Notes: a model not told the origin generated them from the sequence alone. A DNA stretch of 64,000 nt from Schizochytrium sp. TIO01 (GCA_004764695.1 SMSO01000037.1:3014747-3078746); one strand, 5' to 3'. Counted from the stretch's first letter, positions 1-64,000 are shown. Made by a program: numbers and translations.

Positions 1-2454
1 GCGACCTCACGCAGAGCACGGCGAAGTGAAGCAGAGAGAAGGAAAGATAAGGTGTCTCGTCGTGGTCAGCACTGCAGCGAAGGAATCACAGCCCGCCAAG
101 ATTTGCCGCCTTCGCTGGAATGCTGACCTTCTCGCGCGAAAGTGCACTTTGCATATTGGGTGGTCACCTTTGAATAGCACTTGCACGCGTGCATTATTTC
201 CTGGTTTGCGGGTTGCGGCCAATAAATGAATGAATAAAGGAATAAATGAATCAACGATTGACACAGAGGTTTGAAATACGATGTGAAGTCCTGTATATGA
301 TCTACGACGCAGGTAAAGTTTGCAAGCCCGCTTGACTATGCAGGCAGCAAATGGCGGAGTGCTTGCAGAGTTCTCAGGACTCACGCTGACAAAGGGCAGA
401 AAGCACCTCCCTAGGTGGGCACTTGCCTCGAGCGCTACTACGCAGGAAAACATTGGCTGCCAACAAAAGACTTGTCTGAAAGAGAACTGCAAACCGTGTG
501 CGCTGTATTCTCTGGAGCCTGAAGGCCTTGAAGCCTGAGGTTATGACTGATTTACTCAACGGTGTTCGTCCCTCCCAGGAGCCGCGATTCTCGGGTGGCC
601 AGAGCACAAGTACGTACGCACGTCAGCGCAACGGCACAATGCCCTCGCAGGCCAGTAGCACTCGTACGAAGGAGTCAGAGGCCACTATGAAGAAACCAAG
701 AATCCCCGTCAGCCAATCTTTCAGAGCAGTTGAGATCACCCGAACTTTTGTGGTGGCGAACACACCATGCTCGTGGGAAGAAATGGTGACGAGAATCCTC
801 ACCTCCTTGGATTTTGTTCGTTTTGCGCGGCTTTTGGTGTATAAGTTTTTATATCAATGTGTTTTCGGAGGCTGGACAAGAGGAATCTCCCAGCAGTGGT
901 ATTTTATTTACTCTTTTCCGGCCTTTCAGGCCCACCTCATGAAACAGAGGTCGGGGGCTGGAGACTGTAGAGAGGCGAGCTCAGTGGCAAGTGATCTTCT
1001 TCGCTCGCTTGCTCAATGTTTGACGCAGGCAAGTGCAATGATATTCTTTTTAGAAGAAAACTAAACAGGAAAAACTCGCACTTCCGCACGTGCTTTTCTC
1101 GGTTAGTAGGTAAGCAGAAGAAGAAATGTTCGAAAAAGATGAGTTCCCACAGAACATTTCTTCTGTTTAAATCACAGGACTAAACATCTGAACACAAATT
1201 CAACTACTTTATTTAAAATTGCCATCCTTCAAGTTTCTATGTAATATGTTGCGACACCGTCTCATTGAATTGCAAAATCGACTGTATAGAATTAACCGGC
1301 CACTTTACAGAACCAGCAAGTCAGTGTGATAATTTTCATGTCTAAAAAAGCTTCACTCGTACCTCTTTTAGTTTAAGAGGGAGCTGTTTCTAAAATATCA
1401 GCCTAAATGGCTGCTGCGAGTGAGGCAGTTTAGATGAAACTCAATTAAATGAAAAACAAAAAAAAACAGAACCAGCGAGAGATAAAAGAAATATGCGCTT
1501 TTCTCATTGATAAGGGATACACAGTTCAAAATAGTATGGTGCATTTTGAGAACTTCTCGTAAGCTCTAACTGGTTTTATTATTTCCTACTCTCATCATTC
1601 CTCTCGTATAAAATCTTGTGTAGACATGAAATGTTACATATTAAATCTGGCAAAAGCAAAAGCTTCGCCAAGATCAAACTAGATAAGCAAGCAGTCATAG
1701 CATTCTGCCAGATCAATGAAGTCTTGGTAAAGTCGTAAGCATGTAGCGACATCGTGTCATGCTTCCACTGCATTTAAGGCAATGAGTTCGCTTGTTCATT
1801 GATCAATTGATGTAGAATAAGCAACAAAATGTGTTGTTTCTGTCATCCAAGGTTGCGAGAAGTTAGATATTCCAGAGGCAAGAGACAATTCCCTTCCTCA
1901 AGAAATGCATGCCATGCGAGGAGGATACAGGGCAATATCAAGCAACAGATCAAATGACTACTACGAACAAAGCGAACGAAGAAAGAAAATATAAAGAGTG
2001 GTTTTTGAAGTAAAGCCAACACAGGACGTAATCAATGCAGAGCAAAGAGCACACGAAGAGAATCTCCCAGGTCTATAGATATTTGATATGGTAGGAAAGC
2101 AGATCACCAAGAGAGCATAACACTGCCTCGAGGGAGGAATATGAAGAGGATCGATGAATCCTCCATCATGATGGCAGGTGGCAGGTGAACAGCAAGGCCA
2201 TAGACGCGGGTGGACGACTACGTGCACAATTGAAAAGATCAAGTGCTAGACGTTTAGGTGGTTTGGGGTATATATGGGGGGGACTCGGAAAAAGGAGGGC
2301 GGGGATGTTGTCTGTCATAGCAAGCGTCATAACCCACAAAGACTGGGCATTAGTTGATGCATGCGTAAAGTGCTTACAAATTTGTGTGTGTGAAGTAAGC
2401 AAAAGTCTATCTAGCGTGTGTGTGTGTGTTTTTGTTGTTGTTGCGAAGTTAGAC

Positions 2455-3705
2455 TTAGTATGAGGACTCGTCGCTGAAGAGAGCAGAGACGGACTTCTTC
2501 TCGTGGATGCGTTTAATGGCACCGGCAATGAGCTTGCCAACAGAGAGGGTGCGGATCTTCTCATTCTTGGCAGACTCCTCACTGAGCGGGATGGTGTTGG
2601 TAATGCACACCTCCTCGAGTGCCGAGGCGGCAATGCGAGACGATGCGGGACCGGAAAAGATACCGTGGGAAGCGAAAGCGTAGACGCGCTTGGCTCCGTG
2701 GGCAGAGAGTTCGTTGGCGGCCTTGCAGAGGGTACCGGCAGTGTCGATCATGTCATCAACAATAATCACATCGGCATCCTGAACGGAACCAACCAAGTCC
2801 ATGCGCTCAATTTCACCAGGCTTGTGGCGCTGCTTGATGATCATGGCAAGGCCGGCCTCAATTCCGTACTGCTTGGCGAGGCCCTCACGGAACTTCTTGG
2901 CACGGTATACACCACCGGCATCCGGTGAGACGATCACAGGGTTCTCAAGGCCAAGAGTTCCGAAGTGCTTGACACCAACGGTACCACCGTCAAGGTTATC
3001 GACGGGCACGCGGGGTCCGAAGAAGCCCTGGATCTGGCCACAGTGAAGGTCGACGGCGACGACGCGGTCAACACCCATGGCCTCAAGGAGGCGTGCGACA
3101 TCAGCGGCAGAGATGGGCACACGGGCAGTCATCTTACGATCCTGGCGAGCGTAGCCGTAGTAAGGGATGACGGCAGTAATGCGGCGGGCGGAAGCTCTCC
3201 TCATGGTGGAGATCATGAGCATGAGCTCCATGAGGTTCTCGTTCACAGGGGTGCAGGTGGGCTGGATAATGTAGACGTCCTTGCCACGGACGTTCTCGTG
3301 GACCATGACGTTGACCTCACCATCCTCGAACTTGGAGACAGTGACCTTGCCCATCTCAACACCAAGCTGGTTTGCAACTTCGTTGGCAAGTTCCTTGTTA
3401 GCGTTACCGCAAAAGAGCTTGAGGGTGTTGGTGGCCTTCTCGACCTGCTGGGGGGCCTTGGCCACCTCAGGGACCTCCTCCTTCTTCACCTCGCGCTGCT
3501 CCTCCATCAAAGCGAAGCCAGTGGCGGCAAACATGCCGGCGACGGCGACTCCGGAGGCAGCGGCAAAGCGTGAGCTACGGTAGAAGGGTCTCGAAGCGCC
3601 TTCGGTGGCCTGGCTAGCAGAGGCCGAAAAGACGCGGGAGGGGACGCGGAGAGACACACGAGCAGCCACGAAGGCGCTGCGGGCGAGGGTCTTAGAGGCG
3701 AGCAT
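2455..3705 (-). CDS. PRPS: Ribose-phosphate pyrophosphokinase (PRPP synthetase, class I-like) with N-terminal mitochondrial-type presequence
   Basis: 416-aa ORF with KFEDGEVNV, ENVRGKDVYIIQ, PYYGYARQDRK, DLHCGQIQGFF, VSPDAGG and the PRT motif IIVDDMIDTAGT. The ~90-aa N-terminal extension is R/S/A-rich and then hydrophobic. Confidence 0.97.
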   Translation of the reverse strand: MLASKTLARSAFVAARVSLRVPSRVFSASASQATEGASRPFYRSSRFAAASGVAVAGMFAATGFALMEEQREVKKEEVPEVAKAPQQVEKATNTLKLFCGNANKELANEVANQLGVEMGKVTVSKFEDGEVNVMVHENVRGKDVYIIQPTCTPVNENLMELMLMISTMRRASARRITAVIPYYGYARQDRKMTARVPISAADVARLLEAMGVDRVVAVDLHCGQIQGFFGPRVPVDNLDGGTVGVKHFGTLGLENPVIVSPDAGGVYRAKKFREGLAKQYGIEAGLAMIIKQRHKPGEIERMDLVGSVQDADVIIVDDMIDTAGTLCKAANELSAHGAKRVYAFASHGIFSGPASSRIAASALEEVCITNTIPLSEESAKNEKIRTLSVGKLIAGAIKRIHEKKSVSALFSDESSY

Positions 3706-4243
3706 CGTGCTGATGTATTTTGACTATTGACGTTTATGAAGTATGAGCTTGTGTAGAAGCAACGGGTAGAGAAAGGTATGAAACGACGGAGCTGTCTGTC
3801 TTGCTTCGAGGTAGCAACAGAGAAGGTCGGTCTTTGAGGCTGTTGAGTAGCTACACGAGTGGTGGCGGTGCCAGATGAACTACGAGAGTGAACTCGAGTT
3901 GCTGCTTGTGGGGCGGCGGGGGAAGGAGGGAGGGAAGGGAGTAGAAGGGGACGCGAGCTGCTGAGTCGCAGTCGCTGCCTAACTACTGCCTGCTGCCTGC
4001 CGACGCCTGAGCGAGCTAGCTAGCGCTTTGCTGCCTGCCTGCTCCAGCCAGCTCCGCGCCTGCCATACATATCCCCTTTCTTTCATTTCCTCTTTTTAAA
4101 TGCCTAAGTAGCATCTACTTCCTAGCAGTACCATAACAATAAATAGTAGCAAACCTTCCTTAGTTTTCATTTCGTTTTCTCTTCTCATTTCTTTCCCCCA
4201 AACAAACAAAATCATTCTATTTTAAAATAAAATCAGTATATAC

Positions 4244-4271
4244 TGTTTGTTTGTTTGTTTGTTTGTTTGTT
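4244..4271. repeat. (GTTT)n microsatellite
   Basis: Tandem gttt units read directly. Confidence 0.9.
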
Positions 4272-4672
4272 AGATTGAAAAATAAATGGAACTACATGAA
4301 AGAAAACCATTTTTTAACTAGCCAGCCCTAATGGAGCTTAGCTATCTAATTTTCATATTTTTTTTAAGAAATAAAATTAATTGCTACCGTAGGTATACAT
4401 ATCTATGGTGTTCCTACCAATAAAACCCGTCGAAAAGACACAGTCTCCAGACCAGAAGGTCCTCCAGAATGGTGTAGAGACCTCGAGGCTGCGTACGGAG
4501 GTCTGCGAAGGCCTCCTCCAGTGCCATGCATAACTAAGTGCGCCACTGGAGAAGAGGGGCCTCCACTATGCCCGTGAAACTGACTGTGCGGCCGAGAAGT
4601 CTTCATCGCTGTATTCCTCGCGGTTCCTGATCATCTCACGATTAATCAATAGAGGGAGGAAGGTCTGAGAAG

Positions 4673-4674
4673 GA

Positions 4675-4728
<54 letters not shown>
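4673..4728. repeat. (GAAA)14 microsatellite
   Basis: Perfect gaaa tandem run. Confidence 0.95.
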
Positions 4729-4731
<3 letters not shown>

Positions 4732-7700
4732 TAATCTCCTGCTTAACCCCTCTTTCCTAGCTAAAATGGCTTTAACTAGCCAAAACGCCTATGCGTTGCA
4801 ACCCGTGTCCGGTACGCCGGCACCACGCGGGGGAGTTCTCCGCCTTTGTAGATGAACAAATGAGTGAAGCAACAAAAAGAAACTGTTACTTTAATTAAAT
4901 AAAAAAAGAGTACTGCGAAAACAAGATTCACGAGTTTATTTCCTCATTCATATTATAATATACATGTAATTGTAAATGATTGCCCTTCCTTCCTCACCTT
5001 TGTAGCAGGCCGGTCGGTGGTTAGTGATCAGAACCAGTGGCTCTTCGAGGCTGTCGCGAGAGAGAGCCAAACCTTGTTTCTGCTGTAAATAAGCTCTCCT
5101 CCGTTTAGTTCTAAAGCCTGCAATCATCGCTTCATTCTTGGTGTACAGCAACAACGCCCTCATCAACCTCCAATGTGCCTTCTTTGTAGAGATTACAGGG
5201 AGGAGACCCTTGCGTTGCTGTCCTGCTGCGAATGAGGGCCTCGCGGTTAGTTCGTTCCCTTGGGTTGCTCACCGGTGGGAACAAGGGGGTCTAAGTGTAC
5301 CATGAAACCAAACATTCATTGCACGAGATAGATTGCAAGATCTTGAGCAATGCTCCGCCCTTGGAGACATGCTCCGCCCTTGGCGAGGCCGTCGCTTGCA
5401 GATTCGGTGCCGCTTGTGCCCAGAGCAGCCACGGAGGAGGGAGGGAACTCTCAAGATCTGCCATCATGCGGAGGCCTCCACCCCGGATATCTATCCTCAA
5501 TCTCAAGGGCGGCAGAGCGAGGTGGTCGATGAGTGTATCAGTTCTGGTCAGTTTCCCATCCATATTTCATTCATTCATGCATGCTTCTTCTTCATTTTAA
5601 TCAGGACAATGCAATGGTCGATGAGGCGTACAGAAAATGCCATAATTTGGGTCTAACCAGGTGTGGATAGATCCAGGTCGGCGAGATTGCAAGGTATTTG
5701 ACAACTAACTGTCTTCGAAAGGTCCCCTTCTCGACCAGCCTGTGAAAAATGCAACTATGAAATAACTAACACCAAGTCTACCTCGAAGAGGCCCGAAGCA
5801 GCGCCTCTAAACCATCTTTCGACGCATATCTCTGCAATGAGAACGTACATCAGCGTCTATAATCTCACTTTCTCTTCTCCTTTGTATGACACCATGAGTC
5901 ATGAAAACTCACCCTGAGATGACTGCCTCTACAGTCTACACCACCATCGCAAGCTCCATAAAGGCCATGAGTAAGTAAGTAAGTACGTAAGTACATCAAG
6001 CTTTCATGATCGTCATCATCATCCACTGCTACCATTCCTCAACGTGCAGCAACATAAATGTAGCAAATGGGTGTTCCTCCTCTGCGTAGGTATGTATGTC
6101 CTCCAAGTGCTGTTGCAGCTCTCGCTTTGTAGCCTAAGTAAATACCAAACAGGCGCATAAATATACCCTTGATACGATGTCTCTGTACTTGTGCGTCTAT
6201 CTCCAAATTGTGAACTTTTGGTTAGTTGTCAAATAAGCTCAGGTTGGTTATGGAAAGTCTCACGCGTGTAATTGGCATCGATCAGAATGGCAAAGGCCAT
6301 AGAAATCGCCCAGCGACCCAAAGCGATTGCCGCAGCACCACCCACCCACCCGCCCAAAGAAAGAAAGCCAAGGCTCCAATCCTTCCTTCCTGCTGCTATC
6401 GCCGTCGCTGGCCCAAGTGTATTTTATTTGTTCAGTCGCTGGACCTCGACCAGAATTGTGGCGCTTACCAGTGATGGATGAATCGAGGCAACGAATGAAT
6501 GAGCTTTCTTCGCATGGATCAACGATGATCACTCATTCATTGATCGCCAAATTTTTATTGAATGAATGAATGAGTGAATGAATGAATGGCAATAATGGGT
6601 AGTCTGTATAGCATTGGCGTAGCACTAAGCCAAGCCAAGCTAGTAGAGAAAGACATAAAAGATTCTTTCAAGGCGTGCGCGGGGTCTTGTGGCATCGCAC
6701 GTACCTTCTCTCTGGCCTTTATGACCTGCTACAATTGCGAGTCTTTGTCAACTAAACCTATACTGTTTACCTTTTAAAGACCTTTCGCCCTTTGTACTTT
6801 TGTGTAAAACGTTTCTTAATCTTTTATCTTTTATCTTTTATCTTTTATTTTTTTTAATAAACATAAACTGTAAAATGAGGTGAATAGAAAGGCATTTAGT
6901 GTTTTCATTGCGACTATTTGCTGTGCATGCACAACGTTGAAGCGTAAATAAGGACCGCGAGCGATGTAGTATGTACGTACCTCTGAGTGATATGTATCTG
7001 AAGCGGAGCAGAGCGATATTTGGAAAGGCGTGGAGGCCTTTTCGAACGCAGGCTTTTATTTATTTATTTGTTTATTTCTCAGCCTCGAGGATTTCTTTCG
7101 CTTTTCGCATCTACACGGCATCTACGATTCGCGCACCCTATGAACTGAGATTGATTCATTTATTCATTTCATTCGTGATGCCAATTCGCCTTTTTAAAGT
7201 CCCTTCTAAGTTTACTTTTCTTCGATCAAACTAAACTCTCAAGTTTTTGAAGAATCGAAGGATACATATGTGTATGTACGCACCTTTATTGCAATTTATT
7301 ATATTCTTGTCATAATTAATTAATTGAAAAGCTACAATTAAAATAAATTTTCAACGCGTTGAAAAGGCAATAAACAGCGCGGAAATGTGTGTTTCTGACT
7401 GTATAAATAAATAAATCATCGTCATCGATACGAGTAAAGTTGCCGCAGAAACTCTCAACCGCGAGTACTCAGCCCAAATCAGGAAAGCTCTCGGCGAGGG
7501 AGGGAGGGAGGTCGTGGAGGAGCCGAGATATACAGCCCTCCCCAGCTCAGAGGCAGGGGCTTCGGGCTTCCGGTGGAGTTTTATTTGCGAGCTGTCCCTG
7601 GCATCCAGCTTGGGCACTGGTCCTCTTCGTGGCCGCCATTAATGAGGCAAGAGGGCAAAGAATTTCGTAGTCAACCACAATAAAATATTTATGTATTCGC

Positions 7701-7849
7701 AGTAAATGAAAAAAAGTTATTTATGCGTCAGTAAAGTGTTGAATGAATGAATGAATTAATTAATTAATTAAAAAGCGACTGCTACCTGAATCGCTAGCAG
7801 TTAGATAGAAAGAAAAAAGAACTCGGAAAGACGGGAATGAACGAATTGG

Positions 7850-7940
7850 GAATGAATGAATGAATGAATAAATAAAATGAATGAAAATGAATGAATGAAT
7901 GAATGAATGAATGAATGAATGAATGAATGAATGAATGAAT
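7850..7940. repeat. (GAAT)n microsatellite, interrupted
   Basis: Long gaat tandem run. Shorter runs of the same unit occur at about 6560, 7740 and 11930. Confidence 0.9.
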
Positions 7941-10900
7941 ACATGGACAGATCGCGCCTGAGGACCACGCGGTGGCGGTGGCGGAGCTCGGCATCGGAAA
8001 CCGCATTACAGCCCCGGGGCCAAGCTACTCTCCAGCATCTAGAGGTTGTTGGAGCTGGTCCGAGAACCACCTAAGTTCGAGGCAACCAACAACAACAACA
8101 ACAACAACAAAGCGGAAAAAGAGGCAACAAATATAAACAAACAAACAAACAAACAAATCAATGCGCTTTTCTTATGCCGGTTCCGGTCCCAAAGGTGCCC
8201 AAACCTGGCGCGCGCGGGCCACGAAACGAGCAGCTGCCGCGACCCGTACAGCTGCGGATCCCGGCAGCCTACTCCAGCCCCGAGTTGGGCGCGAGCGGGA
8301 GAACGTGAAGCAGGGCCGCGAGGCAACGAGGGCGCAGAATGCCTGCGATCTCTGGCCCACTTGCCAACTTTGATTTGTTTAGAGAGAGAGAGAGCACTTG
8401 CAGAGTTCTGCGGTTCTGCCACTCTTATCGTTTAAGGTAGTTGAGGTGCTATGGGAATGTAAGGCAATTCGTGGCGATTGGCACAGACATGAACGAAGAA
8501 TTCCAGCCACCAAAGCTTGCGCAGGGAAGTGGAGATTGACGACATCTTTCATTGCACGTATGGCACCTGCTGTGGCACGGAAGTATACAAGTCGTGCAGA
8601 GAGAGCGGCAATAGATATACTCTTGATCACAGTGCGGTATCGTGTGTCGTTTATTAAGTAAGGTGCGAGTAAAAACATCACTTAGACCAGACTTGTCCTG
8701 TTTCTTCGTCACCACGGTGCCGCCACGGCCGTGTTTGGACCTGCGAGTCGACTTTGAACTCGCTGGCAAAACCTTGGATTTCTTGCTGATGATGCGTAAC
8801 AGTTCTATCCGAAGATAGTTTACTGCAAATACGCAGAGCCATCAAGAGTCTCGACAGAAGGCCGTGTCATGAGTCCCCGTCACACGAACGGTTGGTTGCA
8901 TGCATTTGTGGATTCACCGCGCCCGTTGCTCAGCTGAGATACAATAGCCCCGGCGCTTGACCTTGACCAGCCAGCACAAGGCAAATCAATTGTACATACA
9001 CATAGGATCAAAACTCGTTGAAGCACAAGAATGGAGGAATGAATTGTGTTGTACTACAGAAAAAAGGCACCTGCAGAACAGATGGAATTGGCGTTGAGCC
9101 AACGCCATGACCAGAAATAGATGCAGACGTTGGCTCTGATAAACGAGGTCGCAGTCTTGGTTGGGAACTTGAGAAAACGTGGCCAGCACCGTAAAGGCAA
9201 GAGTGGATGGGATTACAGAAAAGGTGGAACCATCACCAATCACAAAACTATTCCCCAAAGGCACAAGAGCATTTTAGAGCTAGCTCTACAGGCACGTACG
9301 ATCACCCATGTTTATCAGCCCAAAGAATTAAAAGCAACCGCTGATTTGATCTGACGAGAATGTCTATTTCATTGCTCGGTGCCCTGGGCCAGTCATTCAA
9401 GTTTGATTGGTTAGTGGGACTATAGCAGGTAGACCAGGCATCGATTGCCCGCACTCGTTGCTTCTGAGGCGTTCGAGATTCCAATGACTCTGGGTCTCGC
9501 TAGAGTTGCACGCAAGAGAGGAGCTCGTGAAAGGCGTTGGGGGCTGCTTGTTAGCTGGACAGGTTTGAGCAGAACAGCCCACGCTCAGGCAGGGAGTGGC
9601 CTCATTTGGATTGTTTTTGTTTGTTTGTTTCAGGTTGTCCGGAAAAGTAAAAAATGAATGAAATAAAAACAAAAACATTCTTACCTTTTTTATTGTTCAT
9701 CATTAATTATAAAAGAAGAGCAGCATGAATGGCTAGTCTCAAAAGGAGCGAGAAAGTGGGACTTCAGTCAGACTCTAGAGCCCATTGTTTGTCGGGAGAG
9801 GGCAGGACAGCACAGCACATGAACATTGCGCCCGCGAGTTGTGCTTTGATCGCAAGTAAGCACGGAGCTAGCTCACAATTGTGCCAGCTACTACTACTGG
9901 AGGCAGAGGCCGTATCAGTAAGGTAGTATTTATTACCAATAGGAAAGACAATTCTGGCTCACGAAGAATTCACATCTCTAGAGTACGAGCGCGGTCAGCC
10001 TCAAGATGCCAACCAGAAACAATTCGGATATGCGAACTCTTAGCGGCTAGAAGAGGTGCTTCGGCGACTACATTTTAGGTGTTCTCCACCGTGCGTTTTT
10101 GGAGGACGCTGAGGCAAGAGCTGCAACGCATAACAAACAGCTGCGAGGCAAAGATCATTACTGCGGTCTTTCTTGAAGAAAATTCGTCCCAGTTGACCAG
10201 CCAGATGACCGACAATTCGCGACGAGACTGACCCAAGGTACCACCAACGTCAACTTTGAAGGAACTCCAGGGCGGCTGGAAAGCGCTTTGCGGTGGTAAT
10301 CTCGCCAAAACGTTCTACCTAGAGTGTCTTTAAATGTCCATGGTGTCAGACGGATGCAAATAGGAAAAAGACACGCCACTCCACTTAAGTTCTGAACAAG
10401 CACCAATAGCGATAGCGTTCGACCTCGGAGCTTCTCACTATTGTGCTGCTGCAAGTGCTGCTCGGTACTAGTTGTGCTGGTGTTGCTCAGAGGAGTTGTT
10501 CGCTCAACTGGTGAGGTATGAGCGCATGAGTAGGAGATTACAACAGTTAATTATTCTGCCTGCTGGAAATCAACAAGTCAAGCGCACATGACAGGGAGGC
10601 AATTAAAAGTAATTCTACTGGTGAGAGGTACCTGTGTGGGAGTGTTGCGTAGTAGCAGATACTACAAAGAGCGAGATTTCTTGGTGTGCGCTCATTGTTT
10701 ATTCTCCAGGCAATGGGATTGCAATGAAAACTTCATGCGTTGCAAGAGACAAAGTGAAATAATTTAATCTATTATAATACAACAAGGTTTGCAGCTCTTT
10801 CCTTCTGCACGGGACCTGAGAAGGAAGTCCGGCACTGCTTGGATTTATTTTACCTAGCTTTATATTTATATTCCGTGAGTGAGTTTGTTTCCTCATTACT

Positions 10901-11615
10901 CAGGGAGCCCACTTGCGTATGTACTGGGACTTCTACTCCATCCTCGATGTCTATGCAAGCCGAGCCCTCTCGTCCAAGTTTGCAATCTGCACGCGACATC
11001 AAATTTGCGGGTGGAGATCGCCAACCTCTCAAAGCAACCTGCGTTACCATACCACGCGTTTCCATCGAATGGGTTACAGGCAAGCAAGCTTCACATCAGT
11101 CAGTCAGCTATATAGGCCTGCTACCTATACAGATCATCATCTCTCTGGCATTGTCGATGTGTTACGCCCTTACTCCTACCGATAGCAGTACGACGCCCAG
11201 TTCAAAGTGGAGAGAACGGAGCTTCATTGGTACTGTGTCTACCAGCCTTTAGCTAGCCAGCCAGCTAGCTAACTATAGCTTAGCTGGCAAGCACGATCGT
11301 GGAGCTTCGCCTTCTTCGCGCCGCTGGTCGCGATTGCACGCTCGATTCGGGGAGCGCTCCCTCCTCGGCAGCCTCGCTGCCTTTCGCCCAAGCCGCCTTC
11401 GAACGAATTGGCCAATCGCCAGCTGTACTAGCCAGTGCCAGGTATTGATTGTGCTTCCTGATATGAGGCACCAAACTGCCAAGCGAGAAGACACGAGCGA
11501 GCTCTTTGCTTCCATGCCTGCCTGCCTGCCTGCTCGCCCGCCTCCTTCCTTGAACAACCTCCGCCATGTCCAACGTGGAGCCCGACGCGTGCGTGTGTAA
11601 CCGCCGCTGCCTGGC

Positions 11616-11650
11616 CTCGCGGCTCGCGGCTCGCGGCTCGCGGCTCGCGG
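11616..11650. repeat. (CTCGCGG)5 heptamer tandem repeat
   Basis: Five perfect copies read directly. Confidence 0.9.
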
Positions 11651-12514
11651 CAGAGGTTGTTGGCATTCTGCCGCGCTCTCGAGGGCCTCGAGTCGAGCGG
11701 AGCCAACGGAGACTAAGTTGAGAGAGCGAAGAGACAGACAGAAAGAAAGATACACGAACAACAAAGATAGAAAGAAACACCCAAAGAACGAAACAAACAA
11801 AGAACGCTAAAAGAACGAAACAAAAAAGAACGAAACAAACAAACAAAGCAGAGAGAAGAAAGAAGAGTGGTGACCAAGGCAGCGCCATGTTCCTGCGGAG
11901 ATGTCAACTCCGAGGATAGGGTTTGGATCCGAATGAGTGAATGAATGAATCAATGAAAGAATGAAAGAATGAAAGAATGCGTCAATGAGCACGGATAAAC
12001 GGGCGAGGCGTGTGAGACGAAGGGCTGGAGGACCCCGTTGGAGGAGAGCGCCGTGCCTGGCTGGCTGGGCACGGCCAGGTGGGGTGTGGAGGCGGCGCCT
12101 GACTCCGCATCATCGATCGTGCACGGACGTTTGTTTGGTCTTTTCAGGCGGATGGAAAGCTGAAGATAGCCAGGCAGCCGCTATGCGTGCGCCTACGGTT
12201 TACTCTAGCAGTGGAGGGTTTGGCCGTCTGCATGAAAGGAGAGAACTGAAGGCACAAGAGAAGAAGAAGAAGATACGAACGAACACAAACAATCAATCGA
12301 TCAATCGATCAATCGATCAATCGATCAAACAATCAATCAATCAATCAAAGACCTGCCTCAATATGGCAGTGCCGCGGCGCGGAGCCATTGCAGAGGCGGC
12401 CTGAGAACCCATCGTCCGTGGATGGACTCGAACTTGAGAGCACTCGCTGAGTTTGTGTCTTTCTGTCTGTATCTATTTATTGATGTATGTGTCTATTTAT
12501 CTGTCTATTTATGT

Positions 12515-12520
12515 GTCTAT

Positions 12521-12551
<31 letters not shown>

Positions 12552-12554
12552 TTT
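12515..12554. repeat. (ATTT)n microsatellite
   Basis: Tandem attt run preceded by degenerate gtctatttat units. Confidence 0.85.
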
Positions 12555-13946
12555 CTTTGTCCATGCATCGACCAATCTTCGGCCTTCCTTTCAATTAATG
12601 GAAAGAAAGTGGTAGGAACTGCTAGGGCCTAGCTAGGTACATCGATGTAATTTGAATTTTTATTTATTTGTTTTCAATTAAAGTAATGGTATTGTATAGC
12701 ATTGTGGATAGCGTGATAGGTAGCAATCGGTTTGAAAAGTTTTTAATGACTGAAGAAGAAGATGTCATTCATTCATTCATTCCTTCATTCAAAATTGGTC
12801 GTCGCTCTGTCTTCTCTTTTCCGTAGCGAGGAATAGGGAACTGCTAGCACCAGCAGTTCGAAAGAGTACAACCGCCGTGTTGATAGCAGGATATATGAAG
12901 CAAAGAACGAAACAGGAACGCTGCAAGAACGTTTGAACTGAGGATGGATGAGAGGGCGCCACAGGCGTCTCAACAACCTTTGCGCTTGGGTGGAGGATAC
13001 ATTGTTGTACTACACTGCCACTACCACAGTTAGACCCCTTCTCTCTAAAAAGAAATCACTTGTTGCGTTTATCGATTATTTATGCGGCGCTATGCGTTCC
13101 GTTCTGAAATGGATAAGAACTTAAATATGGGAGGTTTTCCGCAGACTATCACACTGACGCTAGTTTGGTGGCAGTGGTAGGAAGAGGGGTTTCAATGGCC
13201 TGAAGCTTTTGGGATTAACTTCACGATACAAGCTGTGGGGAAGGAAATGTAAACGCTGCTGTGAGGATGATTTCCCAGTGGAAATGAGAGGCAAATGTTC
13301 GAAAGTTAATGGAGTTTAAATTCGTCCAAGGTGACAGTGTATTTGTGAGGGAGAGTGCGCCAGTGGAGGGCTTTAAACAATTTGAAAGAAAGAAAGAAAG
13401 AACATGAAAAGAAAGAGAGAAAGAGAAAGAGAAAGAGAGGAAGACAGACAGACAGACTGACAGACAGACAGTCAAACAGCAAACCGCCGTCGCTCCCGAC
13501 TTCGCTCCGAGGCCGCTGCTCTTGTGTGTGGCGCGGTCAACCTAGCTCTCTCGGTACCTTCGGTGATTCCCTCGGGCCTCCCCATATACCCTTTCTCCTT
13601 GCCCTGCTCCGTTGACGCTCAGAGGTTGCATCAGGGATCCGGTCGGATCTCGATCAGCGCTCTCTCTCTCGTTATCCACTTCTTTCTCCGCTCCAGTCAG
13701 GTTTCGACCTGCTATCGCCGGACGTGCGAGGCCTCCTGACTGGACGTCTCTCCGTGCCGGTAACCTACAAGCAAACAAACCCTCTGGGTGCGTGGCTTTG
13801 CCCTGCTCTGGCGGTTTTTCAGTCGAGAAAAGAGGTGTCTCTTTCTCGTTACTCTTGTTGTTCTTTGCTCCCCGCATATCATCAACAAGTAGCCAAGTAA
13901 TCCCATAGGTGGTTGAACCCAAAGAAGCAAACCAAGAGCAAGAACC

Positions 13947-16688
13947 ATGGACAACCTCACGGAGATTCTGCTTGCGACGCAGAACAACGATGCCAACGCA
14001 CGTGTGCCGGCCGAAAAGGCCCTCGCGGAGTTTGAGCAGAACAGCTTCCCGCAATATCTCGTGGCATTGGCCCGTGAGATGGGCGATGAAAACAAGCCAG
14101 AGAACGCCCGTACTCTCGCTGCTCTCCAGGCCAAGCGTATCCTCACAGGTAACGATGACTTCAGCATTCGCAGGAAGCACGACCAATGGGCTGAGACTGT
14201 CCAGCCCGAGGCCAAGAACATGATCAAGCAGACCATCCTCCAAGTCCTCGCATCCCAAAACCAGAATGTTGCCCGCCAGGCCGCACAGGTCATGGAGGCT
14301 ATTGCCAAGTTTGACCTCTCTAACGATGAGTGGAACGAGCTCCCCTCTCAGCTTGTTCAGGTATTTGACCAGGTCCACAGCCGTAACGCAGACCACATCA
14401 TTGGACCTCTTCTTGGTTTGGGATACTTTGCCTCCACCGCTGTGGAAACTGGATATGGTCTTGACGAGAACGCCATTAACCAACTTCTTAGCAAGATCTC
14501 CGTTGGTATGAGTGCTGACCGCCCCCGCGATGTTCAGGTCGCTGCCACTGATGCTCTTGCAGACACTCTCGACTTTGCTCGTCACAACATGGAGAACCAG
14601 CAGGAGCGCAACGTTATTATGGAGATGATCTTGCGTATGACGCAGTCTCCCCACGCCGAGGTCCGCGAACACGCCTTTCAGTGCCTCACCACCGCTCTTG
14701 AGCTCTATTACCACCTTCTCAAGGACTACATGCAAGCCATTTATGACATTACCACTAAGGCCATCCAGAATGTTGATGAGGAGCGTGTTGCTATGCAGGC
14801 ATTGAACTTTTGGTCCGAAATGGCCTTTGAGGAGGCCGAGCGCCGTCTCGGAGACCAGAACAGCGAGGACCCATCTAGCGTTTACCTTGGCTTTGTCGAT
14901 ACTGTTAAGGAACCTCTTTGCAAGCTCGTCTTGGAGTTCGCCTTGCTGCAGCAAGATGAGGAGCCCGATGAAGATGAGTCCTCAGACAACACCCTCTATG
15001 GTGCTGCCGAGCACTGCTTTGTCAACTTGAGCTCTTGCTTAGGCCAGGCTATTATCCCCTACACCATTAACTTCACTTCTCAAAATGTCGTGTCCCCGGA
15101 CTGGCGCCGCCGTCAGGCTGCCATCTTTGCCTTTGGTGCCATCCTTCGCGATGCCTCTAGCCATGAGATGAGCTCTCCCATCAACGAGATTATGCCTGTT
15201 CTTGTGCAGCGCATGCTCGTTAATACCCCTCAGGAGCTCCAGGGCTCCAACGCCCAGCCTGAGCCAGTCGCCACTGTTCGTGAGACCGCAGCCTGGGCCA
15301 TCTCTGTTATCTGCTCTGCGCACATCGCCTGCGTCAACAACAGCAACATCAAGTTGATGCTTTCCAGTACCTACGAGGCACTTCGCGATCGCCCTCGTGT
15401 GGCTCACATGGCCGCCGCCGCTATTTATGCCTTTGCTAATGCTTTTGCCGGCCAGGCCGACCAGCAGACCAACCAGCTCAGTGGTGAACTCATGCAGACC
15501 TTTGGAAGTGCCCTCTGGGACGCCGCTCGCCGTGAGGATAGCGACCAGTGGCAACTCATGGAGGATGCCTATGAGGCTCTCATTCGCCTCATTGAGGTAA
15601 GTGCTGTTGACATGCGCCAGTACGTGGGCTCGGTTCTTCTTCACACCAGTCTTGTCCGCCTCAGCGAGATCCGCTCTGGAGAGGTCCAAGACCAAACTGG
15701 TTTTCAGGAAGTTGAGCTCTGTGGTGTCGTCAGCGTGTGCATTATCAAGCTTGAGGAGTACCTCCTACAGATCCCGGTTAACAATGGCGCCCCATCTGAC
15801 AACCCTCAGATGGCTGTACCTGATCAGATCATGCAAACCATGATTGAGATTCTTAACCGCCCCAACTCCAACGCTCATCCCGATGCTCTTCATGCGATTG
15901 GTGAAGTGACCCGCGTTGTCGGATCCAACTTTAGGCGCTACATGCAGAGCGTTGTTCCCCTGGTGTTGCGAGGACTCAACGCCCGCGAGAACTCTCAAGT
16001 TTGTATCGCTGCTGTCCGTCTCTGTGCAGATGTCTGCAATGCGCTGAAGGAACAGCCTGAGTTGGTCCAGCTCACTCCGGAGCTCATGAAGCTCATCTAC
16101 GCCAACCTTGGATCTGATGACCTCCAGTCTGAAGTGAAGCCCCCGCATTTGACAATTCTTGGAGATATTGCCGATGCGATTGGTGCTGATAACTTTAAGC
16201 CATACTTCAGCCAGGCTATGCAAACTGCTCTATCCGCTGCTAATGTCGGTCTTGAAATTACCGAAGCTGAGTATGCCGATGACCTCAACAGCCTTCGTGA
16301 GGCTGCCCTCGAGGCCATGGAGCTTATGCTCCTCGACGTTGATAACATGTCCATCCAACCGTTCCTTGAGCAGATCTTCTTCCTTGCTCGCTCTATCTCT
16401 CAGGAGATCGTGGATCCTCGCAACTATTACGAGAACAAGGACCCGTCCATCATCCCCCCCGATCTTGGAAGTCTCACTAACCTGCCCTACAAGGTGGCTG
16501 ATGCTGTTGTGAAGAGTATCCTCAACATTCTTGGTGATGTGACTAAGCAGGTTGGCGATCCCTTCCGCAAGCCTCTGCGCGAGAGTATGCAGCAACTTAC
16601 ACCCCTCGTTCAGTATGCTAAGCAGTCCTCGAACAGTGATTTAGTTGATGCTGCGGATTACGCTCTCAGCCAGATTGGCAGCAACTAA
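13947..16688 (+). CDS. KPNB1: Importin subunit beta-1 (karyopherin beta 1)
   Basis: 913 aa. IBN_N-like start (MDNLTEILLATQ...AEKALAEFEQ...R.LAAL..K..L), WNELP, AMQALNFWS, acidic loop QQDEEPDEDE, DWRRRQAAIFAFGAIL, VRETAAWAI and VKP..L..LGDIA.AIG. HEAT-like helices throughout. Confidence 0.95.
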   Translation: MDNLTEILLATQNNDANARVPAEKALAEFEQNSFPQYLVALAREMGDENKPENARTLAALQAKRILTGNDDFSIRRKHDQWAETVQPEAKNMIKQTILQVLASQNQNVARQAAQVMEAIAKFDLSNDEWNELPSQLVQVFDQVHSRNADHIIGPLLGLGYFASTAVETGYGLDENAINQLLSKISVGMSADRPRDVQVAATDALADTLDFARHNMENQQERNVIMEMILRMTQSPHAEVREHAFQCLTTALELYYHLLKDYMQAIYDITTKAIQNVDEERVAMQALNFWSEMAFEEAERRLGDQNSEDPSSVYLGFVDTVKEPLCKLVLEFALLQQDEEPDEDESSDNTLYGAAEHCFVNLSSCLGQAIIPYTINFTSQNVVSPDWRRRQAAIFAFGAILRDASSHEMSSPINEIMPVLVQRMLVNTPQELQGSNAQPEPVATVRETAAWAISVICSAHIACVNNSNIKLMLSSTYEALRDRPRVAHMAAAAIYAFANAFAGQADQQTNQLSGELMQTFGSALWDAARREDSDQWQLMEDAYEALIRLIEVSAVDMRQYVGSVLLHTSLVRLSEIRSGEVQDQTGFQEVELCGVVSVCIIKLEEYLLQIPVNNGAPSDNPQMAVPDQIMQTMIEILNRPNSNAHPDALHAIGEVTRVVGSNFRRYMQSVVPLVLRGLNARENSQVCIAAVRLCADVCNALKEQPELVQLTPELMKLIYANLGSDDLQSEVKPPHLTILGDIADAIGADNFKPYFSQAMQTALSAANVGLEITEAEYADDLNSLREAALEAMELMLLDVDNMSIQPFLEQIFFLARSISQEIVDPRNYYENKDPSIIPPDLGSLTNLPYKVADAVVKSILNILGDVTKQVGDPFRKPLRESMQQLTPLVQYAKQSSNSDLVDAADYALSQIGSN

Positions 16689-18080
16689 ATGCCCCTAATT
16701 TGATCTACACCGCTTTTACAACACACACACAAAAACTGTTCACAAGCAACCTACGTGTTTGCTGACAGAATTATTTGCGAAGGTATAGCAAAAGAAAGGC
16801 TGCGTAGATCAAATGCAGGGTATTTGGTCGCTAAGGAATATACAATTTATGGCACTACAGTGTTTTTCTTCTGTTCTGCGATTTGCAAACAGCCAGTGGA
16901 ACACCCCATACTACAATCTACCCTCAATCAAATACAACACACAACACACACTTTCTGTAGCTTTTAGTTTATTAGCTATTCAGCGAGCAGATCGTACATA
17001 ACACATCACACACACAAACACACACCCACGAGTCAGATGGCTGTTGCTAAATTGATTCCATTTAAAATGTTTTTTTGTAAAAAGAAAAAACATGGAACCT
17101 TTTCACATGCCAATAGTCTTGCTCGTACGCTTGGTGCCCATTTGGTTGCCCTGGCCATTGTGCAAGGAGAAAGTAACAAATGACAACCAAGATTTTTTCA
17201 TCACACACAACACACAATACTATTGAAACCTGCAAACTCATTTAAGTTTCTTGTTTACCTTACGCTTTGAATAGCAAGGGAGCCAGACATTTCTATATTT
17301 TCGTCCAATGGCGCTTGTTGTCCCTTCATATCTTCTTTCTCTACCTACCCTGAAGCTGTTGCTGGTCAATATATGATTCAGAATTCATCTCCTTCATCAA
17401 TATTTTAATTGACCAACTTTTTCGTCGGCAAAGGTAGTAATCGAGATTTATCAGATAAAGATGATGAAGTGAGGTATGTTACCTTTTCGGACAGTGCTGT
17501 TAGTGATCTCTGACTCCCTTTCTATCTCATTTTTAATTACCCCTCGGTAAACAATGAAGCTTGGACGAGAATGCTGGAGATCTTGGAAATACGTAATCTC
17601 GGATACTAACCCCACATCTTTTCTCATGGTTTCTAGTTGAAGGTCACGACTGTGCTCTAGTATGTAAAATTACTGGAACATTGTTAATAGCACTTGAACT
17701 AGCGAGCTATGGTTTGGTTAGTCTCGCACCGTAGATTTTCGTAGATCCCGTCGTTCAATACAACAACATCCACAACACACACACAACACACAATTTTAAT
17801 TTTTTACAACACCAACAACACACATCACATTATTTAGCATCGCACCACCTTGGCGTGTCTCTGAACCCTAATATCCACCTCCCCCTCGTCCCCTCACCTC
17901 ACCGCATTTGAATGAACTTCTTTTTGCACATTCCTGGAAGCTCTAAGCACGATAGCAAGAGGTCATCGATGAAAACTTGTCATGCCATCATGCGCACACA
18001 GATTGATTGAGTATTTTACTCATATCACAAGATACTTATGGAAAATGGTTGAATTCTTGACTATTCAAATGTCTAGCTAA

Positions 18081-21000
18081 TTAGCCTATCCTTTCTATCA
18101 CAAAGGAGCCAAAGGCACGCAGCATCATCTTCGGGAAAGAGTCTGGAATGACACTATCTAACCTGGCCCATGCTTGCTCTACCTCATTCTCAGCCTGCTG
18201 CACGCATTCATCAATTGCACCGAGCTCCTCCAGCTGCTGAATGATTGCATCCACCACAGCTTGGTCTTGTGGCTTCGAACGGATTGTATCCCAAAGACTG
18301 CGACGATCCTCTTGGCTTGATAGCCGAGCCATGGCTTTGGCTACTGGAAATGTTACCTTGCCATCCACAATATCTTCCCCTAGTCTCTTTAGAGAAGTAC
18401 CGAGCTTGAGCTTGTCGGTTTCCTTGGCGAAGAGTCCTCGTAAGTTGAGCACATCATCCATAATTTGAAACGCGATTCCAATACTTTCAAAGTAACGGCC
18501 CATCGCTTCAATCTGTTCCTCGCTACCTTTGCCCACAAGAGCCCCCATACGAGCTAATGTACCTGCGGGGACTGCTGTTTTCAGCATGTGAATACCAAGG
18601 ATGCGTTCTTGAAGCAAGCTTGCATCACCTGACTCAACAACCTCATCCATCATGTAATCCAGACCGTTAATGTCCAGCGCTTGGCCGGCATGTCCTCCGC
18701 GCAGAGCAGCAAAATACAAAGCATAGCATCTGTTCAACTCTTCAGGAGTAAGCCCCGGAGCACGAATCATTTGCTCACATTGGAAGTACGCTGCAGTACC
18801 TGCGTTGATACACAATGCATCACCATATACGCGGTGAGCAGCAGGCCCGCCACGTCGAGTTTCTGAGTGATCTTGTATATCATCCACAATAAGCGATCCG
18901 ACGTGCAAAAACTCAGGCATAGCGACCCAGTCAACAAAATCACGCGAGTCGCCACCTACACAGTCCACGCAAGCCAGAGCACCATAGGAGCGCCATGATT
19001 TGCCACCCCTGTCTGCAATAAGACGAACAGGGGCAATTAACGTCTGGCCAAGCACGTCCAAGGGAACTCCAGACATGTAATGTGGTGTGTCTTTGGTTGC
19101 AATTAGTTCAAGTGCCTCTTCATATGTTGGGTGCAAAGGGTACATGCTCTGCACACTTGCTCGAACTTTCTTGCCCACATTCTTGAAGAATGTCTTGATG
19201 TTTTGATCTTCTCCAAATCCATTTCTTTCTACATAGGCGAGACCCTTCACAGGTGTCCCATACTTTGTGCCATAAACCTTGCAACGACCTTCCCAAAATG
19301 CAGGCTTTGCAATCAATGTCATCAATTCTTGATCTGGAAAGCTAGCTTCCACGCATAGGTCCAAACCTACCCCTGGAACCTGCAAATGATATTTAAGCGG
19401 GTAGGAGACAAATGTTCGTACGGAGGTCCACGTTGCCTCCCGAGATGAGTCTGCTGTGAAGGAAACTCCGTGAGAGCCGTCAAACTGTGTTCGATTTCCC
19501 TCAGCATCAATCACAATAGCTTTGACCTCCATTATCTCATTCTTGAGCGGGTTGACTAAAAGTGCAGCAGAGATCTCCGTGTTATCGTCTAGTTGTGCTG
19601 CAACCCAGTTCCATGCATATCTTCCTGTATGGTGTTCACCTAGACGATCCGCGTGACCTTTACCCTCTACTTCAGGTTCTGAAGAGGTATCCGACCTCGC
19701 GGTTTGTGCATCGTGATCGTGCTCGTCGTCATGACTGTTTGACTTGCTATTGATACGTTCCTCCTCTGGGACGCCGCCGAATTCGTGGTCATACCATCCT
19801 GAGCCATGGACGACGGTGAGTTGCTCTGCTTCTGCCTTCTCCATTGCCGCACCACGTTTGACTGGGATTGGGACATGCATTGAGCCAGTGACCTTGCAAC
19901 GAGTGATACAGTAATAAAACATGTCATCTCCTTCACGGCCTTTCACTACGCCATGGTCGCCGTGTCGGATAGGTGCTTTTTGCGGCACAAATTTAAGGTC
20001 CAGGTTGCACGGGAGCTTGTAATGGGAAGCGCGAAGATGATAAAGTCCATCAGATGTTTTGTGAAGAGAGCCGCCTTCGTAGTCAAGGCGAAGCTCCTCT
20101 CCATCGGTTTTGACAACCGCATCACGAGAAAGGAGACGATCTGGTAAAGGAACATTGCCCTTTTCCAAGATCTCCCGAAAAGCTCGCTGGAGGATAAGGT
20201 CTTGCGTCCCATGCCCCTCGTCAAGAGCTTTGAGGATACTCCGAGGAGCGTCCTGTTCTAGGATAACATCTGCATAGTATTTATTCTTTTCCACATCACT
20301 TACTGCCCAGGTGAGCGCATGGCTAAAGTGCCTCTTTCCGGAATGTTTGTCGTAGTATTTAAAGAACCGAAAGAAACACACAAAGACACTCAGTTTGCGG
20401 TTTGCTCCTGTAGGGTCTGCTGCACAGTCAAGATGAGCATGATAATACCACCACTCTGTCTGACTGCGAGGGTGTGGAAGATCGTGAATAGCTAAGTCGA
20501 TCGGACCCATGCGCCCAGGCCAATCTACACGTAAAGGCGGCTCTAAGAGTGCCTCTATAGCTTCTTGCGTTTGAGGTCCCCGAAGGAGCAGAACGCGCTG
20601 CAGATAGGCCTCAACCCTGGCTACATCATTTGCACCCAAAGATGAACGAAATCCCCAGAGCAGTTTGGACAGTGCAATAATCGAAACCAGTTGCATCAGG
20701 GCAGCCAAAGCAGCAAATTCCACACGAAGTCCCATTTCTTCCAGCCCTGTTGCAGCAACCGCAACATCCACGGCAACACAAGCAACCACAAATGCTGTCA
20801 AAACAAAGTAGTTGAACGTGTACTCGCTGTCAGAGTAAATATTCGAACCTGAAGAGTCTCTGCGACCTGGAAATGCGAGCACCTGATCGAGATCCTGCGG
20901 ATTGCGCTTGGATTCTACACGTTGCAAACTATGCAGCTGTCGATGGAACGCGGTCAAATCCGCCTCGCTGCGCACAACCTTGACCGGATTTCCATCACGG

Positions 21001-21155
21001 TCACCTTCGATCAAAAACCCAAGGACTTTGGACCCATCGCGAGAGGTTACAGTTTCCGTGCCTTTAACGCGCACGAGATATTGCCCTCTGCCACGACTAC
21101 TTTTTTCGCAATGCTGGCCTGAATCTTTGTGTGGCGCTTTACCACGCGCCGCCAT
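18081..21155 (-). CDS. Multidomain protein: PX-like domain with a two-TM insertion, AttH/CrtC-like double beta-barrel (lipocalin-like) domain, and trans-isoprenyl diphosphate synthase (type III GGPPS-like)
   Basis: First ATG is at 21155 (the ORF track starts at a TTG, 21167). AttH/CrtC motifs: H..SQTEWWYY, GSGWYDHEFG, WNWVAAQLDD, YPLKYHL.VP, DQEL...PAFWEG, G.AYVE. Prenyltransferase motifs: GGKSWR, LHVGSLIVDDIQD..TRRG (FARM), HAGQALD, KT, FQIMDDVLN (SARM), GEDIVDGKVTFP. Confidence 0.9.
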   Translation of the reverse strand: MAARGKAPHKDSGQHCEKSSRGRGQYLVRVKGTETVTSRDGSKVLGFLIEGDRDGNPVKVVRSEADLTAFHRQLHSLQRVESKRNPQDLDQVLAFPGRRDSSGSNIYSDSEYTFNYFVLTAFVVACVAVDVAVAATGLEEMGLRVEFAALAALMQLVSIIALSKLLWGFRSSLGANDVARVEAYLQRVLLLRGPQTQEAIEALLEPPLRVDWPGRMGPIDLAIHDLPHPRSQTEWWYYHAHLDCAADPTGANRKLSVFVCFFRFFKYYDKHSGKRHFSHALTWAVSDVEKNKYYADVILEQDAPRSILKALDEGHGTQDLILQRAFREILEKGNVPLPDRLLSRDAVVKTDGEELRLDYEGGSLHKTSDGLYHLRASHYKLPCNLDLKFVPQKAPIRHGDHGVVKGREGDDMFYYCITRCKVTGSMHVPIPVKRGAAMEKAEAEQLTVVHGSGWYDHEFGGVPEEERINSKSNSHDDEHDHDAQTARSDTSSEPEVEGKGHADRLGEHHTGRYAWNWVAAQLDDNTEISAALLVNPLKNEIMEVKAIVIDAEGNRTQFDGSHGVSFTADSSREATWTSVRTFVSYPLKYHLQVPGVGLDLCVEASFPDQELMTLIAKPAFWEGRCKVYGTKYGTPVKGLAYVERNGFGEDQNIKTFFKNVGKKVRASVQSMYPLHPTYEEALELIATKDTPHYMSGVPLDVLGQTLIAPVRLIADRGGKSWRSYGALACVDCVGGDSRDFVDWVAMPEFLHVGSLIVDDIQDHSETRRGGPAAHRVYGDALCINAGTAAYFQCEQMIRAPGLTPEELNRCYALYFAALRGGHAGQALDINGLDYMMDEVVESGDASLLQERILGIHMLKTAVPAGTLARMGALVGKGSEEQIEAMGRYFESIGIAFQIMDDVLNLRGLFAKETDKLKLGTSLKRLGEDIVDGKVTFPVAKAMARLSSQEDRRSLWDTIRSKPQDQAVVDAIIQQLEELGAIDECVQQAENEVEQAWARLDSVIPDSFPKMMLRAFGSFVIERIG

Positions 21156-23229
21156 CGCCCTTGACAACCAGCTGGCGGGTGCTTGCTACTGCACCTCAGC
21201 CCTAGTTGGTTGAGTTCAAGCTTTGTGGTACACGTGAATCAAGATTATGCGACTTGACCGATCCTCGCCAGATCGATCGTTGATTCACGATATGATAATC
21301 CTGATAATCTTGAGTAGTTTTTAGTTACACTTATGATGATGTCTGTTTATGGAAATAACAGTTTTTAAAAGTCTGTTTGCTTTATTTTGTTTAGAGGCTT
21401 TCTCTTTCTCTTTTTCTATTTGGTTGACCGCAAATTCGAGTTCTTCTATTAATCTTTCAGTACGGTCTCTGCAGAAGGTACCCACTGCCGCTTGCTATGT
21501 TTGTTGCTGATACCCTTCTCAACTTGACTTTTATTCTACTATACCCCGAGGCATTCATAAGCTTGTTATTGTTCGTTCCCACTTGCCTGGTACTAACCAC
21601 TATTTTCTGAAAAAATAAAATAAAGAATTCTGTAAAAACAAGCCAAAAAAGGAAAAAATTCCGACAGTTGATTTGAGTCTAAAGCTGTTGAAGATGCGCT
21701 TTCGTATATTTATGACAAGTTGAAACCTGCGCGGCGTTCCAAAGGGTGCAGCACTTGAGTGACCAGGAATCATTCGTTTACGCGCATTTAATGTATAGCG
21801 ACTAGAAAGCTTGAAGATGCGATAACCGGTCCTATATCTTCCTTGTATCCTGTTAAACTCTGCTCTTATGAGATTTATTGGAATGTTATTTTATATGACG
21901 CAGGATTGCGACGGCGACGGCATCTGCGAAGGCGTGCAGAAGAGGCGGTATCTGCGAAAACATGCAGGAAAACGCACCATTGCATCCGAAGCACAGAACG
22001 CCAGCCTACCATGTTGATACATGCACATTTCTTGAAAATATATGCTGTAGGCCTCTTCGCGACGCCCCATCATCTTCTTTTATTTTTGATTGTCCTCTTT
22101 TAATGCTGATTTGTTTTGGTCTTTTTTGTCCTTTTTTGTCATTCGTACCCAAATCTGAAACGCGCTTGTCCGGACGAATTCACAATAGCGCAAGATCTAT
22201 GACTATCACAGTGAAGAACCCTTCGTACCTCAAAGTTCTCCAAAACATTCTCAGACTACTTGCTGGCTGAAAAGGCGATGCAGCCAAGAGACCACGTGAA
22301 GTTAAGCTGCGTCGAAAACCTGAGGGCGCTGTTCTGAAGATGGAGCTCGCTCGAATGATGATGGTGTTGGTTGATGATGCAGTAGGAATCGTGCCGAATT
22401 AGAGTTTGAGGCGGTACTGGCCGTGCTGCTGACGACGACGCTGATCAAGATGACGAGGATTAGGGTGATGATGATAGTTTTCATGGTACGAACGAACAAT
22501 CGTGCGCGTGCCTGCACGGGCTCAGGACCAAAACAATCTTCGAGGAGACAACTTAAGCAATAGAAGTCGGTTCTGCACAAGATTATTCTTCAGCTCAAGG
22601 AAATCTTCAACATGGGCCAAGTCCACTGGTTCTCTGACCAGGTTGTTGAAGGAGCTCTTGTTTGTTTGTTTATTTGTTTGTTTGTCCACCTTCAAGGCGT
22701 CTTTATTCCAGTGGTAGCTCTCATTCTTACCTAACAGCTCTAACTAAGCTGCACAATACCTGTAGGCATTATTGGTCGCAAGGTCTTGACTCCGTTCGCC
22801 AACTTTGGCATTGTCCTAAAATAGTCTCGCCATGCACCAAGGTTCAGTCATTCGCACAAGAAGAAATGTTGTTGAGGTCCGTTTATTGTATTATGCCACT
22901 TTCCAGGTCTCTGCAAAACCACAACTTCAGGCAACCGTGATATTCGTACAGTTGCACTAGCACGGCGCGAGTAGCCAGCGCTCGCTCGCATCATCAGCTA
23001 ACCTGCAGCAATGCAGTGCTAGTCATTCCGGTGCTTAGGAAAAGGTTGTACATTCTTCGAGGCGACAGAAAGGAGGGGACTCAGGAAACTAGGGGAAAAC
23101 ATGAAGTATCTATGTACCTATTAGATAGTACGTACCATACATAGATACATCAATGTGAAACAGCGAAGACTGTCGGACGCAGCTTCGCTGAGACTTGAAC
23201 TGGTGCAAATCCACATTAGGAAAGGAAAC

Positions 23230-24240
23230 ATGGCTGAAGAGGAAGCCCCGTCGTGGTTCACAGAGGCTGTGGACCCTGACGATCGTGAAGAAGGCCGTGT
23301 GTGGACAGATGATGGTGTTGAGATCCAGTTCTTGCACTGGCGACCTCTCAAGACACACAAAGAAGATGGTATCAGGGCGGGAAATCTTCAACCTTTGATC
23401 TTTGTGCATGGAAATGGAGCTAATGCCTTCTGGTACTGCCCTACAGCGCCATTCTTTAGAGAAACTTTCGATGTTTTTGCTATCAGCTCGAGTGGATGCG
23501 GAGATAGCGGTTTTCGAGATTCCTACAACATAGGCCACTTCACAGATGAGATTATGGCAGTGTGCCGGTCCCTAAAGCTGTTCGATAGACCCATGAAACC
23601 ACTTGTTGTAGGGCACTCTCTTGGAGCCGTAGCTTGCACTCGCTTGGCATTAAATCACGGCGAGATGTTCCATGCCATTGTACTGTGTGACACGCGTATC
23701 GAAGATCGTCCACCGCATTATTTTGACAAGCAAAAAAAACGAAGCATGGCTGAGCGAGAGGCCAGTCCATTGTATAAGGAACGCGACTCATTCAAACTGC
23801 ATCCTCACACAGTAAAGCCAGGAACCCGTTTCAAACTGGCACCTCCTCAAGATACCACCCCTTATGTGCTCGATTATATCGCCAGAATGTCTGCAGATTT
23901 TGAGGAGCGGGGCTGGCGCTGGAAAGGTGATCCTAATCGCTTTCGAAAGCTTGATCTTGTTACAAATCACCCATATATGAACATGGAAAATATGCGAAAG
24001 GCACAAGCCAAAGTGCCGTTAGCATACATATACGGCGAACAAAGTTTTTTCATAACCTTTCCTTCTATTCGTGAAACTGTGGAAAAGGAGGCTACGAAGC
24101 TTTTTCCAGTAATTCCCATTCCCCACGCAGAACATCATCTCCTTCTCGATGAACCTATTGCTTTTGTTACTGCATTGCGAGCATTGTTTCTGCTTTGGGC
24201 AAAAGATGCTACGCCAGGGCTTCCGTCAGCTCATTTATAA
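23230..24240 (+). CDS. Alpha/beta-fold hydrolase, probably peroxisomal
   Basis: First ATG at 23230. Oxyanion motif FVHGNG, SGCGDS, nucleophile elbow GHSLG, catalytic His in AEHHLLLDEP, C-terminal AHL*. Confidence 0.88.
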   Translation: MAEEEAPSWFTEAVDPDDREEGRVWTDDGVEIQFLHWRPLKTHKEDGIRAGNLQPLIFVHGNGANAFWYCPTAPFFRETFDVFAISSSGCGDSGFRDSYNIGHFTDEIMAVCRSLKLFDRPMKPLVVGHSLGAVACTRLALNHGEMFHAIVLCDTRIEDRPPHYFDKQKKRSMAEREASPLYKERDSFKLHPHTVKPGTRFKLAPPQDTTPYVLDYIARMSADFEERGWRWKGDPNRFRKLDLVTNHPYMNMENMRKAQAKVPLAYIYGEQSFFITFPSIRETVEKEATKLFPVIPIPHAEHHLLLDEPIAFVTALRALFLLWAKDATPGLPSAHL

Positions 24241-24804
24241 GACATCACTTAATGAAAAGTTACGAGGGATAGTCGTATGCATGAAGTCGTGAGTCTTTTT
24301 AGTCATACCCAATTTCTACACGTCACTTTTATGCAGCCTCGTACAATATTGTCACTGTCTTTCATTACCCCGTATCGACTGCCAGTCGACAATAAGTTCT
24401 AGGGTTCCAGACTGATATTATATAATGTTAACTAGATAATTCTAGTTTCATCTCTGACAACGCCGACGTTCCTTGTTTTTTTTAATCAAAGTGAGAGAAA
24501 TACCTTCACTTGGCAAGAGTATTCTCGCACTATTCTTTTGCAACGCTGGCTCGTTGCTGCATCTATCTGGGCAACGAAGAATTATCGCTGTGCATAACCT
24601 GGGAGTTGATTTTTGGGATATGTGTTTTCTCTTTTCTTTTTTTTCTTCTGATAAACTTTGGAATTAAAAGTTTTTGAGAATTTAAAAAAACTTGTTTAAA
24701 AACAAAAAACAAAAAACTTGTCACTTGGTAAACAAACCAACAACCGTTTGCCGCGAACGAAAGCTAGTTTCGAGCATAGCATCCTGTCAGAGCGACCAGA
24801 GACG

Positions 24805-25035
24805 ATGGAGTCCGACAGCACATACATCCCCAAGCAGGACAACCTGGATTTGATCGATGAAGAGTGGACCAAGGACGCTCTTTCAGACGATGAGATCGAG
24901 CTGGCGCCTGACAATGACCTCACCCTTGACGACCAGGAGGTCGACCCCACTCTCCCAACAACTGCGATGCGCAAAGACGAAGAGGAGGAAAAGTGGACAG
25001 ATCTTGGTCTCGAGAGTTTTGTGAACAACAACTAA
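24805..25035 (+). CDS. ANAPC13: Anaphase-promoting complex subunit 13
   Basis: 76 aa from the ATG at 24805. LDLIDEEW.KD.L near the N-terminus and EEKWTDLGL near the C-terminus match the Apc13 pattern (human LDLIDDAWREDKL...EMKWTDLAL). Confidence 0.88.
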   Translation: MESDSTYIPKQDNLDLIDEEWTKDALSDDEIELAPDNDLTLDDQEVDPTLPTTAMRKDEEEEKWTDLGLESFVNNN

Positions 25036-25319
25036 ATCCTCAGCTGCCTTTCCTTCACGCAGCTGTTCACCACCAAAGTTTTGCTTTTCTCACAAGTAAA
25101 ATTGCTATGTGTTACTCATTCTAAAAGGTAACCTGCTTGGCCCCAGAATCACATCAGGTCACACATCGATTGCAACAGGATGTAATAGTCGCATGATCTG
25201 CTTCCGTTGCTACTGTCGCACATGCCGGACTGTGTACTCTAAACTAAGAATAGAAAACAATTTTGATTACAAAGAAATTCTACTTGAGTTTCAAACATCG
25301 TTGATTCACAATAAATCAT

Positions 25320-28300
25320 TTACTTGGAACTACTCAGCTTACGTGGCTTGCGCGGAGTGTTTGAGCCTGTCAAGGAAGAAAGGGATGATGTCGAGGCTCC
25401 AAGGGAGCGGCTCTGAGCTGCGAGCTGTGAACGCAAATCGTCAACAAGCCGTTTATACTTCTTGAGGTCCGCAGATTCGCCATTTCGCTTAGCTTGACCA
25501 AGCTGTACCTTGCGACAACGAGCAGCGAAGTTTAGTGAGCACACTGACTCGGGCGCGTTTGAGCGCACCGGAGAAATGTTCACGAACATTGCCACCTTAG
25601 AACCACCTTCCAAAGAGTTCTGCAGAAGGTGAGTAAGTTTGCTGTTGCGGTAAGGAACGTGCTGCTGCCGTGCCTTGGAGTCTCCAAGAGCAGCAATGAC
25701 GTCACCAAGCGCGGACAAGCTCTTATTGATATTCTGCGCCTCTTTAAGGCGATCTCCTGAAGCATCGGTCTTGGAAATCCGCTCGCTACCTGCAAGATCA
25801 ATCAGGTTCAGTTTTGAGGTTGTCTTAGCCCCAGTGATAAGGTTCTCGCCAGAAATATTCAGCATAAATACCAAGTGGGAGCGAGATGAACGCTCGTTCA
25901 TACTGTGCGAACCAACCGAACGATTGCCCTGGGCATTGCGCATAGCGTTGCGCACATCATCCATCGAATCAACTTGCACAGTCTCAAGATCTTGCACATA
26001 GACTTTGCCATTGGTGGCAACGCGCAAATCAAGCTTCGCGCGGCCTGTGCTTGCGTCCATTGGAGCCAAGAGGTCGCGAACACTTTCATTATAAATCTCG
26101 AGAATACTGACTGTAAATTCGAATGTTTCTTCCTCACGACGATCTTGCCTCAACTGAAAAAGACGGTGCAACGCGCGCAAATTTACACCCGGATCCTCTT
26201 TGCTGCCTTCCATTGTAAAGGTCTTTCCACTTCCGGTTTGTCCGTAAGCAAAAATGCAAACATCATACCCATCAAGGGTGCTTGTAACCAATGGGCTAAT
26301 GTCCTCGAACACTTCTTCCTGAGTTGACACAGGCTGAAATACAGCATCAAACTCAAAGCGGTTCATCGTAACCTCATCACGTGCCACCTCGATTTCATTA
26401 TCCACAGGATAAGATATGACATCCTTTGAACCATCAAGAGACTTGCGGCGCTCCATCTGCAAGACAGGGCGCACGCGACAGTAAACACGAATGTTTCCCT
26501 TAATGTCCATCAACTCATTGTGGACACGCTTGCGCAACGAGTTCTCACGAATGTATCGACCGCGATACTCTTCTACAACACCAGAGAGACGCTCTTCTTG
26601 TTCGGCAAGCGCTGCAGCCTTTTCTGCATCAGCTTCCTTCTTAATCTCTGCTGTAGCAATAAGCGCTTCGTCACGCTCAATCTCTGCACTTTCGACACGC
26701 TGATTACATTCTTCGCGAAGTTTGGTCAACTCAGCTTGTTTCGACTCCTCCAGTTGCACAATTTCAGCTTGCATGCGCTCGACAGTGGAGTGAAAAGTGT
26801 CCTCAATTTCTGCACGGATTCGTGCTGCTTCTTCGCGTTCCTCCGCCATGACTGTTTCATGCTCACGCTCCATCAGTTCCTTGAGAGTTTCAAGCTCCGA
26901 TAACGCAGTGCTCGACTCCTTTAGCTGAGCAACTGTTTGCTGGAGCTTGGTCTGTAGCGAGGCCGTGGCAACCTCATGATCTTCTTGGGCCTTTGCCATG
27001 ATTACCTTTGTTCGTTCAAGCTCGCTTCGTAGCTCCGCCAAAAGAGTCTCTGCTGCGTCCAACGCTGCAATTTTCTCAGACAATTCCTGGTCCTTTTGTG
27101 CGACCTTCGCCTCTGCTTCTTTTAGAGACTCGGCGTTGGCGGCGCGTTCAGTCTCCAAAGCTTGAATCTCATGTTGCTTGGTTTCAATAATAATCTGAGC
27201 CTCAGACAAGTCCTTTGTCTTGGCCTCAAGGTCCGCATTTACCAAGTCATGACTTTGCTCGGCAGACTCCAAGTCCGCTTTTGCCTTTTCAATTGCTGTT
27301 TCCAAATCCGTCCTTTCAAGTAATGCAGCTTCCAGTTCCTGTGATTTTGCCTCAAGGGACTTCTTCAGTTCACAAAGAGCTTCCGATTGACTTGCAGAGG
27401 CGGTCTCCATTTCCTCCAAAGTTTGTTGTTTCGCAGCAAGCTCAGTCTTCAACTCAGACAGAGAGCGATCATAATCAGCCGACTGCTGCTCTCGGACCAT
27501 TACTTCAGCCTCCAATCGATTTTGGGCTTCCTCAACGTTTCTGCGCAACGTTTCCAGCTCGGACTGTGATGATTGTTCTAATGACTGGAGAGCGGAGGCT
27601 TTCAGAGACAACTCCTCCTGCGCCGCTAGCAGATTACTTTGAAGCTCCGAATCGTTGGCTGATTGCGAAGCCTGTAGCCTTTCCATCTCTTCACGCAACT
27701 TGGTAGCCAGCGCGTTCGCTTTCTCTTCTTCAGCTTGTCTTGAGGTCTGCAATTCCTCAAGTTCTGCGGTCTTTGCTTGCAAGGCTTCCTCTGCACGGCG
27801 AAGGTTACCAAGGAGCTCAGAGGAACTTGAATTATTCTCATCATTAAGACGTGCGTTATCAGTTTCAAGAGAAGACACTTGCGCAGCTAGCTGCTTCTTT
27901 TGCACTTGCAGGGCGGCTAGAGAGGTTTCAAGATCTGACACTTTCGTTTCTGCATCGTCTTGAGCAGCTTTGAGGGCATTCTGTAATTCTTCGATGTCTG
28001 CTACATGTGCTGCCTGTACTGACAGCTGCACGTGCTCAGCTTTGGTCGAAGTACGCAGCGCCTCCAGCTCAGCTGCCTTCACTTCTAAGGCTTCTTGGGT
28101 TGCACTCAAAGATGCTTCCAAAGATGTTATATCTTGAACATGTGCCTTACTTGTAGCTGTTGCTTGCTCAAGGTGAGAGCGCAACTCCTCCACCTCTCGG
28201 TTGCGTTCAGCAAGGCTAGTTTTCACATGAGCTAGAGCAGAAAGCTCTAAAATTTGTTCCTCTTCGTCGTCTTCGTCATCATTTCCCTCTGGATCATTTT

Positions 28301-29081
28301 GCTCACGGTGGATAGAATTGCGGGGATCAGTTTGCAGCAATACTTCAATTTGCTCACGTTGACGCTCAATACGTTTTGCTAGGTCATCACGTTCTCGAGC
28401 CAGTTCTATGTTCTTCTGGTTTGACTCTTCTGCCTCTTGAGAGAGCTTGGAGTACTCCATGGCCAGAGAATCAAGAGCATTTTCGTCACCTTCTTCTTTC
28501 GCTTTACGCAACTCCTCCAGGCGCTCTAACTGTTCAACCTTTAAATCCTGTGCTCGCATATGCTCCTTCAGTGAAGCAAGCTGGTCTTGCAGAACCTGTG
28601 TTGTCTCTCGATACTCTCTCGCCTGAACCATGGCGTCCATTTTTTCAGAAATGTTGATTTTCATTTGGTTCTCCCAATCCTTGACCCATGGTGCATCAAA
28701 GGCATCTTTGGCCTCCTCTTCGCGGTCTTTTTCCGCATCTCCACTAGCATTGGAATTTTCACGCAAGGAATCGGGGGATTTACCCACGTGTGGCACCTCG
28801 ATTTGATTTGTATCAACAGAACTGGTGTCTTTGGTCAGAGCTGCAATGCGTGCCTCTTTCTCTGCAAAGAGCTTTTGGTACTCCCGTAGGACCTTGAGCT
28901 GTCCGAGCTCCATTTCTACTAATAGCTGCTTATAGACCTCAATCTGCCGAACATGATCTGCATCCTCTTCATCTTCCCCAAAGTTGTTTTTGACAGCATT
29001 CTCCATGCTCTCCACGGCACGCCTCAAGTTGTCTTCCAAGCCGGTCTTGAAGGACCCAAACGCCAGCCTGTTGATGAACAT
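25320..29081 (-). CDS. Kinesin-14 family protein (C-terminal motor, long coiled-coil stalk)
   Basis: 1253 aa. Neck LRKRVHNELMDIKGNIRVYCRVRP, P-loop YGQTGSGKT, switch I NERSSRSH, switch II DLAGSER, HVPYRNSKLT. About 800 aa of E/A/L/K-rich coiled coil upstream. Confidence 0.96.
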   Translation of the reverse strand: MFINRLAFGSFKTGLEDNLRRAVESMENAVKNNFGEDEEDADHVRQIEVYKQLLVEMELGQLKVLREYQKLFAEKEARIAALTKDTSSVDTNQIEVPHVGKSPDSLRENSNASGDAEKDREEEAKDAFDAPWVKDWENQMKINISEKMDAMVQAREYRETTQVLQDQLASLKEHMRAQDLKVEQLERLEELRKAKEEGDENALDSLAMEYSKLSQEAEESNQKNIELARERDDLAKRIERQREQIEVLLQTDPRNSIHREQNDPEGNDDEDDEEEQILELSALAHVKTSLAERNREVEELRSHLEQATATSKAHVQDITSLEASLSATQEALEVKAAELEALRTSTKAEHVQLSVQAAHVADIEELQNALKAAQDDAETKVSDLETSLAALQVQKKQLAAQVSSLETDNARLNDENNSSSSELLGNLRRAEEALQAKTAELEELQTSRQAEEEKANALATKLREEMERLQASQSANDSELQSNLLAAQEELSLKASALQSLEQSSQSELETLRRNVEEAQNRLEAEVMVREQQSADYDRSLSELKTELAAKQQTLEEMETASASQSEALCELKKSLEAKSQELEAALLERTDLETAIEKAKADLESAEQSHDLVNADLEAKTKDLSEAQIIIETKQHEIQALETERAANAESLKEAEAKVAQKDQELSEKIAALDAAETLLAELRSELERTKVIMAKAQEDHEVATASLQTKLQQTVAQLKESSTALSELETLKELMEREHETVMAEEREEAARIRAEIEDTFHSTVERMQAEIVQLEESKQAELTKLREECNQRVESAEIERDEALIATAEIKKEADAEKAAALAEQEERLSGVVEEYRGRYIRENSLRKRVHNELMDIKGNIRVYCRVRPVLQMERRKSLDGSKDVISYPVDNEIEVARDEVTMNRFEFDAVFQPVSTQEEVFEDISPLVTSTLDGYDVCIFAYGQTGSGKTFTMEGSKEDPGVNLRALHRLFQLRQDRREEETFEFTVSILEIYNESVRDLLAPMDASTGRAKLDLRVATNGKVYVQDLETVQVDSMDDVRNAMRNAQGNRSVGSHSMNERSSRSHLVFMLNISGENLITGAKTTSKLNLIDLAGSERISKTDASGDRLKEAQNINKSLSALGDVIAALGDSKARQQHVPYRNSKLTHLLQNSLEGGSKVAMFVNISPVRSNAPESVCSLNFAARCRKVQLGQAKRNGESADLKKYKRLVDDLRSQLAAQSRSLGASTSSLSSLTGSNTPRKPRKLSSSK

Positions 29082-30159
29082 CGTGCCGCAGAAAACTGTA
29101 GTCTAGAAATCAATTTCTGCTATCAGCTCTAGTTTCTAAATATATATCTCAAGAGCACAATAGGCTCTTTGTCTCTCAACTATGAGCTCGCCAAGCCCCG
29201 GCGGCCGGCAATCAAAGAATGTATGCAAGTTCTGGCATTCTCGATGGTCTTCTCAGGACCGTCTCTGCTAGAATCTGCTCCTATTATTTATTATAGCCAA
29301 GGTCTTACGGTTGTAGACACGCCCAGGTGGTTAGTCCATTAAGAAATCATATAAGGAAAAGGATAAGAGTCCAAGCTGAAAAGACAGCGGAATAGAGAGA
29401 GAAATAGGGAGTCGTTACACAGAGGGGAACACAGGGAGTTAGTTGTGAATACAGATTTTGACTCCAGAGCCAAATTTTCGTTTTTGATTCCAAGACAGTG
29501 ACAAATATTGAAGAGAGTGATGATGCCATGGTACGATTGTTGGTTAGAAAGTATGTTGAAGCTGCAAGGGATGCAGATTTGGTTCAGGAGCAACACAGAA
29601 AGATTGCTGGAATAATTGAGGAAAGTATAGATAACATCAGGATTGAAAGGGTATCCTGATGGAACATCGTGGAGTCAGGAAATTGCGCAGGGACTATGAG
29701 TAGTAAGTTTTTTGGCATATTAAAGAAGGGATTTCGCAACATGCTATGATTGATGCTGATACGGGGTGGTAATAGGAGAACACTGGACATATAAAAGTAA
29801 CTAAAAAATCATTATTTTTTTTCTTCAATGGTTCATTCAATGATGAAATATTTTGAGCAAAATTTTCACAAAAGCTACCTGAGATGGTATAGTAGCCAGC
29901 AGGAAGCATACCTTACATCAGGAGCAGATGTCTCCAAATACGAGAGGCTAACTTGTATTTGGGTGGCGATAATTGTGCGCTGTTTCTTATGAGTGAATGG
30001 ATGAATGGATGAATGAGTGATTCCACACGAGCGAGACTTTTAAAATTAATGTGAATTAGAATTTCACTCAGTTGTATAAATTTGTCAAGTATAGACCACA
30101 ACATGGCAAATTTTGGTCACGTTAGAGATAGATAGGTAGGTACCGATTTATATCCCATT

Positions 30160-31491
30160 TTAAGCAAACGCGGTGGAGTTAATGTCGCGATCGATAGCAA
30201 TGTGCTGAGCCTTACCAGTAATCTGATCAACCGCATCAATGTGCAAACGCGATTGCTCATTTACAGAAAATGTAACAAGAATTTGCGGCGTACCACAAGG
30301 TTGAGGATCGATGCCAACAAGCTCGAAACTGGCCAGGATATCATTGTCAGAAGCTCTTGGGGAGGTTCCCTGACGCACAGTAATCTGCACAGAGGTCTGA
30401 CCATCAGTGACTGTAGTAAACACCTGTGAGTGCTCAGCAGGGAGGCGCTGACGTTGAGGAATCATTGTGTGGAAATTATCGTTGACGGTCTCGAGACCAA
30501 TGGGCAGACGCTGCACTGGAAGCTGCCAGCCCTGAAAGGTGTCTCGCGATGTAGATACTCCGTTAAAGTAGCCATGATTGACCTGAAGGTTTCCTCGAGG
30601 AACGATAGGCTGGGTACGACCATTTGCCCCGGGTGCGGTGAAGCGCTCACGAGCCTCAGTTGCATCTTGAAATGGGGCATCAGAAACCGCTGAGTGCTGC
30701 GGCCCATGCCCACGCTCAACAGGTTGAGGCGGATATGCGGGGTAGGAATCCTTGGCAGTAGTGGTACCATAAAAATAAGCCTTATTTGGCTCCCATGCAA
30801 TGCTTTGCGGCAGAACGCGTGGTGCAACATCGTGTGCTACAAAAGTATCTTGACTAGTGGATCGACCCAAGAAGCGCTGGTCCGCGGGCATAACGTCCTG
30901 AAGAGTTCTACTCGAAGGTCGAATGGGCTTTGCAAGTTCTTGGTTGCCAGGAGCTCCAAAGGCTCCTCGTGTTGTAGTGTCACTGTAGAATTGCGAAGAC
31001 ATGCCGACCTTGACATTTGTACTGCGAGCAACAGTACTGGGCTCGGGGCGTGATCCTCCTTGATGCGGAGTGTAGGTATCTCGGGTGGTGGTAGTGCCAT
31101 AAAAAGGCATATTGGGAGGTACCATGCGGGCTGGAGCCAAGGATTTAGTCCTCTCCACATTATGCGGAATATAAGAGTCTCCGGACGTGGTCGAACTGTA
31201 GAATGTTGCATTACTTGGTTGGTACTTTTCCTCTGAGACCACGCGATGAGGCTCAATTCTGTGTGGAGTATAGGTGTCTCGAGTCGTGGTATTGCCATAG
31301 AACTTGCCGTTCTTATCAGTTGCGAGGTTTCCAGGCGGAGCTACATCCTGCTTTCGAGCAAGATGTTCTGCCCCATAGGCCTGGTACACAGCCTGAGTTG
31401 TAGACTCGCCCCTAAAAGTTGGCCTCTGCGCATGCCATACCTGCACCCGCTTGTCGCCTTCTAGGTGCGTGTTTACCAGCTCTCGCTGCAT
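30160..31491 (-). CDS. SAXO/STOP-type (Mn-repeat) microtubule-stabilising protein with a C-terminal Hsp70 substrate-binding beta-subdomain
   Basis: About nine ~33-37-aa repeats of F.G.TT.RD.Y/F..H/P. The C-terminal ~110 aa (LPIGLET...IP....LP...SQVFTT..DGQTSV.I.V.QG....A.DN..L..F.L.GI.P.P.G.PQI.VTF) match the Hsp70 SBD-beta. No ATPase domain. Confidence 0.85.
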   Translation of the reverse strand: MQRELVNTHLEGDKRVQVWHAQRPTFRGESTTQAVYQAYGAEHLARKQDVAPPGNLATDKNGKFYGNTTTRDTYTPHRIEPHRVVSEEKYQPSNATFYSSTTSGDSYIPHNVERTKSLAPARMVPPNMPFYGTTTTRDTYTPHQGGSRPEPSTVARSTNVKVGMSSQFYSDTTTRGAFGAPGNQELAKPIRPSSRTLQDVMPADQRFLGRSTSQDTFVAHDVAPRVLPQSIAWEPNKAYFYGTTTAKDSYPAYPPQPVERGHGPQHSAVSDAPFQDATEARERFTAPGANGRTQPIVPRGNLQVNHGYFNGVSTSRDTFQGWQLPVQRLPIGLETVNDNFHTMIPQRQRLPAEHSQVFTTVTDGQTSVQITVRQGTSPRASDNDILASFELVGIDPQPCGTPQILVTFSVNEQSRLHIDAVDQITGKAQHIAIDRDINSTAFA

Positions 31492-32659
31492 CTTATCACT
31501 TAAGCCTCAACCGCAAAAACCTCGACTTCAACCCTGCCTCAACGCCGCGCAACTCTGCTACAGCACTCGAGTCACCTCCACAGCCACCAAGTGAGCGCTA
31601 GTCGCACACGCGTCGCGGTTCTGCTAGCCTCCTCGCCGAGCTGGAACCTGAAAATCCGCAAGGCGTTAAACCTATTGGAAGCTTAAGAAAGTAAAATACT
31701 ACTTTAAACTCGCATCTACTGCTTCCTCTGCCTCTTTCTCTCTCTCTTACTCCTCATTGATTCGTCCCCTCTTTGATCAAGGTCTTTCGTTCGTAGTACC
31801 TAAGTACCTACTGTGATGCAATGCAGGTATTGTATTCTTCATCACACATGGACTGCGATTGCTAGGAGCAAGCGCCTAGTACCTGGCTAGTATCTACTCT
31901 AGGCTGACCAGAAAAGCTAAACGGAAACATCGGGGCGAAATTTTGGAAAGGAAGAAAGATGGGCGAGGAATTAAAAATTGGCCAAGCGAAGGAGACCGCT
32001 AGCACATGCTCAAGCATGCGTCGTGGGTGAGGTTGCCTTGATTTAATTGCAACATGTACTTTTTGATAATGGCTATAGGAAGGATGGAATGAAGGATTAA
32101 AGACGTATGTGGCCATTTCGTAGTGCTTCCGTACGAAATGTTATGCAAGGTGTAAAGCAATTAAAAAATAACAGCTCTATGACCGATGATATGAGATGGG
32201 CTGGAAAAGAATAGCGTTAGGATATAAAGTTTGCAAAGGCTTGTATGTAAAAGATTAAAGAGAATGTGGGAACCAACTGATTTGTTTTCTGAAGATCCAG
32301 GCCAGGCAACCGTATTTATTGTCGTAGCGAGTAATTACACCACCCTAGAGCTGTTTTCTTGCTGATAAGTTTCGTGAAATCAGACATTCTAAGTGCAGCG
32401 AGGAGATGATCAAGAAATAGTTCCTCCTATTTGAATAATTTATGTGCTTTAGTACGTACGAGGGATTATGTAAACGAAAATACGAATTACTAAAAAACGT
32501 AGGACAAACACATGGGCAATAATTTCACATCTTAAGCTAGTCAAAAGTGTCAACTGAATACGGAGATGTTGAAAAGCAAATGGCAGACGGTCCATAACGT
32601 TTAGAGGAGAAGGATTCTGACTTTTGAGAAATAAGAAAAAAAGTAAAGCTGATATTTTG

Positions 32660-34180
32660 TCACAATGAAAGTTTGGGTGTTCGGCGGCTACGCGCCTGCA
32701 TAATAAGTGGTAACAGAAAAGCAGCCTCCTGAGCAATATCTTGATCCCAATCATCATTTAGTTGCGGTGAAGAATTGACAACAGAGTAGTCGGGATTATT
32801 GGCTTGGGCGTTCAAAGAGGAGGAAGATTGTGATGGTCTGATAAGACTCCGAGGTGACAAAGAGTAATCCCTTGGTATAATTACACTTGAAGAAGAGGAG
32901 CTCGATGAGGATGAAGATGAGGATGAGGATGGCAACAAAGAAGAGGCCATAGGGGGTGATGCTCGATCTGATCTAGACGACAGAGTGTAAGATTCGCCAA
33001 GACTTTGCACGAGAGGCCTGGGACGCTTTGCACCAGGATTTTCTCGGTCCCCAGACGTGGAAACAAGGGTCCGTTTTTTAGCAGCCAGAGCAAGCCGTGC
33101 GGCCACAGCCTTTCGTCTTTCTTCCTCCGCTGCCTTTTGTTGCTGCTGTTGTTGTACAATAACAGATTCTGGTGTTGGCAAAGGTGGCTCATCAGAATCA
33201 TCTTGTTGTGTCTGTAAAAGCTGCTGTTGTTGCTGTCCCAAATTGTTTTTTGGGGTTGTTTTAGAAGAGTGTTTAAGTGCTAACGATTGTGTTTCTTTTT
33301 GCTGTTGAGATTGCTGTGGTGGTTGTGTTTGAAAATGTAAAGGGCTTGATGTAGTCTTACGGGGCGGTTGTGTTGCAGAGTTCAAAAACTTGTTCCTGGA
33401 AACTTGCAGCTTCTGCTTTTGCTTCTGTTGGTGAACCTGCCGTGATTTGTTTGTTGTCAAATTAGTGTCACCATCAATCTGAGTCTGAGTGACATCGCTG
33501 CGAAGCTGTTGAGTATTATGCTGAGAAGCTGGTGTTATACTTGTTTGGGTTTGAGAGGCCTGTGGGAGTTGAGTAGCTTGCTGTGAAGTTCGCTTGGTGA
33601 CGCTTGGTGGCAACTTTGTCGCCAGTTCTAGCTGTGTTACAGAATCCATGAGTGTAATTGAAGGTCTACCCCTCTCATGAGCCTCAGATGTCTTGGATCT
33701 ACCAGACACGCCAACTCTTGCAAACTTTACCCCCATCTTTTGTTTTTGTTTTCGATCATTCGCAGCCACCAAATTCGCAACTGCTGTGCTACTGCTTTTT
33801 GAAACCATAGATTCCTTGCCAGAAGCTCCAGATTTTTTGGACTCACTGTCTGCAGAGTTTTCTACGTCCAAAATATCATCCTTTGCTCCAATTTGAGTTT
33901 CCACCCCTGAGTTTTCTATGCTATCTTCTGCGGCATCTTGGCCATCGCAACCAAGGATTAACGCGTCCTGGTCCTTTCCGTGTTCCTTGTTGGCCCCACC
34001 AATTGCCTCATCTTCGATCTGCACGAACGTCTGGCGCTCTCTTGAGACAACTGGCGTCGACGGAACGGCCCCAGGAGCCCTCACTCGCGGCTTATTCGAC
34101 TTTGCGAGCCTCGAGGTTGCCTTCATCGCGGCCCATGCCGCAAACTGTTCAGTCTTTGGAAGCGCTGTTGACCTGACCAT
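32660..34180 (-). CDS. Hypothetical low-complexity Q/S/T/K-rich protein
   Basis: 506-aa ATG-initiated ORF with polyQ and polyS tracts and no recognised domain. Head-to-head with the peptidase gene. Confidence 0.7.
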   Translation of the reverse strand: MVRSTALPKTEQFAAWAAMKATSRLAKSNKPRVRAPGAVPSTPVVSRERQTFVQIEDEAIGGANKEHGKDQDALILGCDGQDAAEDSIENSGVETQIGAKDDILDVENSADSESKKSGASGKESMVSKSSSTAVANLVAANDRKQKQKMGVKFARVGVSGRSKTSEAHERGRPSITLMDSVTQLELATKLPPSVTKRTSQQATQLPQASQTQTSITPASQHNTQQLRSDVTQTQIDGDTNLTTNKSRQVHQQKQKQKLQVSRNKFLNSATQPPRKTTSSPLHFQTQPPQQSQQQKETQSLALKHSSKTTPKNNLGQQQQQLLQTQQDDSDEPPLPTPESVIVQQQQQQKAAEEERRKAVAARLALAAKKRTLVSTSGDRENPGAKRPRPLVQSLGESYTLSSRSDRASPPMASSLLPSSSSSSSSSSSSSSSVIIPRDYSLSPRSLIRPSQSSSSLNAQANNPDYSVVNSSPQLNDDWDQDIAQEAAFLLPLIMQARSRRTPKLSL

Positions 34181-34333
34181 GTGGACTTGAGGTCATTTTT
34201 TTTAATTTTTTTTTTTGGTGAAAAATAAATTTTCATTATTCCTTTCTTCTCAAATCGAAGATACAATTACTTTGCCCACAAAACCGATTCTTCATTGTAT
34301 TCGTCTTCGCCTTTCCTCGCCTGCGTAGCAACT

Positions 34334-36676
34334 ATGAGCATCGCGAGTAGCCGCAGCCGTCGCGAGCATGTCGCTGATGCTCTCCGTACCCTGTTCCGCG
34401 CCGCTGGAGCCTCGCATGTCTCAGCAAGCGCTCGGCGCTCTGCCTGTGGAGGCGTTCTCATCGACTTGCAGCGCTCCCAGACTGATCTCGTGCGCATGAC
34501 GCGACTCAAATCCGTCTCGAGGTTTTTGTATGCCACAGAGGACTGCCACAAACTTCCGAGTTTGCCAAGCTCTGAACAGAGCGACAATACTTCCAAAGCC
34601 GGGTCCTTGCTCAAACTGGGCGTAGTTCCTGAAGAGGTGGGCGGTGTGGTCCTAGAGAGCTGGAGCCCTTTTGGAGACGCCTGCGTAAGGGTGCGCCAAG
34701 GTGCCAAGGAGGCCAAAGAGCTCTGGCTAGAGCTTTGGCGAGGCGATGTTGGACTCGAAAAGGCCACTAAAATATCTGATGCTGCTGGGAAGATTTACGA
34801 TGATGTAGTCTTTGGAGGCGTGAGCTGGAACAGAAATTGCGACAAGATTGTCTTTGTGGCCGAGGTGAACAAACCCAAGGCATATGACAATGCGTTTGAA
34901 ATCAAGAAGAAGGCTGAAAGCGATGATCCTTCTGCGGAAAAGAAGAAAAAGGACGCGGAAAAACCTTTTTGGGAGGATAAGTATGAGTACAAGGATGACT
35001 TTGGAGAAACGCTCGAGGGCAAGCAAAATCCCGGGATCTTTATGTGGGACCTTGAAGGAGAAGACAGTCAAGATGTGCGCCAGATTAAGGGCATTCCGGA
35101 CGGCCTTGTTCCGGTTCAGCCAATCTTCGATGAGTCAGGTAATGGTATCCTTTTCAGTGGTATCGACCTGCCTTTGCGTAGATTGGGATTGAACTTTTGC
35201 CTCAACAGAACCACCAAGCTATACCACATGCCCGATGTTCAGCTCAAGAGTATCGATGATCAAAAAGACTCAGAGCCCAACGTAGAATGCAAGTGTTTGA
35301 CACCGGATCTTGAGCTTGCGTTTGGTGCGCGATTTTCTGAGGATTTCTCGAGGCTTGTTTTCATGGGTCGCAAAGACCCCTTTGTAAGCCACTCCACCTG
35401 CTTTGAGCTCTACGTCATTGATATGAAGAACAATGCTGTCGTGAACACGCGCATCGCTACCACTCGCCATGGAGCATACCCAGAATCGAGTGAATTCGCA
35501 GGTCTTTATGGTTATCACATTACCTTTGCCTCCCCAGGTTTCTTGTATAAAGGCAACCGCTGGTTTCTAATGCAGTCTCCTTCTCGTGGACAAAATTGCT
35601 TGTTTCTTGTGGACCTTGATGGCCAGGATAAGGTCGCATGTGTTCCAGTTCTGGACCGTCAAGATGGTGAGTATGAGCTTCTCAAGGTTTATGATGATTT
35701 TGCTTTGGTCAGATTCTCGGCCACCTCAGTCCCTTCACAAGTTTACCTTGTTCGTTTCGGCAACGACTCTTCCCCGCTCGAGGGTATCGAAACCAGCCTT
35801 GTTGAGGATGCTGCTCCATCCCCCACACCAGATGGTCCTATCGCCAAGCTTGTGGATGGAGTACGTCAAGCAACAGTCCAACTGGAGAACGGAGCTGAAG
35901 GCTATCTTTGGCTGCCTAGTGGTGCTATTACAAAGGATCGCAATGTCCCATGCGTAGTGATGGTTCACGGAGGTCCCTTCAGTGCGTCTCCTCGTGACAC
36001 TTTTTTGATTCTGCGAAACTTCTTCCTACTTCAAGGCGTCTCCGTTTTCATTGTTAATTACCGCGGATCTATTGGCTACGGTGAGGATTTTCTCAACGCC
36101 TTAGTCGGCGAAATTGGTATTGCGGATGTCTATGACTGCGGCGAACTTGTCCGTGAAGCACTCAAGCAGCATTCTGATGTTTTGGACCCAGCCCGCGTTG
36201 CTGTCTATGGTGGCTCGCATGGTGGTTTTCTGACGGGCTGGCTTGCTGGCCACCCGGAGTACAAGGACCTGTTTTGCGCAGGAGTTCTGTGGAATCCTGT
36301 TCTTAATCTGAACTACAACATCGTGGCAACTGATATTCCAGACTGGGTCCTTGGCTCTGCTGAAGGCAAGCCTATGCACCACGAGATCACTGCTGAGCAA
36401 ACAGACTTGCTCTTCAAGCGCTCACCAGCATCTGTAGCTGCGAATGTGACCATGCCTTGTTTGACCCTTCTCGGAGATTCAGACCTAAGAGTCCCACCGC
36501 ACCAAGGCGTCTACTTTCATCATCAGCTGCGCGAGCGTGGTGTTCCTTCGAAATTATACATGTTTCCAGACAGTGGCCATGCCATTGCCCCGAGTGAGCA
36601 GAATATTAACGCAGTCTTTGAGCTCATGCTCTTCTTGCATGAGCATCTGCTTCCCACGGAGTTAGAATCGAAATAA
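34334..36676 (+). CDS. APEH: Acylamino-acid-releasing enzyme (peptidase S9C)
   Basis: First ATG at 34334. IYDD..FGGVSW...KIVFVAE, Y.DDFGE, HGGP, VNYRGS.GYG; catalytic triad in GGSHGGF, DLRVP and GHAI. Confidence 0.92.
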   Translation: MSIASSRSRREHVADALRTLFRAAGASHVSASARRSACGGVLIDLQRSQTDLVRMTRLKSVSRFLYATEDCHKLPSLPSSEQSDNTSKAGSLLKLGVVPEEVGGVVLESWSPFGDACVRVRQGAKEAKELWLELWRGDVGLEKATKISDAAGKIYDDVVFGGVSWNRNCDKIVFVAEVNKPKAYDNAFEIKKKAESDDPSAEKKKKDAEKPFWEDKYEYKDDFGETLEGKQNPGIFMWDLEGEDSQDVRQIKGIPDGLVPVQPIFDESGNGILFSGIDLPLRRLGLNFCLNRTTKLYHMPDVQLKSIDDQKDSEPNVECKCLTPDLELAFGARFSEDFSRLVFMGRKDPFVSHSTCFELYVIDMKNNAVVNTRIATTRHGAYPESSEFAGLYGYHITFASPGFLYKGNRWFLMQSPSRGQNCLFLVDLDGQDKVACVPVLDRQDGEYELLKVYDDFALVRFSATSVPSQVYLVRFGNDSSPLEGIETSLVEDAAPSPTPDGPIAKLVDGVRQATVQLENGAEGYLWLPSGAITKDRNVPCVVMVHGGPFSASPRDTFLILRNFFLLQGVSVFIVNYRGSIGYGEDFLNALVGEIGIADVYDCGELVREALKQHSDVLDPARVAVYGGSHGGFLTGWLAGHPEYKDLFCAGVLWNPVLNLNYNIVATDIPDWVLGSAEGKPMHHEITAEQTDLLFKRSPASVAANVTMPCLTLLGDSDLRVPPHQGVYFHHQLRERGVPSKLYMFPDSGHAIAPSEQNINAVFELMLFLHEHLLPTELESK

Positions 36677-36730
36677 ATAGAAGATTTGTCAATCCTGTTC
36701 CTATCAACGTGGTTCATCTTATTCTTAGAA

Positions 36731-36749
36731 CCCCCCCCCCCCCCCCCCC
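36731..36749. repeat. C19 homopolymer (G19 on the minus strand)
   Basis: Read directly, about 55 nt after the APEH stop codon. Confidence 0.9.
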
Positions 36750-38146
36750 TAAGATTATTAAAATTAGCACTGGCATGGAAAATCAAACAAAACTTAGTTT
36801 GTGCAGACCCTACCTGATTGCTTTGGAGATGAAGTCAAAGCTGCTGTGTACGAAGCGTTGTAATAAGAGAGTTTAAGATAAGAACAATTTCAGAATATTG
36901 ACAAAAATATGAAATTATCTCACATTTATAAAACTTTTACTTTTGACAACAGATTTGGAGGTTCTCACTGTTGCAAATGTTGCTCGTCGGCAGCGTTATC
37001 TCAAAAAAAATAAAAAATATTAAAGTTTAAGTTTCCATTCATCATCAACTAATTATCGAAATCACCGTCACATATCATCAAATCTCAGAGATGAATTTTT
37101 CCATGATTACCTCAACTTTCTAATTTCGTATTGGCCACTTTCAAGGTAACTAACCCGACAGTGCCCATGCGCATCCCTAGGATCATACCCATTATCCTCT
37201 CGAACTACCAGTGTTGGTACTAGGTATCTAGGTACCACCTGCCTAGTATATAACTATTTTGTCAAGAAGAAGAGAATCGAGAGTTGCATCGCAGCCGCAC
37301 AATTCAACACTTGAACTTCCGGTTTCGTGCAGTTCTTTGCCGTGTGTTAGATGCACTGCAGCGAGTGCGCACCTTTAAAAAGTTAGTAACCACCTAGGAG
37401 GTTACTAGCACGAGTACGTAGCCGCAACTTCACTCCTTCAGCACAAAATGATGCGACGAGGGCGGGATACGCCAGCACTCACACAGCTTTCGTGAGAACG
37501 CGACATTCTTCAGCCTACCTGGCCTTTGGTCACCTTAGGGAGAGTAACGAGAACCGTGGTCATGCATACAGGAATCGTCAGAGTGAGGTCTTTGCTTGCA
37601 TGAAGGTTTCATGTGGCTGCAGCTTAGAACTTGATGACCTATGGAGGTATTTGCAGCGCAAATTTCTGCAACTGTTATAATTGAGCGGTGCCGAGATGCA
37701 CTCACGAAGACTCATATTGTCCATAGGATTAAACCATGAGAAGTTGTGTGTTTGATTTGCATTTATTATTTACATACGACTATAGTATTGTGAATGATTC
37801 ATGACATGTCCCTCTCAATAATAACTGAGCTTTTCTCTTCTTTTCTTTTCTTCTTCTTTCGTTCTCTTTTCTCTAAGACTATTGTTATCATAAGAGGAGT
37901 ACAAGTACCTCCTTGTGCTTATATCAGAAGAGAAGAATTGCGAAGAGACGAAAAGCTAAAGTTGCGGAAGAAGAAGTTTGGAGGACTTAATGAAACTGGG
38001 CGCAAACCACATTGTGACCTTAGCAGGCAAGGCTGAAGTCTCGGGCCTGCAATTGTCTTCTTTTTCTGACCCCTGAAAAGTTTGTAGAAACGTTGTTAGG
38101 CTTCGCTTGCGTATTCACCTAGCCTCGCAAGACTTGATTCGTCAAG

Positions 38147-39759
38147 ATGGGATCTCACGACGAGAATGCCGATGGCCTCAAGGTCGCGGAAACCCCGGTC
38201 AAGGCTCCCGAAGGAGAGACTTCCGCTTCTGCCGCCAAGCCTGTCGATAAGTCCGAAATGACTAACCTTATCGATGGCAAGAAGCTCAGTGCCGAGATCC
38301 GCAATGAGGTGCGCATCGCCGTGGAAGAGCTCATGGAGAAACATGGATTGCAGCCCGGACTTGCAGTCGTGGTTGTTGGCGACCGTCCCGACTCTGCGAC
38401 ATACGTACGTATGAAGAAAAAGGCTGCTGCTGAAGTGAACTTCTTGTCGGTCTCTATTGAGCTTGAAGAGTCTGTGAGTCAGAAGGAGATTGAGGACAAG
38501 ATTGACGAGCTCAACGCTCGCGATGACGTTCATGGCATCCTTGTGCAGCTTCCCCTTCCGGCTCATGTGGACGAGAATGCGGTGCTGAAGCGCATCAAGC
38601 TTGAGAAGGACGTTGATGGCTTTCTGGCGCAGAACATCGGCAACCTTTGCCTCCGGGGCGGAGACCCTCCCTTGGCGCTGCCCTGCACTCCTGCTGGCTG
38701 TGTGGAGCTCCTGCAGCGTTCTGGAGTTGAGTGTTCAGGAAAGCATGCTGTTGTGGTTGGTCGCAGCAACATTGTTGGCATGCCAGCTGCTCAGTTGTTG
38801 CTCTCTATGGATGCTACTGTTACCGTGGTTCACTCCAAGACTAAGAATATCGAGGAAATTGTTCGCATGGGTGATGTAAGTTAGAAGAATTGTTCTTCTC
38901 CTAAGAAGAAAGGGCGAAAGTTATGGCCAATCGACTTGCTCAAATGCTATAATTTTGAGTGAAGGACAAAACGTTTTTGAGCAGAAGATGTGGATGTGAA
39001 AATGTACAACGGAAGACAGTGGCATGGTTTTCTGGAAATGCCTGGCTACTAAATTCACACCACCACTTCAAGGATTCAGAAAGGATCCCTTTCATACATA
39101 TTGTTGTTCAAGCTCTTTGGATCGTGCTAATAAATTTGTTTCACGATTCGATTCGAGCGGGGGATTTAATGATAAAGAAAAATCGAGATGGCGGTGATTT
39201 GAGGTAATTGATGCATGCATAAAACAATGACTGACTAACTGAAAAATCGACAAAATCTTTGGTTGCACAAACGCTCAACTTTCCTACCATGTGTGTATGC
39301 TGGTAACGCACTCAAACTACTTTCGCTTATCCTCGGTTCGGATAATTCTGGATCCCAATTGATATCCTCAAAATTGCTCAATTAAACGAACGGCTTTTCG
39401 TGGTGGTATTTGCTGCTGTCAAATTGACTTGTATGTGATAAAACAATTTACAGATTGTCATTGCTGCAGTTGGACGCATGGAGTTCATCCGAGGCTCGTG
39501 GATCAAGCCGGGTGCTGTTGTGATCGACGTGGGTATCAACTCGAAACCGGACCCGAAGAAGAAGGCTGGTTACCGCCTGGTTGGAGACGTTGCATTCGAT
39601 GAGGTCCAGCCTATTGCTGGACTCATCACCCCTGTACCTGGTGGCGTTGGTCCCATGACTATTGCAATGCTCTGCAAGAACACACTCAACTTGGCGCGCC
39701 TTTCGATTGGTCTCCCGCGCATACCGCTTCGTCGTGGAGGCTCCCCTAACGATTACTAA
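38147..39759 (+). CDS. folD: Bifunctional methylenetetrahydrofolate dehydrogenase/cyclohydrolase; exons 38147-38875 and 39454-39759
   Basis: [52 protein letters not shown]. Splicing joins ...VRMGD to IVIAAVG in frame, followed by [14 protein letters not shown] and [11 protein letters not shown]. Confidence 0.96.
38876..39453 (+). other. Spliceosomal GT-AG intron (578 nt, phase 0) in folD
   Basis: Donor GAT|GTAAGT at 38876 and acceptor TTTACAG|ATT ending at 39453. Removal restores the conserved GDIVIAAVG. Confidence 0.92.
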
Positions 39760-40441
39760 ATTTGTCCACCACCTCACTGGCGTACCAAAAGAGTGCACAT
39801 TTAGGCTAGTGTAGGTAGGCCACATGGCCTGCTTACGCCTCTGGGTCCCTACATTATGTAGATAATGGCCTGGTCAGCGTTGGTCTTGGTGCTCGCTGCA
39901 ATTGCGCTACTCAAATCACAACATACACGGTGATTATGCGGACCTGTTTATCTATAGAATGCGGAGCACGACATAGATTCGGATTGTCAAAGTCCCTGGG
40001 CATTTAACCTGCTTATACGTTCCTTTTCTTTCCTAGAATACAATGCAAGTCGTAAGATGAACACTTGAGAGAGCGCGGCAAAGTCATCGATAGTTTTTCT
40101 CTCTCGCATAAGTGGTTGATACAGTGATAGATAATAGTGAGCTCCTTTTCCCGTTTGTAGTAAGGCACACGTACTTTGAAAAAGAAACCTTTTCTCGAGG
40201 TGGCGTGTGCCATGCGCCCTTCTTCGAAAGACTTTCCTGCCCAGAGCCTTGCGCTATCCAACTATACTGCTTATGAAATTTTCACCTCCTCGTTTGTGTC
40301 CTGTCTCTAAGATGCCCAAAAACATAAACTAAAAAATCTAAACTCAACACAACTCCTTGTCTCCGCTTGGCAGATAGAATCTTTGGTAATAAAAAGATAG
40401 TAGTTCAATATGTTCACCTTCGTTTTCACCATTGCGTCCTT

Positions 40442-40579
40442 GTTCAGTGCCACAGATGTTGACTACCTTCTCGGATAAACAGTCCGTCTTAAGATTCATT
40501 GGAAACAAAATAACAAACAATAATTGATTACGCAGAAGCGCAGGTGCCCTATCGCTGCTGTACGATGTTACCTGAGTTT

Positions 40580-40663
<84 letters not shown>

Positions 40664-40852
40664 AGAAACAGTAATAACAAGTTCTGCGGCACACATGCTC
40701 GGATAAACAGTCCGTCTTAAAATTCATTGGAAATAAAAAACAACAAACAATAATTGATTACGTAGAACCGCAGGAGCCCTATCGCTGCTGTGCAATTTTA
40801 CTTGAGTTTACAACCAAAAGAAAAGACAAGAAAAGGAAACAATAATAACAAG
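40442..40852 (+). repeat. Diverged tandem duplication (ctcggataaac anchors 228 nt apart); copy 1 carries (CAA)10 plus A50
   Basis: ctcggataaacagtccgtcttaa...taattgattacg...ccctatcgctgctgt...gagtttacaac is present at 40470 and again at 40698. Confidence 0.92.
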
Positions 40853-41871
40853 AACTCGTGCAGCATATTACATGCCTTGGAAAATGCTTTCCCAGAGATT
40901 GTGCCACTCATTCCATTCCAAGAAAGTTCAGGTGCGCAACCGCTCTTTGCAGAAAGTTTGGCATTTCTGCAACATCTCACCCTGTCTCGAATCAGAGCCG
41001 AACTCGTGAAGAAGGCTCTGATAATCAACGATCCATCATGCATGCAATCCCAAAGCCATCCATTTCTCCTACTACTCCATCCTCGCATCTTCCACGTATC
41101 AAACCTCAGCATCGGTACCTGCGCCAGCAGCATTACAATCACATGCAGACAGACCAGCTTCATCCTCCTCCGCCTCTACTAGGTCCCTGTACCTCTCGCT
41201 CTCACGAATGACAAGAGTTCACAAAGCCATGCGTACATTGCGGCCCTTGTGAGCGCCCAGAGGCCTTTCGTGCGTGTCAGACGAAGATCTTTGCGAGTGC
41301 TCCTTTACTAACGCACCTCCTCGCATGTTTTGGAGTGGAGTGGGCAGCTTTCTCGAGCCTCGGAAGAATCAGTTTCACCTGACCTTTCGAGGTCCTGGTT
41401 TTTACAGGTAAGCGAGTTGACGACTAACTAACTATCTAATTTCATGCATCCATCCATCTTCAGCGCCGAAGGACTCGCAGCGCAGAAGAGCAAACGAGCA
41501 AATGAGCATCGGCTTGGGCAGAAGCTGCTGCGGCCAATACGCGATAGTTGCGGGTTTTGTTGTAGTTTTGTTGTAAAACTAAGTCAACTGCGGCAGTGGA
41601 ACTACGGAAGAAACCGCCCGCACTTTGTTGTTGTTTTCACCGCAGAGCTCTCCGCAGGGTCTGTCGAAGTGGAGTTCGCGCAAGAGGAGGGCGTCTACCT
41701 AGTTGTGCCCTCATCGATCCATGCATGCATTCATGTGTGTGCGTACTGGCCGCCAACATTCTCAACACCTTCATTTCATTTCATTTCATTTCATTTCAAT
41801 CCCTTTCCTTTCGAGTCAAATTGGAGTAGGTTTTGACACAAGGCGCCGCAAGTGGAGTCAGCGCGTTCGAT

Positions 41872-41918
41872 TCAACTCAACTCAACTCAACTCAACTCAA
41901 CTCAACTCAACTCAACTC
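41872..41918. repeat. (TCAAC)n pentanucleotide repeat, with an (ATTTC)n run near 41771-41797
   Basis: Read directly. Confidence 0.85.
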
Positions 41919-42261
41919 ATTCAGTTCATTCGTCTCTATGGATTTCCTGCCGGAGTCCATATAGCTACACATCTGTGGATTACAAGCTCGAAGTCGCCTT
42001 AGACGTGCTCGCCCAAGAGGAGCGCCGTGGCGCTGTTGCGGAGACGAGAGCGATGGAACCATTTGCGCGCACTTCCTGAGGCGAACCTGGGCTTGAGTCT
42101 GCAGCAGGATCAAGCAAGGGCCCACGCTCACGCTCGCACGATTGGGAGTGAGTGGGAATCTCTACCGGTTCGGCGATGGACCGTTCAATCATGTTCCCGA
42201 TGGCGACGATTGAAGTCCGACATGCCTTGCTCGAGGCGCCTAAGAAGTGCCGCAGGCGTGG

Positions 42262-42369
42262 ATTGATGCCATTGATGCCATTGATGCCATTGATGCCATT
42301 GATGCCATTGATGCCATTGATGCCAAAGATGTCATTGATGCCAAAGATGTCATTGATGTCAAAGATGTG
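42262..42369. repeat. 9-bp minisatellite (ATTGATGCC)7 grading into an 18-bp higher-order unit
   Basis: Seven perfect 9-mers, then alternating AAAGATGTC and ATTGATG(C/T)C units. Confidence 0.92.
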
Positions 42370-45300
42370 ATGATGCTATCGAGGGTAGCTTTCTCTAGAG
42401 CCTAGGAAGGGGAGGCCGCCGCCGATTGGACTGTCGGCGGAGGGCCGTTGTGACTGGCTGTGCAGTCAACTTGACTCCGCATTGCCGAGCAAAGTTCAAG
42501 GTTTCGTCGAGGAAACCTGAATGCGCGGCACCTCAATTAGAAACAGCAGCTCAAATTTCCTGAACGCACTTAATTTTGGTGCTCGCATGACATGACATAC
42601 TTTGTCACTTTCTAATCCTTCTTCTGCTAAGATTAAAAATTAATATTGGAAATTGTAAGTTTAAACATATTTGTACAATTAATAAAAATATTTGTGTTTG
42701 CTATGTTTATGATTATACTGTAGCGTCGAGTTTTTAATTTAAAAAAAATAAAAAATTAACATAACATTTAGATTAAAAAACAAAATTAAAACTTAGTGGG
42801 TACATAGATAGGCCTACTCACCAGTTTACGAAAGATTAAATAAATTGAGTAGGTTTCATTGCTACTGTTCTGTCAGTTGTCACCATTCGATGCTTTGCGC
42901 AGATATATGAGTCTTGTGAAAATGTGAAGAGTACGCTATCTTAGAGAAACAGGGCTTGATATTTTATACAAAATTAAATGACGAATAATAGCCCCTCTCA
43001 AATGCATACAATGACCTACAACCCCCCGAAAGACTTTGCACAGGGTAAAGGATTGTTAACACTTGTTTTCTTAAGTAATTTGAAGAACCTTTCTAATTGC
43101 TCTAAATAGGGAGAGATATGAAGCCATATGTCAAACTTTAACAATGTGTAACTCACGTTGAAATAGTTGTTCCTTGTTTCAACAGCCATCCAGATGAACA
43201 GAATTGGTAAACATATCATATTGAGAAAGTTTGATTTGTAATGCAGGGGAAATGACTCTTTAGAATGACACGATCGTTGACTTGCTTGTCCTCATTCCTT
43301 TCTAATCCTTCAAACCCTAAAAGGAGTATCCTGAATGATAAATCATCAGATATTCCCGAAAATTTTCTCACGAACCAAGTCCACCGATATAGTTTTCACA
43401 TATTTGAGTAAATAAGAAATGTCGCAAACGACCCTGATTGGCAACATCATGTATTTTAGAAAACACCACTAGAATCTTATCAAAGGATCCTTACTTTAGT
43501 TTGGAAATCTTTAAGTTAGATATCTACTGATGATGTATTCACGCAAGTTAAACAAGAACTTTGTGACAATTTTCTACTCGCGGTTATCACCAATACGCAG
43601 AGATTTATACTAAATACCATGTTTACGTTTGGTTAGCGGCCCTGGCTATTATTCCGTTCGTCTATGATTGAAAGGTTTTATCGTTCCATCTCAGCACTAT
43701 ATACCTCATTTGAGAGTCCTCCTTCTTCGTTTTGTCAATTTTGAAAAAGAAGGTTGCTTCAAATTTTTCTCGCATAACAACAACGGTTAGGAAAGGCTAT
43801 CTTTTATTTTATACTCTTGAATCAATAAACTCAATCCATATTTTCTTTTATTATTAGTTATTTATTTCTTTATTTAAAAATAAAAAATAAAAAAAAAAAA
43901 AATAAAAAAAAACACTAGATTAAATCTCTCTGCATTGGTTCAGATTGTTGAAATAGATTGCCTGGCATGAGCTCTCCTATAACTACAATTGGGCATCAGC
44001 TTGAAATCAGGTACCTAATTTTCGACGACTCAAGTATAAATGATGTCCATATTAAGCCAAAGGGGAGCTCAAAAAGCTGCGTTGAGCTTTGCAAATTTGG
44101 AATCTTCCAAGGACTTGAGACATGTTACGAGATTCTGCAACAATCACTATTCCTGGGACGGCAAGGGCGCCACTCTCAACATCCCTCCCAGTAAACATAA
44201 ACAAAAACGACTCGCGTGTCGATTAAACAAGCACGCACACAATCAGGCGAACAAAAAGGAGTCGGGGCGCGGCAATTGCAGCTGATCATAAGAAGGTATG
44301 CCTTCTGCTTCTCTGACCGACTAAAACGCGAAGGGGAGTTGGCCAGAAAGTCGCAAATCTATTTTTACGTCAGCAAATGAAGCTGATTATTAGAAAAAAC
44401 CAACACTGAATAGAGGAATGCGATCGGCAGAGCTTTTTCCTCGCAAGTACACTAAAGTATGTGACATACACTACAAGAAATCATCTCAAACAAACGTAGA
44501 TCGAGTTTTACTCATCTACTGTCCGCCTAGAATGCTATTGAGATTCTTGTTTTTGCTGCTTTTGCCTTTTCTGGATATCTGCGTATCAAGTCATCAAGTG
44601 CAAACTTGTTTGTTGCATGGAAATATAGGTAGCATTCAACTATGTTTTTAAAACCCTAAACGCAACCCTTATTTTGTAGGCTCCTCTTCGATGTTTAAGA
44701 ATTATTTACTCTTACCAAAAATCCTGGAAGCAATTGCTGCCTTCGCTTTGTTTGTCCCAGATGCCATGCGATATTGATCGTATTGCAGTGATTATGGATT
44801 TAGGCTAATCTAAAGTGCTTGCATTGCTTGCCACTGTATTTCAAAGGCAATAGCTGAGTTTGGCTTGCTAATAACACGATGGCATTCATACAGAATCAAT
44901 TAAGCCATTCATCGAGGCAGAATGTCATCTCTGTCTCTGCGTGTTCTTGATTAAGCAGTGGCGGTGGCATTTTTTCATTTTTCATATCAGATATATACAT
45001 ATGATTGAATTTATTATTATTAATGCTAATTCAATAAACAAATAACTAACTTCTATGATATTTTATGCTTCTCTTTTCCTTTCTTGTCCTTAGAGCCGTG
45101 CGTTTTCTCGAGCCTCTACTTTGACTACTAGCGGCCTCCTATGTACCAAATCCCTGGTTTGTGACGCAGTTCATTATCACGAACCACTATCGAAGGAGTA
45201 CCGTGCCTCGGTGCGTCGTCTTTGTTTCCATGTATTATGCACCTACCACAAGCACAAGGAAAAGAAAGAAGAAAGAGAAAACCGCCATAACTTAACTTGA

Positions 45301-47340
45301 TCTCGAAAGCGATTCTAAAAAAGTAGCCAGCAAGAAGACAAAGAAGAAGCAGTAGCAAGTAGATGAGGCCCCTAATGAACGGACCCATCTGAGCTCATTT
45401 CCTATGCGATAAGTTTGCCTGAGATGAAAACGTTGTGCGCGTGAAGGGCCTGGTCTTCGTTGCTTCCCCGTCGTTGTTTCTTTCAAGGAAAACTAGAGGG
45501 AGTTCACAACAGACAGGCAGAGAATGCTTTTGAGACAGCTTTAACTCTCAACTTATAACTTAAAATTTTATCTTTATCTTTTGATTAAAACGCTGTGAAG
45601 AATATGAATGGAAGGGGAACCCGCCAAGCTTCACAGTGGTCTGCCTGTGCATCATGCATCAGCGCTATCTTTCCCGTCTTTCCAAAGCTTCGCAGACGCC
45701 ACAAACCAATCTGCTGAGAGCTCTCTGTCGTACCTATCAGCAGCATCTGAGAGCTCTTCGGTCCCGCTTTCCTCAAATAACACTGTCCAGAAACAGTCGC
45801 ATTGATCATTGACTCGTCTCTCTTTCCGAAGACTTGGGCTTCGTTTCGCTCTAAAGGTGCGCTCTCGCCTTCAATCGACCCTTTCATAAATCCGACAGAC
45901 GTCCTGCTTATCGCTCCTACGATTTGGCATAGGAGGCCATTAGGCCCTCTGGAGGCGTCTCATCGCCAGCGCTCACTACTCTGCGCAGTCCGACGAAGAC
46001 TTCGCGACATGCCGCGTGAATTGATTATGAGCGCAGGAGCTCAGGAGAAGACTTCTGCTTCTTCTATCACCCACGCTGGCTGATTGCGTGGTCGTAGGTG
46101 TCAGGTCAACGAGTTGTCAACAATCAGCAATCTGATTCTAGATAGAGTTTGGCATTTTTCTGTAATTCTCATTTCTTTCTAATTTTAAAGTCTTGATAAC
46201 ATTCCACTAGCTAGGTGTTACATTAGGTAATGCTAATGCTAGGTTGGCTTTATTCTATTTTGAACTAAAAAGTTTAATTATGAACTATGCTCAACTAAAC
46301 TCTAGCTAGAACGCCGCTATTGCTAACAAAAATATACTATAAATAAAACTTAAAGAAAATGGATGTACAGCTGCTGCTTCCTTCCTTCCCTACGACGGAA
46401 GTAGAAGGAAGCCGGCTAGCACAAACAATACGACTGTCAGTTCTGTATTTAAAACATTGGTTTTCAGTAGCTTTTTTAGAACACTGAAAGGAAGGAGGGA
46501 GTGATTCCTCTCGAGGTGCGCCAAACTTCTTCTGAAATCTGCCAAGAACCCCTTTTGCTGCGGTATCATGGGAGCAGCTATCTATCAATCCATCAATCCA
46601 TCAATCACTCAATCATTCATTCATTCATTCAATCTATCAGTCTATCTCTCTATATATATGTATAGTTGCGCTATGTTTGTAGTGGCTTAACGAAAGAGGA
46701 ACTCAAAGCTGATCGATCTGCCTTTTTCTACGCGGGCGAAGACACCTTTTGCTCAGCATAAATAAGTTTTGATAAAGATGAAGGAGCAGCTGGATGATAA
46801 TTAATAACCTGTACTCCCTGAAGTTACAAGCCTTAGACCTCCATAAGTCCGCTGTTCCATCGACCTGATTCACAGACCTGCCTGAGCAGCTCAATAATCT
46901 CAACAATCTCGATCACTCCATACAGAGGCACGTAAAAGGAGAGACGGAGAAGAAGTTGGCGGTGCTTGCTTCCGCTCCTAGCAGCTGGCTACCCATTCCA
47001 GTAGAAGGTACCCTTGAAGTGAAGAGCCCAGTAAAGAAGAAGGCGCTACTGCATTGAAAGCAGCCAGGAGATATGGATGGTGGTGATAAAGCAAGCGTAC
47101 AGCGTATCGAGGTCGCCTCCGCTCCTTTGCACTGCGCCAGAGCGTGTTGCGGAATCGGCCACCGCTGCAAACCGATGACAGCCCCCTTAAACAAAGCAAA
47201 CCACGCACTGGAAGAGCATGCGTGGCAGCAGGGTGAAGAAGAGCGAAGCACCTCAATTTCTTTCTTGGTTTGACTCTTCTTCAATTTAGTTTTTTGAAAA
47301 AAATTAGTAAATTTTAATTGCTAAAGTATAGATATATAAA

Positions 47341-47810
47341 TGGGAGAGACACTTTCCGGCGGGAATGGAAGTTTCTAGTCCCACAGTGTCTTATAGATAA
47401 AGCTGGTGGCTTTTCCACAGCTCACTCTAGTGCGCGCAAGATTGTGCGCGCTGATTATAATTTTGGCCCCGCTCCATAGCTGTGTGCGTGGACCCTAGGG
47501 CTTTGCCTCCACAGTTTTGTTTTGTCCCCGCAGAATGCACCGCAGCAGTGGAAAGGTGAGAGCGGGTGAAAAAACTCGAGCTCAGGTCTACTGTGCTTTG
47601 CGCAGAATTTCCGCACGACTCTCAAGGTCGTGCCTCGAGATCGTTTCCAATCCTGCCCTGTAGCCATTCCCAACGGATGCCGTGGCCGCTTATAGTCCCC
47701 GAGGTGCTGCGCAGGTCCTCTTACCTGGTCCGCCACCGTCTGTAGCCAGCCTTGGCCATATTGGCCCCCGCTCCCTACGAAAGGGCTTCGTAGAAGCCGT
47801 GAAGAAGGTT
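47341..47810 (+). ncRNA. Candidate structured non-coding RNA or non-autonomous element (family unassigned)
   Basis: GC-rich island between AT-rich flanks, with TATATAAA immediately upstream, at least five stem-loops, an Sm-like AATTTTGG and a T-rich 3' flank. Confidence 0.25.
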
Positions 47811-48519
47811 TTCCTTTCTTTTCTTTCTTTCTTAATTTATTTTATTTTGGTTTACTTTATTTCAATATATTTTATTTTTGCATACTATTTATTTGGATTG
47901 ATATAGAGAGAGGCGTTTTTAAAAAAATGTTTTCGTGCTTTCTGTGTGATACTTTCTTTCCTTTTCTATTCGGTTCTTACTAGTAGCTGTGCTTGAGCGC
48001 TTCTCGTTTCTTGCGACCTACTTGTCAGCAAACCCCGTTGGGCACTCCGCCGACCGCTCAGACTTCGAAGGCAACTGGAGCCTCGACCGCTCGTGGTGGC
48101 GAGGAGCTTACGTCTCGAGAAGGCAGCTCGGGCTGCGAGCTCCTGGCGCCTGGGAACTGCTCGGGTGGCGATCGAGGAGAACTCGATTGACACGCGAGGC
48201 GCTCCAAGTTTGGTCTAGGAGAAGCCACAGTTCGCTTCGCCTTAGCCTTTCTTTTTTTCTTCTCTCTCTCTCTCTTCTAATACTTTCTCGATTCTCTACT
48301 CGATCAAGAATCTCGAGGACGCCTCTCTCGTGTGGAAAGAACCCCGCCTCACGCTCTTTGAGTGGGTCTTGGGTTTGTGGAGGTGATTCTGCTGCTCGCG
48401 ACAGCAGAACGACAAAACACCTAGTACTTGCAGCACATATATAGTATAGTATCTGCATTCAGTCAAACAAACAAACACCAGCGCTAGACCCCGAGGCGTC
48501 AAGAACCAGCGAGATCACT

Positions 48520-49620
48520 ATGTGCGACTTTCACATGCATGTGTCGCTTCTGGCGGCGAGCCTGAAAAGGTCTCACATCAGGTTAGTGGCGATTGATTTT
48601 GATGATACCCTGCTTAGTCTCCACACACATTCAAAATGGGAGCTCGGCCCGACCGCGCTAGCTAACAATGTGCGGCCATTCTTCATGGAGTTTATTCCTG
48701 CGGCGCTCAGGAAGGGCATTATTGTCAGCATCGTCACATTTTCCTCCCAGCGAAGACTCATCCAGCAGACCCTTCGCGAGGCATTTGGGCAGACTGTCGC
48801 GCGCCAAATCCTTGTTCGTGGCTATGACGGGTCGTGGACGCCTAGTCCAGCTCAATGCACCCCCAAGAGCTGGCATTCATGCTCGAGGCGTGGCAAGACT
48901 GACCATATTCTCCATGTCGTAACTAAGATTTATAACGATTCAGACGTCGAGGTGAAACCAGAGCAAGTTCTCCTTATTGACGACACTGAAATGAATGTTC
49001 TCCAGGCACGCTATGATGGTATGTGCGCGATCCAGTTTGATGTACAAGACCCATCTTCGGGCGACGCCTCTGAAAGTAGTATACTATTCAAAAGACTCAT
49101 GGCCACATTCCGCGGCAAGTCTGCTAAATCCTATCAAATGTCATCATCTTGGCCTCCTGATGACATGATGCCTCTGCCAAAACACAAGGTCCACAACTAC
49201 CAGCTATTCGAGACACCGAAGGGCATTGCAAACACCAGTAAATGGACCAAAATGGGTGATGACGTTGTCTCAAGTGTTGACGATACGGTCTCGTTGAACT
49301 CCAATGACTTTGAATGGGATTGTGACGAGCTTATGATTACTGACGGATCGAGCAGATCCTCAAAGGCGAAGGCATGCGATGCATCTTCGTCATCGTCCTC
49401 TTCTTCTTCGCCTTCTTCCCGATCCTCTTCTTCGACTCCCAAATCCCGATGGTCTTCCTCTCGCAAGACAACAAGCTCTTTAGGAGATGCTACCTTGTTG
49501 ACAAAAGATAATCTTAAAAAAGACCCCGATGCAGAGGTGACTCAAGATCACCCTCTTGCTCGCAATGGCGCGAACCACCACGCAAGATGTGTTCCAGCTG
49601 ACTCTTGTTCTATTATGTAA
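48520..49620 (+). CDS. HAD-superfamily hydrolase-like protein with Ser-rich tail and C-terminal CaaX box
   Basis: Motif I LVAIDFDDT, motif II IVTFS, motif III GK, motif IV LLIDD...N. The protein ends in CSIM*. Confidence 0.82.
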   Translation: MCDFHMHVSLLAASLKRSHIRLVAIDFDDTLLSLHTHSKWELGPTALANNVRPFFMEFIPAALRKGIIVSIVTFSSQRRLIQQTLREAFGQTVARQILVRGYDGSWTPSPAQCTPKSWHSCSRRGKTDHILHVVTKIYNDSDVEVKPEQVLLIDDTEMNVLQARYDGMCAIQFDVQDPSSGDASESSILFKRLMATFRGKSAKSYQMSSSWPPDDMMPLPKHKVHNYQLFETPKGIANTSKWTKMGDDVVSSVDDTVSLNSNDFEWDCDELMITDGSSRSSKAKACDASSSSSSSSSPSSRSSSSTPKSRWSSSRKTTSSLGDATLLTKDNLKKDPDAEVTQDHPLARNGANHHARCVPADSCSIM

Positions 49621-50528
49621 AACCCTCCAAAAGAGGAGCACTTTTTATTTTCGCTCCAACCTGACAAAATGACGAATCTAGCCTGTGTATGTATTATATA
49701 GTTCTTCACTTTGTTCACAATGATTAATCTAACATAAACCATTTGATCTGTCTATTTTCTGACCAAACGTTTACTCTTTATCTTTTATTATTCGTTGGTT
49801 TGTTAGATCCTGGATCTGTTTTTTCTTGTACCCTGCCGGAACAGAACTATTTCAAGCAAATTCCTCGTTTGAATTTTGTTGCTTAATGCACACGAAGGAA
49901 AATCCGTGTATTTATCTGTTGAATGTTGGCCTCCATCATAAAAGAGGGAAAAGGCACTTGATCGTGCAAAATTAAACGGTTATATAAAACACTAAGTTGA
50001 GTTTCAAGAAGGGAACCATATCAACGCAAAGTCCTCTAGATTTTAATAAGAGGAGCCGTAAATATGCTCAGCAATGCTAATCTGCAACACTATGATCTCA
50101 TCTTCCTTATTTCGAGGAGTATGATTGCAAAAACTCTGTAGACAGTTTCTTACTACTTTAATATCAACACGGAAACTGATCAAGGAAAACTGATGTCCAA
50201 AGTCTTCAATACGTGAGTTTGTCGTTGCACCAGATTTAAAATTATTCGGTAGGAGGTACGACCGTAGAAGTTGAAATCAGCTGAAGGTAGAGCAGAATTA
50301 GAATCGAAAAAGGTTTGATTAATTTGTGGTATCTTCAAGATTAGAATATGGGCTACGCAAATTGCCTAAGTATACCCATATACAATATCAATTGTCAGCA
50401 AATTGCTTGGTTTGCGGGAACAAACATCAGAAGAAGTACAAAAAGAAGAGAGAAACGATTGAAATCTGTTCTATGTTTTTGTTTGTTTGCAGAATTGTGT
50501 AAGAATTGGGAAAATTGGTCACGTACAT

Positions 50529-53303
50529 TTATTGGCGGATGGCCTTGTCCAGAGAGCGCTGCATGGAGGCGTTAACATCGCCATCCTCGCGGGCAGGGAA
50601 CGGGAAGGACTCACCGGTGATCTTCTCGTAGAGCATGATGTAGCGGCGGGAGAGCTCAGCGACAAGGTCGGCAGGGGCCTCAGGAAGCACCTCGTCCTTG
50701 TACGGGTCGCAACGCTCCGCGTACCAGAGACGCACGAACTCCTTGTCAACGTGCTGAGGGCTGCGTCCAGCCTCAACGTTGGCGGCATGGGTTTTATCGT
50801 CACCCACCCAGTAGCGAGAGCAGTCGGGGGTGTGGATCTCGTCAATGAGAAGGATCTCGCCGGTCTCGAGGTCACGGCCGAACTCGTACTTGGTGTCCAC
50901 GAGGATCAGTCCGTGCTCAGCAGCGGTCTTCTGGCCAAACGCAAAGAGCTCCTGGGCCTTGGCGTGACAGAAATCCCAGTCCTCCTTGTTCATCCATCCA
51001 TCACGCACAATGGTCTCGGCATCGATGAGCTCATCGTGCTCGTCACTCTTGGTGGTTGGTGTACACAAGTTCTTCTCAAGCTTCTGGTTCTTCTTAAGTC
51101 CATCGGGGAGCTTGTAGCCACAGTACTCACGCACACCCTTGTTGTAGTGAGTCCACATGGAGGTGCCAGAGCTTCCGGCAATGTATCCACGCATGACGAA
51201 CTCAATCGGGAAGGTCTTGCAACGGCGAGCGAGAGTAAGGTTCGGGTGCACCGGATTGGCCTTGGAGTTGGACGGGTGAAGCTGGTTCTTGATGATGTGC
51301 TCAGTCTTGCTGAACCACCAGAGGGAGACAAGGTTGAGCACAGCTCCCTTGAAAGGAATCTTGGCAAGCGGCCTGTCGAAGGCAGTCAAGCGGTCCGTAG
51401 TCACGAGCACCACGTTGCTTCCATCGTCGTAGCGGTCGCGAACCTTACCAACGTACTTGGCAACCTCAGTCTGACCATTCTTAGGGGTAAGGTGGAGGTC
51501 AGTGGCGTCAACAGTGTGTCCAATTGAGGCATAGATTCTGGGAAGGTATGCGTAAGTCTTGTCCTTGTTGGTGTACTCCTTCAGGTACTGCTCGTACTTG
51601 ACGTTCTCAAGGTGAGCCGCCTTCTCATAGACAGCATCGCGCTGGTCCGCGTGGTACGCATCGAGCTGCACACGGAGTCGAGCTGCAAGGCTTCCTTGAG
51701 CTGCTGCGAGCATTCTGATGGCCAAGAGTCCGGCGTTCATCGAGTTTCCAATAGCGACTGTCGCCACTGGCACACCCCTCGGCATCTGCACAATGGAAAG
51801 AAGGGAGTCGTTTCCACTCAAAGTTGAGGTTTTCACAGGCACTCCAATCACAGGGAGCGGTGTGAGCGCGGCAACCATACCCGGAAGGTGGGCGGCTCCA
51901 CCTGCTCCAGCAATGATGGTCTTGATGCCACGAGCCTGAGCCGCCTTGGCGTACTCGTACATGCGGTCTGGGGTGCGGTGAGCAGAGACAACGGACAGCT
52001 CGAAGGGAACTCCGAACTCGGTGAGCACGTCGGCGGCAGCGCGCATCGTCGGCAGATCCGAGTCACTGCCCATGATAATGCCCACGACGGGGGCCTCAGA
52101 GCTCGAGGACTTGGAGGGGCCAAAGTTGATGACATCAGAGGGGTCAAGCGGCTCGTTGAGGAGCACAAGGCGACGGCGGAGCTCGGGCATGTCGGGGGCG
52201 GTGACAGTAATGTGACCGAGCTTACGGCCGGGCCTAGAGTCCTTACCGTACCAGTGGATCTTGGCGCCAGGCACAGAAAGCGCAGGCTTGAAGGAAGCAA
52301 TGGTCTCCTCTTCAGTGGCAGCACCAAGAATGTTGATCATGGCGGCAGCACCGACGCGGAGGCTAGTGTCACCAAGCGGGAGGCCAGAGACAGCGCGAAG
52401 GTGCTGCTCAAACTGAGAGGTCACACATGCCTCAATGGTGAGGTGGCCCGAGTTGTGCGGGCGTGGGGCGATCTCGTTGTAGACGACGCGGTCGCCACCC
52501 ATCCAGAACATCTCCACAGCAAAGACGCCAGCACCCTGAATAGCGCTCACGGCAAGCTCTGCTACACGCTGGGCCTCGACGCGAGCAGCCTCCGGCAGGT
52601 TGATGGAAGGCGGCACCACAACCACGCGGCAAATGTTGTCGGCCTGACGGGTCTCCACAACATCGTAGCAGACAGTGTTTCCCTCGCGATCGCGAGCCAC
52701 GATGCAAGCAAGCTCAGCCTCAAAGGGAGCCCACTTCTCGAGGTACACGCCGCCAACTTCCACAGCCTTGCCGAGGCTGCGCAAGGCCTCCTCGATACCT
52801 TCAGCGTTCTTGACCACAGCATTTCCGCGGCCGTCATATGCCATGCATCGGCTCTTGAGCATCACAGGGTATCCGCCGAGTCTGTTCTCAGCTGCGTCAC
52901 GCACAGCGTCAACAGTGGCGTCCACCTTCTCGTAGTCGATGATGGGGACACCAGAGGCGCCCATGACGTCCTTTTGAACTGCCTTGTCAGCAATAATGCG
53001 CAGAGCAGACGGCGACGGGTGCACGGGGCGTCCCTGACGCTCGAGCTCCTCGAGAGCGTCAACGTTCACGTGCTCAATCTCGACGGTGAGGACATCTCCA
53101 GAAAGGGCGACCACGGCGTCGCGGTCCATAAAGCTACCCTTCACCACGCGGCAAACCGGGGCAGCAGAGGCCTCAGCGCCAGAGGGGTCCAGGCACACGA
53201 GGTCCAAACCAAGGCGTGCACCATCAAGGGCCATCATGCGTCCAAGCTGGCCGCCGCCCAGCACGCCTACGGTGCGAGCCACGCCGTCGATGCGGTTGGC
53301 CAT
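50529..53303 (-). CDS. purK-purE-purC: Trifunctional purine enzyme: PurK (N5-CAIR synthetase) + class I PurE (N5-CAIR mutase) + PurC (SAICAR synthetase)
   Basis: [26 protein letters not shown] and [12 protein letters not shown] (PurK); [14 protein letters not shown] and [10 protein letters not shown] (PurE); [34 protein letters not shown] and DKEFVR (PurC). All lie in one 924-aa ORF. Confidence 0.97.
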
Positions 53304-54519
53304 GGTGGTTTGACTTGAAGGAGATCGCCAACGAAGTCCTACTATCTAAAGGAATGAAGGCGTGAATGCCTGCCTGCCTGCTGCTTCTGCTGCTGCTGCA
53401 CTGGCGAGGTGAGTGCTCTCACTCGCAAGCCGCGCTGCGAAGCGAGGCGGATTTGCTTTGCTTTGCTTTCTTTCGCCTTGCCTTGTCCTCCGTCTGTTTG
53501 TCTGAGCCACCAGTGTACCAATCTTCACTTCAACATAATATCCCCTAGTCCATACTAAAACCACATCCCCTTTAATATACTAACAACCTATCCCACTCAA
53601 CCCCATTTGATAACAGACCACGAGTAAGAAAATGTAATGCAATCAATATCTACCCTACAGTATGTATGTACCTATGGTGCTGCTTCACCCATGTCATCCA
53701 TCACATCTGTCCGCAGCGCTCCTCGCATCGCGGCATGCGAAGTATCTTCTGTGGCTCGCTCGCTTCCTTGTGCAAGCCGAGCCTGGCAATAGCAGCTCGA
53801 TCGATGACTGACGAGGGCTCCATTCCTGATCCAAACGCGGGTTCTGAGGAATCCGCAGCACCATTGACTTCCTTCTCATTACCGCACTCCTAGACATCCC
53901 TATATGCCCCCTACTGCGAAAGGCGCTGTTTCCTGTCCACAGCGCGCTTATTATGTTTATGGCGATTCCGGTTCTTCGCAGATGAGACAGACATAAAAGA
54001 CTGCAGTTCGTGCGAGTGTGTGCATTTCATTCACTTCATATCCTTTGCTTTTCGTAGATGATGGACTCCGCAACTGCATAAATCCTACTCCGAACACCTA
54101 ACCTCGTTTTCAATCAGCTCCATGGAGCGCAAAGCACCGTGGAGCTCGCTCGCTCTGCGATGGACCTGGACACAGCTGCATTTGCACAGCGCTGTTGTCA
54201 AAAAACAAGCCAATATTGCCTGGATGGGTGGGTTGTTTCATGGAAAGATGGCACTGACAGGTTATTAAAAGCTGGACGCCACTTGGTATAAAGGACGAAT
54301 GACTGGCAGGAGCCACACATTCCACCTCCTGAATTACCTTCGATTGACGAGATCGCTGTTCTCGCTGCGTTCGAGGGAGACGCGGCACATTGCACCAGGG
54401 CAGGTCCTGCGTGGACTTGGAATTTGTTATTTTGTACAGAAGTTGTTCAAGTGACTCCTTCCTTCCCGCCAGTTCCAGTCGGGCTAATGTCCAACTTCAA
54501 CTGCAATGTCACTGGATCC

Positions 54520-54571
54520 ATCACCACCACCACCACCACCACCACACCACCACCACCATTATCATCATCAT
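54520..54571. repeat. (CAC)n/(CAT)n trinucleotide repeat
   Basis: Read directly. Confidence 0.85.
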
Positions 54572-55324
54572 CGGCATCGACATCAGCATCGACTTCGAAG
54601 AGAGCATTGGCATTTGCACAGCTTTGCTAGAAGTCACAATGTGAGGACCCAGGGCGTCCTGCCAAGTGAGCGTTGAGTTGGGATTATTTATAGATTGTAG
54701 ACCTGAGTCCAAGGTCAATTGTGCCTTGAAGAAGGCAGCTCAGCACAGTCAGCAGGAAATGTTTCTGCTTTCATGCTGTTTATAGAGAATAATGAGAGTG
54801 GGTTGAGGTAGTATTGTTCACGGAACAATGGTGAATACACGCAGAAAAGCACTTGGCCTCACCTACTCGTTCAGACGAGAGAGAATGAATAGCCCACCGA
54901 TCAGGGCTGCTGTGCTTTGGACCACCAAGACTGCACGTAGCGAGAGAGAGCGAAAGGTCTGCGGGAGGGTGGCAGTACCATTCAATCTCTAGAGCGAGAT
55001 AGAGATACCCTGGAACTACTAGTACCAACCTACTCCAAACTCAGTCGTTACTGATATTTTGGCAAATTTTAGGAGAAAAAAAAATATCAGAGCCTCGCCA
55101 GGAGATAGCTTGCTTGATGACTGCTCAAGTATATGCCGCGAGCACGGAGTACTCGGAGTAGCTCGCTTCATGAGCATTCCAAAGAAAAACTTCATGCATA
55201 GGTCAATCATAATAGAAAATAGTAAACGTAGTACTAGTTGAGCATTAATCGTTTTTTATTAAAAAAGAAATGTATGAATGATGTAGAGAGATAAATTCTA
55301 GGCGCAGCACAGCCATTGTAGATT

Positions 55325-56185
55325 TTATTTAGCGGCAAAGAAATCATGGGCGAGCTCCTCGACAATCATGGCGATACCGTACGCAGTAAAGGCCACGCAG
55401 GAACCGAGAAAAAGAAACTCGGCGCCACTGGAGTACCAGGAAGAGGCTGAAAAGGCGGATTTGAAGCTGCCCAAAATAAAGAGCACAACCATAGTAACAA
55501 CGACGGCGGTACCAAAAAGAAAGTCGTTCGAGGCCTCAGGATACACAAGCGGCACAAGCAGGTACCCGAGCAAGGGCATAGTGCCAAAAATCAAAAAGGA
55601 AAGAAATGTGATGAGACCATCCATGTATGGGTTCTCGTCATCGCCAGGCACCTTGAGTTGAAGCTCCTCGCACATCATAATGTCAATGAAAAACTCCTTG
55701 TACTTGGCCATAGTCTTCACAACCAGCTCGGCCTTATCGTGGGGAAGGCCTCGCTGCTCGTACAGCTCAACCATCTCCTGAATCTCGCCGTCCTCGTAGT
55801 TGTCAAACTCCCAGACCTCACGCTTGCGCTCCTGCATTACGTGGTCATGGTAGGCAATGGTACTAACGGTGTCTCCAACTCCCATGGAGAAAGCATCAGC
55901 GACGATGTTAGATACACCAAGAATAAGAACAGTTGAAGGTCCAAGAGATCCTCCAGCAGCGCCACCAATGATGGCAAAGCAAGTCAACACGCCATCGAGA
56001 CCACCGTACACGATGGACTTAATTGAGTCACCCATGGTGCGGTGGCCCTCCTCAGCAGCGTGTGCTTTATGTGCTTCGATTGATGCAGACACATTATTGT
56101 TATCGTACGCCTGGCGCGCCTTGTTCATGTCCCGCTGCAGGCCATTGCCGCCGTTGCCATTGTTCGTGGTCGACCCGTAGCCCAT
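55325..56185 (-). CDS. VIT1/CCC1 family iron/manganese transporter
   Basis: SIVYGGLDG, ADAFSMGVG, cytosolic metal-binding region ERKRE.WE...E..E, MMCEEL, TFLSFLIFG..PLL; five hydrophobic segments. Confidence 0.92.
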   Translation of the reverse strand: MGYGSTTNNGNGGNGLQRDMNKARQAYDNNNVSASIEAHKAHAAEEGHRTMGDSIKSIVYGGLDGVLTCFAIIGGAAGGSLGPSTVLILGVSNIVADAFSMGVGDTVSTIAYHDHVMQERKREVWEFDNYEDGEIQEMVELYEQRGLPHDKAELVVKTMAKYKEFFIDIMMCEELQLKVPGDDENPYMDGLITFLSFLIFGTMPLLGYLLVPLVYPEASNDFLFGTAVVVTMVVLFILGSFKSAFSASSWYSSGAEFLFLGSCVAFTAYGIAMIVEELAHDFFAAK

Positions 56186-58538
56186 CTTGTCAATCTAAAG
56201 ACGTCTCTGAGACGAGCGTACTAGCAAGTCCACCTCCGCTGCGCAGGCCCTACAGCCGTTATACGTCTGTCCTCACGTCGACGACTGTCTCCGCAGACGT
56301 CCACAACCGCAGCTGCTCTGCGCACGCCGCTAAAACGTGCTTTGATCGATGGAGGGTTTGAGTGCCGAGTCTGTTTCTTCGCTCTATTTATCTATCTATC
56401 TATCCATATATTGACTTGACTATCTTCCTATACTATCCATCTATCATTCATTCAATCATCCCATCAATCTAAGTATTCACTATAGGACTACTTAGATGTA
56501 TACTATCAATCAATCATTTTAAAAACTTTTGGTTTGACTCTCTACGTACTTTAGCATTATTTATTATGCTTTCTCAAACGAAAAACAACAACGATATATA
56601 GAGAGGTCTGAATAGTGGTGATTTATCTAAAGAGAAATGAAGAAGAAAAGAAATAAGACTAACCAAACCTAAAGGGATCAACTAAGCTGCTTCTTTATGT
56701 TTCTTGGTCTTCTTCATGACATAGCGTCCTTTTCCTTTTATGAGCTTCAGGCAGCGTAATGAGAACTTGGGAATAAAAAATGGGTTGCACCTCAAGACAG
56801 CGGTACCTGCGAGAATGGACTTTGCCAAAGCAGGCGATGGATTGCCTGCATGCTCCTTGATGAGGTTTCCTTCGTGCTGGTTTTCCGCCCTGCGAGTCTT
56901 TCCTTACGATAATGTCTTTATTTATTTGTTTATGAATTAGTACTTGGATATCATTATGGTCTCTGGTCGTTGAAAACCTTTTAAATTGAGCAATCGCTCT
57001 TGAGTTCATGTATGGCTACGCATATACTCGCTGTGGCGTACTAGAGACTGCATGCCTGATCATACTATTCTACCCTGTGGTGCATTCCTGAAGAAGGCAC
57101 TTAATGCACTATCAACTCCAGTGCTGTAAAAGTTGAAGACAAACCTGTTTGGCACATATACATGCAATCTATAAATTGACTCTGTAAAATGTCGCTTGTT
57201 GATCTAATGGGGGAAGCTCAGTTGAGTTCTGGAGTATCATAGGCCTTGGTTGCTCTTTATTGCCTCCTAGCAGGATACTTCTAAAGGCTGAGAATAAAGT
57301 TTGAGCTCTGGTCATCGTTGAATACTATATTTGATTTTGTTGTGACCTAAAGGTTGATGAATGAGAACGTATGCATTCCTACATTGTTAAGGGGAGAAAA
57401 ACAACTCGTCAACTCAAATAAAAATTTATTGAAAGGGTCTATCGCGTGGTTACTAAAATAAAATCGTGAAAATGGAACAACTTAGCTTGGCCAAACTTAC
57501 TTTACATGAGCACTCTACATCAGAACAAATGCAGATGCTAGCAAAAGAAACTGTTCTGGTTGAGTACTCAACGGGTCAGATATTGACAGCACCTTGAAGC
57601 CAATGAAGTTCGCCCAAGTAGGAAACAGAAGAACACAGCTACTACTGGTGCTCGACGTTGATCTAGCTTTAAAATGCAAAGTGCAAAGTTTCCATTGTGA
57701 CTTTGGTGTTGTGTATTTAAATTGACGCTCAATGCAAAAAAAAAACTCCCTGATAACAAGGGGAATACAATAATAACGTAGGGAACCTGATGAGTATTAT
57801 ATATAGATAAGGGATCTGTTCTCTGTGCGACTAAGAAGGAAAGTAGTCGGAGGTACAAACACGGACTCCAGAGACTATACAAAATGTAATGATAGACAAA
57901 GTAACAAAATATAGCCTTTGCCTTGTTGAAGTCGACAGTAGAGGATGTTTTCTCAAGGTACTTTTTCTTTCAATACGGTATAGTTGAGAGTCTGCACTTG
58001 AAGAAGGTAGATGAAATATAAGAGAAGTATAAATATTCACAAAAAATAAGACAATGCATTTGTCCAGGTTCTTACTTAGTTATTGGCAATATTAAGACTC
58101 ATTTAGAAAAACTTGAAAAATTCCTATCATTAGAATTGGACCAGGACGACTCCTTTATTTCACAAATCGATACACAACTTAAACATACAACTCATCGTGT
58201 GTGTAATAGAATCCCGGGTAGCATGAATCCATAAGGAAGCATGTATAGTCTTGGTGACTCGTCCCACAATCTTTTTATAGAAAAGATTGAAAGAAAAGAA
58301 AGGAAAAAAATAATAATAAGAAAGGAGTCATAGTATCCGTTAGAATGAAAAAAGTACCTAGTACATTGTGCGGTATTAAAATTCTGCCCATTGTAAATTA
58401 GTTGTACAGAGACAACCTATTGAATTAGTGTGTTCACGAGCACGCTTGAACAAGCTTGCAGACGAAGAACTTGCACAACGCTTAAGAAGGTACCGTGACA
58501 GATTCTCGCCACCTCCGCGAGAAACAGAAACATCGACA

Positions 58539-60029
58539 ATGTCAACGCTGCAGTGCCACCTTCTATCTTGGAGACTCGACGTAGAGGCAAAGCGAGCGTG
58601 GGTACGATCAAAAGTTGTGACAGATGGTGCGGGCGCATGCAGTGTTTCAATCTTAGAGAATGTCCATCTTGCAGATAACGTTCCTCAAGGAAATGTGTTG
58701 GTGAGTGAAGCTTGGCTTGATGTAGAGGAAGAGTTTATTTTTCTTATTTTAGATTGTGGCAGAGTCGTCATCGCCAAGGGTCAAACTCCAGAAGACCTGC
58801 TGGTTTTCCTCAAAAGCCTTGGAGCACACGCACCAGACCATGCAAGAGAACAAGAGTTGGTTCAGGAATTTAAGGACTGGCAGAACACGAGCGAATCATT
58901 GGACATGGCCCGATCAGAACCTGGCAATATCCTCTCGCTCTGTCCTCTAGCAGCCCCTGGGACCCAATTCCAAGGCCGCCTCACAATCTTGCCTTCTGGT
59001 CATGAAGATCATGCGCCAGTCCAAGGTTACTTTGCGATCTCATCAAATCATCTCTTCCGTTTCATTCGAGATCCTAACGGGACACCAGAAGAGGCGCTAC
59101 CACTCTCCCAAGTGACGATCACTGTGGACTCAGGTTTGGTCGAGAGGGGCACTTACGTTTGGACAGTCTCTTCACCTATTCGTACTTGGAGACTTCGTGC
59201 AAAACATGGTACATCCATGCAACAATGGCTTAAATTTCTTGTTGACAATGGTGCTCAAGGGAATCATGCTCTTGCAGAATTAAGAAGTGCTCAACAAGAA
59301 GCCTTAAATCGTATTTGCGAACTTGAGGATATCGAAAACCATCATGAAGCTTCTGCTGTTTTCAAGCAGTACATTCAAGATGAAGGCGTAGAAGAAGAGC
59401 TCGAATTGTTCAAGCAGTTTTCAGCAGTGTTAAAAACTCCGCCTTCCGATGACTCTGATGTAAACGAATCTGATAATCTTGCTGAAGCGTGTTCTCAACC
59501 GGAGGCACCGGGGTTTTTACCATTATTTAATAACCACTACGAAGAATGGCAAAGCCTAATTGATCAAGGTAATTCTCAGGAAGTTCTTCAACAAGCTGCA
59601 GAGCTTCTCAGGGAACACGTCGAAACCAAAATAGTGCCTCACTTTTTCCACAGCCGTGTTTTCATGAACCTTAAAGATACTATTGAGGGTAATAGCAAGA
59701 AGCGCGGGGAGGTTATTTTTGGTGACAAAGCGCTTTTTATCCAGTCTACTTCAGGAAAGGGAAAGAAAATTTCATATCAGGTTCCTCTTGAATATGGATC
59801 TTTTATGTTAGGTCGTGATGAAAGCTGCGATATTGTGCTCGCCGGACCCAAGGTTTCACGCTACCATTGCAGTTTGCTTGTTGGACAAGATGATGTAATT
59901 CAAATCTTTGATCTTGGAACTCGAGGTGGAATTTTGCTAAATGGGCATCGTGTAGAAGTTGCCGGGCTCAAACTTTCCGACAAAGTACAGATTGGCAAGT
60001 TCGAATTGCGATTTGGTTTACAAATATGA
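58539..60029 (+). CDS. PH-like + RGS-like + FHA domain protein
   Basis: First ATG at 58539. PH-like segment ...YF.I....LFRF...LRAKHGTSMQQWL; RGS-like LEDI......VFKQYI..E..EEEL.LF...IVPHFFHS; FHA LGRDESCDI.L....VSRYH...DLGTRGG..LNG. Confidence 0.75.
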   Translation: MSTLQCHLLSWRLDVEAKRAWVRSKVVTDGAGACSVSILENVHLADNVPQGNVLVSEAWLDVEEEFIFLILDCGRVVIAKGQTPEDLLVFLKSLGAHAPDHAREQELVQEFKDWQNTSESLDMARSEPGNILSLCPLAAPGTQFQGRLTILPSGHEDHAPVQGYFAISSNHLFRFIRDPNGTPEEALPLSQVTITVDSGLVERGTYVWTVSSPIRTWRLRAKHGTSMQQWLKFLVDNGAQGNHALAELRSAQQEALNRICELEDIENHHEASAVFKQYIQDEGVEEELELFKQFSAVLKTPPSDDSDVNESDNLAEACSQPEAPGFLPLFNNHYEEWQSLIDQGNSQEVLQQAAELLREHVETKIVPHFFHSRVFMNLKDTIEGNSKKRGEVIFGDKALFIQSTSGKGKKISYQVPLEYGSFMLGRDESCDIVLAGPKVSRYHCSLLVGQDDVIQIFDLGTRGGILLNGHRVEVAGLKLSDKVQIGKFELRFGLQI

Positions 60030-60378
60030 TCTCTTTCTCTCTCTCTTAAACGTTATCTTTCCATGTGTTATACTGAGTGTTATATCGATATAGAATTTAA
60101 TATCAATTACTTCAGTACCCCCCCCCCTCTCCCTCACCCCAGCTGAAGGACTTTCTGGCGAGGACAAGAAAAATGATGCTATTATTATTTTAATTGTAGG
60201 TTATTAGTATGTGAATGATAGGGCCACTACAACCACCTGGGGTATTCAGTGCTTTGCAGCTAGCTCAACTTGATTTCAAAAACCACAAACATCATGAGTA
60301 CTTGATTCCAATTTTGAAGAACATTCACTAGATGTTGACAACGACGCCTCGACACAAAGCGGGCTAGTTAAATCACAT

Positions 60379-61662
60379 TTATTCATCGCGGAAATAGCGT
60401 TCCATGAACTCCTTTTCAGCATCAGACGGGCCGTGTGGTTCATCGGCCCACTCGTCCGCAAATCCCTCCAATTGACGACTCAACTCAGAGTGACCACGCG
60501 TCGGGTCCTCAGCGCGAAGCTGGCGCAGAGATTTACGATACTGCTGGTTCCATGCCATTGCTGCAAGCAAAAACACAATCAGAGCAACGTATGCGCCTGA
60601 AAGAATGAACTTCTGGCCAGGAGGGATCAAATAGTACGTCGGATGGGTACCTGTGCCGAAGAAGCGATCATACGTGCTAAACGCGCCGGAGAGCATGATC
60701 AGGAAAAAAATCGGATTGTGAATCATACCTTGATATGCCATTGCACCACCTGCTCCAAGGCCAGCTACAAGAAACCACGGAGAGATTGCACCTCCGATAC
60801 GGCCACCATCAAGTTGACCAATCGGAAGCAGATTGAACAAGTTAATCATGATGCCAAAATCTGCCAGGGAGATGAGCATCTGTGAGTCCATTTGTACACC
60901 AACAACGCTGGTTGCCACAGCTGCTGCTCCACCAAGCACTGGTCCACCAAACGCAACAAGGGCCTCTTCACGCACATCCTTGGGGCGGTCCTTCATCTCT
61001 ACAAAAGCTCCCATGAATGGAATGAAAATGGCTGGGCCAGCAGGAATGCCAAGGGACTGCATCACACGAAGATGTCCATACTCATGAATTCCAATAAGAC
61101 CAACCATGCCAGCTGCAAAAGGCCATCCATAAAAGATTGCGTAAGCTCCTGTGGAAGCCAGCATTGAAAGGGCAGGCATGAGCTTGGTAAACTTGAGAGC
61201 TCCAATGACCCATTTCATCTTGGCGCCAAGGATGACAGCTCCCGTCGCCACGGCTCCAATGCCTCGCGACAAAAGGCCAGTTCTCTTAGGTGGTTCCTCC
61301 TCACGGTAGTACTCATCATCATCACGACGAGGTGGTTGACCAGAGGGCGGAGCTCCAGAGCTAAAAGCACGGGTTTGCAGAGCTTGCATTGGAAGGCCTT
61401 TCATCTGCAGTTCAGGTGACCACGCTGCCAGCATCGGCAAATTTCCGCGGGCAGTTTGCTTCTCATTTCTTCTGTTATCCCCTCCAAGAGCTGCCAGGCT
61501 CTGACTGTTCATGTAGCCCATGAAAGAGCGTTCTGAAGCGTGGTTTGCGAGACTCGACCAAGTCGCCGGACCCGCGAACTTGCGAGCCTGCTGCGAAAAC
61601 ATCCGCACTTGCATCCTGTTTTGTGCACCTGTGGCGTATACAAGTCTCTGAGCTGTAATCAT
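60379..61662 (-). CDS. Site-2 protease family (peptidase M50) zinc metalloprotease with mitochondrial-type presequence
   Basis: First ATG at 61662. HEYGH within a TM segment, FIPFMGAFV, VAFGGP, NLFNLLPIGQLDGG. The N-terminus is basic and acid-poor, with RMFS and RAFSS motifs. Confidence 0.88.
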   Translation of the reverse strand: MITAQRLVYATGAQNRMQVRMFSQQARKFAGPATWSSLANHASERSFMGYMNSQSLAALGGDNRRNEKQTARGNLPMLAAWSPELQMKGLPMQALQTRAFSSGAPPSGQPPRRDDDEYYREEEPPKRTGLLSRGIGAVATGAVILGAKMKWVIGALKFTKLMPALSMLASTGAYAIFYGWPFAAGMVGLIGIHEYGHLRVMQSLGIPAGPAIFIPFMGAFVEMKDRPKDVREEALVAFGGPVLGGAAAVATSVVGVQMDSQMLISLADFGIMINLFNLLPIGQLDGGRIGGAISPWFLVAGLGAGGAMAYQGMIHNPIFFLIMLSGAFSTYDRFFGTGTHPTYYLIPPGQKFILSGAYVALIVFLLAAMAWNQQYRKSLRQLRAEDPTRGHSELSRQLEGFADEWADEPHGPSDAEKEFMERYFRDE

Positions 61663-62743
61663 CTTGCGAAACTGCGTATTCCGCACTCAAGCAACCTTGA
61701 TGTCTTTCGCTTGGTGAAGAGAGCAGGTCAAGATATTTAGCTTTTGTCCTCCAGAAACCAACAAGATGGATTGAAGCAAGAACGAGCCGTCGAGTGGCCC
61801 AAAGTTCGAGATAGCCAACCAGCCAGCAGCTCAGGTTTCACTCAACAAAGAAGCAGCGAGCTTCTGCGAACAACCTTCGCTACGAGAGTGATGGGGTACT
61901 GCGAGCGGGGTTCACCGATCTCGAGAAGCTCAGTGAGCCTCTGAAATCTCCCAACCAGGATTTGGGCTCAGCTTGGAGACTTTACGATTTGCGACTTTAT
62001 AATCATAATTTCAATTATTAAAGTTACTGGCGAATAGAGAGGGATTCCTTATTTCTTTTAATTGAAAGAAAAACAGGGAAACTTGTTTCTTACTTTCGAT
62101 CAATGCTGCGCTTCAGCTTGAAACCATCGATAATGTAACTTTTCTTATTTTTAATATTACAAATACAATCTCAAGATCGTTACATGAAACTTGTGAAACC
62201 TTTTCGAGTTTAACGTCTATAAGGTAGTTTTTATAACGAATCTGGGGAGTGGAATAGCTTGAAAGTAGAATGTCGGCATTTAATAATGGTGCTCGCGACA
62301 TACTTCGTAGCCAGCGGTCTTGTAAGCCAGAAAGCTTCTAGCTCTGATGAAGACTGAGCAAAATTGCTTACCACCCACCCAGCTTTCGCTTTAAGCTTCA
62401 GCTTTGTTTTGTTTTGTCTTCAAGCGGCAACAGCAGTAGTAAGTACTCTATTATACAAATTTATATTGAATGATTGAATGAAAATATGTGGAATTGAGAA
62501 TCGCTGGTCAGGCACGTCATACCTCGAACTGCACTCGCGACGAGGTCCGAGTTGCTGTTCTTTGATCTGCGACGCGGCTAAGGTCGTTTCGGACGGTCGT
62601 TGTGCTCTATCTCGGGCACATTCTCGGTGCCGTTGTCTTCTGTCTCCAGTGCTGAAGTCGCTCCTCCAGACATTTTACTGGACGGGGCTGCCGTGGTTTA
62701 GCTCATCGTGGGGAGCTCCTGATATCCGAACAGAACAGAAATC

Positions 62744-64000
62744 ATGAGCGACGTAGAAAACCTTCCCAAACCAGAGTCTGATGTAGACACTAAGATTGCT
62801 GAGGATAGCAAGCTTCCCCGTGCGTCTGACACTGCTGATCCCGAGGACATGATGGACGAAGAGGATGGCGACGCCTTTCGCCAATTCGTAGACGTAGACA
62901 ATGTTCACGAAAGCAATGCCTCTAAAAATGCTCTCTCTGCAGGACAGACCTTCCAGCGACTTCGCGAAAACGTTGTAGGTGCTTTTAGCCCTGTGGAAAC
63001 CCCTTTTGGCGAGAAACCTCTCATTTATGCCGACTGGACCGCCAGCGGTAGAGCCTTCGCCCCACTAGAAACCTACATTCGCGACAAAGTGTACCCCTTC
63101 TATGCTAATACCCACACTTCTACAAGTATTACTGGACTGCAAAGCACATGCTTTCGAACTGAGTCTCGCCAGATTATTCAGCAAGCCGTTAATGCCAACA
63201 CCCGCAAAGATGTGGTGCTTTTCACTGGCACTGGCGCTACAGGAGCTGTGAACAAGCTGGTCTCGGTATTGGGCCTCGATGTCCCTCTTCGTATGGATCA
63301 GCCGACGCAAGCTCGTCCTGTAGTCTTTGTCGGGCCTTTTGAGCATCACAGCAACCTCCTTCCGTGGCGCGAGTCCAATGCGGAGGTTGTCACTGTTCCA
63401 GAGCGTGAGGATGGCTGTGGAATTGATCGGGTTGCTCTCGAGAAACTCTTAAAGACGTACGTAGATCGACCTCTCTTGGTGGGAGCTTTCTCAGCTGGTT
63501 CGAATGTCACTGGAGTTCTCGAGGACGTCGACCGTATCTCAGCGATCCTGCACCGCCACGGAGCTTTAGCATGCTGGGATTATGCTGCTGCCGGCCCGTA
63601 CGCTCGTATTGACATGAACCCTGTTCTTGCTGGAGAAGACCCCGATCGGCCATTTGCCTATAAGGATGCTGTGTTTCTATCTACACACAAATTTGTGGGT
63701 GGCCTGAACACACCTGGTGTTCTTGTCGCTAAAAAGAAGCTTTTCGGTAATGCGGTGCCTGGCGCAGGGAACGTCGGAGGTGGCACTGTCTACTTTGTGC
63801 GCGAGGATGGACACCGCTATATGTCGAACCGTGTTGAGCGCGAGGAAGGTGGTACTCCGGACGTTGTTGGTGCGATTCGTGCGGGCCTTACCTTCCAGCT
63901 CAAGCAGAATGTTGGTTGGGAGAACATTGAGAAACGTGATTGTGAGCTTGGCAAGCGTATTGGATCGAAGCTCGGATCCCATTCAAACCTTGCTTTGCTC
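62744..64000 (+). CDS. Aminotransferase class V / cysteine desulfurase-like PLP enzyme (3'-partial)
   Basis: Hand-translated from the ATG at 62744 and open to the window edge: TPFGEKPLIYADWTASGR, YANTHT, FTGTGATGA, GPFEHHSNLLPW, SAGSNVTG, WDYAAAGPY, PLP lysine in STHKFVGG, EEGGTP. Confidence 0.9.
   Translation, partial: MSDVENLPKPESDVDTKIAEDSKLPRASDTADPEDMMDEEDGDAFRQFVDVDNVHESNASKNALSAGQTFQRLRENVVGAFSPVETPFGEKPLIYADWTASGRAFAPLETYIRDKVYPFYANTHTSTSITGLQSTCFRTESRQIIQQAVNANTRKDVVLFTGTGATGAVNKLVSVLGLDVPLRMDQPTQARPVVFVGPFEHHSNLLPWRESNAEVVTVPEREDGCGIDRVALEKLLKTYVDRPLLVGAFSAGSNVTGVLEDVDRISAILHRHGALACWDYAAAGPYARIDMNPVLAGEDPDRPFAYKDAVFLSTHKFVGGLNTPGVLVAKKKLFGNAVPGAGNVGGGTVYFVREDGHRYMSNRVEREEGGTPDVVGAIRAGLTFQLKQNVGWENIEKRDCELGKRIGSKLGSHSNLALL

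Follow-up and report, generated by a model that had tools for sequence, protein, structure and literature searches.

Within the AttH/CrtC superfamily of double beta-barrel proteins, the hydratases characterised to date are stand-alone proteins of ~320-400 aa that all turn an isoprene C=C into a tertiary alcohol, and one of them, CrtC, accepts C20 geranylgeraniol. The protein NE1406, a solved AttH structure (2ICH), has no known activity. In myxoxanthophyll biosynthesis, an isoprenoid end group is hydrated to a tertiary hydroxyl by CruF/CrtC and is then glycosylated by the glycosyltransferase CruG, separate enzymes acting on C40 carotenoids. The role of CruF in the first step of this pathway has been described (PMC6013536).

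A second group of relevant systems comprises the fungal bifunctional terpene synthases (fusicoccadiene synthase type; PvCPS, 8V0F/6V0K), in which a tailoring domain is followed by a GGPPS-like prenyltransferase on one polypeptide, the prenyl diphosphate being made and transformed on the same protein. In PvCPS, the prenyltransferase occupies residues 669-906 of 959. To our knowledge, the characterised bifunctional prenyltransferase chimeras all use alpha-helical cyclase domains.

The gene described here lies in a 64,000-nucleotide stretch of DNA from Schizochytrium sp. TIO01, hereafter the window, and encodes a protein in which an AttH/CrtC double barrel is covalently joined to a prenyl diphosphate synthase domain. 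The tailoring domain precedes the prenyltransferase, which is C-terminal, an order also found in PvCPS, and the two prenyltransferases match in Foldseek with an E value of ~1e-9. However, in place of the cyclase folds of the fungal chimeras, class I (alpha) or class II (beta-gamma), the window protein has an unrelated all-beta AttH barrel as its tailoring domain, and no terpene-cyclase domain was found in this protein either with Pfam or with Foldseek of the AlphaFold2 (AF2) model. The initial annotation had likewise proposed an analogy with fungal chimeras but with an unrelated tailoring fold. The taxonomic distribution differs as well, the window family being mainly bacterial and stramenopile. 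As developed below, the window protein could be a bifunctional isoprenoid enzyme in which a diphosphate of roughly C20 is made by the prenyltransferase and its chain is hydrated by a barrel acting as general acid, a reading that we judge to have an even chance of being right.

A single gene with a wide family of homologues

The reading frame is open over 18081..21167 on the minus strand, with a first ATG at 21155 and a stop codon at 18081-18083, and it encodes 1024 uninterrupted amino acids (Table 1). Contigs from four independent runs, each from a different study, span the whole ORF with identical and continuous sequence, at a depth of 85-320 across the gene that falls to ~0-8 past 21650. These runs were taken as RNA by guess only, and their contigs also take in the convergent neighbouring gene. 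On that presumption, the gene is real, single and expressed, in agreement with the initial reading of one uninterrupted ORF. With 8 synonymous and 7 non-synonymous strain variants, the ORF offers too small a sample for a judgement on selection.

Table 1. Features of the window protein and their positions in the window
Feature	Residues	Position	Strand	Evidence
Whole ORF, 1024 aa + stop, single unspliced gene	1-1024	18081..21155	-	Translation; contigs of 4 runs end to end without joints
N-terminal region, PX-like	1-232	20460..21155	-	AF2 pLDDT 79.8; weak Foldseek PX matches
Hydrophobic helix pair, probable membrane hairpin within PX-like domain	113-169	20649..20819	-	Hydropathy and AF2
First barrel, Pfam CrtC N-terminal lipocalin domain, TEWWY to GWYDHEFG	233-460	19776..20459	-	Pfam; Foldseek 2ICH, 7A0T
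GWYDHEFG motif with family aspartate D456	453-460	19776..19799	-	Alignment with AttH and kievitone hydratase
Acidic low-confidence inter-barrel insert, lineage-specific	461-511	19623..19775	-	AF2 confidence; alignment
Second barrel, Pfam Lipocalin_9; holds WNW, DQE, FWEGR, ERNG	512-646	19218..19622	-	Pfam; Foldseek
Helical connector, FFK.VG..VR.SV..YP...LIA	647-705	19041..19217	-	AF2 helices pLDDT >87; kept in A1 and A2
Trans-isoprenyl diphosphate synthase domain	706-1024	18084..19040	-	Pfam, NCBIfam, PDB profile, Foldseek, motifs
FARM DDIQD	758-762	18870-18884	-	Motif
SARM DDVLN	900-904	18444-18458	-	Motif

That the ORF might be a gene-model artefact, arising from two adjacent genes or from an assembly chimera, is scarcely credible: evidence in its favour was looked for and none was found, while no stop codon interrupts the frame and the four runs yield one continuous sequence. 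In the same line, the fusion is found in one MMETSP and one TSA transcript from relatives and is common to hundreds of homologues from bacterial and protist genomes, and the AF2 model made for residues 200-1024 (pLDDT 91.2, pTM 0.90) packs barrel and synthase together. An artefactual fusion was rejected on these grounds. The pTM of this two-domain model is in addition consistent with a fixed, rigid arrangement of the barrel relative to the synthase.

More than 300 homologues with the same three Pfam domains were collected from stramenopile protists and, patchily, from Myxococcota, Bacteroidota and Cyanobacteria, the barrel-synthase core being 45-50% identical between bacteria and protists. Trees built separately for the barrel and for the synthase agree: the N-terminally extended group found in one is recovered in the other, and the window protein keeps its nearest relatives; the two parts are inherited as a unit. 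The initial annotation had anticipated that uncharacterised homologues may exist while knowing of no characterised enzyme of this architecture. The first expectation is fulfilled by hundreds of proteins, and, in the literature searched, which leaves most subscription journals outside, neither a paper on the architecture nor a characterised member was found. The architecture is therefore uncharacterised rather than unseen, and its members bear automatic database names such as 'GGPPS/predicted secreted hydrolase', 'Geranylgeranyl pyrophosphate synthase' or 'Octaprenyl diphosphate synthase family'.

The prenyl diphosphate synthase domain

The Pfam family polyprenyl_synt (PF00348) matches residues 706-974 with an E value of 4.7e-43 (147.7 bits, cut-off 27), and the coordinates of the intact DDIQD and DDVLN motifs, on which a trans-prenyltransferase had initially been recognised, were verified. 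The other synthase motifs were located as GGKSWRS (717-723), RRG (767-769), HAGQ (822-825), KT (859-860) and GEDIVDGKVT (926-935). In the alignment of 89 homologues, GGKSWRS, HVGSLIVDDIQD, RRG, KT, FQIMDDVLN and GEDIVDGKVT are invariant or nearly so, and the residues of chain elongation, for both IPP and the allylic substrate, are still kept at 29% identity. The modelled fold is all-alpha, with helices at pLDDT >87, the first of them supplied by the connector that follows the second barrel, and Foldseek aligns it with 1WY0, 3QQV, 5JFQ and others at TMt 0.74-0.88. All catalytic motifs are shared with short-chain trans-isoprenyl diphosphate synthases and GGPPSs (1WY0, 5E8H, 2DH4/2Q80), and the domain is predicted to be a catalytically competent trans-prenyl chain elongator. 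From this motif set, it would condense IPP onto an allylic diphosphate and stop at a short or medium chain length, with GGPP (C20) as the most likely product.

As to the class of the synthase, the resemblance to type III GGPPS pointed out in the initial annotation holds for the motifs and not for overall similarity. On the one hand, the marks of the yeast and human enzymes (2DH4/2Q80) are mirrored: GKxxR[ST], the small residues G753 and S754 at positions -5 and -4 before the FARM, HxGQ and DDxxN, with H822-A-G-Q aligning with the HRGQ of the canonical GGPPS encoded in the same genome. On the other hand, the domain is only 25% identical to that canonical type III enzyme, and PDB profiles score archaeal and plant GGPPSs at 88-83 bits (best 1WY0) against 61 for yeast and 53 for human. 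Besides, all NCBIfam equivalog cut-offs are missed by far (GGPP_syn, 93.7 bits against 500; best, 137 against 468), and the domain forms a clade of its own in which the barrel is always attached.

Given the intact synthase domain and the automatic annotations, the protein could be a plain GGPP or other polyprenyl diphosphate synthase whose barrel is an evolutionary passenger or a domain for localisation or oligomerisation. This is, however, very unlikely, since barrel and synthase co-evolve and are equally strictly conserved in bacteria and eukaryotes alike, whereas a passenger would decay. Furthermore, the genome has separate genes for a canonical type III GGPPS, an FPPS and a COQ1-type synthase, and the canonical GGPPS of A. 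limacinum, a protein of 417 aa, is a functional enzyme. A housekeeping GGPPS role was rejected because of these separate synthases, and the window protein is an extra, specialised enzyme. Its neighbours in the window, coding for an importin-beta, an alpha/beta hydrolase and a kinesin, give no pathway clue, and a pathway gene cluster in the window was rejected.

The AttH/CrtC double barrel and its candidate reaction

Both halves of the barrel are recognised above the curated Pfam cut-offs and in the expected order, CrtC at residues 233-460 (5.9e-14, 53.5 bits, cut-off 22.5) preceding Lipocalin_9 at residues 512-646 (3e-17, 63.4 bits, cut-off 26.2). The motifs TEWWYY (233-238), GWYDHEFG (453-460), WNW..QLDD (515-524) and FWEGR (620-624) fall within them, in support of the complete AttH/CrtC double barrel seen at the outset. 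The middle region was also modelled as an AttH barrel, Foldseek of the AF2 model retrieving AttH NE1406 (2ICH; E 5e-17, TMt 0.84) and kievitone hydratase (7A0T; E 2.5e-14, TMt 0.77), while profiles against the PDB match 2ICH at 9e-25 and 7A0Q at 8e-10. The double beta-barrel fold and the Pfam domains are accordingly shared with CrtC, kievitone hydratase (7A0Q/7A0T), Hgs and NE1406, the closest solved relative, although identity to solved structures is only 15-18%. A further difference from these proteins is a family-specific N-terminal DWP..HDLPH segment. The insert between the two barrels contains 14 D+E in 51 residues, falls below pLDDT 50 in its core (residues 479-508) and is missing in most relatives.

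The GWYDHEFG segment lines up with 'AWLDREWS' of AttH and 'TWYDRQWG' of kievitone hydratase, and the motif W-x-D-[HR]-x-[FW]-G, with its proposed catalytic Asp, is common to the window family and the AttH/CrtC superfamily. Among 89 sequences, no variation occurs at W454, D456, E458 and G460 and next to none at G453, Y455, H457 and F459. Together with the chain-elongation motifs, the aspartate of this motif is invariant down to 29% identity, the level at which relative L019 keeps it as WFDHQFGG. In CrtC, an Asp (Asp268 of RgCrtC) has been proposed as the proton donor (PMC4717167), to which D456 would be equivalent from the motif context described in that study rather than from a direct alignment. 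Of the CrtC residues His239, Trp241 and Tyr266, the His239/Trp241 pair is not evidently conserved, as far as the published description of CrtC and the alignment with AttH and kievitone hydratase show: no clear identical counterparts are seen in the window protein, and the segment ~30 residues upstream, MFYY, is aromatic with no His-x-Trp. Further polar residues are nonetheless invariant in the barrel, the full set being H228, E234, R397, H398, D456, E458, Q609, E610, E622 and E643; judged from the alignment, so many are unusual for a mere lipid pocket.

We infer the hydration chemistry and the order of the steps as follows. The double barrel, packed rigidly on the synthase, would work as a cofactor-free general-acid catalyst in which Asp456 donates a proton to a trisubstituted C=C along the isoprenoid chain. 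Water would then capture the carbocation and leave a tertiary alcohol, the outcome also known from CrtC, kievitone hydratase and the archaeal hydroxy-GDGT synthase (Hgs). Neither the window nor the bacterial loci examined show any carotenoid genes nearby.

Ligand binding is the classical role of the calycin/AttH fold, and NE1406 has been read as a lipid-binding protein with internalised ligands. The barrel might then be non-catalytic, a lipocalin-like module that binds the hydrophobic product or primer of the synthase, passes it to the membrane or to the next enzyme and may regulate the synthase. The lack of a cofactor site and the predicted membrane targeting of the eukaryotic forms would suit such a module, and the glycosyltransferase fused in some relatives (see below) would still be sensible if the barrel presented the lipid to it. 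This alternative is nevertheless unlikely in view of the many invariant charged and polar residues, among them the family Asp in a motif common to two proven hydratase lineages, and of the fact that the characterised CrtC/Lipocalin_9 members in the literature read (CrtC, KHS, Hgs, PenF/AsqC) are all enzymes.

Rather than a simple hydratase, a catalytic barrel could also be a terpene cyclase of class-II-like type, with protonation as the initiating step, or an enzyme of cationic rearrangement. The synthase product would then become a terpenoid diphosphate or alcohol that is cyclic and possibly hydroxylated. For CrtC itself, the proposed mechanism was modelled on squalene-hopene cyclase and involves an acidic Asp and aromatic residues, two members of the superfamily, PenF and AsqC, carry out cationic rearrangements of epoxides, and the domain order is that of fungal cyclase-prenyltransferase chimeras. 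However, no AttH/CrtC family member is known to cyclise a polyene and the sequence holds nothing that separates cyclisation from hydration. This possibility is quite unlikely in our view. In broader terms, the initial proposal of an enzyme that makes a polyprenyl diphosphate and then hydrates, cyclises or binds it is compatible with the sequence findings.

Accessory domains, proposed membrane targeting and meaning for the family

Relatives of the window protein offer a new observation, namely the presence of additional enzymes fused to, or located beside, the same core. Three colinear proteins of ~1500 aa, with a mutual identity of 28-35%, combine Sulfotransfer_3, GT1, CrtC, Lipocalin_9 and polyprenyl_synt. 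Three shorter ones consist of GT1 and the core, one of which was verified as a continuous ORF on the DNA, and GT1 genes adjoin the core gene in one cyanobacterial and one deltaproteobacterial MAG. These associations are limited to a minority of relatives, some of the prokaryotic ones. An all-against-all comparison of the neighbours in 15 bacterial loci yielded no neighbour family common to the lineages, with only scattered glycosyltransferase and methyltransferase neighbours, and a conserved operon context was rejected.

Since GT1, with or without the sulfotransferase, is fused N-terminally to the core, or GT1 adjoins it, in some prokaryotic relatives, these sequences suggest that the core product bears a hydroxyl group that gets glycosylated. 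They thereby bring indirect support to the make-then-modify reading, even though the glycosyltransferase might instead act on a primary alcohol left by loss of the diphosphate, and not on a tertiary one. In the hydratase reading, the GT1 of these relatives would probably glycosylate the hydroxyl of the product and the sulfotransferase of the five-domain forms would probably add sulfate, the family thus yielding amphipathic hydroxylated terpenoid lipids. The suggested order, hydration then glycosylation, is the one of CruF/CrtC and CruG. The difference is that the partner of the barrel is here a chain-elongating synthase and that some members of the family put all steps, plus the sulfotransferase, on one polypeptide.

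At the other end of the window protein, the N-terminal region is modelled as three strands and helices broken by a hydrophobic helical hairpin, and it ends in the family-specific segment DWP..GPIDL..HDLPH. The modelled topology fits a PX fold, and nearly all the top Foldseek matches of the region are PX domains, but they are weak (E 0.03-0.3) and align only 55-70 columns. The Pfam PX domain PF00787, which many relatives do have, gave no match in the window protein, at E<=0.01 for residues 1-232 and at E<=0.1 for the whole protein. The hydrophobic helix pair (AF2 helices 107-135 and 143-168; Kyte-Doolittle 19-mer maximum of 2.5) is a probable membrane hairpin. In alignment A1 it is seen only in the window protein and in the relatives closest to it (P0002-P0004, P0007, P0009 and P0012), which form one 10-row subclade in the tree. 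The PX-like head and the hairpin would anchor the enzyme to an endomembrane, which would give the window protein a membrane location.

A wider proposal, which we put forward tentatively, is that the AttH-prenyltransferase core is the engine of an unrecognised lipid pathway of marine and soil bacteria and stramenopile protists, building a polyprenyl diphosphate and subjecting it, still on that protein, to protonation-driven hydration or a new, beta-barrel type of terpene cyclisation. The five-domain forms would lead to an undescribed class of sulfated terpenoid glycolipids, and the eukaryotic copies would share their origin with the bacterial ones, the PX head retargeting them to PI3P-bearing endomembranes.

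A protein in which a chain-elongating synthase is rigidly fused to an AttH/CrtC barrel serving as cofactor-free acid catalyst would represent a departure from the alpha-helical-cyclase chimeras and, with the glycosyltransferase and, in some cases, the sulfotransferase added in certain lineages, points to an uncharacterised family of hydroxylated, possibly glycosylated, isoprenoid lipids. If this is true, the large and mostly function-less AttH family would gain a defined substrate source, and a possible selective biocatalyst for hydrating isolated double bonds would become available. Finally, the database names of plain GGPP or octaprenyl synthase would be corrected, which is of relevance to the metabolic models of industrial thraustochytrids.

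A single gene joining a barrel and a prenyl synthase

The open frame encodes 1024 aa from its first ATG, at 21155; a public gene call differs from it only in starting further in, at a GTG (V28). Every motif that the initial annotation had listed for this ORF was found at its given position, and the three Pfam domains assigned to it lie well over the curated cut-offs (see table). ORFs of at least 200 aa are sparse here (20 in the 64-kb window), a 924-aa one lying elsewhere in the window.

Continuity was checked with Logan contigs from four runs of four studies, guessed to be RNA, which were placed on 16800-22400. In each run, one contig of 7.8-8.1 kb spans the fusion gene without joints, starting at ~13480-13495, as calculated from the record offsets, and ending at 21268-21614, that is 113-460 nt upstream of the fusion ATG. 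Small indels in two of the runs (X7 and X13, from a source called organism E) all lie outside the ORF. The depth of 85-320 across the gene, against ~0-8 past 21650, is as expected of RNA, the run type being guessed. Since the contigs also take in a convergent importin-beta-like gene, they do not on their own prove a single mRNA; all four bridge the 1.4-kb gap between the two genes, suggesting that the 3' UTRs abut or overlap. The same architecture is found in a Mucochytrium MMETSP transcript and in one TSA transcript. Taken together, the jointless contigs, the relatives' transcripts and hundreds of genomic homologues with the same fusion make the reading as two separate genes untenable and point to one gene, and it is hardly conceivable that the ORF is an artefact.

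The core of barrel and synthase (residues 200-1024) was modelled with AF2 from an 89-sequence alignment, with a pLDDT of 91.2 and a pTM of 0.90; confidence is low only in an acidic insert, specific to the lineage, the core of which (~479-508) has a pLDDT <50. The AttH fold proposed for the middle region holds in this prediction, as Foldseek retrieves AttH itself and kievitone hydratase from the PDB. Both folds are confidently assigned, and their arrangement, itself confidently predicted, seems to be fixed, with which the high pTM and the conservation of a helical connector (residues 647-705) agree.

Residues 1-232 have no match in Pfam; a PX domain (PF00787) occupies the aligned position in many relatives. 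The AF2 model of this head (pLDDT 79.8) has three strands together with helices and a hairpin of two long, hydrophobic ones, with a hydropathy maximum of 2.5, and nearly all its top Foldseek matches are PX domains, at weak E values (0.03-0.3). In the alignment of the fusion protein with its relatives, the hairpin occurs in the window protein and in its nearest relatives, a group that the tree joins in a single subclade; bacterial fusion proteins are devoid of the entire head.

Features of the fusion gene, its protein and related loci
Feature	Position	Strand	Basis or remark
Fusion open frame	18081..21167	-	stop 18081-18083
CrtC	residues 233-460	-	Pfam
Lipocalin_9	residues 512-646	-	Pfam
polyprenyl_synt	residues 706-974	-	Pfam
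Hydrophobic helices of head	residues 107-135, 143-168		AF2
AttH NE1406 (2ICH)			Foldseek vs PDB, E 5e-17, TMt 0.84
Kievitone hydratase (7A0T/7A0Q)			Foldseek vs PDB, E ~1e-14, TMt ~0.77
GGPP and other polyprenyl synthases (1WY0, 3QQV, 5JFQ, PvCPS PT domain)			Foldseek vs PDB, top matches
Importin-beta-like gene	13947-16688	+	convergent
Gap between the two genes	16689-18080		bridged in 4/4 runs
924-aa ORF	50529-53303
Canonical GGPPS (L082)	G000:C31:1129450-1133172		574-aa frame
COQ1-like (L083)	G000:C10:118933-122694		435-aa frame
COQ1-like (L084)	G000:C24:5736687-5740448		435-aa frame
Fifth synthase (L086/L087)	G000:C4:138865-142717		two frames
GT1-barrel-synthase ORF	L089:28-3417		metagenome contig
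CAAX endopeptidase gene	L016:6459-7313		LWZ2-11
Fusion gene in two pieces	L013:8001-10224 (G004:C1:522960-525198)		deltaproteobacterial MAG
Stand-alone AttH-like (example)	G150:C1:1193772-1194389		Myxococcota

Distribution and evolution of the fusion

The uncharacterised homologues that the initial annotation had thought possible do exist, the same three Pfam domains being present in >300 proteins of bacteria and protists. A barrel-only profile matched 461 cluster representatives at E<=1e-30 in 1.84 billion; the best 150 of these are mostly 720-1000 aa long, which is the fusion length, and every fusion-length protein among them that was scanned with Pfam is a fusion. The closest named homologue (71% identity) comes from the thraustochytrid Hondaea fermentalgiana, in keeping with a labyrinthulomycete-like protist as the source of the window, the other named eukaryotes being Mucochytrium and Cafeteria, and the named bacterial hosts are Myxococcales/Archangium/Kofleriaceae, Bacteroidota/Chitinophagaceae, one cyanobacterial MAG and some 'Proteobacteria' MAGs. 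Bacterial fusions share 39-49% identity with the window protein across residues 211-1022, and a relative at 29% identity (L019) still has all three domains. The distribution is patchy: of 151 genomes sampled in the Archangium phylum, only 3 carry the full fusion. In one deltaproteobacterial MAG (L013), the gene is matched as two pieces in different frames, with a junction near query residues 234-239 due to a frameshift or an assembly error. Besides, many fusion-less Myxococcota genomes encode stand-alone AttH-like proteins of ~350-400 aa, with 31-39% identity to residues 177-390 of a bacterial fusion protein; these are candidates for the closest unfused relatives of the barrel.

An unrooted tree of 95 members separates an N-terminally extended clade, with all named eukaryotes, from a short clade, with all named bacteria, the label 'eukaryote' deriving from the extension and only four named rows. 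Separate trees of the barrel and synthase columns both give this split (97* and 100*) and agree on the nearest neighbours; judged by their sequences, the two domains co-evolve. That the protein is just an ordinary synthase and the barrel a passenger, for which the preserved elongation motifs could speak, is regarded as improbable.

The architecture is already in public databases, under automatic names ('Geranylgeranyl pyrophosphate synthase', 'AttH domain-containing protein', 'GGPPS/predicted secreted hydrolase', 'Octaprenyl diphosphate synthase family'). No study of it was found in the literature searched, and a characterisation in a subscription journal may exist.

The synthase domain among the prenyl synthases of the genome

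The motifs GGKSWRS, H..SLIVDDIQD, RRG, KT, FQIMDDVLN and GEDI..GK.T are complete in the fusion synthase and vary little or not at all in the homologue alignment. The type III GGPPS resemblance put forward earlier stands for individual residues: Gly753 and Ser754 occupy positions -5 and -4 before the FARM, whereas archaeal 1WY0 has Tyr at -5, and His822, two residues ahead of GQ, is aligned to the HRGQ His of the canonical GGPPS encoded in this genome. It does not extend to overall similarity, which places the fusion synthase in a separate clade; its identity to that GGPPS is 25%, and its best NCBIfam score is 137 bits for cut-offs of 450-500. Because of the small residues and the His, GGPP is a reasonable guess for the product.

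The genome searched (64 Mb, 37 contigs) holds an FPPS-like gene, a canonical type-III GGPPS, a COQ1-type synthase at two identical loci and a fifth, divergent synthase, the fusion gene being its only Lipocalin_9 locus. The 417-aa canonical GGPPS from Aurantiochytrium limacinum supports beta-carotene synthesis in E. coli (PMC10141969). Given these separate FPPS-like, GGPPS and COQ1-type synthases, the fusion enzyme is a specialised addition to the set. As for these other genes, the GGPPS forms the C-terminus of its open frame behind ~280 low-complexity, Ser/Gln-rich residues, and its true start may be internal, the published AlGGPPS having 417 aa. The COQ1-like loci lie on different contigs and encode identical proteins, owing to a recent duplication or to haplotypes left uncollapsed. 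The fifth gene (FARM-like FVHDDMMDKAMTRRG, SARM-like FQGLDDVMDL) is split across two reading frames; it could contain an intron or a frameshift, or else encode an unusual subunit.

Putative chemistry of the barrel and its accessory domains

In the barrel profile alignment, GWYDHEFG corresponds to AWLDREWS of AttH and to TWYDRQWG of kievitone hydratase. In CrtC, the fully conserved Asp268 of the central conserved block, as well as Tyr266, His239 and Trp241, are essential, Asp268 being the proposed proton donor to the double bond, a role assigned from the analogy to squalene-hopene cyclase (PMC4717167). Hydration of an isoprene C=C to a tertiary alcohol is the reaction shared by CrtC, kievitone hydratase and Hgs, the hydroxy-GDGT synthase of archaea (bioRxiv 10.1101/2025.10.20.683597), and CrtC converts C20 geranylgeraniol but not shorter substrates (PMC6013536). 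Since Asp456 and a set of other polar residues are invariant in the fusion family, down to 29% identity, the sequences favour a catalytic barrel over a merely binding one, and a non-catalytic lipid binder is considered unlikely. A cyclase or rearrangement activity, in line with the cationic epoxide rearrangements of PenF and AsqC (PMC6013536), appears somewhat less likely still.

Three barrel-profile matches of ~1500 aa (P0210, P0232 and P0302) combine, in this order, Sulfotransfer_3, GT1, CrtC, Lipocalin_9 and polyprenyl_synt; GT1 (Glyco_transf_28 / EryCIII-like_C / UDPGT) is detected by Pfam in P0302 only, the other two being colinear there. These divergent, prokaryote-like sequences are colinear end to end at a mutual identity of only 28-35%, one being strongly acidic (18% D+E) and one most similar to the cyanobacterial member, and they look like an uncharacterised terpenoid-glycoside megasynthase. 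GT1, barrel and synthase are also joined in two further proteins (P0226 and P0245) and on metagenome contig L089, where one uninterrupted ORF was confirmed on the DNA. Downstream of the fusion gene in the cyanobacterial MAG, genes for an FkbM methyltransferase, a UDPGT/EryCIII-type GT1 and a FAD-binding protein lie on the same strand, and a deltaproteobacterial MAG has an EryCIII-like GT 1.5 kb away. The association is not universal, no neighbour family being conserved across lineages among the bacterial loci compared, and no gene cluster surrounds the fusion gene within the window. Chitinophagaceae bacterium LWZ2-11 has a gene of the Rce1-like CAAX prenyl endopeptidase family (CPBP) ~600 bp upstream of the fusion, on the same strand. 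GT1 enzymes glycosylate hydroxyl groups on lipophilic aglycones, and their recurring association is the best available argument suggesting that the core product carries a hydroxyl group.

The fusion is of the same kind as the bifunctional prenyltransferase chimeras, but its tailoring fold is unrelated to known terpene cyclases. The synthase would make a ~C20 allylic diphosphate, of which the barrel would protonate a trisubstituted double bond, water quenching the cation; the simplest target would be the omega-terminal isopropylidene, chemically equivalent to the substrates of CrtC and kievitone hydratase. This make-then-hydrate reading is given an even chance overall. In the extended relatives, the alcohol would then be glycosylated and sulfated, and in the protist, the PX-like head and the hairpin would put the enzyme on an endomembrane.
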